Source: a virus (taxonomy: Duplodnaviria; Caudoviricetes). From it: DNA of 64,000 nt. Under the pieces are notes generated by a model. The model searched no databases. It was not told where the DNA came from and saw only the letters and a list, made by a program, of their open reading frames with translations. The translations under genes and the position numbers were made by a program. This document shows, piece after piece, positions 1 through 64,000 of this stretch (position 1 is its first letter; each line of letters opens with the position of its first letter). The stretch is from IMG/VR virus record IMGVR_UViG_3300033177_000258. The stretch is one strand, 5' to 3'.

Positions 1-1
1 C

Positions 2-754
2 AAGGTACCAATTGTTGCCTACGCTTACGCCAGCGACCGCATCACGGCTTACGGTATGCGCGGGCAAGCAGACCTCATACTCGAACGCGGTACATTCTAC
101 CTCTGCGTCGTAGTAGAGCTCCCCGAGCCTCTCAAGTCAGAGCCTAAAGACTGGCTCGGCGTGGACATGGGTGTCGTCAACATTACCACCGACAGCGACG
201 GCGAGAACTTCAGTGGGGCCGAGGTCAATGGCCTACGCCGTCGCCATGCGTCACTACGGTCCAAACTCCAAAGCAAAGGCAGCCAGTCGGCTACGCGTCG
301 GCTAAAGCAGCAGAGCGGGAAAGAGGCTCGTTTTGCCCGAGACGTGAATCACAGAATCTCCAAACATGTAGTCGCGAAAGCCCAAGGCACCGACCGTGGT
401 ATTGCCGTCGAAGACTTGACGGGAATCCGCGAGCGGGTAACGGTTCGCAAGGCTCAGCGTCGCGCACTACATTCTTGGGGCTTCCACCAGTTGGCCTCGT
501 TTGTCGAGTACAAGGCTGCGTTGGCAGGTGTGCCGTTTGTCAAGGTAGACCCCAAGAACACGAGCCGAACTTGTCCTGGGTGTGGTCATGTCGCGAAGGA
601 GAATCGTCCTACTCGCGACCAGTTTCTCTGTGTGTCGTGCGGTCTCGCTGGGCCAGCCGACCACTTCGCTGCGGTCGAAATCGGCCGTAGGGCTGCAGTC
701 AATCAGCCATACGCGGGGGCTCTGACGAACCACCTGCGAACTACGCTACTTTAG
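2..754 (+). CDS. tnpB: TnpB RNA-guided nuclease (IS200/IS605 OrfB family), cassette E1, 5'-truncated by window edge
   Basis: RuvC motifs GVDMG, AVEDL, ADHFAAVEI; zinc finger CPGC..CVSC; near-identical to 32978..34126; omega-RNA-type end AGTAGTTGAC at 762-771. Confidence 0.92.
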   Translation, partial: KVPIVAYAYASDRITAYGMRGQADLILERGTFYLCVVVELPEPLKSEPKDWLGVDMGVVNITTDSDGENFSGAEVNGLRRRHASLRSKLQSKGSQSATRRLKQQSGKEARFARDVNHRISKHVVAKAQGTDRGIAVEDLTGIRERVTVRKAQRRALHSWGFHQLASFVEYKAALAGVPFVKVDPKNTSRTCPGCGHVAKENRPTRDQFLCVSCGLAGPADHFAAVEIGRRAAVNQPYAGALTNHLRTTLL

Positions 755-785
755 TGGCGGCAGTAGTTGACCTGAGGGAAAGCAA

Positions 786-3700
786 ATGAGACTCGAACAG
801 CAAGGGACCGCCTGGAGGAAGACCATCGGGCCTGGTGATGTAGAGAACCGGGTCATGAGCACCGTGGAGACGCTGCGCACATCCGTGGCAGAGCTGCACG
901 GTGATGGTACTTTGGGGGACACCCTCAAGGTTCTGGAAGCTGCCGGTGCTATCGGGTTTGGGGAAGCCTACAGTGGAATCGTGCTGGTGGAGACCGGCAT
1001 CGCCTACATTGACGGCTACCGCTCTGCCTACTCCGGCGCCTACCTCTCCGTGCCTCAACCATACGTTGCGGTTGAGGCCCAGGAGTTGACGCTGCTGGAA
1101 AGCGAGGGGCCGGGGCAGAACTCCACCCGCTATGAACTGGCGAGAGAGGACGTGGTGGACGATGGCTCGTTCGTGCTCTACAAGCGCAATAGCGCCACCG
1201 GAGTGGATGAGGCTCTCACCCGGTACAGCCAGTACACCCTCGATGCCGCCCACGGCATCGTGACCCTGCTCGTTGAGCTCGGGGCCGAAGAAGAGTTGCG
1301 CGCCACCTACCGTTTCCGCGTGCCGGGCATCCTGTTTGTGGAGCTCGACCAGCAGGGGACACTGCATTGCAGTGTCGGTACCAGTGTGGCCGAGGACTCT
1401 GTGCCCGGTCAGGGCTGGGCCCCCGGCCCGATTGAAGAAGAGGAGTGGGAGTACACCCCCGGAGCCGCAGACGACCCCTACTTCCAGAGCGCCTACAACG
1501 GCTACTTCGCCCTGCCGCCCACGGCTTCTACTGGCACCATCCTGCTGGCTAAGCTGTACTACCCCGGACCCAAGGGCAAGCTGTACCGCAACATGGAAGA
1601 AGACGCGACGCGGGAGCTGACCGGCCTCAGCGCTGACGACATCATCAGTGGTGACTACGGCATCATTGACGACGAGCGCCGCATCCTGACACCGGCTGAA
1701 GACCTTCTGGACTTCCAGCAGGCGTTCAACGACATGATTGACGACATGAACTCAGCCGTGGCCGGGGCGGAGTTGGCCTTCTCCGAGGGGCGCCTCCGGG
1801 CCGCCGACCTGGACGGCGAAGGCATCGTCACCGGGGTTGTCCCGACAGGCGGCATGCAGAGCATGTACGTCAACATCTCGGCCGGCGTGGCCTACATTGA
1901 GCAGCATCTGGCCCAGCACGACTGGCTCATGCGGGTGGTTGTCCCGAGCCAGACAGTCCAGCTTGACGAGCCAACGGACGCCCCAAGCGAGAACCGCACC
2001 GTCACCGAGGGCCACCTGTACTCTCCGTCAACGACAGAGTACGCGCTGAACGTCGAGCCGGCCACCACCATCCTGTCTGTGAGCGGCGAAGTGGCCTACA
2101 GGTACACCCAGGCCAATCCTGCGCTGCTTACCAAGCGCCTGAGCGGCACGTTCTCCGCTTCCAAGCCCGCCGACAAGCCTACCTACGCCCTCTTCGACGC
2201 CACCTGCACGGCGTTGACGACCGTCGAGCGCGCCAAGCTCGAAGCGGCCGATTCGAACTCTGCCGCCAACGACAGCGCCGCCGAGAACCTGCATCACTCA
2301 CTGCACGTGTTCAAGGTCGAGCACCCATACGCAGCCGACAAGGCCCACACCATCAACTACCGCTGGGACGGAACCGGCAGCGGCGGCGCGGAACTGTTCA
2401 TCTTCAACTTCAACACCGACGCCTGGGTGAGCCTGGGGACTGTTGGCGCGACGCTGGCTTCGCTACAGGGCACCATCACAACCAACGTGACCAACTACAT
2501 CAGCGAAGGCGGAGACATCTACTTCGCGGCGGCCTCGACCAGCGCGTCCGATGGCGGTACGGCTGTGTCTGTCACGAGTGACTACTTCTACATCAACCTG
2601 TACGCCGGCCACTACGTAGTGGGAGACCTGGAGCAGGGCGAGAGCGTCCCGAACGACAGCTACAACCTCGCCGGCAACAAGGTGGTCTTTGAGGACGACA
2701 GGTTCGCGTACCCGCGCGCCGGCACCACCTTCGCGGTCCAATACTACGCCGCCCTGCCGCGCTACGACGCTCTGCAGGTGGGACTTGACGGCGCCGTTCA
2801 TGTTGTCAAGGGCACCCCGGCCGAGAGCCCCGTCATCCCAACCATCAATGATGAGCACCTGCTGGTAGCTAACGTCCTGGTTAGGCATGAAGGGGCCGTG
2901 GTGGCGTCCACCGAGGCGGCCGACAACGACAATGCTCTGTACGACCGGCGCCAGGTCATCTGGACAGGCGATGAGGGCCAGGCCGCTCGCGAAGACGCGT
3001 CCAGCCTTGTTGAGAACCTCCGCATGCGTACCTATGAGTTGCACGGCAATGTGGTGAGCAGCGGCTGCCGCGCCTATGCCTACCCCTCGGCGGCCGGCTC
3101 CTCCATCGTGCGTGTGGGCTCGGGCGTCTACTACGCTCTCGGCTACCGCCGCGAGTATGCCGGCTCTCTGCTGACCTACAACTTCGGCAGTCTGGCCGAC
3201 AGTGAACACCGTCGCGACATCATCTACATGGACACCGAGGGCGTCGTCTACAATGCTCTGGGTACCCCAGTGGCGCTTACCGAGGTCTCCGAGCCGCCAG
3301 ACCGCCCAGCCGGCACCATCCTCATCGCCTACGTGGAAATGACCGCTGACCTGGTGGCTGCTTCACGGGTTCCGCAGACCGCAATATACGACATGCGCAC
3401 CGTGCAGGGGCAGCCCGATACCGGAGGAGATGACGGGGAAGACCCAGTTGTGGTGGTAGACAACAATCTTCTGGCATACTTCAACGAGCTAGGCGGGGAA
3501 GGGCTGCTCGCGGCGGATGTCAGTGTTGTCGCCAAGGCCACCCCATCGCGCTCTGTGGACCTGTCTACTGCCACCACCAGCCGGGCCTACATTTCCGGTC
3601 AGCGAGTGCTGCCTGACGCCATGGCTAGCAGCTACAAGACCTACGAGGTGTCGCGGCCGGGCGCCATCGCCGCCACCAACGACGAGAACCCGAACTTCCA

Positions 3701-5837
3701 TCCGTTCATCAGTCTGCCGCAGGAATCCGCCGAGGCCAACTACTTCAACCTTTGGTCTCACCTGAGCCCCATCGAGGGGCTGCAGTTTCCACTGCAGAGC
3801 GTCTCGCGCATCAAGGCCAACGCCTGGTGCGACCACACCTTCCGGCGCGCGCACGGCGCGGCTCACACCAACCGCGCCTGGCACCTCTCGTACACCTCGC
3901 TGGCAGTGGACCCCGAGTCCCTGCCGGGCGCGGCAGAAGAGTTCGACAGCGATGGCTTCGAAGTCAACGGCGAGCCCGTCCTCACCGGTGAGTACGAGAG
4001 CTACGAGAACATGATGTTCTCTGATGGCATCGCGGCCACCAGTGAATCTTCGCCCGACAACGGCCACTACATGATGCACGTGTTCGCCTTCCGTCACGTC
4101 ACCAATGGTGGCACGGTGGCCCGCATCAAAGCGCGTTGGGACGGTACCGGAGAGAAGCCCGACGCCAACAACGACATCAGCTACGGGGCCATCCTTCAGA
4201 TATGGAACGGAAGTTCATGGGAGACCCTGGCCGACTACGACGAAGACAACCTCGGCACGGATGTCGCTATACGGCTGGAAGGCCAGGTAACGAGCAACCT
4301 GGACGACTACCGCCAGACAGATGACTACATCTACATCCGCGTCTACAACCCGCTGGCCGCAGACGGAACGCGCGGCTCGGAACTCTCCACCGACTTCGTG
4401 TGCGTCTGGGTCCTGGAGAACGGGCGGTGGATGGTTCCCAATAAGGTCTACAACGGCCACTTCGAACATGGCACCGGCATGCCTTACGGTTGGGAAGTCG
4501 TACAGGGCTCGGCCAGTTGGGACAGCTCTCAGGCCGACTCCCTGGCCAACAAGTACAACTGGTACAAGGACTGGGACTGGCTGGACAACATTGACACCGG
4601 CAGCCGCACGGAAATGGACTCCGGCTTCTACAATGACTTCCGGTCAAAGTGCCTGTCGCTCAGCAATGGAGGGTCGGACACCATCCGGGTACGCCAGCGC
4701 TTCGCCATTGACCAGGACTCTGGCACGGCGTTCCTGAAGCGGCCGGTGCGCTTCTCGTTTGACTACTGGCGCAACATCACCGAGGGCGAGCAGGACGAGA
4801 ACTTCTCCGTCCGCCTGCGGCTGTGGAACGTGGACAACGAACTGGAAGCCGACAACACCATCATGCTGGATGTGGGCTCGTGTTCATGGGAAGAGAAGGT
4901 CTACAACTTCATCCCCGAAAAGCACCTGAGCTACGGAGAAGTCACCATCCTGCTGGCCGACAAGACCGGCACCGCGAAGTTCGACAACTTCCGTCTCGTT
5001 GAGCTCCCAGATGGGACTTTCGAGACGGTGGACGACGAGACGACATTCTACTCGTTCTACGTGGAGCACGATTACGAGGTGGGGCAGGACCGCATTGACT
5101 GGCGCTGCTCTGGCTTCGACCCCTACATCGCGAGCGACTATGAGGTCACCTACCGGCACTGGCTACTGCGCACCGATAGCTGCCAGCTCACAGCCGGCAA
5201 CAGCTTCGCGGTCTACACCGGCGCTGAGGGTGCCACCGCGACCCCGCCCCCGCAGCAGTTGCGCTGCCTGGAGTTGGCGCGCATCGTCATCCGGGGCGAC
5301 CGGCCCATCAAGGATGCCGACGACGGCTGGTGCTCCTACATCGCGAACCTCAACCCCGTCATCTTCACTGGCGACGAGGGCGTCGAACACCGCGTTGAGC
5401 TGGCCAAGCTCCAAGCCGAGCTCGGCCCCCTGATGCGCAACAGCTTCCTGTTCGGCTGCACGCCCACGCGTGTCAGCAGCACGAAGGTTACGGTGGGCAT
5501 CGGTGCCTATTGGTGCGATGGAGTTGAGATAGAGAGGTTGGAGGTCGGCGAAGCCGGCACTCCGGGGGGAGAGAGCGGACGCTACTACCTGGTGGCTACC
5601 GCCGACGCCAACGGCGCCCCTACCTTCTCATGGGTCTACTGCGCCAGTGGTTGGCCGAGCACAGGCCCGGCCGTGATGCAGATTTCCTGGGACAAGGACG
5701 CCGGGACTTTTGCCGACGACATGGTGGACCTGCGCGGTATCCAGAACGCTCCGCCTCCCGCAGATGCGGTGGGCGTCCTGTCGGAGAGTGTCTTCTCCGA
5801 CCAGCACTTCACGCACGTGTTCAACTTCCGCAAGTAA
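786..5837 (+). CDS. Large virion structural protein (tail fibre/baseplate-like), 1683 aa
   Basis: Long acidic, beta-rich ORF with an internally repeated module (R-x-D...G-T-P...P-P...L/I-A) three times; next to an Ig-domain protein. Confidence 0.6.
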   Translation: MRLEQQGTAWRKTIGPGDVENRVMSTVETLRTSVAELHGDGTLGDTLKVLEAAGAIGFGEAYSGIVLVETGIAYIDGYRSAYSGAYLSVPQPYVAVEAQELTLLESEGPGQNSTRYELAREDVVDDGSFVLYKRNSATGVDEALTRYSQYTLDAAHGIVTLLVELGAEEELRATYRFRVPGILFVELDQQGTLHCSVGTSVAEDSVPGQGWAPGPIEEEEWEYTPGAADDPYFQSAYNGYFALPPTASTGTILLAKLYYPGPKGKLYRNMEEDATRELTGLSADDIISGDYGIIDDERRILTPAEDLLDFQQAFNDMIDDMNSAVAGAELAFSEGRLRAADLDGEGIVTGVVPTGGMQSMYVNISAGVAYIEQHLAQHDWLMRVVVPSQTVQLDEPTDAPSENRTVTEGHLYSPSTTEYALNVEPATTILSVSGEVAYRYTQANPALLTKRLSGTFSASKPADKPTYALFDATCTALTTVERAKLEAADSNSAANDSAAENLHHSLHVFKVEHPYAADKAHTINYRWDGTGSGGAELFIFNFNTDAWVSLGTVGATLASLQGTITTNVTNYISEGGDIYFAAASTSASDGGTAVSVTSDYFYINLYAGHYVVGDLEQGESVPNDSYNLAGNKVVFEDDRFAYPRAGTTFAVQYYAALPRYDALQVGLDGAVHVVKGTPAESPVIPTINDEHLLVANVLVRHEGAVVASTEAADNDNALYDRRQVIWTGDEGQAAREDASSLVENLRMRTYELHGNVVSSGCRAYAYPSAAGSSIVRVGSGVYYALGYRREYAGSLLTYNFGSLADSEHRRDIIYMDTEGVVYNALGTPVALTEVSEPPDRPAGTILIAYVEMTADLVAASRVPQTAIYDMRTVQGQPDTGGDDGEDPVVVVDNNLLAYFNELGGEGLLAADVSVVAKATPSRSVDLSTATTSRAYISGQRVLPDAMASSYKTYEVSRPGAIAATNDENPNFHPFISLPQESAEANYFNLWSHLSPIEGLQFPLQSVSRIKANAWCDHTFRRAHGAAHTNRAWHLSYTSLAVDPESLPGAAEEFDSDGFEVNGEPVLTGEYESYENMMFSDGIAATSESSPDNGHYMMHVFAFRHVTNGGTVARIKARWDGTGEKPDANNDISYGAILQIWNGSSWETLADYDEDNLGTDVAIRLEGQVTSNLDDYRQTDDYIYIRVYNPLAADGTRGSELSTDFVCVWVLENGRWMVPNKVYNGHFEHGTGMPYGWEVVQGSASWDSSQADSLANKYNWYKDWDWLDNIDTGSRTEMDSGFYNDFRSKCLSLSNGGSDTIRVRQRFAIDQDSGTAFLKRPVRFSFDYWRNITEGEQDENFSVRLRLWNVDNELEADNTIMLDVGSCSWEEKVYNFIPEKHLSYGEVTILLADKTGTAKFDNFRLVELPDGTFETVDDETTFYSFYVEHDYEVGQDRIDWRCSGFDPYIASDYEVTYRHWLLRTDSCQLTAGNSFAVYTGAEGATATPPPQQLRCLELARIVIRGDRPIKDADDGWCSYIANLNPVIFTGDEGVEHRVELAKLQAELGPLMRNSFLFGCTPTRVSSTKVTVGIGAYWCDGVEIERLEVGEAGTPGGESGRYYLVATADANGAPTFSWVYCASGWPSTGPAVMQISWDKDAGTFADDMVDLRGIQNAPPPADAVGVLSESVFSDQHFTHVFNFRK

Positions 5838-5851
5838 GCCGGAGGGACTAG

Positions 5852-8800
5852 ATGAACTGGTATTCACCCAACGCCATTCGATGCGTCGGCACCAAGTTCG
5901 ACGCCCAGTTTGCCATTGGCGTCAACTTCAATTCCGGCGACTACATCAAGGTCTACTGGAACGAGGCGCAGGGCGGCCCGGCCGAGATTGGACACTACGA
6001 TGAGGCCCTCAACATCACGGTCGCCAACTGGGCCTACCGCAAGGTCGCCTGCAACTGTGGTGACAATGCGGGTGGCGGCGACGCGACCTTCACCGTGAAG
6101 CACTTCAACTCCAGCAACACGGTTCTGGAAGAGTGTACTTCGCCAACGCTGAAGCTGGCCAACTGGGATGCTCCCACCCCAGCTTCTACCTTCGGCATGG
6201 AGTTTGATGTCCAGCTCTCCAGCCTGGTGCTCAATAAGAGCGGGGCCATCCGGGTCTACACCATCGAGGGTGGTGTGCCTACTACTCTCATCGGCACCCA
6301 GGCCGTGGCGGCCGGCCAAACATCCGCCACCGTGCCCTGTCTGGCTGAAGGGGAGACCGGGGACAATGTGCTGTTGGGGGCTTACTACTACCCATCAGCC
6401 GGAACCGTTCTCTTCCTGCGCCAGGCTACGGTCAACATCTACGCTCTGCACTGGGTCTACCCCGCCAAGGGGTCTGTGCACGAAGGGCTCAGCTTCACGG
6501 CTCAGATAGCCGGCATCGAGGGGGCCCTGGAGAATGACGAGCTAGTCATCACCGCTGGGCCGGGCCCTGGCGGAGAGCGGGAGGTTGGCTCAACAACGCT
6601 GGTCGCCGGCCAAGCGACGGCCGAAGTTGAAGTAACCGGCCTGGAGGTAACCGATGCCCGATTCGTGGTCACGCACGGTACCAAGCTGGCGTACATACCC
6701 CTCACCATCATCACTGAAGAAGACCTACCGTCTACCCCATATCCTGGCGGGTTCAGCCGGGGGCCGGCCTTCGATTACCAGTACGGGAATATTAGCTTCG
6801 GCGCATACGGCGTCGGGCGCGCCTCTATCGGGGGGACCGACTTCGTGATTGCCGCGCTCCATAGCAACAGCGGGCTAGGCTACAGCTTCATGCTCTACGA
6901 CATCGCCAATGAGAACTGGTTCGCGGTCGAAGGCCCCGCCATCGCATATGGAGTCGGCATCTTCGGTGCTGGGGACGACATCCACATCTGGACCGTGGAC
7001 ACTTCTAACTTCACGTACCAGAACTGGATATCGCCCAGCGACAGTGCTGAGCAGCTCATTTTCAAGAAGTATGCCATTGACCCCAACGCTGGGACGGCTA
7101 CTCTCGTGACTACGAAGAATGTGTTCGTTGAGGGCAGGAAAGAAGGCACTCCCTGGGACATCAGCAACGGCCTCTTCACCCAATTCCTGCAGCGGGACGG
7201 CAAACTCTACGCCTTCGTCAAATATCGTCAGGACCTGACAACGTACAGTAAACCAACAATGCTCATCAGTTGGGACCTGACGGAACAGCCCGACAGAACA
7301 ACATTCATCACCGAGTGGGTATCCACAGACGCGGCGACCATCGGGGTCCGAATCCCAGAACCGAGCACAGAGGGGTACCTTTGGATTGTGCCTTACGCTT
7401 ACGCTCTGCCCTGGCTGAACCTCTCCGACTTCATGGTCATCCTGGGCAACACGCCCCTATCGGTGGGGGAAGACGGTACCGTAGCAGAACTGTCCGACAC
7501 CGTCTACTTCCCAACTTTGCCCATCGGGGGGTTTGGTCTGGATGAGAGAACCGGCCTGGTCCACATAGACACGCTGGGGAGCATCCATTACGGTTTCCAA
7601 GAAACAACTCGCCAAGGCGTCGGGGCTAGCATCCGTTGGGCGCTGGGTGATGATGGCTTCGTCGTCAGCAATCCGCTCATGCCCCAGTTCTCCATGAGAG
7701 AATCGACGTACTACTACCAGACCGAGTACGGGGCCCAGTGGAGAACCACTTTCGGTGTCTACTACTGCTATTTGAGCGGCAACCCACTCGTGGCCGTAGG
7801 CATGGCTGACGATGTGATAAGCGGCCAGTACGTGTGGAAGTTCGACCCGCACCCCGTCGTCACCGGACTCATGGCGTCTGGGAACGCGGCGGGGTACGTT
7901 GCCAGTTGGGTCTACCGAGACCCGGACGGGTACGAGCAGGCCCAGTACCGGCTGAAGCTCATGGACGGCTCGACTGTCGTCCACGATACGCAATGGGTGG
8001 ATTCTGCTCTCAGCAGTCACACCCAGACCGGCCTGCCAGCCGGCACCTATACCCTGAAGCTGTGGGTGCGTAACAACAGCGGGCGGGAGACCGGCCTGAC
8101 CAATGGCCCCTGGACGGCCTCCGTGGTCACTGGGGAAGACACGACCAATCTCCCCCCGGTACCAACCATTACTGCCCCCACGGCAGGGCAAGTCATCACC
8201 GGCACGCTGAGCATTGCCGTGTCCGCCACGGATGACCACGGGATGTCGCATGCGGCTCTCTACCTGGATGGCAACATGATACAGGAGTGGACGCTGGGGG
8301 GTCTCGGGACCACCACCTGGAGCACCACGTCCTCGCTCGACACGGCGCCGCTAGGCGATAGCCAGCACACTCTCAGTCTGATTGTGACCGACAACCATGG
8401 GTCTTCGGCGACCGCAACGAGAGTCTTCACCACCGACAACCACGGTGGCGGCGGCACCCCGCCCACCATCACGTTCAATGCGCCCACGGCCGGCTCCAAT
8501 GTCACCGGCTCCCTGACCATAGATGTGACCGTTGCAGACGCTGAAGATGGCGTCAGCACGCTGGTCGTTTTGGCAGGTAGCCAGGGGTTCAACTACTCCT
8601 ACCCCAACACGCCGGCATCGGTGACCAATACCAGCTCGGTCGTGGACACAACGAAGTTGCCTAACGGGCCTCTTACCATCACCGCGTTCGCGAGCAACCC
8701 GAACGGCCTGATGGGAACCGCGACCATCACAGTCAATGTGGCGAATGGTGGAGTGACCGGCCACCCGCCGACCATTTCGCTGACGGCCCCCGCTGAGCCC

Positions 8801-9904
8801 GACTATAGCGCCCCAATCCCGGTAGAGCTCGAAGCCAGCGACGCAGAAGGCATCGCGTCCATCTACGTCATCGTGGAAGGCAATGGCGCTCCGTCATGGT
8901 CCATCGCCAATGTCCCAGGGACAACGTTCTCGGCAACCATCAACATTGACTTCTCCGGGTACGACGCCGGCTCCTACACCGTAACGGCGACCATCACCGA
9001 CACGGATGGGAACGTGGCCACCGATTCGGTCACCTTATATGTGGATGTTCCGCATCCCATCCCGCACGTCGTCTCCAGCGCCGACGTGGAGCACTATAAC
9101 GAACTGGTGGGCCCGGAGTCCATCCCAGTACCAACCGATGCGTCGTGGGTCGTCTGGCCCGGCACTGAAGTGGACAAGCTCTCTGAGCGTGGCGGCAACG
9201 GCGTGTCCGTATACCCGAAGGGCACGCCCTACTTGCCCGTCACCATGTTCGACTTTGACGTGTCCTCCATGTTCTCCTGGCAGGCTGAGCAGAAGGATGA
9301 TGGCGGCGCGGCTACCGCGTTCGACCCCAGAAAGAAGAACTCAGGTCTGCGCCGGCTCCTCTTCACCTGTACCTGCAACTGCATGGACGGCGAAGACCCA
9401 GGTCTGGTGCGCCTGTTTGTCTGGGACGTTGTGGAGAGCCGCTGGCGCCACTTCAACTATGGCAACCCGGCCGTCCTGGCCGACCAGCCGGAAGACGCCG
9501 CCCTGGACCTCAATGCCGCCAACATCAACCTGAGCCGCTTTGTGGGCATCGGCCCCAACGAGACCCACATCCGGTTCGCGGTCGTGCCCAAGCGCACCAT
9601 GCCGGTAGGCGACTACCTGGTCAACTTCGACTTCGCCGACCTGCAGGTCGAGACCGACATGCGCATCTGCGGAGGGCGCTCAGAAGTCACCGGGACAGGC
9701 ACCTACTACCTGTGCTTCGACACCGGACGGGTGATACGGGAAGTCCCCGACCTGCCTACAGGCGCCACATACCGGCAGACGCCGGGCGTGACAGTCACGC
9801 TCAGCACGGGGGAGGCCGTAGAGATAACCAATGTGAACGTAGCTTACGCTACCATCACAGTGCCAGAAGCCGGCGTGCTGCACTGGATGGCGTTCGGTTG
9901 GTAG
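5852..9904 (+). CDS. Virion protein with tandem Ig-like/FN3-like domains, 1350 aa
   Basis: Three PPT(I/V)T..AP...A.D..G repeats typical of bacterial Ig-like folds, preceded by an FN3-like segment (W.Y.DPDG..Q..Y). Confidence 0.65.
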   Translation: MNWYSPNAIRCVGTKFDAQFAIGVNFNSGDYIKVYWNEAQGGPAEIGHYDEALNITVANWAYRKVACNCGDNAGGGDATFTVKHFNSSNTVLEECTSPTLKLANWDAPTPASTFGMEFDVQLSSLVLNKSGAIRVYTIEGGVPTTLIGTQAVAAGQTSATVPCLAEGETGDNVLLGAYYYPSAGTVLFLRQATVNIYALHWVYPAKGSVHEGLSFTAQIAGIEGALENDELVITAGPGPGGEREVGSTTLVAGQATAEVEVTGLEVTDARFVVTHGTKLAYIPLTIITEEDLPSTPYPGGFSRGPAFDYQYGNISFGAYGVGRASIGGTDFVIAALHSNSGLGYSFMLYDIANENWFAVEGPAIAYGVGIFGAGDDIHIWTVDTSNFTYQNWISPSDSAEQLIFKKYAIDPNAGTATLVTTKNVFVEGRKEGTPWDISNGLFTQFLQRDGKLYAFVKYRQDLTTYSKPTMLISWDLTEQPDRTTFITEWVSTDAATIGVRIPEPSTEGYLWIVPYAYALPWLNLSDFMVILGNTPLSVGEDGTVAELSDTVYFPTLPIGGFGLDERTGLVHIDTLGSIHYGFQETTRQGVGASIRWALGDDGFVVSNPLMPQFSMRESTYYYQTEYGAQWRTTFGVYYCYLSGNPLVAVGMADDVISGQYVWKFDPHPVVTGLMASGNAAGYVASWVYRDPDGYEQAQYRLKLMDGSTVVHDTQWVDSALSSHTQTGLPAGTYTLKLWVRNNSGRETGLTNGPWTASVVTGEDTTNLPPVPTITAPTAGQVITGTLSIAVSATDDHGMSHAALYLDGNMIQEWTLGGLGTTTWSTTSSLDTAPLGDSQHTLSLIVTDNHGSSATATRVFTTDNHGGGGTPPTITFNAPTAGSNVTGSLTIDVTVADAEDGVSTLVVLAGSQGFNYSYPNTPASVTNTSSVVDTTKLPNGPLTITAFASNPNGLMGTATITVNVANGGVTGHPPTISLTAPAEPDYSAPIPVELEASDAEGIASIYVIVEGNGAPSWSIANVPGTTFSATINIDFSGYDAGSYTVTATITDTDGNVATDSVTLYVDVPHPIPHVVSSADVEHYNELVGPESIPVPTDASWVVWPGTEVDKLSERGGNGVSVYPKGTPYLPVTMFDFDVSSMFSWQAEQKDDGGAATAFDPRKKNSGLRRLLFTCTCNCMDGEDPGLVRLFVWDVVESRWRHFNYGNPAVLADQPEDAALDLNAANINLSRFVGIGPNETHIRFAVVPKRTMPVGDYLVNFDFADLQVETDMRICGGRSEVTGTGTYYLCFDTGRVIREVPDLPTGATYRQTPGVTVTLSTGEAVEITNVNVAYATITVPEAGVLHWMAFGW

Positions 9905-9945
9905 AGCCGGCCGCGACGCGGAATACTTCCCAAGAGTGTGACCCA

Positions 9946-10323
9946 ATGAAGTTCAACATCGAAGCCAGGGTCCCAGAGCCGGTTACCTGCCCCAAGTGCT
10001 TCACCAGGTGCCAGCCTAAGCACCTGGTCTCTATTCTATGGGACCGCTCGAAGAACTCTTTCGCGGCCATGTTTCTCTGCCCTTGCCAGAACAGGTTCAC
10101 AGTGCAAACAGATGGCGGGGAGAGAGCCGCATCGCAACCACAGCAGCAAGTAGAGAGCAAGCCGGCCACCCCCGGCCCCACAGCGCCGCCGCTTTCCATT
10201 GCTGACGGTCGGCGCCTGTCTTCTCAGCTAAGTTCTCCGCAAGGTCAACAAGACTTCCTGCGGCAATTACTGGCGGCAGAAGAGCAAAGTGGAGGTTCTA
10301 ATGCCATCGCTCCCGACCCATGA
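9946..10323 (+). CDS. Small zinc-finger protein
   Basis: CPKC...CPC; ATG at 9946 follows the GGAATACTTC motif. Confidence 0.55.
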   Translation: MKFNIEARVPEPVTCPKCFTRCQPKHLVSILWDRSKNSFAAMFLCPCQNRFTVQTDGGERAASQPQQQVESKPATPGPTAPPLSIADGRRLSSQLSSPQGQQDFLRQLLAAEEQSGGSNAIAPDP

Positions 10324-10403
10324 CCCCTTGGCCCAGGCTCTGCCAGAGGAGAACCGCGCACACGTAGTGGCGGATACCCTGAGCAGGCTACGGGAGGCCG
10401 TTA

Positions 10404-10928
10404 ATGTCGGACCACGAGTTGACGAAACGTTCCAACGAGCCCGAGACGCCGCCCGGCGCTCCGCCGACGACGGAGCCGCAATCGTTGGTGCCGGCATCCT
10501 TGCCAGACGCCACTTCCGGGAATCTACCAGGCTGGCTTCTGGTGGGGCAAGCGGTTAGCGGAATCGGCGAAGGACTCCTCCGGCTCTCGGAGCAAGTGGG
10601 GGGTCACGCCGGCCAATGCGAAGGCCACTTCGGGCAGATTACGCAGATTCTCATTAGCCGCGACTCCCGCTTCGCGGTCATCGAGTCGCTCATCGCCTCG
10701 GCCAAAGATGAGATACTCAAGAAGATGGCCGAGCAGGAAGCCGCTCGTGCGTCCCAACTCACAGAGGCCCTCGGTATCCTGCATAGCTTTGAGGCGGCAC
10801 GCAAGGTGTTGGTCTCCAGAACCCTCTGGACTGTGGGTATCATCGTCTTCATCTTCTCCATGCTGCAGTTCATTGGCATCGAAGGAAGGGAAATCCTCCA
10901 GTTCTTCCATGACCACATGACCAAGTAG
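10404..10928 (+). CDS. Membrane protein, coiled coil plus C-terminal TM helix (possibly holin-like)
   Basis: GGAGG RBS; hydrophobic LWTVGIIVFIFSMLQFIGI. Confidence 0.5.
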   Translation: MSDHELTKRSNEPETPPGAPPTTEPQSLVPASLPDATSGNLPGWLLVGQAVSGIGEGLLRLSEQVGGHAGQCEGHFGQITQILISRDSRFAVIESLIASAKDEILKKMAEQEAARASQLTEALGILHSFEAARKVLVSRTLWTVGIIVFIFSMLQFIGIEGREILQFFHDHMTK

Positions 10929-10937
10929 AGGTACCCA

Positions 10938-13049
10938 ATGTCCACCGGAGCCTTCTTCCTAACCCCCTCGCGACCGAAGTTCGTCATGGCCCAGTTGGCC
11001 CAGATGGTTGACTGGGGCGCGTTGATGGTTGGCTCTTCCGTGCATAAGGGCGAGGGGGTCAAGGTGGGAGTGCTGGACACCGGGTGCGCTCGCAACCACC
11101 CCGACCTCAAGGATGCCATCTTCACGTTCAATGACATCAGCGGCGGCAGCAAGGATGATGGCGACGGCCACGGGTGCGTTACCCCTGACAGCATGGTCTA
11201 CTCTTCTCTATGCGGGCTCCAAAACATCGAGACCTTGTTCGACGCAGCCCCAGGCATAGCGCACCTTCTCCCCGATGGTTCGGTCATCAAGGATGTGTCT
11301 CGTTACAGCCTGAAAACATTCTCTTTGGGCGCAGACGGACGGTGCGTCCCCTCTAATCTCAGCCACATCCACAAGTTGGCCTACGCCGGAGAGCTGGTGG
11401 ATGTCGTCACCAGACACGGGGTATTGCGTCTTACGCCGTGGCACCCCGTCTATGTGGTGGGTTCGCGGGCGGGCTCCGAAACGGTTAAGAGGATTCGGGC
11501 CGACGAACTCAGGGTTGGTCATTGTGTCGCGATAGCGCGCCAGCCAGCGGGCGAAGTAGGGGAGACAGTGTATATCCCGCTCAGCCGGCGCTGGGTCTGC
11601 AGGTGGTGTGGCTACGAAGCAAAAGGGGGAAAGAGAGCCACCTGTCGTTCGTGCAACAGGAGGAACTGGCATGAAGGAGCATCCGACCGCTCTATCGCCC
11701 TGGATGAACGACTTGCGTATTGGCTTGGGCTGGTCGTGTCAGACGGTCATGTGGCCAAGAGCGACACTTGTGTCTCGTTCACGTCAAAAGACCCAGAGCT
11801 TCTTAGTATCTTCGAGTCGGTGTCCGCCGAGCTGTTCGGTATTACGAGCAGCCGCCCCCCAAGTCATCCCATAGAAACCCGCCTGCACTCGGTTGACGTG
11901 TGGAGAATGCTTGTGGACGGGCTTGGTATTCCGGCCGGCAACAAGTCGCGGTGTATTGCACTTCCTGAGCTTGTGGCTAAGTCGCCTACGCCCATCATCG
12001 CGGCGTTCGTAGCTGGGTTGGTAGAAGGTGACGGTAGTGTGGGGGAGCAACGGCGTGTCCGTATAGCAACTGGCTCCATCCAGTTTGCCCAAAAGCTCTC
12101 CATGCTTCTGAAGACGATTGGCGTTTCGGCGAGCTACAGTGAAAACCGCTCTGAGGGTGGATTCAAGGTTAAGACCGCGAAGCCATCATATTCGGTGCGC
12201 GTTGGCCGCTGGAGCGCCCTAGACGCCCAGCTTAGGTTCAAAGTATCAGTTGGCGCGGGGATGCGCAAGGAGAGAAAAAGCTCCGAGGTGCTGTCCGTGG
12301 GTCGGTCCTCCTACAATGGCCCGTTGTACGACTTCACCGTTCCCGAGCACCACAACTATGTAGCTAATGGCTTCATCGTGAGCAACACCCACGTCTCTGG
12401 CATCATCGGCGCCCGCGACAACGACGCCGGCATTATCGGCGTCGCGCCTTCCTGTCAGCTTGGCATCTACAAGGTCCTGTCTGACACTGGCTGGGGCGAG
12501 TTCGACTGGTTCGTCAAAGCCATCTATGCCGCCCTGGAAGACGGCTGCCAGGTCATCAACCTAAGCCTTGGCTCCAACGAAACCCCTCCCGAAACCGTAC
12601 ACAATGCCATCCAAGACGCGCGCCGCGCCGGCTGCCTCATCTTCGCGGCTTCGGGCAACGACGGGAACGGTGTACCCGCCACGGGCGACGCGGTGGATTT
12701 CCCGGCTCGTTGGGAAGAAGTCATCGCCGTCGCTGCCGTTGAGCGCGACAGGGCCCACTCCAACTTCAGCTCCCCCGGCCCGAGCGTAGCCATCTGCGCC
12801 CCCGGACGCGACATCTACTCCTGCTGGCCCGAGACAGGCTACGCCCTCGACACCGGCACCAGCATGGCGTGCCCGTTCGTTTCTGGTGCGGCCGCTGTCT
12901 ACTGGTCACACTTCCTGGCCGAGGGCCATGAGCACAAGGACATTGCCCAGCTCGTCTGGGCTCAGATGCAGAAGGACGCACAAGACTTGGGCGACCCAGG
13001 CTGCGACCCACTCTATGGTTGCGGGTTGGTTAGAGTCAAGGTGAACTAA
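10938..13049 (+). CDS. S8 subtilisin-like serine protease interrupted by an intein
   Basis: VLDTG, HG|TH, ASGN, GTSMACP catalytic motifs. Confidence 0.93.
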   Translation: MSTGAFFLTPSRPKFVMAQLAQMVDWGALMVGSSVHKGEGVKVGVLDTGCARNHPDLKDAIFTFNDISGGSKDDGDGHGCVTPDSMVYSSLCGLQNIETLFDAAPGIAHLLPDGSVIKDVSRYSLKTFSLGADGRCVPSNLSHIHKLAYAGELVDVVTRHGVLRLTPWHPVYVVGSRAGSETVKRIRADELRVGHCVAIARQPAGEVGETVYIPLSRRWVCRWCGYEAKGGKRATCRSCNRRNWHEGASDRSIALDERLAYWLGLVVSDGHVAKSDTCVSFTSKDPELLSIFESVSAELFGITSSRPPSHPIETRLHSVDVWRMLVDGLGIPAGNKSRCIALPELVAKSPTPIIAAFVAGLVEGDGSVGEQRRVRIATGSIQFAQKLSMLLKTIGVSASYSENRSEGGFKVKTAKPSYSVRVGRWSALDAQLRFKVSVGAGMRKERKSSEVLSVGRSSYNGPLYDFTVPEHHNYVANGFIVSNTHVSGIIGARDNDAGIIGVAPSCQLGIYKVLSDTGWGEFDWFVKAIYAALEDGCQVINLSLGSNETPPETVHNAIQDARRAGCLIFAASGNDGNGVPATGDAVDFPARWEEVIAVAAVERDRAHSNFSSPGPSVAICAPGRDIYSCWPETGYALDTGTSMACPFVSGAAAVYWSHFLAEGHEHKDIAQLVWAQMQKDAQDLGDPGCDPLYGCGLVRVKVN
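11175..12386 (+). mobile_element. Intein (404 aa) with LAGLIDADG homing endonuclease
   Basis: Starts CVTPDS, block B LTPWHP, LGLVVSDG and VAGLVEGDG, ends NYVANGFIVSN, +1 Thr; removal restores HGTH. Confidence 0.93.
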
Positions 13050-13284
13050 TGGAACAGCCAGGCGAAGGTATGCAAGCGCTTGACGAAGAAGCGCCGTACA
13101 CCACACCCCCCACAGGAGGCGCAGCCACTCTCACAGACGCCCACGTCGTATACACGGACGACCCAGTAGACCTGGAAATCATCCAGGTGACGTAGCTCAA
13201 TGCGTGTCCCAGTGCTGCTCATCCATGAGAGACGGTGCCCAGGTTTCACTGGCACCGTCTTTCCGTTTTCCCGGAGTGAGATTC

Positions 13285-14133
13285 ATGAGCAACCCCAACC
13301 TGCACCCTGAAGTAGTCGTAGTGCCCGCCCCCACAACTGAACCAGAAGAGATGCGTCAAGGCTTCCCCTTCGAGGGAGACATCCCCCAGAACGCGTTCGC
13401 GTCCGTGACCTTCAGCGGCTACGAGCACGACCCACAGAACCGTGTCGTCTGTCGGCGCAAAGGCGACTTCCTGCGCCCCGTGCCAGCCGACTTCAACCGG
13501 CGCTTCACCATCCACCCCAAGGACCTCACCCAGTGCCTGGCCATGGACCTGCTCATGGACCGATACCTGGAGGGCGTCCTGCTGACGGGGCCGGCCGGCA
13601 GCGGAAAGACGTTGCTCTCTCTGGCGGCCGGAGTGGCCCAATGCGAAGCTGGTCACTATGAGGAGATTCTCTACGTCAAGCCCCTGGTCACCATCGGGAG
13701 CAAGGAGCTCGGGTTCTTCCCAGGCTCCATCTGCGAGAAGCTGGACGAATGGGTGCAACCCATCTGGGAGAACATGGAAGTGATTCGCCCGGACTACAAC
13801 CCCTACGACGACCGCGACGAGCTGGTCGTGCCCATCGCCCTGCCCTACTGCCGGGGCCGCACGTTCAGGCGCTCTTACATCATCCTCGATGAGGCGCAGA
13901 ACATCACCCGGCACGAACTCAAGTCCATGATTACGCGCTGTGGCGAGGGCACCAAGCTGGTCCTGCTGGCCGACGTGTCGCAGATAGACAATGCCGAGCT
14001 CAAGCTCGACGGGGACGACTGCGGCGCCGTGCTTGCCAAGAAGGCGTTCTTCGGCGAGCCAGTCTTCGGCTGCGCCGAACTGGAGCAGTGCTACCGCAAC
14101 GGGCTGGCTCGGCTTGCGGTCGAGCGCCTGTAG
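13285..14133 (+). CDS. phoH: PhoH-family ATPase
   Basis: GPAGSGKT, RGRTF, ILDEAQN, TRCGEGTK, D.SQID. Confidence 0.92.
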   Translation: MSNPNLHPEVVVVPAPTTEPEEMRQGFPFEGDIPQNAFASVTFSGYEHDPQNRVVCRRKGDFLRPVPADFNRRFTIHPKDLTQCLAMDLLMDRYLEGVLLTGPAGSGKTLLSLAAGVAQCEAGHYEEILYVKPLVTIGSKELGFFPGSICEKLDEWVQPIWENMEVIRPDYNPYDDRDELVVPIALPYCRGRTFRRSYIILDEAQNITRHELKSMITRCGEGTKLVLLADVSQIDNAELKLDGDDCGAVLAKKAFFGEPVFGCAELEQCYRNGLARLAVERL

Positions 14134-14140
14134 AAAGCAT

Positions 14141-14168
14141 CAGGGGCGCCCCGTCTGGGGCGCCCCTG
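14141..14168. terminator. GC-rich hairpin terminator between convergent phoH and Ro60 genes
   Basis: Perfect 12-bp stem CAGGGGCGCCCC/GGGGCGCCCCTG, 4-nt loop. Confidence 0.75.
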
Positions 14169-14204
14169 TCGTGTCAGCTTCGTTGTCGGCTACTCGGCCG
14201 GCTC

Positions 14205-15938
14205 TTAGCCGGGCTCCCCGCATCCGTTGTTGTCAGGGCCCTTGTAGGTGGCCGTGGCAACCTTCCTGATGTAGTCCTCCACGTCCTTCACCATACCATC
14301 CCGCCGCCATCCCCCGAGCAGCTTGAACATGGAGTCGTTCATGCCGGAGAGCTCCAAGACCCACGGGGCCTCCGGGAAGTCCAGGGTGCCGTAGCCGCCC
14401 AGGCACACGTTGACCAGCTTCATGCCGGGGTTGCGGTGCCGGAGCATCTTCAGAGGCTCGCTCTGGAACACCGTGTCGCCCCGGTAGTACGCCTGGCACG
14501 GGCGGGTCTCCCCTACCTGCTTGCGCGGCACGCGCTGGGTGCCCGGCAGCCAGCTCTCGTTGTCAGTCAGCGCGAACACCATGTCGTACTTGTTACCCGT
14601 CAGGGCTCCTTCGTACAGGGCGTTGGTGACCGACGTGGCACCCCCAGCCTGCGGGATGGCGTCCATGATGGCGCCGATACCGTAGGACGGGTCCACATTG
14701 ACGCGGAACGCGCGGTTGTTGTAGGCGATGATGTCCGCATGGTCGGACTTCTTGTAGATGGCGGCCGCGAACAGGGCGGCGATGTCGCGGAGGCAGCGTT
14801 CGCTCTTCTCCGATACCTTCTCGTCCATGCTACCGCTCACATCCACCAGGATGAGGGCATTGCCAACCTCCGGGATGTTGCGGCAGGAGCGTACCATGGC
14901 TTCCTCCAGCGCCAGGATGGCGTCGCGGTAGCGTCCACCAGTGATGGTGCCGCTGGCTGCCTTGAGCGCCTCACGCGCAGAGTAGAAGCGGTACGGGAAG
15001 ACCAGGCCGTCAGCCGCCGCCATGATGCGGTCGCGGTCTACCGGCAGGTCGGTCATCTGCAGGATGGAGCGGATGTTCATGACGTAGGCCATCGGCTGCA
15101 TTGAAGCCGCAGCCATGGTCCAGGCTTCCTTGGTGCGCCCGAACTTGGACGTGATGTTGTTCCAGGCCGGCCCGCGCGCGATGTCCGCCACGCTCTCGAT
15201 GTCCTCAGCCAGGTCCACGCGGAACTTGTTCACCACGTCGGTGAGCCCGCGCTCCTGGGCCCACGCCATGTCGAACGTGCGGCCCTCGGCCTCGAAGTTG
15301 ACCAGCCAGTCGAACAGTGCTTCCTGCTCCGGCGAAGTCGGCTTCGGCCGGCTGATGCGGATGGCGTCGCGCATCTCGATGGACCGGGAGCGGCCGTGGT
15401 ACTTGATGGCATCGTACTGCGTGATGCGCTGCAGGCGCTGGGCCAGGAGACGCAGCATGGAACGCGGCATGACACCGCTGTTGCCCGAGAGCATGTTGTA
15501 GGCTGCCAAGAGCTCGGCCGGCTCGTCGGCGCGGCGCAACACCTTCATCCCGAACTCGCGCATCCAGTTGACGGTCTTGCCGCCGATGACGCACGTCTTC
15601 GGAGCCAAGGTCTGCTTCCAGTACGGGTGGGTGGCCATCATGGCCGTCAGGAAGACCGGCATGGCACGGAGGCCCAGCTCATTGCGCAGGTAGGCCGCCA
15701 ACCCCATGACGTACTCGGGGCGGTGCTGGCCCAGCGGGCCGTGCACGATGGCGCGAATCTGGTCCATGAGCTGGTCGCCCTGCTGGTAGTAACGGTCCTC
15801 CACGAAGTTCGTGGCCGTCATGAGCAGGAGCTTCTTCTCATCGGTCTGGGGCTCCCAGGCCGGTCCCCCGGCCAGGTTGCGGGTGTTGGTGGCCGGGACT
15901 ACTGAGCCCAGGCCGCGCGTCGTGGTTGTTGCCTTCAT
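14205..15938 (-). CDS. Ro60/TROVE-domain RNA-binding protein with C-terminal vWA domain
   Basis: TROVE motifs (YLRNELGLR, RADE, KY..R, RDAIRISRPKP, FPYRFYSA); MIDAS DVSGSM, GGAT, LTDNE. Confidence 0.92.
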   Translation of the reverse strand: MKATTTTRGLGSVVPATNTRNLAGGPAWEPQTDEKKLLLMTATNFVEDRYYQQGDQLMDQIRAIVHGPLGQHRPEYVMGLAAYLRNELGLRAMPVFLTAMMATHPYWKQTLAPKTCVIGGKTVNWMREFGMKVLRRADEPAELLAAYNMLSGNSGVMPRSMLRLLAQRLQRITQYDAIKYHGRSRSIEMRDAIRISRPKPTSPEQEALFDWLVNFEAEGRTFDMAWAQERGLTDVVNKFRVDLAEDIESVADIARGPAWNNITSKFGRTKEAWTMAAASMQPMAYVMNIRSILQMTDLPVDRDRIMAAADGLVFPYRFYSAREALKAASGTITGGRYRDAILALEEAMVRSCRNIPEVGNALILVDVSGSMDEKVSEKSERCLRDIAALFAAAIYKKSDHADIIAYNNRAFRVNVDPSYGIGAIMDAIPQAGGATSVTNALYEGALTGNKYDMVFALTDNESWLPGTQRVPRKQVGETRPCQAYYRGDTVFQSEPLKMLRHRNPGMKLVNVCLGGYGTLDFPEAPWVLELSGMNDSMFKLLGGWRRDGMVKDVEDYIRKVATATYKGPDNNGCGEPG

Positions 15939-15960
15939 TGTATCACCTTTCCTCTAACAC

Positions 15961-16076
15961 AAACGGGGCCCTTGCTAACTGATGACGAGAAGAGAAGCGG
16001 CGGCGATGTTGCCGTTCTTACCGAGTGATGTAATCGCAGCCTACTGCTACGTCGTCAGCTAGCAAGGACCACGTTT
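15961..16076 (-). ncRNA. Ro60-associated structured RNA unit 1 (Y RNA-like scaffold, 18-nt insert)
   Basis: Shared scaffold GACG-UAGCAGUA-9bp stem-UACAUCA; long outer stem. Confidence 0.75.
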
Positions 16077-16096
16077 GGCAATGTGGGACCTGCTGC

Positions 16097-16224
16097 GTTC
16101 GTGGGCTGTGCTGGCTCATCGGCGAGGATGGGAGCGGCGGCGACGTGGTATCGGTCTCGATTAGCAGTCGGGTGATGTAGTCGCAACCTACTACTACGCC
16201 GATAGGCCAGCACAGCCTACGAAC
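16097..16224 (-). ncRNA. Ro60-associated structured RNA unit 2 (28-nt insert)
   Basis: Same scaffold; long outer stem. Confidence 0.75.
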
Positions 16225-16233
16225 AAATGCGTT

Positions 16234-16378
16234 ACTGACGAGAATGGATGGCGGAAACGACGAACAGTTTTACTCTACCAACTGAGCTACCGACCGGCGT
16301 TGCCGGTGGGCTGGACTCGAACCAGCGACCTTCACTTACCAGGGTGATGATGTAGTCGTTTCCTGCTACTACGTCAGT
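16234..16378 (-). ncRNA. Ro60-associated RNA unit 3 with circularly permuted tRNA-like domain (YrlA-like)
   Basis: T arm GCUGG-UUCGAGU-CCAGC precedes a loop-closed acceptor stem and D arm UAGCUCAGUUGGUAGAGU, inside the shared scaffold. Confidence 0.85.
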
Positions 16379-16389
16379 GAACAAGCTGA

Positions 16390-16566
16390 GGGACGAGAAC
16401 GGGGTGGCGGCGCCGAGAGTGTATCGGCCGCACTGAGGGTGCGGTTGCTCCCCACTGGAGCACGGTTCCCCATACAGTCTGGGAACCAATGGTTCGAACC
16501 TTAGAGTGATGTACTCGACTGGTTCGAACCTTAGAGTGATGTACTCGACACCTACTACTACGTCCC
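16390..16566 (-). ncRNA. Ro60-associated structured RNA unit 4 (multi-hairpin insert)
   Basis: Same scaffold; several hairpins; internal 30-bp duplication. Confidence 0.75.
16490..16549. repeat. Exact 30-bp tandem duplication
   Basis: TGGTTCGAACCTTAGAGTGATGTACTCGAC x2. Confidence 0.95.
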
Positions 16567-16576
16567 AAAGACGGTG

Positions 16577-16703
16577 AACCGGACGAGATTGGATGCGGTA
16601 GCGAGGGAACGCGATGGTCGCCTGAGCGGCCACACCTCTAAAGCCCCGTGGGGGCTCCGATTGCAGAGATGATGTACTCGCTGCCTACTACTACGTCCAG
16701 GTT
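16577..16703 (-). ncRNA. Ro60-associated structured RNA unit 5 (64-nt insert)
   Basis: Same scaffold; first unit after the promoter. Confidence 0.75.
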
Positions 16704-16732
16704 GTTTGTAATGGTTCACGTGCGACAGGTGC

Positions 16733-16761
16733 ATTGTAGAGACGCCGGCGATGCTTGTCAA
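16733..16761 (-). promoter_or_regulatory. Sigma70-type promoter for RNA array and Ro60
   Basis: TTGACA-N17-TACAAT on minus strand. Confidence 0.85.
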
Positions 16762-16821
16762 GACCCTTTCTGCAAGTTTCTGCAAGAATCTTTCCGAGCC
16801 GCCAGCGGGCACAGGACAGGA

Positions 16822-16853
16822 GAAGTATTCCATGCTCGGCGCGGTAGTGTCAA
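16822..16853 (-). promoter_or_regulatory. Second promoter-like element with GGAATACTTC motif
   Basis: TTGACA-N18-AATACT with TG extension. Confidence 0.5.
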
Positions 16854-16877
16854 AGTTTTTGCGGCCGACCCGCCTTG

Positions 16878-17334
16878 TAATATGTCTCGTGGGGACATAT
16901 TACCGAGCCTAATATGTCTCGTGGGGACATATTACCGAGCCTAATATGTCTCGTGGGGACATATTACCGAGCCTAATATGTCTCGCGGAGACATACTACT
17001 CGGGTCCATCGGGCTTAATATGTCTCCTGGGGACCAATTGAAGATGGTAAGAAAACGCTAAATGGTCTCGTGGGGACATATTACCGTGGCTATTTTGTGA
17101 AAATCAGGTAAGGAACTGGTAAGACGCCTGTCCGGGCGCCCAGATTGGGCAGGTGGCGTAAAGATACATAAATAGACGCAGAAATGCTCTCTGCCCAACA
17201 AGCCCCTGAGCCCCAGGGGCTGAGCACGTTTCTCCGAAGAATCGGAGAGCCCCATTGTAATATGTCCCCACGAGACATATTAACCCCCAAAGCTGGCCTC
17301 CCATCCGAGAACCTAATATGTCCCCACGAGACAT
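16878..17334. repeat. Array of 25-bp imperfect palindromes (6 direct, 2 inverted), putative origin/iterons
   Basis: TAATATGTCTCGTGGGGACATATTA at 16878, 16910, 16942; variants at 16974, 17016, 17059; reverse copies at 17258, 17314. Confidence 0.85.
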
Positions 17335-17539
17335 TCAAAAAAACGCAACAAACAGAGCCAAAAGTACAGGATGACCAGCCAAACCTGTACACTAAATTGT
17401 GTCCAAACTCGGAACTTGGAAGAGAAATCACCTAGAGGAATCTCTTTATTGGGATGTATCCCGAGAAGTAGTAGGTAGAATCCTACTAGGCCATCCAGCT
17501 CCCCCCAACAGTCTCATCGGAGAATCTCCAAGAAACCCC

Positions 17540-17568
17540 TTGCAACCTACCCGACCCTGTGGTATAGT
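17540..17568 (+). promoter_or_regulatory. Sigma70-type promoter of rightward operon
   Basis: TTGCAA-N17-TATAGT with TG extension; AAAGGAGG RBS downstream. Confidence 0.75.
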
Positions 17569-17590
17569 TCGCCCCAAAGGAGGAAGCCCA

Positions 17591-18040
17591 ATGCCATTCA
17601 TCCCAGACATTCCCCCGACCGTTCCCACCTACATCGCCGGCTGCGCCACGCTCGGCGGGGTCGCGCTCGGCCTGGTCATCCAGCAAGTGCTGCGCCGCGT
17701 GTTCGGCAAAGCACGGGGAGACGCGGATGCCAGGAAGCTCGCCAAGGCCATCTTCGCTCTGTTGAAGATGGCGCTCCCGGCCGGCAGGGTCAGGAAGCTG
17801 GCGAGCCTGGTGGCCAAACTCCTGGCAGCGTTGCATGCTGACCACAGGAGCGACTTGGCCACGCTGGCCCCCGCCCGGAAGCGGGGCATCAGTGAGCTGG
17901 CTATAGCATACGAGGACATCGAGCTCACGGCCAAGGAGGAGCGGGCCATCCAGAACATCCTGACGGCGGCCATCAATGTCCCGCAGGCGGGCGTGTTCTG
18001 CGAATTGGCGCTGCGGGTCCGCTCACAACACCAGGCATGA
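17591..18040 (+). CDS. Hypothetical protein with N-terminal TM helix
   Basis: Strong RBS; hydrophobic IAGCATLGGVALGLVI; ATGA overlap with next gene. Confidence 0.7.
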   Translation: MPFIPDIPPTVPTYIAGCATLGGVALGLVIQQVLRRVFGKARGDADARKLAKAIFALLKMALPAGRVRKLASLVAKLLAALHADHRSDLATLAPARKRGISELAIAYEDIELTAKEERAIQNILTAAINVPQAGVFCELALRVRSQHQA

Positions 18041-19521
18041 GAACCTTCTGGGCGTCCTCCCCTTTGGCGCTGGCTTCCTTCTTCTGGCTGACCAAGGAGT
18101 GGTCTGAGCAGGACCTTCCCCTTCGCAACATCGAGGTCGCGGTGACAGACCCCGCCCGCTTTGCCGAGGTTGGCAACAAGGAAGCGGCCGGTACCGAGAA
18201 CTCTGCGCGGCTGGGGTTGGCTCAGCGCATCAAGCTCCTGCGCCGCGACCGGCTCATTGATGGTTGCTGGTACAGGTGCGCATCGTGCTACCGCGAGATA
18301 GCCGCCTACAAGCGGGGCCGGGCGTTCCCCTGCAAAGGCTGCGGGAGCGCCGACCGGGTGCTGACGGTGCGGCTGAACCCTGCGGCGGTAGAAGAGCTGC
18401 TGGGTACGCACAAGATGCGCAGCCGCGTCCACCCGCAACAAGTGGCGCCCCCGCCCGAGCTCTTCCCGACTGTCATACCCGGCATCACTGTGCCCGAGAA
18501 GAGCGCGTATGAGCGCATGGTGACTGGGGCCAACATCCCGCCCCAAGAGCAACTGCCTCCGGGTTGGCGGCGGAACGACGACGGCTGGCCGGTGAACCCC
18601 CAGGAGCAGGTGTGCGACCCTCGCACGCTCCAGCCAATCCCTCCGGCTCTTGTCCCGCAGACCGTAGGCGTGCCGGCGTCCCCGGCCAGTCTCGCCGAGG
18701 TTCAGCCAATCCACATGATGGCGGCTGACCCGCAGGGCATCGAGCGGGAGCGGGCCGTGGGCAACCTGGAAGCGCTGGCGGCGACCGGGGCTCCGGGAGG
18801 ACTTTCTATCCCCCTGCCGCAGCAGTTGTCCACGCCGCCCTGGGTGGGCAAGCTGGACGATGCGCGTACTCTGGTGGCCGGGGCCATGGAGACCGGCCGG
18901 CCCTGGCTTGAACTGGGCGGCTCGCTCGGTCTCTCCACTGACGGCTCAGGTATCATCAGCACCAACATCTACGGCCCGTCATGGCCGCATGACAGCAAGT
19001 ATGTCCCCGGCGTCACCGAAGCAGTCGTGCAATGCAGCATGGGTTGGCTCGGAGGAAACTACTCCGACAAGAAGCTCGCCGCTCTGCCTGGCTCATTGAA
19101 GAAGTCGCGGCCGCTCAACCCCTACGAGCAGACGGGGTTCTGGGCGCCGATGTCCAGCTATGTCGCGCAGCAGGAAGCGCTGTGGGGCTTCCGCCTACCA
19201 GTCGAGCTGCCCTACATCTACTCGTGGTTCAACACCAAGCTCAGCCCATCGGAAGAAGTGCTGGTCTACTGGGATTGGATGATGCAGGCCATGACCATGG
19301 CTGGCAGACCTCTGACGGTAGACGCCGAGCAGGAGTGGTTGGACCTACCTGCTGCGCGCTGGGTCCACGAACGCCTGCGGGAAACCACCTCCATCGAGAC
19401 CGACAACTACCCGCACGTCATCGTGCTGGGCATGGTCAAAGCGCTGGCCAACGCGGTGACCATTCACGACATCGGCCGCATCCTGCGGGGCGACAAGCCC
19501 ATCTACGATAGCTATGACTGA
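18037..19521 (+). CDS. Hypothetical protein with zinc ribbon
   Basis: CASC...CKGC; phage-like codon usage; coupled start/stop. Confidence 0.7.
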   Translation: MRTFWASSPLALASFFWLTKEWSEQDLPLRNIEVAVTDPARFAEVGNKEAAGTENSARLGLAQRIKLLRRDRLIDGCWYRCASCYREIAAYKRGRAFPCKGCGSADRVLTVRLNPAAVEELLGTHKMRSRVHPQQVAPPPELFPTVIPGITVPEKSAYERMVTGANIPPQEQLPPGWRRNDDGWPVNPQEQVCDPRTLQPIPPALVPQTVGVPASPASLAEVQPIHMMAADPQGIERERAVGNLEALAATGAPGGLSIPLPQQLSTPPWVGKLDDARTLVAGAMETGRPWLELGGSLGLSTDGSGIISTNIYGPSWPHDSKYVPGVTEAVVQCSMGWLGGNYSDKKLAALPGSLKKSRPLNPYEQTGFWAPMSSYVAQQEALWGFRLPVELPYIYSWFNTKLSPSEEVLVYWDWMMQAMTMAGRPLTVDAEQEWLDLPAARWVHERLRETTSIETDNYPHVIVLGMVKALANAVTIHDIGRILRGDKPIYDSYD

Positions 19522-20224
19522 GTTTGATGCGCAACTGGCGGCAATGGCGGCGGTCGCCCTTTCCGACCCCGAACACGGGGAGGCCTTGGCGTGGCACGTG
19601 GTCTCCCTGCAGGCAAACCAGGAGCCGCTCTTTGTGCCGGTAGGAAGGGGCGACCTGGCGAAGCTCCGTGCGCTGCGTCGCGATAGGGTCGGAGAGGTAT
19701 CCGACATGCGTATGGCGCGGCCACCTTTCTGTCTGTTAGCCAAAGCTCAACTGGGGGAGACCCCATGCGCGCACTACCCGGCTTTGGGTGAGCTCCTCTT
19801 ACAGCAGCCGGCCGGCACCGTCTACAGCCCGCTTTGCCAAGCGCTCGGGATGCCAGACGAACACCTGGCCGCCAGGATGGCATGGCGGGCCGTCTGGGGC
19901 TGTATCTACGAAGCGGTGACGGCCTGCACCAAAGGCTGGCAGCCGGACGGCGAGGTTTGGATGGTGGGCCCCTGGGCCAAGCTCACGGCGATGGTCTGGG
20001 AGACCCCGGTCTTCCCGGTAGAGTACCCGGTTTTCTTGGAGAAGGCAAGGCAGCAGGCGAAGGCTTCTTGGTTGAAGTTTCTGCAAGAAACAAAAAGTGC
20101 TTGCACAAGAAGCGCCCCCCGTGTTATATTCGACCCCATCGCAGTTGACTGTCGTCGTCTCAGCATAGAAGGCACACGTTTGCTGAGAAGTGCGGGGGTC
20201 CTTATCCGGCGAGAGATAGCATAG
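19514..20224 (+). CDS. Hypothetical protein
   Basis: Operon-coupled ORF. Confidence 0.6.
   Translation: MTEFDAQLAAMAAVALSDPEHGEALAWHVVSLQANQEPLFVPVGRGDLAKLRALRRDRVGEVSDMRMARPPFCLLAKAQLGETPCAHYPALGELLLQQPAGTVYSPLCQALGMPDEHLAARMAWRAVWGCIYEAVTACTKGWQPDGEVWMVGPWAKLTAMVWETPVFPVEYPVFLEKARQQAKASWLKFLQETKSACTRSAPRVIFDPIAVDCRRLSIEGTRLLRSAGVLIRREIA
20101..20130 (+). promoter_or_regulatory. Internal promoter upstream of replication genes
   Basis: TTGCAC-N18-TATATT with TG extension and AT-rich upstream. Confidence 0.45.
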
Positions 20225-20225
20225 A

Positions 20226-21341
20226 ATGCAGACACGCGACGAAGCAACATTCTTCGGCGGCCCTAACAACAGCCCACGACGGCAAGTCTTCTGGAACGCC
20301 CATCGGGTTCTCAAGGAACTCAGTGGGCAAGGGCCAGATTCGTGGGAAGAAGTAGTGGAAGCCGGTTTCAACCGAGGGCTGGACAAGCTCATGGCCCCTC
20401 TAGCCACCGCGCTTGAAGCCCACGGTGAAGAGTACGTGGTGGCGTTTCTGGAAAGGCTCGCTCCTACCAGTGGCCTCCACACCTATAGCAAGACCTCCCT
20501 GCGCGACCTCATCGCGCGTTGGGCGGCGGCGTTCACGGCGTCCGTCAGCGCTGCTGCCTCCCAGGCACCGACTGGCGCCCTGGTCCTCTCAGAACCCAAA
20601 CCCGACGACGCGCGCAGCATCATCAGCGCCACCTACAGCCAGTACGAACTACTGGGCGCGCTGCTGCAACTCGTGCGAGACAAAGCCAAGCGCGGCGGCG
20701 TTGAAGTCCTGGATGGGCTGGGCCCGCCCTGGTTGGAAGCCCGGCTCTGTCACTCTCTTTGCATCAAGTCCCCCCGCAACCTGATGGACGCCATCGCTTA
20801 CATCGAAGGTCTTGATGGTGGCGGGAGCTCTCTGGTGAGAACCGGGGAGGAAGAACGGTACTTCCTGAAGACGGCCTACCAGCAAGCGTTCGGCATCTAC
20901 GTCTGCGAGCGCTGGGCGACGGGCATCATCGAAGTCACGGATGCCCCCGAGGAATCGTCAGTCATCATTGCCGGCAAGGTGGATGTTGACGTGTCCCAGC
21001 CCTACATCACCAACCTGTTCTCTTCCACCTACCTGACGGTCGTCAAGAGCTGGTGTGACCTTTGTCGCACGCACAACGTGCACGTTCAGACAGCCACATT
21101 CGTCGCCTACTGCCGGCTGTACGGCGGGGCGGCCATGGAGAACATCGTCGGCCACATGGAGGACAAGGGGCAGTTCCCCTCCGCCCACATGATTCCTCGC
21201 GTGGCCTACGAACTGTACGGGGAGAACCCTTGGGTCATCGCTCACAACAAGGTTAAGGAGCGCATCAACCTACTTGCGAACGAGGCCCCCGTGGGTCTCA
21301 TGGAGTTGCTTAATGGCGCAGTCCGCTTTCACACCACCTAG
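20226..21341 (+). CDS. Hypothetical protein upstream of helicase (possible initiator/loader)
   Basis: ORF and position only. Confidence 0.6.
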   Translation: MQTRDEATFFGGPNNSPRRQVFWNAHRVLKELSGQGPDSWEEVVEAGFNRGLDKLMAPLATALEAHGEEYVVAFLERLAPTSGLHTYSKTSLRDLIARWAAAFTASVSAAASQAPTGALVLSEPKPDDARSIISATYSQYELLGALLQLVRDKAKRGGVEVLDGLGPPWLEARLCHSLCIKSPRNLMDAIAYIEGLDGGGSSLVRTGEEERYFLKTAYQQAFGIYVCERWATGIIEVTDAPEESSVIIAGKVDVDVSQPYITNLFSSTYLTVVKSWCDLCRTHNVHVQTATFVAYCRLYGGAAMENIVGHMEDKGQFPSAHMIPRVAYELYGENPWVIAHNKVKERINLLANEAPVGLMELLNGAVRFHTT

Positions 21342-22800
21342 TCGTGAAGAACAACAAGCACTCATAGCGGCAGCCTTTCTCCTTGAGGGAGCGGCGGAGC
21401 AACTTGCAGAAGCTAAGCTGACCAACCTGGCCTTTGTTGAGCCACTGTATCAGGCGCTGTACCAGTTGGTCTGCCGTCTTCAGCAGCAGGACCGCCAACC
21501 TCTTCTCAGCGAGGTCGCCCACCGCGCGTCGTTCGTCGCCGTCGTGGGCCAGATACTGCAGCAGACCGAGGCGCACTCTCTGAACTTCTGGCGCCAGATT
21601 ATGCACGCTGGCTCCCACGTCCATCGCGCAGAGTTCAGGGCACTGATTTCTCGCTTCAAGCAGTACGAGCGCTATGAGAGCCTGAAGTCCACCCTGCCTG
21701 AAGTCTCGACCCTGGTCACGGGCTTTGAGCAGGGGGATGTGGGTCTCGACAAGCTGGTGGGCCCGCTCGAAAAGCTCGTCATCGAGGCGCGCTCTCTCAA
21801 CACCCTGGTGCAGGGTACACCGGCCGAGCGCTGGCCCATCCTGTCGGCTACCATCGGGGACCTGGACGGAGAGTTCGTGACGACCGGCTTCCCCGACTGG
21901 GACCGCCTCATCACGAAGTCGGGAGCCAAGACCGGCCAGCCGCTCGGGAGCATCCACTTCATGTCTGCCCCGGCAGGTCACGGTAAGTCAACACTGCTCC
22001 GGTCTCTGCTGAAACAGCAGTGCTTTGGATTCAACTATCCCACCTGCTACTTCAACTTCGAGATTTCGGAGCGAGAGTTCGTAGAAGACATGTTCGCCGC
22101 TGTCATGAACATCAGCCCCTACCAGAAATGGGACTGGATAAAGCGGTTCGAGGCGGACGGCATAGACCGCAACACCTCCTTGGCCAAGTGGGACGAGACC
22201 CGCAAGATGTTCGCCGAGTACATGGTCCAACTGGCGACCCGGAACATCTTCGATGTCATCCACCACATGGCGTTCGAGCTGGAGGAAGTGCAGACCATCA
22301 TTGAGACGCGCTACCGCCAGGGCTACCGCATCTTCATGATAGACACCATCAACCGCATCAAGCACCGCAACGCGCGCGGGCAGCGGCACGACGAGCTGGA
22401 GACCATCATCTACGCGCTGGAACAGCAGGCGCTCCGCCTGAACTGCATCATCAACTGTGCAGCCCAGGAGAACCGGGACAAGTGGAAGCGGGTAGATAAG
22501 ACCCCCACTGTCGCCGACTTGGCCGGCGCCTCCGCCATTGAGAAGGCGGCCTACAGCGTGACGCAGTTGTACCGTACCGACTACTACACGGGTGGTCAGG
22601 TGGACTACTCCGAGGGCATCATCACCAAGGCGCGTGGGCGCGGGGTCAGCAAGGACAGCCGGTTCCGGCTTCTCTTCTCTCGCCAGAACCATTGCTACAT
22701 CCCGTACCCGGAAAGCCAGGGCGACAAGGTGGTTGTCGCTGGTGGAGCAACCGCTTCACTGCCGCCCATGGGTGGGGCCGTCATTTCGTCGGGAGGGTAA
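21313..22800 (+). CDS. DnaB-like replicative helicase
   Basis: TTGFPDWD, Walker A APAGHGKS, FMIDTI, AAQENR, DLAGASAIE, K.RGR. Confidence 0.85.
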   Translation: MAQSAFTPPSREEQQALIAAAFLLEGAAEQLAEAKLTNLAFVEPLYQALYQLVCRLQQQDRQPLLSEVAHRASFVAVVGQILQQTEAHSLNFWRQIMHAGSHVHRAEFRALISRFKQYERYESLKSTLPEVSTLVTGFEQGDVGLDKLVGPLEKLVIEARSLNTLVQGTPAERWPILSATIGDLDGEFVTTGFPDWDRLITKSGAKTGQPLGSIHFMSAPAGHGKSTLLRSLLKQQCFGFNYPTCYFNFEISEREFVEDMFAAVMNISPYQKWDWIKRFEADGIDRNTSLAKWDETRKMFAEYMVQLATRNIFDVIHHMAFELEEVQTIIETRYRQGYRIFMIDTINRIKHRNARGQRHDELETIIYALEQQALRLNCIINCAAQENRDKWKRVDKTPTVADLAGASAIEKAAYSVTQLYRTDYYTGGQVDYSEGIITKARGRGVSKDSRFRLLFSRQNHCYIPYPESQGDKVVVAGGATASLPPMGGAVISSGG

Positions 22801-22806
22801 AGCCTC

Positions 22807-24078
22807 ATGAACGAGCAGGCCGTGCGACAGACGTACAGCATACTGGGCCACAAGATTGGCACCCACATCCGCATGCTGGACCCCAAAGGCGAGCGCCGCC
22901 CCCAGATGCTGGATGTCCAGGGAGAGGAAGAGTTCGTGCGCGCTTGCGCGGAGGCCGGCGAAGACTGGCACATCTACGTGGGCTGCAACGAGCGCGTCTC
23001 GGCTGGCGCCAACGGGGTCATGTCCATCGGCAGCGTCCTGATTGACATTGACCCGCAACTGGCCGGCAACGAGGGCACCAAGTGGGCCATCGCGGCCGCC
23101 GAGACCATCGCGCGGTACTCCATCGCCGAGAATATCCATGAGTACCCATTGGTGGCCTGCAGCGGCAACGGCGCCTACGTGTGGTTCTGCACGCCCCGCA
23201 TCCCGCCCGGAGACACGGCGGAGCGCCAGTCGCTCCGGTTGGCTCTGCGCAAGCTCGGGCTCTATCTGGCCGAGAAGGTCGCCGACTTCCCGGTCAAGGT
23301 AGACGTGCAGGTGACGGCCGACATCGCCCGCATCATCCGGGTCATTGGGACCCGCAACATCAAGGGCCGCTACGCCGACAGCGAGGCCGGCCTCGATGCT
23401 CGCTGGGCCAAAATGAGCTTCTGGCTCTTCCCGCCCAAGCGGCACGAGAGCCCGAACTTCTGGCCCTTCGTGGAGGCGCTCCGCGAGCGCTACAAGCACA
23501 AGGACGTAGACGCTACCCACATTCTTCCTGTGCCGGCACCAGGCGCTCTTGACTTCTTTTTCAAGAACTGCCCGCGCATGGCCAGCTTGGCCGGTCGCAG
23601 CAACACCATGGGAGACCTCAACGAACTGGAGGACTACCAGCTCTGGCTGAGCTTCGGAGCCAACCTGGTCAAAGCCTGCGGTCAGATTGGCGCCGCAGAG
23701 TGGAAACGGGTCTCCGAGCAGGCCCCGAAGTTCGACCCTTGGAACTTCGATGAAAGCAACTCTCGGAACAAAGTGCAGGAGGTGATTCACTGGAACGGCC
23801 CGCCCACGTGCGCCAACATGGGGTGCAACATCGCGGGCAACCCCAACTGCCCCAAAGCCCCCGCTGGCTGGGCGTTCAGATACGCTGGGGCGCTCGTGAC
23901 AGCCGCACGCTTCGACGGCATCCCGCCGCACATGATGGAAGCTCGCCTGATGCAGCTTCTGCTGGACTCAGACTTCCACATGGAACAGGCGCTTGATGCA
24001 CAGACGACAGCCGACCAGAGACTGCACATTGAGACGGTCGGACAGATTCGGGAACTGCTATACGGCCGGCTTCGCTGA
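22807..24078 (+). CDS. Primase (AEP/prim-pol-like with C-terminal PriCT-like domain)
   Basis: IDID, SGNGAYVW, RIIRVIGT.N; Cys-rich C-terminus; next to helicase. Confidence 0.7.
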   Translation: MNEQAVRQTYSILGHKIGTHIRMLDPKGERRPQMLDVQGEEEFVRACAEAGEDWHIYVGCNERVSAGANGVMSIGSVLIDIDPQLAGNEGTKWAIAAAETIARYSIAENIHEYPLVACSGNGAYVWFCTPRIPPGDTAERQSLRLALRKLGLYLAEKVADFPVKVDVQVTADIARIIRVIGTRNIKGRYADSEAGLDARWAKMSFWLFPPKRHESPNFWPFVEALRERYKHKDVDATHILPVPAPGALDFFFKNCPRMASLAGRSNTMGDLNELEDYQLWLSFGANLVKACGQIGAAEWKRVSEQAPKFDPWNFDESNSRNKVQEVIHWNGPPTCANMGCNIAGNPNCPKAPAGWAFRYAGALVTAARFDGIPPHMMEARLMQLLLDSDFHMEQALDAQTTADQRLHIETVGQIRELLYGRLR

Positions 24079-24119
24079 GCGAAGCGCGGTCAGATAGAAC
24101 CAACACACGGAGGTAGGAC

Positions 24120-25049
24120 ATGTACGCACAGCAGCAGCCGCAGATTTACGCCAACCAGGTGTACCTCATGGGGGTCATCCGCCGCGTCAACGTGTCGGAG
24201 AAGTTCGGGAGTATGACCCTCAACACCCTGCGCTACGGGCAGAAGAATGGCCAGCCCATCACCCTGCCGCGCAACTTCCTCATCAACTCGTTCGCCGACA
24301 CGGCGGCCCTGCCCGCCTTGCAGCAAGGACAGCCGCAGATTGGCATGGTCGTTGAGGTCTGGGGAGAGCTCGACTTCGGCAAGGTGGGAGGCCAGGACAG
24401 CGAGACCGTCACCCTAGTGCGCGCCACCAACATCGTCGTCCACCCCGAGTTCGGTCTGCAGAACGTGATGGAGTATTCCAATGGCTCCGTCGTGGCCGTC
24501 AGTCCGCAGGACATCGCCTACCAGCAGCAGATGAAGCAGGCCCAGGCGCAGCAGCATGCACCGCAGCCCGGCTATGCCCCGCAGCCCGGCTATGCCCCGC
24601 AGCCGGCCCCGGCTCCGCAGTACGCGCCGCAGCCGGCCCCGGCTCCGCAGTACGCGCCGCAGCCGGTCCCGGCTCCGCAGTACGCCCCGCATCCGGTCCC
24701 GGCTCCGCAGTACGCCCCGCAGCCGGCCCCGGCTCCGCAGTACGCGCCGCAGCCCGCCCCGGCCCCGGCCCAAGCTCCCGCGCCGCAGCCCGCCCCGGCC
24801 CCGGCCCAAGCTCCCGCGCCGCAGCCCGCCCCGGCCCCGGCCCAAGCTCCCGCGCCGCAGCCCGCCCCGGCCCCCGTGGCTCCCGGCCAAGTGGTGCCGC
24901 CCCCGGTAGCGCCGCAGCCGCAGAGCCCGATGCCCGAGAAGGCGCAGGTCGCGCCGCCGCAGGCCACTGGCCCAATCGTTCCTCCCGCCAATGCGGGAGT
25001 GCCCACCGTACCCTATCCGCCTGAGTTGGACCAGGCTACCCAGGGATAG
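24120..25049 (+). CDS. SSB-like OB-fold protein with long Pro/Gln/Ala repeat tail
   Basis: NQVYLMG, G..VEVWGEL; replication context. Confidence 0.65.
   Translation: MYAQQQPQIYANQVYLMGVIRRVNVSEKFGSMTLNTLRYGQKNGQPITLPRNFLINSFADTAALPALQQGQPQIGMVVEVWGELDFGKVGGQDSETVTLVRATNIVVHPEFGLQNVMEYSNGSVVAVSPQDIAYQQQMKQAQAQQHAPQPGYAPQPGYAPQPAPAPQYAPQPAPAPQYAPQPVPAPQYAPHPVPAPQYAPQPAPAPQYAPQPAPAPAQAPAPQPAPAPAQAPAPQPAPAPAQAPAPQPAPAPVAPGQVVPPPVAPQPQSPMPEKAQVAPPQATGPIVPPANAGVPTVPYPPELDQATQG
24560..24875 (+). repeat. Coding tandem repeats (18, 30 and 36 bp units)
   Basis: PQPGYA x2, PQPAPAPQYA x5, PQPAPAPAQAPA x3. Confidence 0.9.
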
Positions 25050-25085
25050 GGTCGGCCGTCAAGCAGGAGGCTTCGAAGATGTCTA

Positions 25086-25697
25086 ATGCCCAAAAGGATG
25101 GATGAAGCGGTCGCCGTTCTTCTGCGGACCATCAAGAGTGTGAACTCCAAGCCCGTAGAAGAGCAGACCGAGGAAGAGAAGAAGCAAGCCGCCGACGCGT
25201 TCGGTCGCCTCGTGAAAACGGGTGAGAAGTTCATACGGTTCTGGACGCGCAAGATGATATTGTGCGGCAAAGACGAAGGGGAAGCCAAGAGCTGGGTCAT
25301 CATGTGGCTGCACGAAATAGCCATGACCCACAACATGGACAATCCCTTCTTTTGGGCAAGCGCCGCTTTCTGCATCAACCGGAAACGGCAGCACTATGTG
25401 GATGCTGTCAGGAAACAGAACGACCGGGAGTTCGTGATGGACGTGGCCAAGGACGAAGCCTGTCAGGCTGTCCCCTGCGACCAGAGCGCCTCCCGGCAAA
25501 CGAATATCCTGGCGTCCCAAGTGAACAACGCTGTAGACCGGGTGCTGGATGCTGAAGAGCGAGAGCTCCTGTACTGGGTGGTGGACGGCGGGACGTACAA
25601 AGACTTCGCATCCATGAAGGGCATCTCTGCCCGCGAAGTCTCACAGCGCATGGGAGCCATTCGCAACAAAGTCAAAGCACAGGTCGGAGAACTCTAA
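25086..25697 (+). CDS. Sigma-factor-like/HTH transcription regulator
   Basis: C-terminal region-4-like HTH (LDAEERELL...G.TYKDFA...GIS...V). Confidence 0.6.
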   Translation: MPKRMDEAVAVLLRTIKSVNSKPVEEQTEEEKKQAADAFGRLVKTGEKFIRFWTRKMILCGKDEGEAKSWVIMWLHEIAMTHNMDNPFFWASAAFCINRKRQHYVDAVRKQNDREFVMDVAKDEACQAVPCDQSASRQTNILASQVNNAVDRVLDAEERELLYWVVDGGTYKDFASMKGISAREVSQRMGAIRNKVKAQVGEL

Positions 25698-25698
25698 C

Positions 25699-26877
25699 AT
25701 GGCAACTGCTGATTACGAGAAGTTCGACGGCGCCCTATCACCAACCGGGGTACAGACATACATCCAGTGCCCCCTGAAGTGGTACCGGCGCTACAGGGAA
25801 GGCAAGAGGGAGTCGGCGACGGCCGCCATGATGATTGGAACCGTCTGCCATGGCGCCATGGAGCGCTTCACCAAGGCCAAGGGACAGGAGACCATCGAGA
25901 ACTGCCTCAACCAGTCCATGGCCGCCAACGACATCATCGAGTTCGGCGACTTCGCGGCCTGCCAGAAGATGGTCAAGATTGGTGCGGAGACGGTGGACCA
26001 CAACCGACTGCTCGCGACCGAGCAGTCCTTTGCGTTCCCCTTCGGGGATGTGAACATCACGGGCTTCATTGACCGGGTGGACCGCATCTCGGACGACACC
26101 ATCGAGGTCATTGACTACAAGACGGGTCTCAACCCGAAGTCGTCTTGGGAAATGGAAAGCGACCTGCAGTTGGCCATGTACTACGTGGCCGCGCGCGGGC
26201 TCTGGCCCCAATTCCCCAACGTCATCACCAGTCTGCTCTACCTGCGCACCGGCAAGAAGGTGACGCAGGGCGGGGAAGACGAGTTGGTACCCCGGCTCTA
26301 CGAGTACCTGCGGGGTGTCGTGGACCGCATCGAGGCTGGCCAGTTCGCCCCGCGCATCAACCGCTACTGTGTGTACTGCCACGTGAAGCACGAGTGCGAG
26401 GAGTACATGAAGCTGGACGAGCGGCTGCGCGCCCTGCTGGAGCAGCCCACCACCGACCCGGCAGCGGCCTTCGCTCGCTACGAGCGCTTTGCCGAAATCA
26501 GCTCCACCTCCGAGAAGGAGAAGAAGGGGCTCCAGGAGCAGCTCATTGCTCAGATGGAGGCGGCCGGCGTTGGCGAACAGACGGTTGGCGAGCGGGTATA
26601 CTCCACGACCCAGCGGGTGACGCGAGACACCGACACGCGCATCGCGTTCAACATCCTGCAGAACTACGGCGTGCCCATGGAGGAAATCCTGGCGGCCATG
26701 TCGTTCGGGGCTTCGGCTCTCGATGAACTGCTGGAGCGTCACGCGGCGCACCTGCCAGGACTGGAGGACACCATCAAGACGGCCCAACGGATGAAAGCCA
26801 CTTCGTCGTGGCTCACATCGAAAGCGCTTACCCCCAAGCTGCGCAAGGGCAGCGGCGGCGGCCGGCGCAAGTCGTAA
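25699..26877 (+). CDS. PD-(D/E)XK RecB/Cas4-like exonuclease
   Basis: SPT..CP, GT..H, GFIDRVD, IDYKTG, QL..Y, C.YC....C. Confidence 0.88.
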   Translation: MATADYEKFDGALSPTGVQTYIQCPLKWYRRYREGKRESATAAMMIGTVCHGAMERFTKAKGQETIENCLNQSMAANDIIEFGDFAACQKMVKIGAETVDHNRLLATEQSFAFPFGDVNITGFIDRVDRISDDTIEVIDYKTGLNPKSSWEMESDLQLAMYYVAARGLWPQFPNVITSLLYLRTGKKVTQGGEDELVPRLYEYLRGVVDRIEAGQFAPRINRYCVYCHVKHECEEYMKLDERLRALLEQPTTDPAAAFARYERFAEISSTSEKEKKGLQEQLIAQMEAAGVGEQTVGERVYSTTQRVTRDTDTRIAFNILQNYGVPMEEILAAMSFGASALDELLERHAAHLPGLEDTIKTAQRMKATSSWLTSKALTPKLRKGSGGGRRKS

Positions 26878-26910
26878 CCATCACTCCTCAAGGAACGGAG
26901 AACAAGGACC

Positions 26911-27132
26911 ATGTGGGAAAAGATTAGGCAGGCTATCCGGCAATTCAGCGTTGAGCGTCTCGGGCTGGTCGTTGAGAAGACCAACCTGGAGCAGAAGAAG
27001 GACAAGGACGGCATTGACGTGGTGAAGGTCACCATCGTGCTGACCGGCACCAAGGAGCAGCTCGAACTGGCGGCGGCCGCCATCCCCGACAGCATCTTCA
27101 GCTACGGCGAAGACGAGGAAGACGGCGGGTAG
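26911..27132 (+). CDS. Small hypothetical protein
   Basis: RBS AAGGA, GC3-rich codons. Confidence 0.65.
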   Translation: MWEKIRQAIRQFSVERLGLVVEKTNLEQKKDKDGIDVVKVTIVLTGTKEQLELAAAAIPDSIFSYGEDEEDGG

Positions 27133-27147
27133 CAAACCCGCCTCGCG

Positions 27148-27837
27148 GTGAACATAATGGGCGTAGGCATTGGTAGCGCGAACTCTGAAGAGTTCGACAG
27201 ATTTCTGGAGAGACTGTCCAATAGCAGCGCGACCGACCGGGTAGATGCGCTGGTGACCTTGGCTGTCAGCAACCCGGAGAGTGCCTACGCCCTTTTGATT
27301 CATGCCCTGGCTACACCCCAGGAGTTCGTGAGCTTCATCGAGCGGGTGAGCCAGCAGCGCGGCATAGGCTCTGGTTTGAAGCGCGCCCTCACGGCTGTTC
27401 TTTCTTCAGCTCCTCCGAACTGGTTTGTTGGCCTGCCGGCCATCGAGTCTTTGGACGGCCGGGAGTGGAGCTGGCGCAAGGTTGTCCAGATACTACATCC
27501 GAAGGGTAGCAACTTCGAGCAGGAGTTGCGGTTCGCCTACATGGCGGGAGCAATACCTGAAGCGGGGCGTATCGAAGCAGAGCGGCTTATCGAGGTGATT
27601 GGCATTGGCAGACCTCATTCAGGTCCAGGTCAAAGGAACACACTGGCGACTGGGATTCGTGGCGTCAGCACCTGGTTTCAACCAGTACAAGCAGGAGGAC
27701 CTGGAGACATTGTGCGAGCAGGCGGGGGCGACGCTGATGGCGATGCTGCTGATGCCTCAGCATGCTCAGGAGAGCTTCCAGATGCTGAGGGACATGCAGT
27801 TCCGCCTGGCGGAGAAAGCCCAGAACCAGTTGGATAG
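27148..27837 (+). CDS. Truncated TROVE-like protein (no vWA); 3' part overlaps next gene
   Basis: RGIGSGLKRAL and WSWRKVVQILHPK resemble Ro60 helices. Confidence 0.5.
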   Translation: MNIMGVGIGSANSEEFDRFLERLSNSSATDRVDALVTLAVSNPESAYALLIHALATPQEFVSFIERVSQQRGIGSGLKRALTAVLSSAPPNWFVGLPAIESLDGREWSWRKVVQILHPKGSNFEQELRFAYMAGAIPEAGRIEAERLIEVIGIGRPHSGPGQRNTLATGIRGVSTWFQPVQAGGPGDIVRAGGGDADGDAADASACSGELPDAEGHAVPPGGESPEPVG

Positions 27838-27850
27838 AGGACAGACCTAA
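27599..27850 (+). CDS. Small hypothetical protein
   Basis: GAGGTGA RBS, TTG start, TAATG coupling. Confidence 0.55.
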   Translation: MALADLIQVQVKGTHWRLGFVASAPGFNQYKQEDLETLCEQAGATLMAMLLMPQHAQESFQMLRDMQFRLAEKAQNQLDRGQT

Positions 27851-28335
27851 TGCCGCGCGGCAGGATGAAGCAGAAGACCAAGGACGAACTCAGAGAAGAG
27901 CTGCGGCTGGCGAAGGAGCGAGAGGCCGCGCTTCGTGACGAGTTGGCCGCCCTGCGCGAGGGCGTCTTGGGCGCCGCGTCGGATGCTCCCATCGTTGTTG
28001 TCGTGGGGCTGAGCGAGACCTTCGAGCCATTCATGGAAGCTGTCCGCCCCGTGCCGGTTCCCGCGTTCGCTATGGATGCTATGGCGGCGCATCTATCCCG
28101 CATGTCTGCCGCGTCATCGCACCGCGAGGTGGATGATGTCGGCCCCAGGGTCACCCAGACTGAAACCCACATCCGCGAGCTCTACAAGCGTATTGGCGAA
28201 TTGTCCGAAGTCCAGCAGAAGACGATGGAGTCGCTGGGGGGTTTGTCGGCCCTGATTAGGAGCATCGTGGATGGCAGGGAGCTGGGCATCTTCGGTGGAG
28301 AGGAGCAGCAAACGTCAACTACTGTTGGGCCCTAA
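27850..28335 (+). CDS. Coiled-coil hypothetical protein, 3' end runs into cassette E2
   Basis: Coupled ORF. Confidence 0.6.
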   Translation: MPRGRMKQKTKDELREELRLAKEREAALRDELAALREGVLGAASDAPIVVVVGLSETFEPFMEAVRPVPVPAFAMDAMAAHLSRMSAASSHREVDDVGPRVTQTETHIRELYKRIGELSEVQQKTMESLGGLSALIRSIVDGRELGIFGGEEQQTSTTVGP

Positions 28336-28627
28336 AAACCCGCAGCTCGCAGCTAGCGAAACAACCGCCGCCGCGTATGGCTGATTGACTGCAGCCCTGC
28401 GGCCAATTTCGACCGCAGCGAAGTGGTCGGCTGGCCCAGCGAGACCGCACGACACACAGAGAAACTGGTCGCGAGTAGGACGGCTCTCCTTCGCGACATG
28501 GCCGCACCCAGGACAAGTACGGCTGGTGTTCCTGGGGTCTTCCTTGACAAACGGCACACCAGACAGGGCGGCCTTGTATTCCACTGATAACGGAGCATTG
28601 ACAGTAAATGAGCGAAAAAGGTTATGC
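28298..28627 (-). ncRNA. Cassette E2: tnpB-less omega-RNA unit (E1/E4/E6 family) with putative guide at 28313-28298
   Basis: About 265 bp matching the tnpB 3' end, ending AGTAGTTGAC at 28314; 5' leader GCATAACCTTTTTCG...GGAATAC shared with E4. Confidence 0.75.
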
Positions 28628-28676
28628 TTCTTGCCCCACTGCGTCTGAAGTCTCGCGGCATCATGAGGGTAAGATT

Positions 28677-29801
28677 GTGCGTACTGACATCTTAATCCCC
28701 TGCGCCGCATACCACCGCGAGCGCTTCCTCAAGGCTGTGCCCCTGTGGAACGAAGTCGCTCAGAGCAAGCTGGTGGGGCGCATCCTCGTCGTCTGCCAGG
28801 GCTGGTACCCCGTGGAAGACCAGCTCGGCAAAGTGGACGCCCTCATTGACGTTCCATCTGACAAGTGGCAGCCCAGCGTTGCCCGCAACGCCGGCCTCTC
28901 TGCACTCGAATCCGAGCTGGTGCTGTATTGTGACGCGGATGTGGTCATGCTCCCCGACACCGTGCGGGCGCACGTCTACGCACACAAGGGGTCCGAGGAG
29001 CCCAGGCTGACGGCCAACCTGCACAAAGACATCGCCACTGATGCCCCCCTGCCTTTTACTGTCGAGGAATTGGAAGCGTTGAACGTTCCCGACATGTGGC
29101 GCTCGATGCGCGTTGACTGGCGCGTGGCCATACTCGAAGAGTGCCGCTGGCTGGAGTACCCGCCTTCAGTGCCTCTCTGGTCGCTTGGCGGGGGCAGTGG
29201 TATCTGCCTTCCCCGCGAGTGGGCCCAGGCGGTCGGTGGCTGGAACGAAGACTTCCAGGGGTGGGGCTACGAAGACGCCGAGTTCTGGTACCGCTGCCAG
29301 AAGAGCGGCCTCAAGTTCGAGTTCATCAAGCAGTACGCCTACCACCAGCAGCACGAGGTGGACATCCCGCGCCGCATCGCCGACTCGCAGGAAAACTCGC
29401 AGATGTTCACAATCGAGCGCGACAGTTGCAAGGTCACCTACATCGCTGATGCCGTGACGGATGACCTGGCCCAGCTTGTGCTCGACTCCGAGTACAATGC
29501 CGAAGTCATCGGCGCCTTCCCGCTCAACATGGCCAGCCCCATGGGCATCCGCTCCGTCCCGGCCGCTGCCGACCAGCCGGCCGAAGCGTTCCGCGCCTTC
29601 GCGCGCGGTTGGTACCTGTGCGATATGCGGGGCGACCGGCCCGAGCCGTCCAGTTCCGACTGGCACAGTCTCACCCACTGCGGTAGTCACACCGTCCAGC
29701 TAGGCGGGTTGGACTACATCCCCAAGTCTTCAACCGGGTTCGTGCAGCACCGGGTATCTGGAGGAGCTCATAATGTCGAGACAAGTAGCGGTCCTTACTG
29801 A
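28677..29801 (+). CDS. Glycosyltransferase family 2 (GT7C-like C-terminus)
   Basis: ARNAGL, CDADV, GGWNEDFQGWGYED. Confidence 0.88.
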   Translation: MRTDILIPCAAYHRERFLKAVPLWNEVAQSKLVGRILVVCQGWYPVEDQLGKVDALIDVPSDKWQPSVARNAGLSALESELVLYCDADVVMLPDTVRAHVYAHKGSEEPRLTANLHKDIATDAPLPFTVEELEALNVPDMWRSMRVDWRVAILEECRWLEYPPSVPLWSLGGGSGICLPREWAQAVGGWNEDFQGWGYEDAEFWYRCQKSGLKFEFIKQYAYHQQHEVDIPRRIADSQENSQMFTIERDSCKVTYIADAVTDDLAQLVLDSEYNAEVIGAFPLNMASPMGIRSVPAAADQPAEAFRAFARGWYLCDMRGDRPEPSSSDWHSLTHCGSHTVQLGGLDYIPKSSTGFVQHRVSGGAHNVETSSGPY

Positions 29802-29810
29802 CGCTGCCAC

Positions 29811-30998
29811 CTAAGCGGCTTCTTGCTTGCGCGAGCTATGTGCCGGGCGTCCACCGGAACTACCTGCAACCAAGGCCACAGGATACTTGTAGCGGATGAC
29901 GTTGGGCACGTCACAGCCTGGAGCAAGCTCGCCGCGCATACCGATGCAGCGGATGTTGGTAGAGCCTACCACGTCGCGTGGGGCGCCAAAACCGCATTGC
30001 TTGCAGCGGTAGGTCCGCTGGCACTTGTTCCTGGTTCCGCAAACGGGACACGTTTGGGAACTGTACGCCTCGTCTACGGTGATTGCTCCCGCAGTCTTGT
30101 AGTCGAGTTGCGTAATGAGCCTGCGGTTGCAGGCGGTTGAGACTTGTTGGGCAGTCTTTCGAGACATCTTCTGTGCTGCGTCATTGAACGGTTCGCCGAC
30201 GTAGCACTTTGCTCCGGGGAAAGTGTCAACGACCACCCGAGTGGCTTTGTGGGTGATGTCGTTGATGCGGTTCTCCGACTTCTTTAGCAGCTTGTGTTTG
30301 CGGCGCTGGAGCCGGCCGTACTGACGGGAACCCCGGTGGCAATTCGACAGCTTGCTGCGGAGAGTTGCGAGACGTTTGGCGCGCCACTGAACCGTCGCCT
30401 TGGCTTCCCGACCCGAGACGAGTACGGTTTTTTCTCCGTCTGTGGCAGCAAGGAGAGTATTGATGCCGAGGTCAACGCCGATGGTGGAGCCGGTCGGGAT
30501 GGCGGGCTCCTCGCATTGACAAACTAGGATGATTGCACCGTAGGCGAGTCTAGCTTCCATGAGTCGGCCGGGCAGTTCGAATGGGAGACGGACAAATAGG
30601 TAACCAGAATCCCCGTGAGGGAGACGGACACTTCCATTTCTGACCACGGCACCCTGATTGGTGTAGGGGATGTCTCTGAACTCTGGTTTGTGATTGGGGT
30701 AGGATGACCCCAGGCCTCCCCTTCTTTTTGCTGTTGTGGACTTCAGGGCTTCGCAGAACTCGCGGATGATTTCCTGTACTGACTGGCTGTGGAGATTGGG
30801 GTAACGCCCCTTTGCCCACCTTCTCCAGCGCGCCTCAGAAGGCCACTTTAGTTGGCGACGACGGATACGCAGATGGCGCTCCACCAAGTCAGACCATAGG
30901 CGGCCGGAATCGCTTCGGGCAGCCGTAAAGATAGTCCACTCAGAACGAGAGTGCGGGAGCCAGTCGAGTTTTACAGACCTGTAAACTATGGGCATCAC
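29811..30998 (-). CDS. tnpB: TnpB, cassette E3 (second family)
   Basis: GVDLG, YVGEP, RDVVGSTNI, CPVC/CKQC; omega end ...GCAGCGTCA at about 29799. Confidence 0.9.
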   Translation of the reverse strand: MMPIVYRSVKLDWLPHSRSEWTIFTAARSDSGRLWSDLVERHLRIRRRQLKWPSEARWRRWAKGRYPNLHSQSVQEIIREFCEALKSTTAKRRGGLGSSYPNHKPEFRDIPYTNQGAVVRNGSVRLPHGDSGYLFVRLPFELPGRLMEARLAYGAIILVCQCEEPAIPTGSTIGVDLGINTLLAATDGEKTVLVSGREAKATVQWRAKRLATLRSKLSNCHRGSRQYGRLQRRKHKLLKKSENRINDITHKATRVVVDTFPGAKCYVGEPFNDAAQKMSRKTAQQVSTACNRRLITQLDYKTAGAITVDEAYSSQTCPVCGTRNKCQRTYRCKQCGFGAPRDVVGSTNIRCIGMRGELAPGCDVPNVIRYKYPVALVAGSSGGRPAHSSRKQEAA

Positions 30999-31030
30999 TG
31001 GAAGTATTTCGTGCTACAGGGAGTAGCGAC

Positions 31031-32080
31031 ATGAGACAGGCAGCCGTATTGACCAGCGTACCCATCCATCTGCTCGGGGAGGGGCAGCGTATCCCGCAGA
31101 TGCTGGGGCGCCTAAGCGAGCTGCCCGGCGTCGAGACGCACGTTGTGGAGACGCACATCTACGTGCCCGGCGCCGGCGCCGTCTACACCGGGGAGAAGGT
31201 CAAGGAGGCTCTCGACACCATCTTGCGTCAGGGCCCCACGGTCATCATCATCGCCCAGCCAGTGGCAGCGGCGCTACCCGCATTGTTGGAAGCGCAGAAG
31301 CGCGGGGCTAAACTGGTGTACGACCGCTTCGAGAGCTGGAAGGACTTCCCCGGCAACGAGACCTGGTACCGCCCCCAGCAAGAGACCGCCATCATTGTGG
31401 CCAGCGATGGCCTGGTCTCGACCTACCGCGACTCGCTCTTCGATTCCTATGACCGCCCCAAGCTGCTGCTGCCGAACGCCGCCAGCGACGCGCCACTGTG
31501 GCCCCAGACACAACTCAAGGGCTCGCGCGGCCGCAGTGTGGCTCTGGCCAGCTCGGCCGTGTACGTGGGGAGCATGGACCCCCGCTACATAGACATGGAC
31601 GCCATGCGCCATGTGGGAGAGGCGCGCCCGAGCGCCTTCTACGGCAAGCCTCCGGGCCAGCGCATCATGGAGGACGGGATGTCGCCGGTGCAGTACGGCG
31701 CCTCGGGCTGGCTGGTGGGTTGGGTGAACCATGTCAACCTGAGCTTCGCGCTCGCCTCCGGCGACGGCAAGTACAATGACCGGCGCAAGGTGGGTTTGCT
31801 CCCGTTCCTCGACATCCCGTTGACCGAGAAGGTCTCCCCCATCAAGTGGTGGGAGTACCTGCTGGCCGGCGTTCGCCCGGTCACCATGCACCTGAGCCAG
31901 GTCGCGGAAATGCCCTTCGGCGTCTACACCGACGACATCAACGCGTTCCTGTACGCGGCCATCACCGCTGCCCCGTTCTCCGATGAGGAAGCTCGCGAGG
32001 CTTCCAACTGGGTGCGCGAACACCACATGTGGGCGCACCGCGCCAAGGTTCTCAACGCCTGGATGGAGGGCTTGCTCTGA
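31031..32080 (+). CDS. GT-B (GT4-like) glycosyltransferase
   Basis: KLVYD, LLPNA, YVGSM, GLLPF...SPIK.WEYL.AG, H.W.HR. Confidence 0.75.
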   Translation: MRQAAVLTSVPIHLLGEGQRIPQMLGRLSELPGVETHVVETHIYVPGAGAVYTGEKVKEALDTILRQGPTVIIIAQPVAAALPALLEAQKRGAKLVYDRFESWKDFPGNETWYRPQQETAIIVASDGLVSTYRDSLFDSYDRPKLLLPNAASDAPLWPQTQLKGSRGRSVALASSAVYVGSMDPRYIDMDAMRHVGEARPSAFYGKPPGQRIMEDGMSPVQYGASGWLVGWVNHVNLSFALASGDGKYNDRRKVGLLPFLDIPLTEKVSPIKWWEYLLAGVRPVTMHLSQVAEMPFGVYTDDINAFLYAAITAAPFSDEEAREASNWVREHHMWAHRAKVLNAWMEGLL

Positions 32081-32922
32081 TGGTACCCGGCCGCCTCGTC
32101 ATCTTGGTGCCCATAGCGGAGCACAAGACCTACGCGCTCCCTTCGCTTCTCGATTCCATCCTGAAGCTCACCCTGCCGCACGACCACTGCTTCTTCTTCC
32201 ATGTGAACAGGTCCAAGCCGGCCTTCGCTGAGCATCTACGGTTGGAGCTCCTGCGCCGGGACATCCCCTTCGCCATGGTGTTCAACGACAAGGACTACGC
32301 GTCGGAGACTACCCTGCTGCGGGAACGGAACGGCAACGTCCTGGACGACCCTGGGGCCATAGCTGCTCTGTTGGCTATCGCGGAGGCGCGTGAAGCTCTC
32401 CTGCGCGGTGCTCTCATGGTCAAGCCCGAGCGCATCTTCTGGTTGGACGCCGACATGGTGCCTCCCCCCGATACGGTATCCCGCCTGATGGCCCACAACA
32501 AGGATGTGGTGTCGGCGAAGTGCTTCATGCGCCGGGCCGACATCCCCACCGTTTGTGCTTGGCGGTACGACCCCGCACTGTTGTTGGCCGGCCGCAACCA
32601 GGGGCGGGGCCCCATCAACCTGACACTTGAAGAACTGGGTGGCAAGCCCGGTGTAACTTGGCTGCGCGGCAAAACCGACTTGCTGCAACTGACCCAGCGC
32701 TTCATTCCTGAAGACAGCACCGGCCTTCAGGAGGTTGATGGCGTCGGGTTGGCGGCAACGCTCTGGAGTGCAGAAGCAGCCAAGAAGGTCATTTTCCACT
32801 TGCAGAATCTCACGAGTGATGATATGCTGGCTTCATCGCTTCTGCAAGAAGCCGGTTTCCCCATCTTCGTTGATATGGACCTCCACGTGTTGCACATGGA
32901 TTCTGCGCGCGGGGCGGTGTAG
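32080..32922 (+). CDS. GT-A (GT2-like) glycosyltransferase
   Basis: LDADM DxD motif, EVDGVGLA, DD, H.LH. Confidence 0.7.
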   Translation: MVPGRLVILVPIAEHKTYALPSLLDSILKLTLPHDHCFFFHVNRSKPAFAEHLRLELLRRDIPFAMVFNDKDYASETTLLRERNGNVLDDPGAIAALLAIAEAREALLRGALMVKPERIFWLDADMVPPPDTVSRLMAHNKDVVSAKCFMRRADIPTVCAWRYDPALLLAGRNQGRGPINLTLEELGGKPGVTWLRGKTDLLQLTQRFIPEDSTGLQEVDGVGLAATLWSAEAAKKVIFHLQNLTSDDMLASSLLQEAGFPIFVDMDLHVLHMDSARGAV

Positions 32923-32977
32923 ATGGGCATAACCTTTTTTCGTCAATGTATGTCACAGCATGGAATACTTCATGGTG

Positions 32978-34126
32978 ATGAAGACTACACTCAAGCTGAA
33001 GCTGCTCACAAGCCCGGACCAGCACCAGGCCCTACTCACTACTCTGGAGGTCTTCAATGCCGCCTGTAACTACCTGGCAGAAGTGGCATTCGACAACCAT
33101 ACCGCGAACAAGCTGAAGCTGCAGAAGCTGGCCTACCATGAGACCCGAGAGCGCTTCATGCTCCCGGCCCAACTGGCCGTTCGCGCAATCGCTAAGGTTT
33201 GCGAAGCCTACAAGCGGGACAAGTCAACCCGACCAACCTTCCGGCCGCATGGGGCAGCCATCTACGACCAGCGGGTCCTCTCGTTCAAGGGTCTGGACAC
33301 CGTGTCCATACTCTCCCTCTCCGGCCGGCTCAAGATTCCAATCGTAGTCCACGGTTACGCCCACGACCGAATCACAGCCTACGGCATGCGCGGCCAGGCC
33401 GACCTGCTCTACCAGCGCGGCACGTTCTACCTGTGTGTCGTGGTTGAGCTTCCCGAACCTCCTCCTGGTGAGACTAAGGACTGGCTCGGCGTAGACCTCG
33501 GCATGGTCAACATAGCCACCGACAGCGACGGAGAGAACTTCAGTGGTGCCGAGGTCAACGGCCTCCGTGCCCGGCACAATGCCCTTCGGTCCAAACTCCA
33601 GGGCAAGGGCACGAAGAGCGCCCGTCGTCGTCTCCGTCAACAGAGCGGACGGGAAAACCGCTTCGCCCGAGACGTAAATCACAGAATCTCCAAGAAGCTA
33701 GTCGCGAAAGCCAAAGGCACCGAGCGTGGCATTTCCGTAGAAGACCTGACGGGAATCCGCGAGCGGGTAACGGTTCGCAAGGCACAGCGTCGCGCGCTAC
33801 ATTCTTGGGGCTTCTACCAGTTGGCCTCGTTTGTCGAGTACAAGGCTGCTTTGGCTGGTGTGCCGTTTGTCAAAGTAGACCCCAGGAATACCAGTCGAAC
33901 ATGTCCTTGGTGCGGTCATGTCGCGAAGGCGAACCGTCCTACTCGCGACCAATTCCTCTGTGTGTCGTGCGGTCTCGCTGGGCCGGCCGACCACTTCGCT
34001 GCGGTCGAAATCGGCCGCAGGGCTGCAGTCAATCAGCCGAACGCGGCAGCAGTCATATCGCTAGCTGCGAGCCCTAAGGATTGCAACAGGGTAGTTGACA
34101 AAACCAGCCAAAAACCTTCTGGGTGA
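32978..34126 (+). CDS. tnpB: TnpB, cassette E4 (full length)
   Basis: N-terminal HTH region, GVDLG, SVEDL, ADHF, zinc finger; omega end GTAGTTGAC at 34091-34099. Confidence 0.93.
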   Translation: MKTTLKLKLLTSPDQHQALLTTLEVFNAACNYLAEVAFDNHTANKLKLQKLAYHETRERFMLPAQLAVRAIAKVCEAYKRDKSTRPTFRPHGAAIYDQRVLSFKGLDTVSILSLSGRLKIPIVVHGYAHDRITAYGMRGQADLLYQRGTFYLCVVVELPEPPPGETKDWLGVDLGMVNIATDSDGENFSGAEVNGLRARHNALRSKLQGKGTKSARRRLRQQSGRENRFARDVNHRISKKLVAKAKGTERGISVEDLTGIRERVTVRKAQRRALHSWGFYQLASFVEYKAALAGVPFVKVDPRNTSRTCPWCGHVAKANRPTRDQFLCVSCGLAGPADHFAAVEIGRRAAVNQPNAAAVISLAASPKDCNRVVDKTSQKPSG

Positions 34127-34134
34127 GAACGGTC

Positions 34135-37100
34135 ATGAGTAGTTCGCCGAATCACGGGTTTGTGAACCTGCACGTCCATTCCGAGTACAGCGCGATGGAC
34201 GGCGTAAGTACGTGCAAAGAGTTGGTGAAGCGCGTCGGGGTGCTCGGGCAGACGGCCCTGGCTCTCACGGACCATGACGGTCTGTACGGCGCGGTTGACA
34301 TCTGCGAGAGCGCCTTGGCGAAGGATGTCAAGCCCATCGTTGGTTGCGAACTGCGGTTCGTGCCCGACATCTCCGAGAAGGTGCGGGGCTGGCACATCAC
34401 TGCTCTGGCGCTGACGGAGCAGGGGTACCGCAACCTCTGCGACTTGGTGACGGAAAGCTACCGCCCCAAGAACTTCTTCTACAGCCCCCGCATCCCTCTG
34501 CAGTCGCTTCTGGAACGACAGGAGGGTTTGGCGCTGCTCTCTGGCTGCTGGTTCGGGTACCCGGCCCAGACCTACGAGCAGACCGTCCACGGCGGCCGCG
34601 ACCGGATGGCTCAATTCCAGGAAATCACCAGCGCTCTGCAGTCGGCCTACGGCGAGCGCTTCCTCTTCGAGCTCTTCACTGGCGACTACGCCCATTCTCG
34701 CGAGGCCATCACGTTCCTGCTCGACGCCTCGGCCAAGTGGGGCATCAAGACTGTTGCGACCAACGACTCCCACTTCGCCGCCCCCGAGGACTGGCGCAAG
34801 GCGGAGTTGATACGTCGCATCCGCATGAAGGGCAAGGACGAAGAGGGCAATGCCATGCCCCAGCACCAGTACCTCATGGGTGAGCAGGAAATGCGCACAC
34901 TGCTCCCAGAGGAAGCGGTGGACAACACGGTGATGGTGGCCGGCTGGGCGGAGTACGCCTTGGACCTGGCCATTGACCGAGAGGGCCACGTGCTGCTGGA
35001 CAAAGTGCTGCAGCGCCTGCCGAAGCTGCCTCTGGCTGAGGGACAGACGGAGTGGGGCGCATTCATTGAGGCCATCAAGCAGGGGTGGCAGAAGAGGATG
35101 GGCTACCTCACCGAGGAGCAGCGGCCCATCTACCACGAACGTCTACTGCGGGAAATCGAGGTCTTCAAAGAGACCGGCCTGGCCGGCTATATGCTCATTG
35201 TGGCCGCGATGACCGATTACTGCGCGGAAAACGGCATCCTGCGGGGCCCCGGCCGAGGCTCGGCGTCAGGGTCCCTGTGCTCCTTCCTGCTGGGTATCAC
35301 CGACCTTGACCCCATAGCCTCCGGCTTGTTCTTCGAGCGGTTCCTGGACGCCCGGCGCGCCAGCATGCCAGACATTGATGTGGACTACGACCCGGACGAC
35401 CGGGAGCGTGTGTTCGCCTATCTGCAGCGGACGTATGGTGTTGACCACGTGGCGCGCATCCTGACCTTCCAGCGGTTGGTGGGTAGCAGCGCGGTCAAAG
35501 ACGTGGGCTCCATGATGGGGGTCAGCTACGACGAGCTCAACAAGCTCACTTCGGCCATCGAGGACTTCGATGAACTGGATGTGAGCGAAGGCGCCCCGCC
35601 CTCCGACAAGAACAAGGAGGCGCTCGGGGTCATCGCTCAGAACCCGGACCTCGCAGCGGTGGTGCAGCAGGCCAAGCTGATTTCTGCCGACGAGAAGACC
35701 AAGACCAAAGGGGTCATCCGTCAGGTAGGTGCCCATGCGGCCGGCGTGGTTATCGCCCCCGGCCCGGTGCGCTACCTCTCTCCCACCCAGCTCACCAAGC
35801 GCGATAGCAACCTGGAAGTCTTCCAGTGGGACATGGGCGCAGTAGACAAGATGGGTCTGCTGAAGATTGACGTTCTCAACGTCAGGACCCTCGGCATGGC
35901 GCGCGACATCATCAGCCTGGTCAAGAAGCGGCATGGGGTGGAGCTCGACTGGTACTCTATCCCAGTCGAAGACCCCGCCGCCTACGAAATGGCCGGGCGC
36001 GGTCGCACTACCGCCATCTTCCAGCTTGAGAAGCGCACGGCCCAGGAGCCACTGAAGAAGATTAAGCCCAACTCGCTGTTGGACTTGGCTGTCGTTCTGG
36101 CGCTCAACCGTCCGGGCCCCATGGAGTACATGGAAGAGTACGCCATCTGCAAGAACGACCCGTCGCAGATAACCTACGACCTGCGCGAATGGGAGTCGGT
36201 GCTGGCCGAGACTTACGGCATCATGGTCTACCAGGAGCAGGTCATCCAAGCCCTGCAGGCGCTGGGATTCGACTTCACCGAAGCCGACGACTTCCGCCGA
36301 GGGATGGCCAAGAAGAAGCAGGACCTCATCGAGGCGGCCAAACTCAGGGTCGTGCCCAAGATAATCGAGCGTGGGTACTCCGAAGCTCACGCTGAAGCCG
36401 TCTGGGCGAAGATAGCCAAGTTCGGCGGCTACGCGTTCAACAAAGCGCATGCTGTGGCGTATGGCGCGATTTCCGCCCGCATGCTGTACCTGAAGACCCA
36501 CTACCCTGCGGAGTACATGGCAGCCGCTCTGACCTCCCAGGACAAAGAGGAGTTCTTCACCAGATACATCGAGGAAGTCTCGCGCCTGGGTCTGCGCTTG
36601 CTGCCTCCCGACATCAACGAGGCCAGCGAGAGCTTCACTCCAAGCGACGGCGCTGTGCGGTTCGGTTTCTCTCAGATTTCCCACATCGGCGCCGTCGCCA
36701 AGGCCATAGTGGCGGCCCGCCTGGTCCGCCCCCGAGGATGGCGCGGGCCCGAGCCGGAGAACGGGGTGTACCCGTACCAAGACCCACTAGACTTCTGCCG
36801 GCGCCTGAAAGACCACGGCATGAACCGGCGCCAGTTGGATGCTCTGGTCTGGGCTGGGGCGTTCGACGCCTTCTGCCCTTCGCGGGCTTTCCTGGCCGAC
36901 AAGGTTGACCAACTCATGGGCATGGCGAAAGCCGGCCGCACCTCAGTGGAGGCTTTGGTGACGTGGGAGTCTCTGTTGGCGGACGCGGAACTGCGCCCCG
37001 ATGACGAGGACCTGCTGGCCGACAAGGAGCAGGAGTTGTTGCGCTGCTCGCCGCGTCGCATGGCGCAGGACATCAGTTTGCGTGAGCGCATAGGAAAGGG

Positions 37101-37386
37101 TACCGCGCCCCTGTCCCAGCTCGAACCGCAAGCCAAGGGCGTCAAAGTCTGCGGGCGCATCCTCGAAATCGGTAAGCGCTCTGGCAGGAAGAACGACTAT
37201 GCCTACCTGCAGTTGAACGACGGGACGGCCATCATGCGATGCCTGGCGTTCAAAGAAGAAGTCATCCAGCAGCTATCGGACGAAATAGGTCCTCAGGCAG
37301 CAGTGGTGCTACAGGGAGACGTGAGTGATGACGGGACGGCGTTCTTCATTCGCAAAATAGTGCAGTCTGACGCCGGCGCAAGTTAG
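34135..37386 (+). CDS. dnaE: DNA polymerase III alpha subunit
   Basis: PHP HVHSEYS/TDH/TNDSH, GRGSASGS, MPDIDVD, GLLKID, YAFNKAHA, OB fold. Confidence 0.96.
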   Translation: MSSSPNHGFVNLHVHSEYSAMDGVSTCKELVKRVGVLGQTALALTDHDGLYGAVDICESALAKDVKPIVGCELRFVPDISEKVRGWHITALALTEQGYRNLCDLVTESYRPKNFFYSPRIPLQSLLERQEGLALLSGCWFGYPAQTYEQTVHGGRDRMAQFQEITSALQSAYGERFLFELFTGDYAHSREAITFLLDASAKWGIKTVATNDSHFAAPEDWRKAELIRRIRMKGKDEEGNAMPQHQYLMGEQEMRTLLPEEAVDNTVMVAGWAEYALDLAIDREGHVLLDKVLQRLPKLPLAEGQTEWGAFIEAIKQGWQKRMGYLTEEQRPIYHERLLREIEVFKETGLAGYMLIVAAMTDYCAENGILRGPGRGSASGSLCSFLLGITDLDPIASGLFFERFLDARRASMPDIDVDYDPDDRERVFAYLQRTYGVDHVARILTFQRLVGSSAVKDVGSMMGVSYDELNKLTSAIEDFDELDVSEGAPPSDKNKEALGVIAQNPDLAAVVQQAKLISADEKTKTKGVIRQVGAHAAGVVIAPGPVRYLSPTQLTKRDSNLEVFQWDMGAVDKMGLLKIDVLNVRTLGMARDIISLVKKRHGVELDWYSIPVEDPAAYEMAGRGRTTAIFQLEKRTAQEPLKKIKPNSLLDLAVVLALNRPGPMEYMEEYAICKNDPSQITYDLREWESVLAETYGIMVYQEQVIQALQALGFDFTEADDFRRGMAKKKQDLIEAAKLRVVPKIIERGYSEAHAEAVWAKIAKFGGYAFNKAHAVAYGAISARMLYLKTHYPAEYMAAALTSQDKEEFFTRYIEEVSRLGLRLLPPDINEASESFTPSDGAVRFGFSQISHIGAVAKAIVAARLVRPRGWRGPEPENGVYPYQDPLDFCRRLKDHGMNRRQLDALVWAGAFDAFCPSRAFLADKVDQLMGMAKAGRTSVEALVTWESLLADAELRPDDEDLLADKEQELLRCSPRRMAQDISLRERIGKGTAPLSQLEPQAKGVKVCGRILEIGKRSGRKNDYAYLQLNDGTAIMRCLAFKEEVIQQLSDEIGPQAAVVLQGDVSDDGTAFFIRKIVQSDAGAS

Positions 37387-37445
37387 AGAAGCGCGGAATA
37401 CTTCTATGCGAGCAAGTAGAACATAGTCTCATATATGAACTTCCA

Positions 37446-38555
37446 ATGCAACGCACTCTCTACATCCAATTGGTAGTTTCCCCCGAACAAGGCAGAGCCA
37501 TCGGCGTCACGATGGCTCTGTATACGGCTTGCTTCAACGCGGCCACTCGGTTCGGTTGGGACAACCATACGGTAAATGGAGTGGAGCTACATAAGGGCAC
37601 CTATGCTACCCTTCGCGCCCAGTACCCCGAGCTTCCCTCCCAACTTGTCTGCTCTTCTCGCGTCAAAGCGACAGAGTCACTCAAGTCAGTCCGCGCCCGT
37701 CTCGCCAAGGGCAAGAAAGCATCCTGCCCGCTCTCCCGTCTTCAGTCGGTACGCTACGACGCCCGTTCCTACACCATTTCCCTCACCGAAGGCTGGGCCA
37801 CTCTCGCCACGGTCGCCGGCCGTCAGCGCGTCACATTCGACGCCGGCTTCACCAGGCTCCAGACCTGGAAGCCCACCTCGGCCGAACTCGTCTACCGTCG
37901 CAACCAGTTCTGGCTCCACGTCGTTGTAGAGTCCCCCGCCCCCGTCTACACCGCAACCGGCGAGGTTGTCGGTGTAGACTTGGGCATTGTCCGCCCGGCC
38001 GTCACCTCCGAAGCCCAGTTCTTCGGTGAGCGGCGCTGGCGCAACGTCGAACAGCGGTACTTCCGTCTTCGCAGAGCCTTGCAGGCAAAGGCCACTCGCT
38101 CCGCCCGTCGTAAGCTACGTAAGCTCTCGGGCAAGCAGGCTAGGTTTCGCCGCGACTGCGACCACGTACTGTCCCGCCGCCTTGTAGAGTCCGTTGACCC
38201 AGGAGCCGTACTCGTCTTCGAGAACCTGACTGGAATCCGTGACCGCGCTGACTTCGGCCGGCATGGCAACCGTCGTCTCCACGGGTGGAGCTTCGCCCAA
38301 CTGTTCGCGTTCACGGCCTACAAAGCCGAGGAAGGCGGCAAGACGACGGCGACGGTAGACCCGCGCGGGACGAGCCAGAAATGCTCGCGGTGCGGACACG
38401 TCGCGCGGGGCAACCGCGTCAGCCAGTCAGAGTTCCGGTGCCAGAAGTGCGGCTTTCGAATCAACGCTGACCTCAACGCGGGACGAAACGTGAAGGGGAA
38501 GTACCTGGTCCGAGAGGGCAGCGCCGTCTCGGGCGGGCCGCGTCAACCGGCCTAA
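37446..38555 (+). CDS. tnpB: TnpB, cassette E5 (third family, full length)
   Basis: GVDLG, VFENL, NADLNAGRNV, CSRC/CQKC; omega end GTAGTTGAA at 38595-38603. Confidence 0.93.
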   Translation: MQRTLYIQLVVSPEQGRAIGVTMALYTACFNAATRFGWDNHTVNGVELHKGTYATLRAQYPELPSQLVCSSRVKATESLKSVRARLAKGKKASCPLSRLQSVRYDARSYTISLTEGWATLATVAGRQRVTFDAGFTRLQTWKPTSAELVYRRNQFWLHVVVESPAPVYTATGEVVGVDLGIVRPAVTSEAQFFGERRWRNVEQRYFRLRRALQAKATRSARRKLRKLSGKQARFRRDCDHVLSRRLVESVDPGAVLVFENLTGIRDRADFGRHGNRRLHGWSFAQLFAFTAYKAEEGGKTTATVDPRGTSQKCSRCGHVARGNRVSQSEFRCQKCGFRINADLNAGRNVKGKYLVREGSAVSGGPRQPA

Positions 38556-38632
38556 TGCAGCGTGTTGTTTGCGGCTGCAAGCTACCTTTGGGTAGTAGTT
38601 GAATCGTAAGATTGTCACATTGAGGAGCTGGT

Positions 38633-39346
38633 ATGCGTCTTTCTATCCTAACTCCAACAATCAGGGGTAGCCGCTGCGATGCGCTCTCTCGGGTAGTTGG
38701 CGACCTGCGCCAACATTGGGATGTGACTTGGTGGCTCTGCCCCAATGCTCCTGGATGGGACGCCCGGCCGCCGCTGTTTGCTCGGGTTGTGCCCCTGGTG
38801 TTCTCTGGCCCGGTGCCGGTTCTCTCTCGCATCAACCAGGCGCGCGAACTGCTGAGGGTAGCGGCATCGTCGTGGCCGGCCGACGTGGTTGTGTGGCTGG
38901 ACGATGACATGACACCCACGACCGAGCAGCTACACCAGCTTGCGTCCACGGCCATCCGTTCCGATACGCGAGGGCTTCTCGTCTCGCCTGTGATGCGGAA
39001 CCGACATAGCACCGATGACTACACCTGTGCCTGGGTCTTCACCCAGACTGCCGTGGAAGTTCGTGGAGCGGACCTGGACTTGTCCATCCACGGCCTGTCT
39101 TTCCTCCCGTCATCCGTATCCCGTGAAGATAGGGGATTCGTATGGGCCCACGGAGTGGGACTCGGTTGTGTCGCTCACCCCTGGGCCTTCTTGCTTGAGT
39201 TCGCCTTCCCTGCCGCCGAGGTGGCTGACGACGAGTGGTTGTCGCGCGCGTTCGCTGCGAGCGGGCGCACTGGCATCATTGTTGACTACACGCTTGACGT
39301 GGGGCACATTGATGCAGATAAGGAGCACTCATGCCCAGAAGTCTAA
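38633..39346 (+). CDS. GT-A-like glycosyltransferase
   Basis: WLDDDM, GVGLGC, DD, paralogous to 32080. Confidence 0.65.
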   Translation: MRLSILTPTIRGSRCDALSRVVGDLRQHWDVTWWLCPNAPGWDARPPLFARVVPLVFSGPVPVLSRINQARELLRVAASSWPADVVVWLDDDMTPTTEQLHQLASTAIRSDTRGLLVSPVMRNRHSTDDYTCAWVFTQTAVEVRGADLDLSIHGLSFLPSSVSREDRGFVWAHGVGLGCVAHPWAFLLEFAFPAAEVADDEWLSRAFAASGRTGIIVDYTLDVGHIDADKEHSCPEV

Positions 39347-42300
39347 TCATCTACGATGGACAGAGCGGGGAAATCCTGCTGCGTATCGCCGGCTATGCAG
39401 GCGACGCCCCCGAAGACCCGACCGCCATCTTGCCGTTGGCGCCACCAACCGCCAAGTGCAAGATTGTGGGCGATGACCTGCCCGAGCTCTTACCCGCCAG
39501 CCGCGTCAACCCCATGGATGAAACGGTCATCCCTGCGCGCATTGTCTACAGCCCCCCGGTGTCCTACAATGCCACTGGGAAGGTTGTCATCGTTACACCC
39601 CACGGTTTCGTGGCGGGCACGACCAAGTACAACATCGCGCTGGCCCAGGCGCTGCTGCGGCAGGGCAAGAAGACCAGCATCTTCTTTCTCGGCTCCTGTT
39701 CCCCCGATGTGGCTTCCTACCTGGAAGAGTTGGGCGTCCCGTTCGCCGAGGGCTCTCCGGCAGCAGCGGTGCAGTACGTATCCGATGCCGACTCGGTTGT
39801 GTGGCATGGCGATGGCGGGCCGATAGTGGCCTTCATCACCGAGTTCGCCAAACTGAGCTCGCGGCCGCACAGCACCTTGGTCCTGCACATGGAGAGCGAC
39901 TTCCTCATGGCCGCCTATGCGGCGCCAGTAGTGGAGCGCCTGGTGGTTGTCGGTCGCTGGATGCTCAAGCACTTCCCCTACGCAACCTGGTGTCCGCCCC
40001 CCGCCGTCATCGAGCCTCAGGCCGGCAACCGCGACGAGAGGACCATTGTCTATCTCGGACGGTTGGCCGAGCATAAGGGACTGGAGAACCTGGTCAGTTC
40101 GCTGTGCGTGCTGGAGGACTTCAGGCTGGTACTGGTGGGTGCCGGTCCATTGCACGACCCCCTCATTACTCGTGCTAAGGAGCTCGGCTGCGCTGACCGG
40201 CTTACGGTGGTGGATGGCGACCTCCGCGCAACACGGCACCTCAGCCGGGGTGGCATATTCGTGTTGGCCAGTGAGAGCGAGGGGGCCTCTGTCGCCTTGG
40301 TTGAAGCCATCGCGGCCGGGCTCAAGGTGGTGGCCACTCCGGTTGGGGACGCGCCTTGGCTGGCAGAAGAAAAAGGCGTGCCCATCACCATCATCCCCAA
40401 CAACCAGGTGAACAGCATTGTCTCGGGCGTGGTGCAGTCTCACGCCCAGTTCGGTAACGCCCCCTTGCCACCTCAGTATTCCATATCGTACTTCGAACAG
40501 GTATGGCGCCACACCTTGCCGCTCAGTCCGGTCGAAGCGCCGGCCGCGACAACCGCTCGGCCGAAGGTGTCTGTTCTGATGCCGGTCTACGGCTACAAGC
40601 ATCTGATGGATGGCGCCATTGCAAGTGTGCTCAACCAAAGCGACGCCTTGGAAGTTGTGGTCGTGGACAACGGGAACCAAGACGACACTCTGGCTCGACT
40701 CCAAGACTGGCAGCAGCGCGACCCCCGTGTGAAGCCAGTCTCCGTCTTGAACAACGTCGGGCTATCCGGGGCAAGGAACCAAGCACTGCGAGCCGCGACG
40801 GGGGAATGGGTTTGTCTTCTAGACCCCGACGACCGCTACATGCCAGGCTTCATCGAGCCCCGGTTGGCCCTGATGGGCGCCGACCGGCGCGCCGTTCTCT
40901 CCTGCGGCCAGGCCCTGGCCGTTCGCGATGGCCAGCCGCAAGGCATCATGCCCAGCGCTCCCTATGACCGGGCAGTCCAGAGCGGCAACAACCGAGTTCT
41001 GTGTCAGTCAGTCATGATGCCGCACTGGGCGGCAGTCGCGGCAGGCGGCAATGAGCCTTGGCGGTATGCTGAGGACTGGGGGCTGTGGGCGCGGTTGGCG
41101 TCGGCCGGCGAAGTCTTGTTTGACGGCCGCCCGGTATACGAACTCCATGCGCACGCCCAACAGCGCAGCCGCATCACCAGTGAAGGGCTCTGGGACAAGT
41201 ATGCTTGTAACTTGCGCGCCGCATTCCACAACGCCTTCTGCTATGGCTTCACTCGGCCGCTGAGCATTTTGATGGTGCTCCCCGACCTGGAGCCCAATGG
41301 GGCCCAGCACGCGGCTCTGCAGATTGCTCTGCGTCTCAAGGCCGCTGGTCACGGAGTGGACGTGCTTTCTCTGATGCCATATTGGGCACCCCCGTCCGAG
41401 TGGGCGGAAAGCGGTCTCAGTGTTTCCTGCGCCAGCGGTTGGGACAACTTCCTGCAGATGACGAAGAGCGGTCGCTATGATGTTGCTTTCATCCATTGTT
41501 GGTCGGGTTCCGGCATCATTGCCTCTACCCACTGCTCGCTTCCGGCTGTGGTTGTCCATCATTCGGTTGAGGCGGATACGCGGCCTCCTAACGACGACAG
41601 GGCTCTGCGCCTGCACGTTTCGGTCGCTCCCTACGGGCGGGCTAAGTTCTCGTTCGAGCCGGTGACGGACGGCGAGCCGGCGACCAACACCTACATCTGC
41701 AACGGTGTAGACACCGACCGCATCAACAGTGTGCGGGTCGGTAAACAGCAAGCCAGAGAAGAACTGGGCATCCCAATGGACCAGAAATTGGTGGTGTCGG
41801 TGACGCGCGCTGACCGCGAGAAAGGCGCCGACATCCTGATGGATGTTCCACAGCATGTTGCGGATGACGTGAAGTTTGTGGCCATTGGGGTCGCGCCGGG
41901 CCAGGCGCTCTACGAGACGGTTATGTCTAACTTTGTTCTGTTTGGGGTGGAGAGCAAAGGAGTGCTGCCTTGGGAACAGGTCGTGCGTTGGCTGGAAGCG
42001 GCGGATGTGCTGTTGGTCCCATCGCGGCGCGAGGCGCACAGTTTGGTTGTTATGGAGAGTCTGGCGCTCGGTACATTGGTCGTGGGCGCGGCGTCTGCTT
42101 TGCCGTCTGAGGATATACGCGGCTTGTACCGGGTGAGCGCCCCGGACGCTCGTCAGTTGGCCGAAGCGCTCAGCCAGGCCCTGTCATCAGGAGAGACAGT
42201 AGGCCCGCTGCCTGAAGAGTGGAGCTGGGAAACGATTGCTTTCAAGTATGGAGCGGCTCTGCGCTTGTTGGCATTGCGCGACAAGTGGACCAAGTGTGAG

Positions 42301-42972
42301 CGCAACATGGAAGTCCCGCCCCAGCCGCCAATAAACCTGGCTGTCACCCTGGAGCTGCCTGAGACTGCCCGTTTGGTTTCGTTTGGGTTGATGGTTAAGA
42401 TGGCGCTGGAGAGAGCGGGGGTCGCTATTGTGGCGCCCGGCGAGAGTCGGCACCGCTTGGCCCTGTCTGCCGATGGGAGATTCTTGGAGGTCTACGACCA
42501 GCTTAGGCTTGTGGGGCGTGTGTATTTCGACCCAGCGCTTTTTGGGCAAGCTGGGCCGGAGGACAGACTGTGCCCCCCGCCCATCATCCCGGCGCACGTA
42601 ACGCAGGGACCTTCTCCCATCTGCGTGGGTGATGTCCCATTGTTGCGGAACGCCGAAGCGCGCCCCGCCGCAGAGGGGCCCGCCGATTTTGCTCATGCTC
42701 TCTATGCCGTGGTGGGCGACTGGCTGGACGCGGTTTACGCCCAAGCGGCCGGTATCCCAGTAGCATCCGTGGCCAACAGCTATGGCCTGACCTGCAACTG
42801 GTACTCGGGTGTGACGGCTACGCCCGACACGGTAGGAACTGAGGCCGGCCGCATTGACCGCGAGACTTGGGCTTTCTACGCCGACAACATCCGTCGCTAC
42901 GGAGCCAGGTGGCATGCGCCTAAAGGGGAGCTGGCGCGGTGCGTGGCAGCCATGCTGGGTGGTGGGGAATGA
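39331..42972 (+). CDS. Multidomain glycosyltransferase (GT4-GT2-GT4)
   Basis: GRLAEHKG/SEG..VEA; VVVDNG/ARN/LDPDD/EDW; R.DREKG/PSRREA. Confidence 0.88.
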   Translation: MPRSLIIYDGQSGEILLRIAGYAGDAPEDPTAILPLAPPTAKCKIVGDDLPELLPASRVNPMDETVIPARIVYSPPVSYNATGKVVIVTPHGFVAGTTKYNIALAQALLRQGKKTSIFFLGSCSPDVASYLEELGVPFAEGSPAAAVQYVSDADSVVWHGDGGPIVAFITEFAKLSSRPHSTLVLHMESDFLMAAYAAPVVERLVVVGRWMLKHFPYATWCPPPAVIEPQAGNRDERTIVYLGRLAEHKGLENLVSSLCVLEDFRLVLVGAGPLHDPLITRAKELGCADRLTVVDGDLRATRHLSRGGIFVLASESEGASVALVEAIAAGLKVVATPVGDAPWLAEEKGVPITIIPNNQVNSIVSGVVQSHAQFGNAPLPPQYSISYFEQVWRHTLPLSPVEAPAATTARPKVSVLMPVYGYKHLMDGAIASVLNQSDALEVVVVDNGNQDDTLARLQDWQQRDPRVKPVSVLNNVGLSGARNQALRAATGEWVCLLDPDDRYMPGFIEPRLALMGADRRAVLSCGQALAVRDGQPQGIMPSAPYDRAVQSGNNRVLCQSVMMPHWAAVAAGGNEPWRYAEDWGLWARLASAGEVLFDGRPVYELHAHAQQRSRITSEGLWDKYACNLRAAFHNAFCYGFTRPLSILMVLPDLEPNGAQHAALQIALRLKAAGHGVDVLSLMPYWAPPSEWAESGLSVSCASGWDNFLQMTKSGRYDVAFIHCWSGSGIIASTHCSLPAVVVHHSVEADTRPPNDDRALRLHVSVAPYGRAKFSFEPVTDGEPATNTYICNGVDTDRINSVRVGKQQAREELGIPMDQKLVVSVTRADREKGADILMDVPQHVADDVKFVAIGVAPGQALYETVMSNFVLFGVESKGVLPWEQVVRWLEAADVLLVPSRREAHSLVVMESLALGTLVVGAASALPSEDIRGLYRVSAPDARQLAEALSQALSSGETVGPLPEEWSWETIAFKYGAALRLLALRDKWTKCERNMEVPPQPPINLAVTLELPETARLVSFGLMVKMALERAGVAIVAPGESRHRLALSADGRFLEVYDQLRLVGRVYFDPALFGQAGPEDRLCPPPIIPAHVTQGPSPICVGDVPLLRNAEARPAAEGPADFAHALYAVVGDWLDAVYAQAAGIPVASVANSYGLTCNWYSGVTATPDTVGTEAGRIDRETWAFYADNIRRYGARWHAPKGELARCVAAMLGGGE

Positions 42973-45434
42973 GCGTCACATCCATCTTGAAGACCAACGT
43001 CCCGCTCGCCGTGCTTGAAGAGCATGGGCCCCTCGTCTCCGTCATCATGCCGGTCTACCGCTATCGGCAGGTCATGGGACGCGCCATCGCAAGCGTGCTG
43101 GCCCAGCGGGTGGACTTCGAACTCCTGCTGGTAGACAACGGGAACGACGACAACACCTGGCAAGACATGCTTTGGTGGCGTCAGCAGGACAAGCGTATCC
43201 GTCCCATCCGGCTTGAGAAGAACATCTGGCTTTCTGGTGCTCGCAACACGGCGGCCTGGCATGCCAAGGGCAAGTACCTGGCCTTCCTGGACCCGGACGA
43301 TATGTTCTTGCCCGGCTTCCTGGAGCGCCGCCTTGCCTACCTCGAAGAGCACCCGGATATAGTGTTTTCCTATGGGGACGCCGTGCTTGAGTTGGCGCAG
43401 CAGGAGGGGGCGCTCATACCCTGCGGTCGGTGGGAGTACGACCCCGCATGGCAGACTGCGGCCAACTCCGTCCTCTGCCAGTCCGTTATTGTCCCGAAGT
43501 GGGCGTTCGTCGCCATAGGAGGGAACGAGCCTGAGTGGCACTTCGGCGAGGACTGGGGGGCGTGGGCGCGCGCGCACGCGGTGGGGCCATCCTACTACGA
43601 GCCGCGCAAGTCTTATGTGGCGACGCTTCATGGGCAGAACTGGCAATACATCACGCCGTCCAAGGTGCCCGACATCTATGACTGCAACCACATGGTTTCT
43701 TTCCACAACGCTCTTTGTGGCGGGTTCAGGAGCAGGAAGCTGTCGGTGCTCTGTGCCCTCCCCAACATCATCCCGAATGGGGCCCAGCGGCTGGCTCTGC
43801 GCGTGAACCAGCTCCTGCAAGAGCGGGGGCACCAGATAGATGTGGTTGTCCTCGGAGCTCACGAGAAAGACGATACCGACTGGGAAGCGAGCGGCCTGAG
43901 CCCACGCGCCTACGATGGGCGCTACGAGTTGCGGGACGCACTCGGTTCTTCTACGCACGACGCGGCAGTTGTTCATACCTGGCCGGGTCAAGACAAAGCC
44001 CTGCAGACCCACATGGCGCCCCCGGCGCTGGTGGTGCACCACTCCTGTGATGTTGATGTCCAGAACAACGTGCTCGGGTCTCCGCAACTGCAAGCCGTAG
44101 TGGCTAACCCCGAGCGGGCTACGGTGCGCTACTCTGACCATTTGGCGTCTGGCGCGGTCCCGTCCCTTATGCACATGCCCAACACACCGGGCCCCGAGCA
44201 GCCACAGCAGAACAAAGAGGAGTTGGCGGCCGAGTTCCGCCTGCCCACCGGGAAGCCATGGTTGCTTTGCCTGACGCGAGCGGATGCCGAGAAGGGCTGC
44301 GACGTGCTACTGCGCGTGCTCCCCGCCCTGCAGCAGTCTTTCGAGGTAGTGGTGGTGGGAATCACGAAGGGACAACAACTCTTCGAGCAGATTCCGGCCG
44401 CCCTGGCCGAAGCCGGGGCTCATTCGCTTGGTATTGTTCCGCACGATAAGGTCCTGTCGTTGATGGCCGCCAGCGAACTCCTGCTGGTCGTGTCGCGGCG
44501 AGAGGCCAACAGCATCGCCGTCATGGAGGCTGCAGTATTGGGTCTTCCCGTCGTGTGTTCGCGCGGGGCCGCTCCTCATTGGGGGGACGGCGTAACCCAG
44601 ATTGGGGTGTACGACGAAGGCGACGATGCTGGTTTGCTCGCTCTCTGCGGCCGCATGGCTGGTCGCGGCGCCCCCTACTTGCCTGTCGAGTGTTCGGAGC
44701 AGGTCGTCGCACTGCGGTACGAGGGTGCGTTGAGAGCCCTGGCTCTGCGCGGAGCTTGGCAGCACTGCCTTAGGTTCGCAGGGGGTGCGGGCGTCCTTCC
44801 TTTGCCCCACATCGCGGTGGAGCCTGCCACACCCATGGCTGGGCCTCTGGCATCCTGGGTCGCGGCGGACATCAAGCTGGGTTCCACGGAAGACCATCTA
44901 CCGCTGGACGCTAAGTTGCTGGTGCACGAGAACGGCGTGGCCGAATACTCCGAGGCCGGGCAGTCGTTCGGGCGCATATTCTTCAACCCCACGTTGTACG
45001 GCCCGGAAGCGGTCCCCGGCGACCTGTTGTGTCTGCCGCCAGTTGTGGCTGAGGAGCTCACTCCGGGCGGCTGCGTCTTAACGACCCGCGAGAGACCATA
45101 CGCCGAGCCGGCCGCTGTTCTTCAGTCTTTCTTGCCCCTGTCCAATCTGGCCTTTTCTGCAAGAATATATGTTGACTCCTTTGCAGAAATCCTGTATGCT
45201 CTTTCTGTCGGTGTGCCTCCAGTGTCAAGCGGCGGCTCATACGGGTTGTTCACCAACGACTATGATGGCATCGTCACTAGGACCGAGCACGAATTGCAGG
45301 TCACGGTGAAAGACAGAACAGACAATTTCTGGCGTGGGCGGATGGCTCAGTCCATCCATTACTGGCAGAAGCTCTATGCCCCGAACGGTCGCGTAGCCCG
45401 CGCCATAGCGCATCTCAGGTCTCTGAAGCGCTAG
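42969..45434 (+). CDS. Multidomain glycosyltransferase (GT2-GT4), paralogue of preceding gene
   Basis: SVIMPVY, VDNG, ARN, LDPDD, EDW, SRREA. Confidence 0.88.
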
Positions 45435-45477
45435 AACAACACACAACATCATTGCAGCATGCGTAGAAGGAGCTATC

Positions 45478-46017
45478 ATGTCTCACGATTCTTCCCCTGA
45501 TGTAAAGCCCATGGTTGAAGAGCCGGGCGCCCCCGTTACTGAAGACGCCCCCGAAGCGCCTCCGGCGCAGACCGGCAAGGCCAAGAAGGTCGGCCGGAAC
45601 GACCCCTGCCCCTGCGGCTCAGGCAAGAAGTACAAAGCCTGCTGCATCCATCTTGAAGAAGACGCGGCAGTCGTCAACGCTATTCTGGCCAAGATTCCGC
45701 AGGGCGTCACGGAGAACATGCCGCACTTCATCAACTGGCTGCTGAACACGGGCCAGATTCGCTACCTGGGCTGGGTTAAGCCCGAGGCGTGGGACCTGCT
45801 TCTCCTCCAGACCCTGCACGCCCGCTGCCTGACAGACATGCAGATGCAGGCGCGCCAGCAGCAGGAGCGGCAGGCGTCCAACCCGGAATGGCTCGCCCAG
45901 CAGCGCGAACATCTCGCCGCTCAGCTCGGCAAACTTGACGAGCGGCTCGCTGAGCTGGCCCAGAGCGAAGAGTCTGCACGGCCGCCGTCTCCTGGGAATA
46001 CTTCTCCTGCCACGTAG
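45478..46017 (+). CDS. SEC-C motif protein
   Basis: [20 protein letters not shown]. Confidence 0.85.
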
Positions 46018-46052
46018 TTCCCCCACCCGAGAAATTACCCCAGGAGGACCCT

Positions 46053-48161
46053 TTGATAATGGTTGTAAAGCGTGATGGTACTAGGGTCGTTTTCGACCGT
46101 AGCCGCATCGAGGACGCCGTATACAAGGCGTTCTGTGCTGTGGCCCAACACAATGAAACAAGCAGCCGGCAGTATGCCGAGACAGTAACAGAAGACGTAA
46201 CCAACAACCTACCCAGCCTGGACCGCGATGTCGCAGTAGAGGACATCCAGGACGCCGTAGAGCAAGCACTGATGCGCCAGGGCCACCACAAAGAGGCCCG
46301 AGCCTACATCGTGTATCGAGAGCAGCGCAGCACCAGCCGCGACTTCAACCGCATGTTCGTGCAGGTGGACAGACTGGCTGACAGCTACCTGGGCCAGGCG
46401 GACTGGAGAATCAGCGAAAACGCTAACGTGACGTTCAGCCTCCAGGGGCTCAACAACTATCTGGCTGATGCGCTCACGGCGCGGTATTGGATGCACATTT
46501 TGCCAGCAGAAGCTGCAGAGGCGCATCGCGAAGGCATCATGCACATCCACGACCTCGGAATCTTTGCCCCGTACTGTTGCGGGTGGGACCTCAAACAACT
46601 CCTCGATGAAGGATTCGGTGGGGTGCCCGGCAAGGTTCAGAGCCGCCCTCCGCTGCATCTGCGCACTGCTTTGGGACAGGCTGTCAACTTCATATTCACT
46701 CTTCAAGGCGAGTCTGCGGGAGCGCAGGCTTTCTCCAACTTTGACACCCTGCTCGCGCCGTTTGTGAGGGAAGACGGGCTTTCGTATCGCCAGGTCAAGC
46801 AAGCGATGCAGGAGTTTGTGTACAACATGAACGTCGCCACGAGGGTTGGGGGGCAGAGCCCCTTCAGTAACATCACGCTCGACGTAACAGTCCCGGTGAC
46901 CTTCTCTGACGAGTACGCGTCCATCGGCGGCAAGCTGCTGTCCTACAAGTACAGCACTCTGCAGGCCGAGATGGATATGATTAACCGGGCGCTGGCCGAG
47001 GTTCTGGTGGAAGGAGACGCCAGCGGGCGTCCCTTCACCTTCCCCATCCCGACGTATAACATCTGGGGCGGTACCGACTACGAACATGAGCGCTGGGGCC
47101 CCATCTGGAAGATGGCGGCCGAGACCGGCTTGCCCTACTTCGCCAACTTTGTCAACAGCGACATGCGGCCGGAAGATGTGCGCTCCATGTGCTGCCGCCT
47201 GCGCCTGAACCATGACGAGATGAAGCGGCGTTTGGGCGGTTTGTTTGGTAGCACTCCTCTTACCGGGAGCGTGGGCGTCGTCACCATCAACCTGGCTCGT
47301 GCGGCTTTGATGGCGGGCTCCGATGTCGGCGCCTACCTGGAGAATCTGCGCCAGGCCGTGGCTCTGGCTGAGTCGGCGTTGGTGGCGCGCCGCAAAATAG
47401 TGGACGATATGACGCGCGCCGGCCTCTACCCGTACTCCCGGCACTACCTGCAGGGGGTCAAGGAGCAGAACGGCAGCTACTGGTCTCAACACTTCCTGAC
47501 CATCGGTCTCTGCGGCGCGCATGAAGCCGCCATGGAGCTCTTCGGGAAGGGCATCGAGAGCGTCGAGGGATACGAATTGGCGTCCACCACCCTAGACTTC
47601 CTGCGGGAGCAGGTGGATGCTCTTAATGCCAAGTACGGGGAAGAACACTACATGTTCAACCTCGAAGCGACGCCGGCCGAGGGCGCGAGCTTCCGGTTGG
47701 CTAAGGCCGACGCTGAGCGTTACCCGGCCAGCTACGCCGCCCAGTCTGGTGGTATGCCTTATACCGGCAGCACTCTACAGCCGGTGGATTCCGAGTTGTC
47801 GCTGTTCGACGCTCTGACCTTCCAGGCTGAGCTCCAAACCAAGTACACCGGAGGCACGGTCTTCCATGCTTACATGGGCCAGCCTCTGACGAGCCCCGAC
47901 CAGGCCCGCCACCTCGTTTCATACATGTGCTCGAACTTCCGCCTGCCCTACCTAACTCTGTCGCCGGTCTACAGCATCTGTCCGACACACGGCCGGATGC
48001 CGGGCGAACATGAGACCTGCCCTACCTGTGGCAGCGACTGCGAGGTCTGGAGCCGCATCGTCGGCTACTACCGGCCAGTCAGCCAGTGGAGTGCGGGGAA
48101 GCAGAAGGAACACGAGGCGCGGGTCTACTATGAGCCGGAAGGAGTTCTTTCGCAGACATGA
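46053..48161 (+). CDS. nrdD: Class III anaerobic ribonucleotide reductase with ATP cone
   Basis: VVKRDG, HIHDL, PYCCG, SMCCRL, EATPAEG, RIVGY glycyl-radical loop. Confidence 0.96.
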   Translation: MIMVVKRDGTRVVFDRSRIEDAVYKAFCAVAQHNETSSRQYAETVTEDVTNNLPSLDRDVAVEDIQDAVEQALMRQGHHKEARAYIVYREQRSTSRDFNRMFVQVDRLADSYLGQADWRISENANVTFSLQGLNNYLADALTARYWMHILPAEAAEAHREGIMHIHDLGIFAPYCCGWDLKQLLDEGFGGVPGKVQSRPPLHLRTALGQAVNFIFTLQGESAGAQAFSNFDTLLAPFVREDGLSYRQVKQAMQEFVYNMNVATRVGGQSPFSNITLDVTVPVTFSDEYASIGGKLLSYKYSTLQAEMDMINRALAEVLVEGDASGRPFTFPIPTYNIWGGTDYEHERWGPIWKMAAETGLPYFANFVNSDMRPEDVRSMCCRLRLNHDEMKRRLGGLFGSTPLTGSVGVVTINLARAALMAGSDVGAYLENLRQAVALAESALVARRKIVDDMTRAGLYPYSRHYLQGVKEQNGSYWSQHFLTIGLCGAHEAAMELFGKGIESVEGYELASTTLDFLREQVDALNAKYGEEHYMFNLEATPAEGASFRLAKADAERYPASYAAQSGGMPYTGSTLQPVDSELSLFDALTFQAELQTKYTGGTVFHAYMGQPLTSPDQARHLVSYMCSNFRLPYLTLSPVYSICPTHGRMPGEHETCPTCGSDCEVWSRIVGYYRPVSQWSAGKQKEHEARVYYEPEGVLSQT

Positions 48162-48988
48162 TGAAAGCGGCTTTCAAGTTCGGTCTGACGCCCGAGAGTA
48201 CAGTTGACTGGCGCGGTCGTTTGGCAGCAGCCATCTGGCTCCCACAATGCAGCTTCAGGTGCCCCTTTTGCCATAACGGTGAATTGGTGAAGGGCAACTT
48301 GGATGTGGCCTATTCTCTTGAAGAAGTGATAGAGGAGGTTATTTCCAAGCGCCAAGGGTTGCTGCAGGGGGTTGTGCTCTCGGGCGGAGAGCCGCTCTTT
48401 AGTGTGGCCCAGTGCGACGCCGTGTGCGAAGCTATCGGCGGTCGCCTCCCCATCAAGTTGGACACCAATGGCAGTTTCCCGGAATCTTTCACCGACTTCG
48501 TTGAGCGCTGGAAGCCAGATTACGTTGCCATTGACATCAAAGGAGCGCCCGAGAACTACGCTGAAGTGGCGGGGCTCTCCGTTCCTCCTCGTATGCTGGC
48601 GTCTTCGGTGATGGCTACCCTGGAGACGGCGCTGGCGTTCGAGGTTCCCCACGTAGAACTGCGCACCACCGTCATCCCCGGCCTCAACGATGAAGACGCG
48701 CCCGCCATTGCCGAGTGGGTTGGGCACCTCGCCCCCTACATCACCGAATACTCGGTGCAGGCGTTCCAGCCGGGGCGCTGTCTCGACCGCTTCTTCAACC
48801 GTGTCCAGGCCACTCCCGCCGACATGCTCCAGCATTTCGCCGGTGTCATCAAGGGCGCCGGCTTCAATGCGCAGATAACACATGGTGCAGTAGCCGATAC
48901 AGACATCGAGGCGCTGGACGCGACAACAGACGCAACTGGAACTGCCGACCCGTCCGGGTCGGCCATCTTGGCCGAAGACCTTGAGTAG
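48158..48988 (+). CDS. nrdG: NrdD-activating radical SAM enzyme
   Basis: CSFRCPFCHN, SGGEP, KLDTNG; adjacent to nrdD. Confidence 0.92.
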   Translation: MMKAAFKFGLTPESTVDWRGRLAAAIWLPQCSFRCPFCHNGELVKGNLDVAYSLEEVIEEVISKRQGLLQGVVLSGGEPLFSVAQCDAVCEAIGGRLPIKLDTNGSFPESFTDFVERWKPDYVAIDIKGAPENYAEVAGLSVPPRMLASSVMATLETALAFEVPHVELRTTVIPGLNDEDAPAIAEWVGHLAPYITEYSVQAFQPGRCLDRFFNRVQATPADMLQHFAGVIKGAGFNAQITHGAVADTDIEALDATTDATGTADPSGSAILAEDLE

Positions 48989-49003
48989 GAATTGGAGGTA
49001 GAC

Positions 49004-50215
49004 ATGAGTTCTAACCACGGTTACGGGGGCTACCCACCGCCACAGCCGGAGTTCGCTCCGGCCCCGCCGCAACAGCCATACCCTATGCCGGCCCCGCAGT
49101 ACGCCGCCCCCGCCATGCCGACCGATGTCATGGTGCGCGCGCAGCAGCTTCTGGCGGAAGCGCCGCAGCCCAACGACGCACTGCTGCGCTACGTTACCGA
49201 AGCGGCATCGCCTGACAAGAAAGCCCTGCAGGCGAAGTTCGATGACGACGACGTGTTCAAGCTGAGCTGGGGCCGCGTGCCCAAGCACAAGGCATACGTC
49301 AAGCGCCTGTGCGAAGTGGCCCCGACCTACTTCTACACCATCCTCGGGCAGACCATCGTGGCGTTCGCCAATGACATCTGGTACCTGACTGCCGGCCGTA
49401 TGGTCATCCCCGGCGTAGGCGTCTGCGACGCTGTGGGCGCGGCCTCGTTCCGCGACAAGGCGTTTGGGGACAAGAGCACGGGCGCGAACATCCACAGCCC
49501 AGGCTACGGCGGCTACGCCCCGTCCAAGAACGCCAACAAGTCCGAGATGGACAACATGTGGCCGCAGTTCATGAAGCTGGCCGAGACCAACGCTTTCACC
49601 CGCTGTGCCTTCCGCCTGGGTGTGGGCCTCGAAGACGCCGATGACGAAGAAGACGGCGCGGCCGCAGCCACCTACACGCCGCCCCCGCCGCCGCCGAGTG
49701 GTGGCCCCGGCATGCCGCCGCCTCCTGGCGCGGCTCCCGTGGGGCCGCCCCCCATGCCGCCACAGCCCGGTTACGACCCGAGCGCGGCGGGTTGGGCCCC
49801 GGCCCCGGTTCCGCAGCAGCCGCCGATGTATGGGCAGCCGCCGCAAGCGCCGCCCGTGTACCAGCAGCCCGCGATGCCGGCGCCACCAATGGCTCCCATG
49901 CCGCAGGCCCCAATGCCCCAGGCTCCCATGCCGCAGGCCCCGATGCCCCAGGCGCCGCCGCAGGCTCACTATGCGGCCCCGCAGCCGCCCGACATGGGCC
50001 AGGGGGCGCCCACGGTCAACACCTTGACGGGGAAGCCTTCTGACGAGCAGTTGCAGCGCCTGCGCGATACCATTGCGCATACGGGCATCCCCAACGAAGC
50101 GCTGGCCGGCATCCTGGCCAACTTCGGTCTGGCCGACATCTCCGAGGTCAACGTGGCGCAGTTGGGCAGCATCGAGAACCTGGTCAAGCAGTACAAGCCG
50201 GAGGGTGATGGCTAA
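49004..50215 (+). CDS. Possible Rad52/Sak-like annealing protein with Pro-rich linker
   Basis: KLAETNAFTRCAFRLGVG resembles the Rad52-family helix; MPQAP repeats. Confidence 0.45.
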   Translation: MSSNHGYGGYPPPQPEFAPAPPQQPYPMPAPQYAAPAMPTDVMVRAQQLLAEAPQPNDALLRYVTEAASPDKKALQAKFDDDDVFKLSWGRVPKHKAYVKRLCEVAPTYFYTILGQTIVAFANDIWYLTAGRMVIPGVGVCDAVGAASFRDKAFGDKSTGANIHSPGYGGYAPSKNANKSEMDNMWPQFMKLAETNAFTRCAFRLGVGLEDADDEEDGAAAATYTPPPPPPSGGPGMPPPPGAAPVGPPPMPPQPGYDPSAAGWAPAPVPQQPPMYGQPPQAPPVYQQPAMPAPPMAPMPQAPMPQAPMPQAPMPQAPPQAHYAAPQPPDMGQGAPTVNTLTGKPSDEQLQRLRDTIAHTGIPNEALAGILANFGLADISEVNVAQLGSIENLVKQYKPEGDG

Positions 50216-50862
50216 TGCCGAGGATAGCAGTCTCCGGGCCCATCTGCTCGGGCAAGTCAACCGTCACTCAACCCATCGTCTCAGACTTCGGTTACGAGCA
50301 TGAATCGCTGGCGAAGCCGCTCAAGCAGTTGGCTGCCGCCGCCATTCTCGATACCGTCATGCGCGACAGCACGGTGGCCGTACTGCTGCAGCGCCTCTTC
50401 AACCAGCGGCCAAGTCTCGGGGTCCGTGCCCTGCAGGCGTATGAGACACTGCGCGCAGAGCACGCGGACGAGCTTGAGACACAGCGAGACGGGGGCAAGC
50501 CCCGCGTCTTCCTCCAGCAGCTCGGCTCCGCCTTCCGCGAACTCGATGTGGACGTGTGGGCCAAGGACCTCATCGCTCGCACGTCGGATGGCCGCTCATT
50601 CGTGGTGGACGACCTGCGCTATGAGAACGAGGCTCGCATCATGCGGGCCAATGGCTGGCGCTTGGTCCGCTGCCAGGTGCCGCTGGAGATTCGCAAGGAG
50701 CGCATCCGGGGTCTCTACGGCTCCTACGACGAGAGCATCTTGCAGCACCCGAGCGAAACCGGGCTAGACAACTGGACCGACTGGGACTACCTCATTGACA
50801 CCAGCGTGCCGTTCGAGGACCAGTCGCTCGAAGTGCTGCGCATGATGGAGGCGATGTTCTGA
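50215..50862 (+). CDS. Deoxynucleoside monophosphate kinase
   Basis: GPICSGKS, R.FLQQLG, DDLRYENE, HPSE. Confidence 0.85.
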   Translation: MPRIAVSGPICSGKSTVTQPIVSDFGYEHESLAKPLKQLAAAAILDTVMRDSTVAVLLQRLFNQRPSLGVRALQAYETLRAEHADELETQRDGGKPRVFLQQLGSAFRELDVDVWAKDLIARTSDGRSFVVDDLRYENEARIMRANGWRLVRCQVPLEIRKERIRGLYGSYDESILQHPSETGLDNWTDWDYLIDTSVPFEDQSLEVLRMMEAMF

Positions 50863-51278
50863 TGGCGACCGACCAGTATGTCGTAGCCGAGTTGCTGATG
50901 GAAGACAGGGAGCGAGCGCGCCGGCAGAAGGCATGCTTCTCCGCCTGTAACATCTGCACCAAGTGCGAGCACTTCACGAGCGAGTACCCCGAGTGCCGGG
51001 CCTGCTACCCGTCTGACCCGGAGTACCAGGCCGTGACCCATTCTTGGGAGCACTGCCATTGCCGGCAGTTGCCGTGGGTTGACTCCATCGGCGGCCGGCA
51101 GCATAGCAACCTGGTGCTCCCCAGCATGCAGAACCCCAAGGTGCGCGACCAATTCAAGCAGACCATCGCCGAGGCCGACAAGAGCAACCTCGTTGAAGAG
51201 ATGGCGCAAGCTCTTGAAGAGTCGGGCGTTTCCCTGCCCGAGGACGCCGCCAAGACGACTATCCGACAGGCCCGATAA
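50862..51278 (+). CDS. Cys-rich hypothetical protein
   Basis: Coupled ORF with several CxxC. Confidence 0.6.
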   Translation: MATDQYVVAELLMEDRERARRQKACFSACNICTKCEHFTSEYPECRACYPSDPEYQAVTHSWEHCHCRQLPWVDSIGGRQHSNLVLPSMQNPKVRDQFKQTIAEADKSNLVEEMAQALEESGVSLPEDAAKTTIRQAR

Positions 51279-51317
51279 GGCGCCTCTGCCGTTCCCAACA
51301 GAAAGGACACCGCACCC

Positions 51318-52469
51318 ATGAAAGTCAACTTCGCTCGCTTGGTCGGTCCCGCCATCCAGGCCAGGGCACCTCAACTGGAGCTGGTGTGCCAGCAGGGAGT
51401 AGTGACCGCGCGCGGTTACTCCGCTGGCGAAATCATCTGCCAGCCCCCCGACCAGGAAGTCTCAGGCGATGACTGGTCCATCACGGTCGAGACCCGCATG
51501 CTGTCCCCCATCAAGGACATCGGTGACGCCGAGCTCTCCATCGGGGAGAACGACGGCGCCCCCTGCCTGAGCATCGTTTCCGGCAAGAGCGAGTTCGAGC
51601 TGCCCGCCTTCGACAGCCAGGTTCCCAAGAACGAGCACATCACGGAAGTGGCCCTCCTTCTGGAAGGCCCGGTGCTCAAGGACGCGCTCCAGTTCCTGGC
51701 TCCGTATCACAACAAGGGCTCCAAGGCCGTTACCGGCGTGGACCATGGTTGCCTCTACCTGTACGCCGATGCCAACAATCGGCTGCGCATGGCCGCCACC
51801 TCCAGCTACGTCCTGGCGCACGTGGGCGGCGACGCCCTGCCGTCCCTGCCCGACGATATGGCGGGCATCATCAGGGCCGGCAAGACGGCCTTCCGCCTCA
51901 TCCCGTGGGAGCTGCTCACCGTAGGCACGCCAAAGTCGCTGTCCATCTGCGGCGATGGTGCCGTGGTTGAGTTCGAAGAAGGCATCAAGGTGGTGGCGTC
52001 CTGGGCTGAGACCAAGGTCCCGGACTGGACCATCCTGACCTGCCCGCGCCGCACCAAGGGCTGGCATGCCACTGTCTCGCGGGAAGAGTTCACCAGCCAC
52101 TTCAAGCGCGTCGCGGCCTACATCAGCGTAGTGGGCGACGAGGCTCTCCCGGTCATCAAGACGGGCAAGAGCGGCCTCGGCATTTCCATCCGTGGTGGGC
52201 GCGGCCGCATCGAGACCGAAGTCCCGGCCGACGTGTCGGCGCAGGCCAGCGCCACCTATGAGACCCCAGCGAGCGGCATCCACCTGCGCGGCTTTGGCCC
52301 CCAGGTTGGCATGGTTGTGCCCAAGGAAGTCGGCTTCCTGCTACCCGAGGACCTGAAAGACGATGCCGAGCCGGAAGTCGCGAGCTCCATGCTGTTCTGG
52401 GAGGATAGCGCCTTGTCGGGCGGCACGCTGGAGAAGAATGTATCGGTCGTCCTGTCCGAGCAGGGATGA
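51318..52469 (+). CDS. Divergent sliding clamp (DNA pol III beta-like)
   Basis: About 380 aa; MAATSSYVLA aligns with ATDxxRLA; PDW; dnaE in window. Confidence 0.6.
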   Translation: MKVNFARLVGPAIQARAPQLELVCQQGVVTARGYSAGEIICQPPDQEVSGDDWSITVETRMLSPIKDIGDAELSIGENDGAPCLSIVSGKSEFELPAFDSQVPKNEHITEVALLLEGPVLKDALQFLAPYHNKGSKAVTGVDHGCLYLYADANNRLRMAATSSYVLAHVGGDALPSLPDDMAGIIRAGKTAFRLIPWELLTVGTPKSLSICGDGAVVEFEEGIKVVASWAETKVPDWTILTCPRRTKGWHATVSREEFTSHFKRVAAYISVVGDEALPVIKTGKSGLGISIRGGRGRIETEVPADVSAQASATYETPASGIHLRGFGPQVGMVVPKEVGFLLPEDLKDDAEPEVASSMLFWEDSALSGGTLEKNVSVVLSEQG

Positions 52470-52475
52470 TAGACA

Positions 52476-52910
52476 ATGGTTGACGTGACCGTCATCAAAG
52501 AGGGCTGGGACGGAGTAGGCAACTACTGGCCGAAAGAGGCGCTCGTCGCCATGGCCAAGCGCTACACGGCCTGGCGAGAAGAGAACGCCCGAGCGGGTAA
52601 ACCTACCGCCATGCCAATCCGGGTCGGCGGCCCCAACGGCCCAGCCCTCGGTCACGTTGACAGCATGTGGTACGACATCTCGTGGAACGCTCTGCGTGCC
52701 AGCATAGACTGCAGCACCGCCCGGCTGCCCGATGGATGGCAGGGGCCAACGCCTGAAGACATGCTCTCGACGGCTCCCGTAATCGCACTGTACCGGGTCG
52801 TGGATAAGGAAGACTTTGGGGGTCCCGGCTCTGGCTACAAGGTGAAGGAAGGGCACGTAGCGCGGCTCTTCATCAAGCAGATGCCGCAAGGAGTGAAGAT
52901 GCAGCAATAG
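52476..52910 (+). CDS. Hypothetical protein
   Basis: ORF in operon. Confidence 0.6.
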   Translation: MVDVTVIKEGWDGVGNYWPKEALVAMAKRYTAWREENARAGKPTAMPIRVGGPNGPALGHVDSMWYDISWNALRASIDCSTARLPDGWQGPTPEDMLSTAPVIALYRVVDKEDFGGPGSGYKVKEGHVARLFIKQMPQGVKMQQ

Positions 52911-52921
52911 GCTATTGCCTG

Positions 52922-53914
52922 TCACAGGCAACTCGCAGCTAGCCCAAGTACAGCAGCCGCCGCGTATGGCTGATTGACTGCAGCCCTGCGGCCGATTTCG
53001 ACCGCAGCGAAGTGGTCGGCTGGCCCAGCGAGACCGCACGACACACAGAGGAATTGGTCGCGAGTAGGACGGTTCGCCTTCGCGACATGACCGCACCCAG
53101 GACATGTTCGACTGGTATTCCTGGGGTCTACCTTGACAAACGGCACACCAGCCAAAGCAGCCTTGTACTCTACAAACGAGGCCAACTGGTAGAAGCCCCT
53201 GGAGACTTCATGGTTGACGTGGCGCCCGAAACGACTCTCCCGTCCGCTCTGTTGCTTCAGCCGGCGCGTGGCCGACCTTGTGCCTTTGCTCTGGAGCCTG
53301 GCTCGCAATGACGCATGACGGCGGCGCAAGCCGTTGACTTCGGCCCCGCTGAAGTTCTCGCCGTCGCTGTCGGTAGTTATGTTGACGACACCCATGTCTA
53401 CGCCGAGCCAATCCTTGGGTTGCTTTTGCGGGGGTTCGGGAATGTCAACGACTACGCAGAGGTAGAATTGCCCATCACGGAGCACGAGGTCGGCTTGGCC
53501 TCTGACCCCGTAAGCGGTAATCCGCTCATGGGCATAGCCATATACGACGACCGGCATCTTGAGCCGTCCCGAGACCGACAAGATAGACACGGTATCAAGC
53601 CCTTTGAACGAGAGGTTGCGTTGGTCGTATACCACTGAGCCCCGCGCTCTGAAAGTCGGTTGCTTCTTCTTGTCGCGCTTGTAGACTTCGCAGACCTTGG
53701 CAATGGCGCGAACAGCCAACTGGGCGGGTAGAGAGAACCGCTCTCGGGCCCCCTGGTAAGTAAGACGGTGTACGACATTGCGGTTGGCGGAGCCGTTCTC
53801 ATAGGCTACGCTGGAAATCCAATTACACGCCGTATTGAACGACTCCATGGTATCAACCAGGGCGTGGTGCTGGTCGGAGGAAGGCGCGAGTTTGAGCTGC
53901 AGTGTGGTGTTCAT
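52922..53914 (-). pseudogene. tnpB: TnpB cassette E6 with in-frame deletion of RuvC-II and no TTGAC end
   Basis: Relative to E4, 39 aa including VEDL are replaced by one residue (VNHEVSRGFYQ). Confidence 0.85.
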
Positions 53915-53981
53915 CGGGTAGAAGTATCCCGTGGTGTGCCGGGTTGTGTTTGAAGTTTTTCATCAAACGGGGTTGATTGCA

Positions 53982-54611
53982 ATGACCGAGTCTGATACTA
54001 ACCGCGAAATCATCCAGTCCATCTGCGACATCCCCCGCTCCTGGGCTTGGAAGATACCAGATACGTCGCCTATGAACCGCATGACCCAGCGTTACGTGCC
54101 CGCCCGAGCTTTCGACATCTCGGCTTGCATCCACGGTCAGTTCTATGCCATTGAAGGCAAGCTCATTAAGACGCTCGGGGGCTTGTCTACCAATGGCATT
54201 ACCGAGTTCGAGAAGCGTTCTTTGGGTGGCGTAACGCGTGCGGGTGGTTCAGCCCTTCTGGCTATCGCCTACCACGTGCAAAAAGCCACCCCTCAGCAGA
54301 TGCGCAAACACGAACTCGCTTCCCCCAAGGTGCGGCAGCTCTTCTTGGTGCCCTGGGATAGGTGGGTCGAGTTGGAAGCTGCGCTGCCCGAGGGCGTCGG
54401 CACGGTTGCCCGTCCAGACATTGTAGCTGCAGGGGTGAGCGTGGAATGGCTGGGTAAAGGGCGCTGGGACATTGAAAAGGCTCTCTTCGACCTGCATGAA
54501 CGCTCTGACATTATGGTCTGGCCAGTAGGCATTGGCGATGAAAACTGGGTCCCGTTTGACGCCAGTCGCTTTGGGAGAGAGACAGGTGACGCTGAGCATG
54601 CAGAGGGTTAG
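53982..54611 (+). CDS. RecU-like Holliday junction resolvase
   Basis: KIPD, FDISACIHGQFYAIEGK. Confidence 0.7.
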   Translation: MTESDTNREIIQSICDIPRSWAWKIPDTSPMNRMTQRYVPARAFDISACIHGQFYAIEGKLIKTLGGLSTNGITEFEKRSLGGVTRAGGSALLAIAYHVQKATPQQMRKHELASPKVRQLFLVPWDRWVELEAALPEGVGTVARPDIVAAGVSVEWLGKGRWDIEKALFDLHERSDIMVWPVGIGDENWVPFDASRFGRETGDAEHAEG

Positions 54612-55548
54612 GTCTGCCTACCTGGTGGCCGACAGCCAGTTTGCGCTCTCCGCGCTACCCAGCTCTTCAGTGGGGGCTGTCGTCACCTCTCCGCCCTACA
54701 TGGCTGCCAAGGAGTACGAAGAGGGCTGGACCTGGGAAGCCTACTGGCGGCTCATGTCTTCAGTCATCGCCGAGTCGTATCGTGTCCTGCTGCCGGGTGG
54801 TTGGCTGTGCATCAACATGGGCATGACCCCGATGCCGCTGGAGCCTGGCGAAACAGAGAAGGTGCAGCAGTCAGGTATCCCGCACCGCCTCTGGGCCATG
54901 ATGCAGGAGAGAGGCTTCCTCATGGACGCCGACATCATCTGGCTCAAGGCGGCCCCGAAGGGCCCCGGCCAATGGCGCATGTGGGGGTCGTTCCCTTACC
55001 CCAGCAAGATATACGTGCAGTACGGCCATGAGTACATCCTGCGCGGTCGAGTTCGCGGCCGGCGCGAAGTTCCCGAAGCGGTGAAGGAAGCCAGCCGCCT
55101 GACGAACCCGGAGTTCACTGAGTGGGCTCAGGGCGTATGGAAAGTATTCCCGCTCAACCGCAGCCGCGAACTGAAGCACCCGGCGCCCTGGCCGGTTGAG
55201 ATTCCCTATCGTCTCATTCGCATGCACAGCTTCGTGGGCGACGTGATAGTTGACCCGTTTACCGGAAGTGCCGGTACTCAACTGGCCGCCGCCAGTTGCG
55301 GCCGGCACTCATTGGGAGTGGAGAAACATGAGCAATACTGGCCCGACGCCCGGCACCGCTGCGGAGGCTCTGAGTTCATTGGCTATTCCAACCTCCGGCG
55401 ATTCGATGACCCTGCCGGCGCCGTCCGATATGTCTTCGACGGAGGAGTTGGACCGGGGGCACCAGCAGATGAGGGTGGTGCTGCTCCACTACCGCTTGCC
55501 ACTGCATCAACAGCCAGGGACCCTGGCGATGACATCATCTCAGCTTGA
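54598..55548 (+). CDS. Amino-DNA methyltransferase (N4C/N6A, beta class)
   Basis: TSPPY, HPAPWP, DPFTGS. Confidence 0.9.
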   Translation: MQRVRSAYLVADSQFALSALPSSSVGAVVTSPPYMAAKEYEEGWTWEAYWRLMSSVIAESYRVLLPGGWLCINMGMTPMPLEPGETEKVQQSGIPHRLWAMMQERGFLMDADIIWLKAAPKGPGQWRMWGSFPYPSKIYVQYGHEYILRGRVRGRREVPEAVKEASRLTNPEFTEWAQGVWKVFPLNRSRELKHPAPWPVEIPYRLIRMHSFVGDVIVDPFTGSAGTQLAAASCGRHSLGVEKHEQYWPDARHRCGGSEFIGYSNLRRFDDPAGAVRYVFDGGVGPGAPADEGGAAPLPLATASTARDPGDDIISA

Positions 55549-55858
55549 CGGTCTGCAAACCGAGCTCGAAATGCTCAAGGTCCGGGCCAAGTCCTGGGCC
55601 GCCAAACTGGAAGACGAGTTCAGTGCTGAGAAGGCACGGGCCATGATGAAGGCCCGGAACGAAGAGGGACTCAAGAACGCAGAAGAGCGGCAAGCCTGGG
55701 TTTCAGCCCAGGTCCAGCCGACGCAGGAGCGCCTGACCCGAGCCCAGTCCTGGCTCAACCTCTACTCGGGCGCCTGCAAGGTCATTGAGACGCGCGTAAC
55801 CCTGCTTGCTTTGCAGGCATCTGGTGTGCGCTCGAACGCTTCGCTTGGAGGAGCATGA
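55529..55858 (+). CDS. Small helical protein upstream of recombinase (UvsY-like?)
   Basis: Coiled coil; overlaps both neighbours. Confidence 0.5.
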   Translation: MTSSQLDGLQTELEMLKVRAKSWAAKLEDEFSAEKARAMMKARNEEGLKNAEERQAWVSAQVQPTQERLTRAQSWLNLYSGACKVIETRVTLLALQASGVRSNASLGGA

Positions 55859-57042
55859 TGGCTCGAAAGTCAAAGAAAACAGAAGAAGAAGTACCAGTGG
55901 TTGAAGAGCCGAAAGAAGGAGCGCGCCCGTTTGCGGACGCGGCCCAGACCTACACGGTCGGTTCAATGGATGACGACGACTTCGTGACGTTCTGCTTCCT
56001 GAGCACCGGCGTGCCGGCTGTGGACCTCATCCTCAAGGGCGGCTACCCCTGCGGCGTGTTCTGCCAGGTCTACGGCGAAGACCGCTCAGGGAAGACGCTC
56101 ATGTCGTTGAGAGCCGCCCGCGAGGCCCTGCTGATGGACCCGGAGGCGTGGGTGCTCTACATTGACAGCGAGCACAGCATCACTCGGGAGCTGTGCATCC
56201 TGAACGACTTCGAGCCCGACCAGCTCAAGCGTCTCTACGTGGTGCACACGGCGGTCCTGGAGGATACCCTGCGCTGGATGAAGACGGCGCTGACGGGTGA
56301 CTACTCGGACTTCCCCGAAGGCGCGCGGCCCCCGGTCAAAGCTCTGGTTGAGCAGCTCAAGCGCCCGCCCGCCCTCATCGTCTGGGACAGCGTGGCGACC
56401 GCCATCACGTCCAACGACTACGAAGCTGACCCCGGCAAGCAGGTGGGCTACTCCGGCGTTGCCAAGGTCATGCCCCGCCGCCTGCCGGCCATCGCGGCCT
56501 ACGCCTTCCACGCCAAGGTCCCCATCCTGCTGACGAACCAGGCGCGCGAGAGCCTGGACATCTTCGACAAGGAAATGAAGTTCTCGGGCGGCAAGCATCT
56601 GCGCCACACGCACTTCACCCGCCTCCTGCTGGACCGCTATCTGGACAAGAAGACCAACATCTCGACCCACAAGGTCCAGGTGTCCAAGAGCAAGCTTGTC
56701 GGCGACGGCATCCAGACGGAGTTCGTGTTCGCGCCCGAGACCGGGTTCGACTACATTGACGCCATCATCAACGGGGTGGCTCTGCCGCTCGGCATCGTCA
56801 CCAAGGCCGGCGCCTACTACCAGTGGCGCGGTCAGTCTTTCTACCTCAAGGATGCGCTCACGAAGCTCGGCGCGCAGATAAAGGACCTGGTAGCGGACAT
56901 CCGCGCCGCCAGCGGCATCCCCCTGCTGGGCGGCCGCAGTCTCGACAGGTTCATTGAGAAGCGCTTGGCTTCCATCAAGGAGGCGGAAGACGGTGGTGGC
57001 GACAACGAGTTCGCCGAAGAGCCAGGAGAGGGCGCCGAGTAG
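55855..57042 (+). CDS. RecA/UvsX-like recombinase
   Basis: STG..AVD...GGYP, GEDRSGKT, YIDSEH, IVWDSV, TNQ.R, SGG, KAGAYY. Confidence 0.9.
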   Translation: MMARKSKKTEEEVPVVEEPKEGARPFADAAQTYTVGSMDDDDFVTFCFLSTGVPAVDLILKGGYPCGVFCQVYGEDRSGKTLMSLRAAREALLMDPEAWVLYIDSEHSITRELCILNDFEPDQLKRLYVVHTAVLEDTLRWMKTALTGDYSDFPEGARPPVKALVEQLKRPPALIVWDSVATAITSNDYEADPGKQVGYSGVAKVMPRRLPAIAAYAFHAKVPILLTNQARESLDIFDKEMKFSGGKHLRHTHFTRLLLDRYLDKKTNISTHKVQVSKSKLVGDGIQTEFVFAPETGFDYIDAIINGVALPLGIVTKAGAYYQWRGQSFYLKDALTKLGAQIKDLVADIRAASGIPLLGGRSLDRFIEKRLASIKEAEDGGGDNEFAEEPGEGAE

Positions 57043-57304
57043 AGGGCTGAAGCCCCACAAGACGCTTCGCTTCTACCTTTGGCTTGTACAGCAGGGTAGG
57101 TGCATCTGGTGCAAGCGCAATCACCCGTTCGGGACGACGACGTTGGAACACATCCATCCCAAAAGCGAACAAGGGGCACTCGGGGTAAGCAACCTGGCGG
57201 TGGCTTGCCCCGAGTGCAACAGTTCGCGCCGACAACAGCCTTCATCGCAGAAAGGTTCTCCGAATGTCTCAACGTCAACAGCTCCTGGATGCAACCAGGG
57301 CTAA
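56954..57304 (+). CDS. HNH endonuclease (start uncertain)
   Basis: CIWC, EHIHPKS..G, NLAVACPECN. Confidence 0.75.
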   Translation: MRSAWLPSRRRKTVVATTSSPKSQERAPSRGLKPHKTLRFYLWLVQQGRCIWCKRNHPFGTTTLEHIHPKSEQGALGVSNLAVACPECNSSRRQQPSSQKGSPNVSTSTAPGCNQG

Positions 57305-58553
57305 GGTTTTCAACTGCAAGTTGTGCCCGCTTCGCGAGCATGCGAAGCAGACCGTGTGGGGGGAAGGCCCTATTGACGCTCCGGTCTTCATCATCGGTGA
57401 AGCGCCGGGAGCGGACGAAGACGAGCAGGGGCGCCCGTTCGTGGGCCGTGCTGGCAAGGTGCTCGATGACGCGCTGAAGACAGCGGGGCTCGACCGCCAG
57501 GCACTCTATGTGGACAATGTGCTGTCATGTCGTCCTCCGAACAACAGCTTCCCGGATGACCCGACTCCGGTCCAGTCTTGCCTGCCCTACCTCAACGACA
57601 ATCTCGCCGCCGTGCTGCCCGAAGTAGCTGTGGTGCTGGGCGCCAACGCCTACAAGTCCATCTTCGACGGCCGCCCGCAGATGATGATGAGCAAGACGCG
57701 GGGCACCGTGTTCATGCACCAGTTCTTCGCCAACGGCCGACCGCTGGCGCTGCCGATGGTGCTGAGCTACCACCCCTCATACGTCGCACGCCGGGGCGGC
57801 TCAGACACGCGCGAGTACCGCGAGCTGGTCGAAGACATCAAGTTTGCTGCAACGCTAGCGGAGACCAGGCGCCAAGTCCCGGAAATCTTCGCCGGTGTCG
57901 TTACCTCGCTGCCGGAGCCCGTTCAGGCGGTTACGCGCGCGGCGCTGGAGCGGGCCCCCGATACCTTCACCAAAGCCCCCGCGTCATCATCCGGCAAGCA
58001 TCACCCCGCATGGGCCAACGAAGATGGCGGCCTGCTGTCGCATAGCCTGGGCGTGTCCTACATCGCCGGGGAAATCGCCGCCCGGATGGGCGAGGAGCAG
58101 TTCGTTACCATCTTGCGCGCGGCCGGCCTGCTGCACGACCTCATTAAGTGGGGTTACGGGAGCCAGGGGTACAAGAGCGACTACAAGCATCACGAGGCAA
58201 TATCTTCTGGTTTCGTGGCAGCGGTTGCTGACCGGATGGGCCTGTACGAAGACGGCAACGTCTTGCGTCTACTCTGCGCCATCGGCACCCACGCGGGCCA
58301 GTGGGGCGACAACCGCCCGCGCATCTGGTATGAGTTGGCGCTGCATCTCGGCGACTTGCTCATGTCCAACAAGAACATGCCCGACCCCCTGCACATTTCG
58401 GTAGTCACACAGGACGCCAAAGAGGCGCTCACTGAGCTCTCGCGCATCCAGGACTACAGCTCCATACCGCGCTCTGCTGAAGCGATAGATGCTGCGCGCG
58501 CCGTCGTTACCGCCCTGCGGCCGGGCTTTGCTCGTTCGCTACTCAGAAAGTGA
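57264..58553 (+). CDS. Family-4 uracil-DNA glycosylase fused to an HD-domain hydrolase
   Basis: CKLCPL, GEAPG..ED..GRPFVG, CRPP.N, YHPS; then HH...GGLLSHS, LLHDLIK. Confidence 0.88.
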   Translation: MSQRQQLLDATRAKVFNCKLCPLREHAKQTVWGEGPIDAPVFIIGEAPGADEDEQGRPFVGRAGKVLDDALKTAGLDRQALYVDNVLSCRPPNNSFPDDPTPVQSCLPYLNDNLAAVLPEVAVVLGANAYKSIFDGRPQMMMSKTRGTVFMHQFFANGRPLALPMVLSYHPSYVARRGGSDTREYRELVEDIKFAATLAETRRQVPEIFAGVVTSLPEPVQAVTRAALERAPDTFTKAPASSSGKHHPAWANEDGGLLSHSLGVSYIAGEIAARMGEEQFVTILRAAGLLHDLIKWGYGSQGYKSDYKHHEAISSGFVAAVADRMGLYEDGNVLRLLCAIGTHAGQWGDNRPRIWYELALHLGDLLMSNKNMPDPLHISVVTQDAKEALTELSRIQDYSSIPRSAEAIDAARAVVTALRPGFARSLLRK

Positions 58554-58564
58554 GGGCTTGACCT

Positions 58565-59185
58565 ATGCAGTACAGCGGCACCCCCATCATGGCCCTGGAG
58601 GCCCCGAGCCAAGAGCGCCTGATTGAGGCGTTCTGGTCATCCGGCTTGTGTGCGCTTCAGGTGGTGAACCCGAAAGTCTTTGCGCGCCCTTTGCCGGCGC
58701 AAGAGGGCGAGCACAACGCCGTGCACGACGCCGCGTCGGCGGCCCTGCGGTCCAGCACATTGTCTCGCTACGTCGCGCTGGACATGACCCATAACGTAGA
58801 GCCGGAGACGATGGCGGCTGCCGTCGCGCTTTGCATGGTCACGCAGGCCGAGCTCCTCGTGGTCTCCGAGTACGGCCACTTCCCCATGCTCTTCCGGCAA
58901 CTGCTGCAGGTGAATGAAGTCGCCGACGCCGACGCACTCATTGCACTCGCTGGTCAGCTACTAGGTAAGGACCACGAAGAGCGACGCATGAACATCCCCC
59001 TGATGGCGACGCTCTCCCTGCCGGTTGAGGGCGCGGGCGGCGTATCGCTCGGGGACGCGGACAAGGTGATGGAGCTCCTGCGTCTCGCGTTCAACAACGC
59101 GGCGAACATCAAGCCGGCCCCGGACCACATCATCATCCACGCCATGGCCAGTGTGGTCATGCCGAAACCCCTGTTGGAGGGCTAA
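58565..59185 (+). CDS. Hypothetical protein
   Basis: ORF in operon. Confidence 0.6.
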   Translation: MQYSGTPIMALEAPSQERLIEAFWSSGLCALQVVNPKVFARPLPAQEGEHNAVHDAASAALRSSTLSRYVALDMTHNVEPETMAAAVALCMVTQAELLVVSEYGHFPMLFRQLLQVNEVADADALIALAGQLLGKDHEERRMNIPLMATLSLPVEGAGGVSLGDADKVMELLRLAFNNAANIKPAPDHIIIHAMASVVMPKPLLEG

Positions 59186-59186
59186 C

Positions 59187-60014
59187 ATGGAACTGCACGT
59201 CTTTGGCACCCAAGAAACCATCCACCTCTCGTACAGCGAGATTCCGTGGGATGTAGACACGAAGCAGCGCACCGACCTGGACCCCGGCACCGGCGAACCC
59301 ATGATGGAGTTCGTGCTCGACGCCGATGGCAAGATGAAGCGAGACGAAAACCTCAACCCGCTGATGCGGGCGGCGGACGGTAGCGAAGTCCCGGTGAAGA
59401 CCGACGTGTGGGTCGAGAACCGCGCTTTCACCGTCCCCTTCGGCCCCTGCTGCATCAACCAGGAAGTCAAGCAGACGCAGTACGCCGACCGCCCCGACGT
59501 GCAGGTCTGTCGCGGCACCTGCTGCCGCCAGCCGGTCTCAGTGAAGGTTAGCACCATCGCGGCCATCCTCAAGCACATGGATGGCATCCTCAAGCACATG
59601 CCCCCGGCGAACGCGAAGCTGGCTTCGCTGGCGAGCCCGTTCCGCCACGAGTCCATCCGCCCGATGCCCGATGGCTCCTGTATCTTCTGGAACCCGGTCA
59701 ACGGCCAGTGCGCGCTGTACAACTACGCCCAGGCCAACGGCCTGGATGTGAACCGCCTGCGGCCCATCCCATGCTCGCTGTTCCCCCTGCAGATTCAGGC
59801 CGGCTGGCTCGACCAGACCCCGCGCTACTTCGCGATGTTCATTGACCCCATCGTGATGCAGCAGCACAACATCGCCTGCCCCACGGCCGGCAATGGTGCC
59901 TGCAAGCCGGCGTACCTGAGCCTGAAGCGCGAGTTCGACACCGCCTTCGGGGAAGGCTTCTGGGAGGTCATGGTAGACGTGTATGAGCGGCACTTCAGAC
60001 CAAAGCACGAGTAG
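59187..60014 (+). CDS. Cys-cluster protein (DUF3109/YkgJ-like)
   Basis: C.GTCC, CIF, CAL, RP..CSLFP, FG..F. Confidence 0.6.
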   Translation: MELHVFGTQETIHLSYSEIPWDVDTKQRTDLDPGTGEPMMEFVLDADGKMKRDENLNPLMRAADGSEVPVKTDVWVENRAFTVPFGPCCINQEVKQTQYADRPDVQVCRGTCCRQPVSVKVSTIAAILKHMDGILKHMPPANAKLASLASPFRHESIRPMPDGSCIFWNPVNGQCALYNYAQANGLDVNRLRPIPCSLFPLQIQAGWLDQTPRYFAMFIDPIVMQQHNIACPTAGNGACKPAYLSLKREFDTAFGEGFWEVMVDVYERHFRPKHE

Positions 60015-60041
60015 GCTCACGGCGCTTTTCAGGTATATTCC

Positions 60042-60323
60042 GCAAGACGACGGCGACGGTAGACCCGCGCGGGACGAGTCAGAAGTGCTCGCGGTGTGGG
60101 CACGTTGCGCGGGGCAACCGCGTCAGCCAGTCAGAGTTCCAGTGCCAGAAGTGCGGCTTTCGAATCAACGCTGACCTCAACGCGGGACGGAATGTGAAGG
60201 GGAAGTACCTGGTCCGAGAGGGCAGCGCCGTCTCGGGCGGGCCGCGTCAACCGGCCTAATGCAGCGTGTTGTTTGCGGCTGCAAGCTGCCTTCGGGTAGT
60301 GGTTGACGGTGGATGTTTACTAC
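60042..60323 (+). ncRNA. Cassette E7: tnpB-less omega-RNA unit (E5 family) with guide from 60308
   Basis: 266 bp nearly identical to 38338-38603, ends TTGAC at 60307; TATATT immediately upstream. Confidence 0.8.
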
Positions 60324-60345
60324 TATTGGCTTTGTGTAGAACGTA

Positions 60346-60783
60346 ATGTTCACAACGGGAATATCCCAATTGTTGGCTACCGCTAGCGAACGCGTGTCCA
60401 CGCCCGAGGGTCTGTTCGCGGCTCTTGGGCGCCTGGAGACGTTCATCGTGGAGCTCTCAGAGTCGCTGAGCGAGAGCAAACCCGAGCACGCCGTCGCCGC
60501 CGCGTTTCTTTCGGACGATGACATCGTGTCGGCTGTCCGCAGTATGTGCGCCGAGTATCTTCTCTCGGCCTGGTTCATGGGCAGCCTCAACGAAGCCATC
60601 AAGTCCAACTCGATTCCGTCGCAGCGCTTCACACCAGACGCCATTGTGAAAGCCATGACCAAGTTGCAGCGTATGGCCAAGCCGGTGGGCGAGACGGGAG
60701 CGAAGGTCGAGCAAGCCCTGGAAGCACTCATGCCCGCAGAAGGCACCGCAGCACCAGTTGCACTATCCGAGAAAGGATTGTAG
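60346..60783 (+). CDS. Hypothetical protein
   Basis: ORF in operon. Confidence 0.55.
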   Translation: MFTTGISQLLATASERVSTPEGLFAALGRLETFIVELSESLSESKPEHAVAAAFLSDDDIVSAVRSMCAEYLLSAWFMGSLNEAIKSNSIPSQRFTPDAIVKAMTKLQRMAKPVGETGAKVEQALEALMPAEGTAAPVALSEKGL

Positions 60784-60799
60784 CCAGAGAGGAATCGCA

Positions 60800-63418
60800 A
60801 TGTCAAACAAAGTGGATAAGAGCCCGGTCGTCAGCACGTCTGTCCGTAGTCTCGCTGCCGCCATCGGCGTCAAGGAGCTGGATGTCTCGATTGCCAAGAT
60901 GGCGTTCGTGCAGGGCATGAAGCGCGAGCAGATTTCCACCGCGCTCGGGCTCAGTTTCCGCAACGTGCAGGCCCGTCTGCACACGTTCGCGCAGTTCCAT
61001 AAGGCGGCCGACATGCCCCCCGTGGACGCCGTTGATGCGCTGATGGGAATGCACGACGACGACCTTGAGTACACCCCGCCTGCCGAGCGCTACCGCAAGC
61101 GGCTTCAGGCGCAGGCACAGGCCATTGCCCGCCTGCACGAGTCGCTCAACAAGCGACAGGTTGTCATTGACAACGTGGTCGCGGCCCTCGTCGCCGAGCT
61201 GGGCACCTACGACCCGTCTCCCTATACGCCCATCCCGATGGAGGGCCGCAAGGGCCGGCCCGAGTACGCCATGCTGGAGCTCAGCGACTGGCAGTTCGGG
61301 TCGAACTGGACTGGCGAAGACGTGGCCGGTCTGAACGAAATGAGCACCACCATCCTGGAGCAGCGCGTCGAACTGCTGACCCAGCGCGTGCTCCACCTCA
61401 TTGACCTGCAGCGCTCCGCCGTGAACATCCCATGGCTGGTCATCAACGCCCTGGGCGACTTCATCGAGAACGAAATCATCTGGGAGAGCCAGGGCACGTA
61501 CATTGATATGAACGCCTCCGACCAGATGATGGCGTGCCTAGAGTCCATGGAGAAGATGATGGTGACGTTCCTCCAGCACGGCGGCTTCGAGGAAATTAGG
61601 ATGTACTGTTTCCCCGCTGGCACGCCGGTCCTAATGGGCGACCTCAAGCAGAAGCCCATCGAGGATGTGTCGGTAGGGGATGAGGTCATCACGCACACGG
61701 GAGCGAGGAGAAAGGTTACTCGCACCGGCTCCCGTATTGCTGGTTCGGTCGTATCCATCGAAGCGGAGGGTTTGCCCAAGGCCATCAATGCGACTCCCGA
61801 GCACCCATTCTTCGCCATAAAGGGCGACGGGGTGGTTTGTGCTCGCTACCCATCTTTCCAGAAGATGGGACGACGTTGTTGGCTACAAGAGCGCGACGTA
61901 GAGCACCACCCATGTTGCAGTTGCAATTCCAGACCCAATCCCAAGGCGGAGTGGGTGAAAGCGGCCGACCTCGTAGAGGGGGATTACTTGCTGGTTCCCA
62001 CTACGTCGGGCTTGGTGGACAACCCGACCCCAATTGGCCCTGACCACGATGCCTTCTCTGGGTGTGTTGTGCGGCGATACGGAGAGAGGTTTTCGGTTAG
62101 CAACTCGGAGCGCGCAGCCATGCAGGAACGTATGGGTGAGGTCAAGTCCATGCTGCCATTCGAGTTCTCTCCCCGCAATATGCGCATACTTGGTTTGTGG
62201 GTGGCAGAGGGTAGTGTGGGGGGTCCGACTGAGGGACAGCCCAATTCGCTCAGCTTCTCGTTCGGGGCGCATGAGGCGGAAACGCTGGCGCGCGATGTCG
62301 TTGAGTGGGCGCGGGATATGGGGGTGTCTAATGAAGACATCCGGCAGAACCTCCAAAATGAGAATAAATCTGCATTGGTAGTTACCCTGAACAACACGAT
62401 GCTAGCCCGTCTCTTTGTCTACCTGGCCGGGAAGGGGGCAGCGGAGAAGAGCCTCCATTCGTCGCTGCTGATGATGGACCCATCGCTCCAACGGGAGCTG
62501 CTGATGGGCATGTGTGACGGCGACGGGACACGCTATGAGAAGGGGGCTTGTAGGGGTGCGCATCTGCGCTACTACACAGTATCGTCTTCACTGGCTGAAG
62601 ACGCCAGGAGATTGGCTCTTCGCTGTGGTTTCCTGACATCTAATCAGGTGAGTGAGAGAGGAGACGGTCGTCTGCCCCAGCATTCCGTATGCCTCTCCCA
62701 CCCGGATATCCCAGGTTCGGGGGACGGGAACGCGGGGAGGACGAAGCGTTGGGGAGGGTACATCGCGTTGCCCATCAGACAGATAACGGCGGAGACCGCC
62801 GAGACTGTGGTATACAACCTGGAAGTCGAGATTGACCACTCGTATGTGGCAGGAGATGCTGCTGTTCACAACTGCGTGGCAGGTAACCACGGCAGAATGG
62901 GAAAGAAACCAAACTCTATGCACTGGAAGAACAACTGGGACTTCCTGCTGTACCGCTTCCTGGCGCGCCGCTTCAAGAACGAGCCCCGCGTCAAGTTCAT
63001 CATCGGCACGTCGCCCTGGCTCGCCTACCGGCTGCCGCAGGCCCCGCGCTGGAACCACGTCATCCTGCACGGAGACACCATCCCGAACAACCTGGGCATC
63101 CCGTACTACGGCATCAACCGCGAGGTCGCCAAGATGGCAACCCTGACGAACATGCCGGTGCACCTGGTCCACCTCGGCCACTTCCACCAGCCGTCCATCC
63201 TGGACAACACCTACGGCGCCAAAATCATCAACGGCTGTCTCACCGGCGCCTCGCCGTTCTCAGTGGGCAAGTTGCTGATGGGTGGCCTGCCGCAGCAGTT
63301 GCTGTTCGGCGTTCACCCGGAACACGGGCGCACCTGGAACTACCCGGTGCTGCTCGCCAACATGCCGGAAGTCACTGCCGATGACGAAGGCGTCTACTCG
63401 TCCTACGTCGAGGAGTAG
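60800..63418 (+). CDS. Calcineurin-like metallophosphoesterase/nuclease with N-terminal HTH, interrupted by an intein
   Basis: SDWQ.G, LGDFIE, GNHGR, HGD, GHFH. Confidence 0.85.
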   Translation: MSNKVDKSPVVSTSVRSLAAAIGVKELDVSIAKMAFVQGMKREQISTALGLSFRNVQARLHTFAQFHKAADMPPVDAVDALMGMHDDDLEYTPPAERYRKRLQAQAQAIARLHESLNKRQVVIDNVVAALVAELGTYDPSPYTPIPMEGRKGRPEYAMLELSDWQFGSNWTGEDVAGLNEMSTTILEQRVELLTQRVLHLIDLQRSAVNIPWLVINALGDFIENEIIWESQGTYIDMNASDQMMACLESMEKMMVTFLQHGGFEEIRMYCFPAGTPVLMGDLKQKPIEDVSVGDEVITHTGARRKVTRTGSRIAGSVVSIEAEGLPKAINATPEHPFFAIKGDGVVCARYPSFQKMGRRCWLQERDVEHHPCCSCNSRPNPKAEWVKAADLVEGDYLLVPTTSGLVDNPTPIGPDHDAFSGCVVRRYGERFSVSNSERAAMQERMGEVKSMLPFEFSPRNMRILGLWVAEGSVGGPTEGQPNSLSFSFGAHEAETLARDVVEWARDMGVSNEDIRQNLQNENKSALVVTLNNTMLARLFVYLAGKGAAEKSLHSSLLMMDPSLQRELLMGMCDGDGTRYEKGACRGAHLRYYTVSSSLAEDARRLALRCGFLTSNQVSERGDGRLPQHSVCLSHPDIPGSGDGNAGRTKRWGGYIALPIRQITAETAETVVYNLEVEIDHSYVAGDAAVHNCVAGNHGRMGKKPNSMHWKNNWDFLLYRFLARRFKNEPRVKFIIGTSPWLAYRLPQAPRWNHVILHGDTIPNNLGIPYYGINREVAKMATLTNMPVHLVHLGHFHQPSILDNTYGAKIINGCLTGASPFSVGKLLMGGLPQQLLFGVHPEHGRTWNYPVLLANMPEVTADDEGVYSSYVEE
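61607..62872 (+). mobile_element. Intein (422 aa) with LAGLIDADG homing endonuclease
   Basis: Starts CFPAGT, ATPEHPF, LGLWVAEG and LMGMCDGDG, ends VHN, +1 Cys. Confidence 0.93.
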
Positions 63419-63421
63419 GGG

Positions 63422-63450
63422 TTGACGGCCGTCCTTCTTTGTGGTAGAGT
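63422..63450 (+). promoter_or_regulatory. Sigma70-type promoter
   Basis: TTGACG-N17-TAGAGT with TG extension; GGAGG RBS downstream. Confidence 0.65.
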
Positions 63451-63483
63451 GTCCAAAGCAACTTAACACTCCGGGAGGGAGTA

Positions 63484-64000
63484 ATGAGCATCTGTGCAGT
63501 GCCATGGTTCAGGATGGAAGTTCACGAAAACCGTCTGTGCCCGTGCAACCTCATCCATCCTCAGCTCTTCTGGCACGCTAAGCGGAGCCGTTACTGGGAC
63601 TTCCTGGAAGACGGTGTGAAGCCGCTGGTGAACAGCTTGCAGTACCAGCAGTTCAGGACCAGCATGGCAGCGACCGAAGCGGAGGGTGCCTGTGGCGCCG
63701 AACGACGTTGTGGCGCCCCCTCCGCCTTTCCCAACCTTCCCGTCCACGCGCTCCCGTCTATCGCGGAGAACTACCGCCTCGTCAAAGAGGATTGGGAAGC
63801 GCGCAGCCCTATTCTGCGCGGCGTCCCTCCGGTGTGGACAGTCTCTACTGGCGCGCGTTGTGACATGCGCTGTGTAATGTGTCCCATTGACCACAGTCTG
63901 GACATCCCGCCGCTTACGACAGATGCGGCGACGCAGCTTCGAGAAGCGGCCGAACTAGCGCTCAACTGGACGGTAGTTGGGGGCGAGCCACTTCATTCCC
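63484..64000 (+). CDS. Radical SAM protein with N-terminal SPASM/twitch-like domain, 3'-truncated (absent from ORF track)
   Basis: Manual translation MSICAVPW...CDMRCVMC...GGEP. Confidence 0.8.
   Translation, partial: MSICAVPWFRMEVHENRLCPCNLIHPQLFWHAKRSRYWDFLEDGVKPLVNSLQYQQFRTSMAATEAEGACGAERRCGAPSAFPNLPVHALPSIAENYRLVKEDWEARSPILRGVPPVWTVSTGARCDMRCVMCPIDHSLDIPPLTTDAATQLREAAELALNWTVVGGEPLHS

Follow-up and report, generated by a model that had tools for sequence, protein, structure and literature searches.

A non-autonomous TnpB/omega-RNA unit between two phage genes is probably a disarmed homing cassette

In the IS200/IS605 elements ISDra2 and ISGst (the latter from Geobacillus), the omega-RNA scaffold overlaps the 3′ end of tnpB and the guide lies just outside the right end. 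Homing of these elements involves a TTCAT-type TAM of 4–5 nt and an effective guide of about 12 nt, and an empty site consists of the TAM followed by the guide sequence. TnpB is reported to be highly sensitive to changes in the TAM. Only the last 116 nt of the 231-nt ISDra2 scaffold are required, and a heteroduplex of about 12 bp suffices for TnpB cleavage (PMC10097598). PATEs are protein-less derivatives of IS200/IS605 elements; their omega-RNAs are believed to rely on a TnpB supplied in trans (Meers et al. 2023, 10.1101/2023.03.14.532601), and a protein-less omega-RNA served in trans is thus already known as a concept. In T-even phages, free-standing homing endonucleases (Seg, Mob) are responsible for intronless homing and marker exclusion (PMC13565253). 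According to the same 2026 review, the spread of TnpB by cutting of the orthologous empty site in co-infecting phages is theoretical (PMC13565253).

The locus described here lies in a 64,000-nt stretch of viral DNA (hereafter the window; IMG/VR record IMGVR_UViG_3300033177_000258) with a GC content of 61.7% and long ORFs nearly all on the + strand. The window encodes a PolIII-alpha-type polymerase (34123–37386), a UvsX-like recombinase, a UDG-HD protein and an exonuclease-like gene that bears an intein. Its sequence is also present on metagenome contigs of 195–215 kb, and the source is most likely a large phage. Samples with this phage are JGI 3300033174 and 3300033178, SRR10872647 and SRR27197515.

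A tblastn search with the TnpB of the cassette E5 as the query revealed seven tnpB-related stretches in the 64 kb. Three of them, at 56–754, 32960–34126 and 52922–53914 (minus strand), belong to class-2. The others are a cassette at 29811–30998 (minus strand), a fragment at 28426–28578 (minus strand) within a unit that we call Ef, a fragment at 60044–60256 within the unit under study (E7) and E5 itself. E5 (37446–38603, + strand) consists of an intact tnpB, which extends to 38555, and the scaffold, and it encodes the only intact TnpB of the window that is accompanied by an E7-type scaffold. The protein matches the Pfam families OrfB_IS605 and Cas12f1-like_TNB; its GVDLG, FENL and NADLNA motifs, which provide the RuvC D-E-D triad, and both CxxC pairs of the zinc finger align to solved Cas12f/TnpB proteins. 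The motif GGAATACTTC occurs in the window 12 times at up to 1 mismatch (1.7 expected). It stands upstream of all 4 full-length tnpB genes that start inside the window and of 3 other transcription units (9920, 16822(-), 31001(-), 32962, 37395, 45995 and 53921(-)). It includes a -10-like AATACT and is probably a phage promoter element.

E7 is situated between two genes, X and Y. A BLAST comparison of the region with the window aligned positions 60042–60306 with positions 38338–38602 of E5 (265 bp, 95.8% identity, E = 2e-122). The copied segment carries the last 71 codons of tnpB, with the zinc finger and RuvC-III, and the stop codon (60044–60259, + strand), followed by a noncoding scaffold tail of 48 nt. 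These codons (299–369) have no start codon and are out of frame with X, and the TnpB frame of E7 contains no ORF of at least 50 aa. At the amino-acid level they are 98.6% identical to E5, with a single residue changed, and 7 of the 8 substitutions are synonymous. The scaffold ends with GTTGAC (60302–60307). The first base after it opens the guide core GGTGGATGTTTAC (60308–60320), which would read V-D-V-Y. The same four residues are encoded by the resident 13-mer GGTAGACGTGTAT in gene X (59972–59984), and its 5′ side abuts a TAM-like TCAT (59968–59971; GTCAT is 59967–59971). The two 13-mers are mismatched at positions 4, 7, 10 and 13 only. Re-reading of the sequence bore out the positions and letters of the resident, the guide and GTCAT that had been given in an earlier note on this DNA, as well as its description of E7 as a protein-less unit with an E5-type scaffold and with the same TCAT motif and mismatch register as E5.

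To the left of the copied segment lies a remnant of the left end (60015–60043), which ends with TATTCCG and is shared with a full-length element in a sister strain (contig L006, described below); GC at 60042–60043 is a microhomology at the deletion junction. The earlier note saw a TATATT box here. The letters are indeed present (60034–60039), but no + strand promoter was called at E7, this box included, and in the full-length sister element this hexamer belongs to the left arm of an inverted repeat with 7-bp arms (TATTCCG-N19-CGGAATA). The analysis detected no + strand terminator from X to Y either, so read-through transcription is possible. A near-consensus antisense promoter of the sigma-70 type (60777–60806 (-), TTGACA-18-TACAAT, 11/12) is directed across Y to E7.

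Gene X (59151–60014, + strand, probable start at 59187) is DUF3109-like, as judged from a weak Pfam match. Its homologues P0001–P0003 have the C-terminal end VMVDVYERHF(R/K)P, and two further clusters of homologues were found. In a relative with 73% identity (L001/L002), the X/Y junction contains no insert. The tail of X reads there GTAAT GGTGGATGTTTAC GAGCGCC, and Y begins at an ATG within it, which makes X and Y overlap. The E7 guide is thus identical at 13/13 positions to a site in L001 (8786–8798) and in L002, preceded by TAAT and not TCAT. These cassette-free relatives carry the guide 13-mer itself, and the resident of the carrier has four mismatches to it, three of them within the first 12 nt.

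In the window this overlap has been split into three: a functional tail of X, E7 with a 38-nt relic, and a separate head of Y. The functional resident tail, VDVYERHFRPKHE, takes up the last 43 nt of X (59972–60014, + strand) and has its homologue in the tail of L001. What is left of the old X-tail/Y-head overlap, the relic, covers 60308–60345 (+ strand) and contains a mini-ORF (60313–60339, MFTTIGFV*); the ATG of the relic opens MFTT, Y begins with MFTTGISQ and the Y of L001 with MFTS. From base 14 onwards, no significant similarity at the nucleotide level was found between the relic and L001, the resident tail or the head of Y. Y itself (60346–60783, + strand, 145 aa) no longer overlaps X and is 68% identical to the L001 gene that starts within the tail of X.

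The relic suggests another reading, namely that the retained segment serves the expression of Y and not a guide. The relic would be the old start context, its upstream ORF ends 6 nt before Y, and deletions into it would be harmful. In accordance with this, the relic opens with the first residues of Y and stops just before that gene, no obvious independent ribosome-binding site precedes Y, and the relic beside E5 also holds GAGGAG and the ATG of the next ORF. However, such a role accounts for the 38-nt relic and not for 265 nt of scaffold, and it is compatible with the other readings. We regard it as improbable as the explanation of E7.

It is worth stressing that the 9/13 match between resident and guide is ordinary by itself. 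Dot-matching of upstream against downstream flanks at the nucleotide level did not single out the resident/guide pairs, as matches of 9–11/13 are common. What goes beyond chance is the placement of the two 13-mers, one after the scaffold and the other after TCAT, together with the exact 13-mer at the homologous site of L001/L002. The X genes of L001 and the window are 67.5% identical (39.6% at wobble positions); of the 813 13-mers aligned between the two, no more than 6 (0.7%) are identical.

The same comparison bears on the idea that the neighbouring target had been recoded. The resident is a diverged copy and the guide is the L001/L002 allele, but directed recoding is not needed: among 81 conserved four-codon windows, 11 differ between the window phage and L001 at all four wobble positions. 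The change of the resident is therefore compatible with ordinary divergence after the constraint of the overlap had been lifted, and equally compatible with selection against self-cutting. As a separate observation, GTAAT in L001 (8781–8785) and GTCAT in the carrier differ by a synonymous GTA/GTC change, and GTAAT of this naive allele could be a TAM-escape variant.

E5 has the same layout. Its resident TCGCAAAATAGTG (37350–37362, after TTCAT at 37345–37349) and guide TCGTAAGATTGTC (38604–38616) both encode R-K-I-V and, like those of E7, differ solely at positions 4, 7, 10 and 13. In the naive contig L011 there is no insert after the PolIII gene, whose tail reads TTCAT TCGCAAGGTTGTC... and ends ...GGGGTAG; the E5 guide is identical to this site, which follows TTCAT, at 11/13 positions. 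The guide and the relic of the old PolIII tail cover 38604–38670 (+ strand). The final 26 nt of the relic match the end of the L011 tail at 21/26 positions, a score reached by 0 of 2000 shuffles. The DNA on the 3′ side of E5 is thus the displaced old tail of the PolIII gene, and the current tail is a replacement. Compared with the L011 tail, the relic has about 27 extra nt (38617–38643), which hold GAGGAG and the ATG (38633) of the next ORF; the displaced tail appears to be re-used as a translation start region.

The remaining cassettes offer some further observations. Behind the minus-strand cassette at 29811–30998 lies, in reverse complement, a gene start that has been orphaned (29779–29798), GGAGGAG...ATG TCG AGA CAA GTA GCG GTC, and the real gene restarts at 31031 (31031–31054) with ATG AGA CAG GCA GCC GTA. 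Judging from these letters, the old end again serves as a putative guide with the replacement end on the far side, here at the 5′ end of a gene. L011 has no insert between its Anp1-like gene and PolIII (1240–1360), the place where the window has tnpB 32960–34126, and this junction looks like a third empty site. The left flank of that tnpB (32925–32945) holds GCATAACCTTTTTTCGTCA, which nearly matches, in reverse complement, the beginning of gene 28608 (28608–28630) next to Ef. When they moved, the cassettes seem to have taken along host sequence from their flanks.

Scans of IMG/VR for TAM plus guide returned 12 and 18 matches, which we ascribe to chance: none of them encodes X, PolIII, Y or TnpB, and all but two lie in AT-rich contigs (GC 0.31–0.47).

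The origin of E7 became apparent from a sister strain. Across the 2.7 kb on the left of the site, contig L006 (sample SRR27197515) agrees with the window at about 99.5% of positions, and the identity is complete through the stop codon of X and GCTCACGGCGCTTTTCAGGTATATTCCG. There follow CGCACAGCC...CGGAATACTTCC and the start of a tnpB; its product and E5 TnpB have 74.6% amino-acid identity, and the contig ends within the gene. Contig L009 from the same sample begins in the scaffold end and has the same guide and relic with one difference. As the left junction, the guide and the relic are all shared, E7 is an internal deletion of the full-length tnpB cassette present in the L006/L009 strain. The deletion is recent, because the flanks of the two strains differ only by about 0.5–1%. 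Judging from the length of E5, some 0.9–1 kb was lost, including the promoter-like motif GGAATACTTC and the first ~298 codons of tnpB. The guide GGTGGATGTTTAC was also found in L007, L008, L009 and L010. Three of these contigs (L007, L008 and L010), from three further samples, contain the deleted form and are 100% identical to the window, so they represent the same strain and E7 is a single-site unit. Beyond the near-identical 2.7 kb on the left, the sister strain is far more diverged. This pattern is suggestive of spread by cutting and repair, but it is also what ordinary phage mosaicism looks like.

The phage GenBank collection gave no match to E7 DNA or to the X protein, and IMG/VR contained neither a relative of X nor a copy of the scaffold. 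A scaffold pattern scan of JGI metagenomes produced 0 matches in a collection without the scaffold-bearing samples (L007 is a JGI contig).

The earlier note took E7 for a second guide loaded in trans onto E5 TnpB. By these data E7 was not made for this purpose; it is a recent deletion of a cassette that is still full-length in a sister strain. They raise the question of whether E7 is simply dead, that is, a decaying fragment of a tnpB cassette with an RNA that is neither processed nor loaded, which is inactive and will be lost. A recent internal deletion of the microhomology type, the absence of the promoter motif, a second solo fragment (Ef) with a similar microhomology deletion and the lack of any sign of selection since the event are all what one would expect of such a remnant. 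As the deletion is recent, little can be concluded about selection from the fact that the RNA part is still there.

The state of the scaffold speaks against this reading. Its core (60173–60307, + strand) consists of four hairpins that are also present in E5 and in the two closest relatives, L043 and L044 (64% protein identity). We aligned the scaffolds of these four elements, and the last ~105 nt form the four hairpins with covarying stems. The scaffold overlaps the 3′ end of tnpB and stops at the right end. In E7 and L044, the terminal GUUGAC can pair with GUCAAC located 62 nt upstream, in the loop of the second hairpin; L043 has GCUGAC/GUCAGC at this pairing, a compensatory double change. 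E7 retains the four hairpins and the terminal pairing, and no change specific to E7 breaks a stem: compared with E5, an A-U pair in a stem became G-U, one loop base and one linker base changed, and the last base completes the terminal pairing. Folded as a single sequence, the 286-nt unit was no better than shuffles (z about -1). An Rfam scan of the window matched 0 families, the E7 scaffold included, and aligning scaffolds across classes proved not meaningful. The possibility that the E7 scaffold is a simple recombinant of E5 and L009 was rejected, as the shared sites are interleaved and agree with a star of three lineages in which the branch of E7 is short.

For a dead remnant, then, E7 has preserved a good deal: the scaffold and guide carry no disabling change, its branch is the shortest among E5, E7 and L009 (last 50 nt), a compatible intact TnpB (E5) is encoded 22 kb away, and both E7 (265 nt) and Ef (271 nt) retain nearly the whole conserved 3′ module. 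We therefore consider that E7 is possibly dead, yet rather unlikely to be so.

The reading that we prefer is that E7 is a non-autonomous, internally deleted TnpB/omega-RNA cassette between two phage genes, and the combination of guide, naive allele and full-length sister makes it a probable disarmed homing cassette. When phages co-infect a cell, the family would spread from one to the other through an RNA-guided cut in the naive allele and its recombinational repair, a transposon homing that would resemble intronless homing, while the mismatched resident tail would shield the genome of the carrier. The retained 265 nt and the 13-nt guide core of E7 fit the requirements of ISDra2 for 116 nt of scaffold and a heteroduplex of about 12 bp, and the resident mismatches 4, 7 and 10 fall in this critical region. 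RNA of E7 may still be produced by read-through from X, and E5 TnpB, whose own scaffold is 96% identical, may load it. E7 would in this case be a passenger guide that is served in trans and owes its existence to decay, not to a design for multiplexing. Such loading is plausible, although on balance we lean slightly against it. The activity of E7 is made less likely by the deletion of the promoter-like motif, and service by E5 may be hampered by the N-terminal half of its TnpB, which differs by about 25% from that of the original TnpB of the site. A further weak point is that in the only naive E7 allele found, TAAT instead of TCAT precedes the target and no more than 13 nt match.

A second solo unit, Ef, invites a comparison. 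Ef (28314–28584, minus strand, 271 nt) is a protein-less tnpB 3′ module which ends with GTAGTTGAC and has about 90% identity to the corresponding 3′ parts of the class-2 tnpB at 56–754, 32960–34126 and 52922–53914. Its order is canonical: TCAT, left end, scaffold and a guide that lies antisense to gene 28608 at its ribosome-binding region. On the left, Ef has the junction GGAATAC|AAGG where tnpB has GAGTAC, and this indicates that a deletion from the promoter motif into tnpB, with GA(A/G)TAC as the microhomology, gave rise to Ef. In two class-2 paralogues (Eb, 33807–34099, and Ec, 52928–53199), the last 268 nt are 94% identical and the rest about 70%, with a sharp boundary; this points to exchange of the guide-RNA module, or to its gene conversion, between paralogous tnpB genes. 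E7 and Ef both keep almost exactly this conserved 3′ module. Two independent solo units that do so (n=2) may reflect selection or a boundary prone to recombination.

On these grounds one could argue that protein-less guides were selected, with one TnpB serving dispersed guides, as a CRISPR-like step for homing or against competing phages. In each of the two scaffold classes, an intact nuclease is accompanied by one solo 3′ module of ~270 nt, and 3′ modules that are 94% alike among paralogues, against ~70% elsewhere, would favour cross-loading. But the solo state is young, as the sister strain has the full gene at the E7 site with flanks ~99% identical; the breakpoints resemble microhomology accidents; and the solo units are not arrayed, have no acquisition machinery and have lost the promoter. 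Unlike a CRISPR array, the scaffolds of E7, E5 and Ef are dispersed single units, with neither a tandem repeat-spacer array nor an adaptation module. Evolved multiplexing is thus very unlikely, and the proto-CRISPR-like role once proposed for E7 finds no support here.

We return to the disarmed homing cassette and to how it relates to known systems. The cassettes of this phage share the scaffold position, the TAM type, the effective guide length and the empty site with IS200/IS605 elements. They differ in having, as read, no TnpA and no left-end hairpin: no subterminal hairpin was found in the left ends of E5 or E7, only 59 nt separate the PolIII stop from the start of E5 tnpB, and the scan of the window for tnpA was not exhaustive. 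In the relative L043, TTCAT borders a left end that bears a hairpin with 11-nt arms. Further differences are the host, a large phage that looks virulent, the position of the element between a replacement gene end and the displaced old end, and, for E7 itself, the missing nuclease gene. Like PATEs, E7 is protein-less and appears to keep an omega-RNA and a guide whose nuclease would be encoded elsewhere. PATEs, however, have both transposon ends and are moved by TnpA, whereas E7 is a one-off deletion at a single, fixed site, with no TnpA-type ends and no left-end hairpin seen.

The similarity to Seg and Mob endonucleases lies in the location between conserved phage genes, in a target within the cognate gene of cassette-free relatives and in substitutions that distinguish the carrier. 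In contrast to them, recognition would proceed via an RNA guide carried as a DNA copy of the target, and the nuclease of E7 is encoded at another locus. Some integrative elements, tRNA-gene integrating islands among them, bring along a replacement 3′ end of the gene they enter. The order in such islands (5′ part of the gene, replacement end, element, displaced original end) is that of our cassettes, which have no integrase or att-site crossover.

More tentatively, the cassettes of this phage may represent TnpA-less TnpB that works as an RNA-guided system for intronless homing or for cutting competitors. Each would have the old gene end as its guide (the first ~12–13 nt being needed) and a diverged replacement end that keeps the gene both working and immune, and those without a nuclease, such as E7, would be active via the homogenised scaffold of a paralogue. 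This wider pattern, in which each TnpB cassette sits between a replacement gene end and the old end that equals its guide, is of more interest than E7 alone. It shows a route by which insertion into the end of an essential gene can be tolerated, the replacement end standing beside the displaced one. Moreover, the locus is a natural set of four states: naive (L001/L002), full-length (L006/L009), nuclease-less (the window) and a paralogous intact nuclease (E5). With these, use of the omega-RNA in trans and self-immunity by target divergence are directly testable.

A further insertion is found downstream of Y. In the exonuclease-like gene (60758–63418), which in L001 has a 449-aa homologue without an intein, an intein of about 1.3 kb with Hint and LAGLIDADG matches occupies positions 61562–62874.
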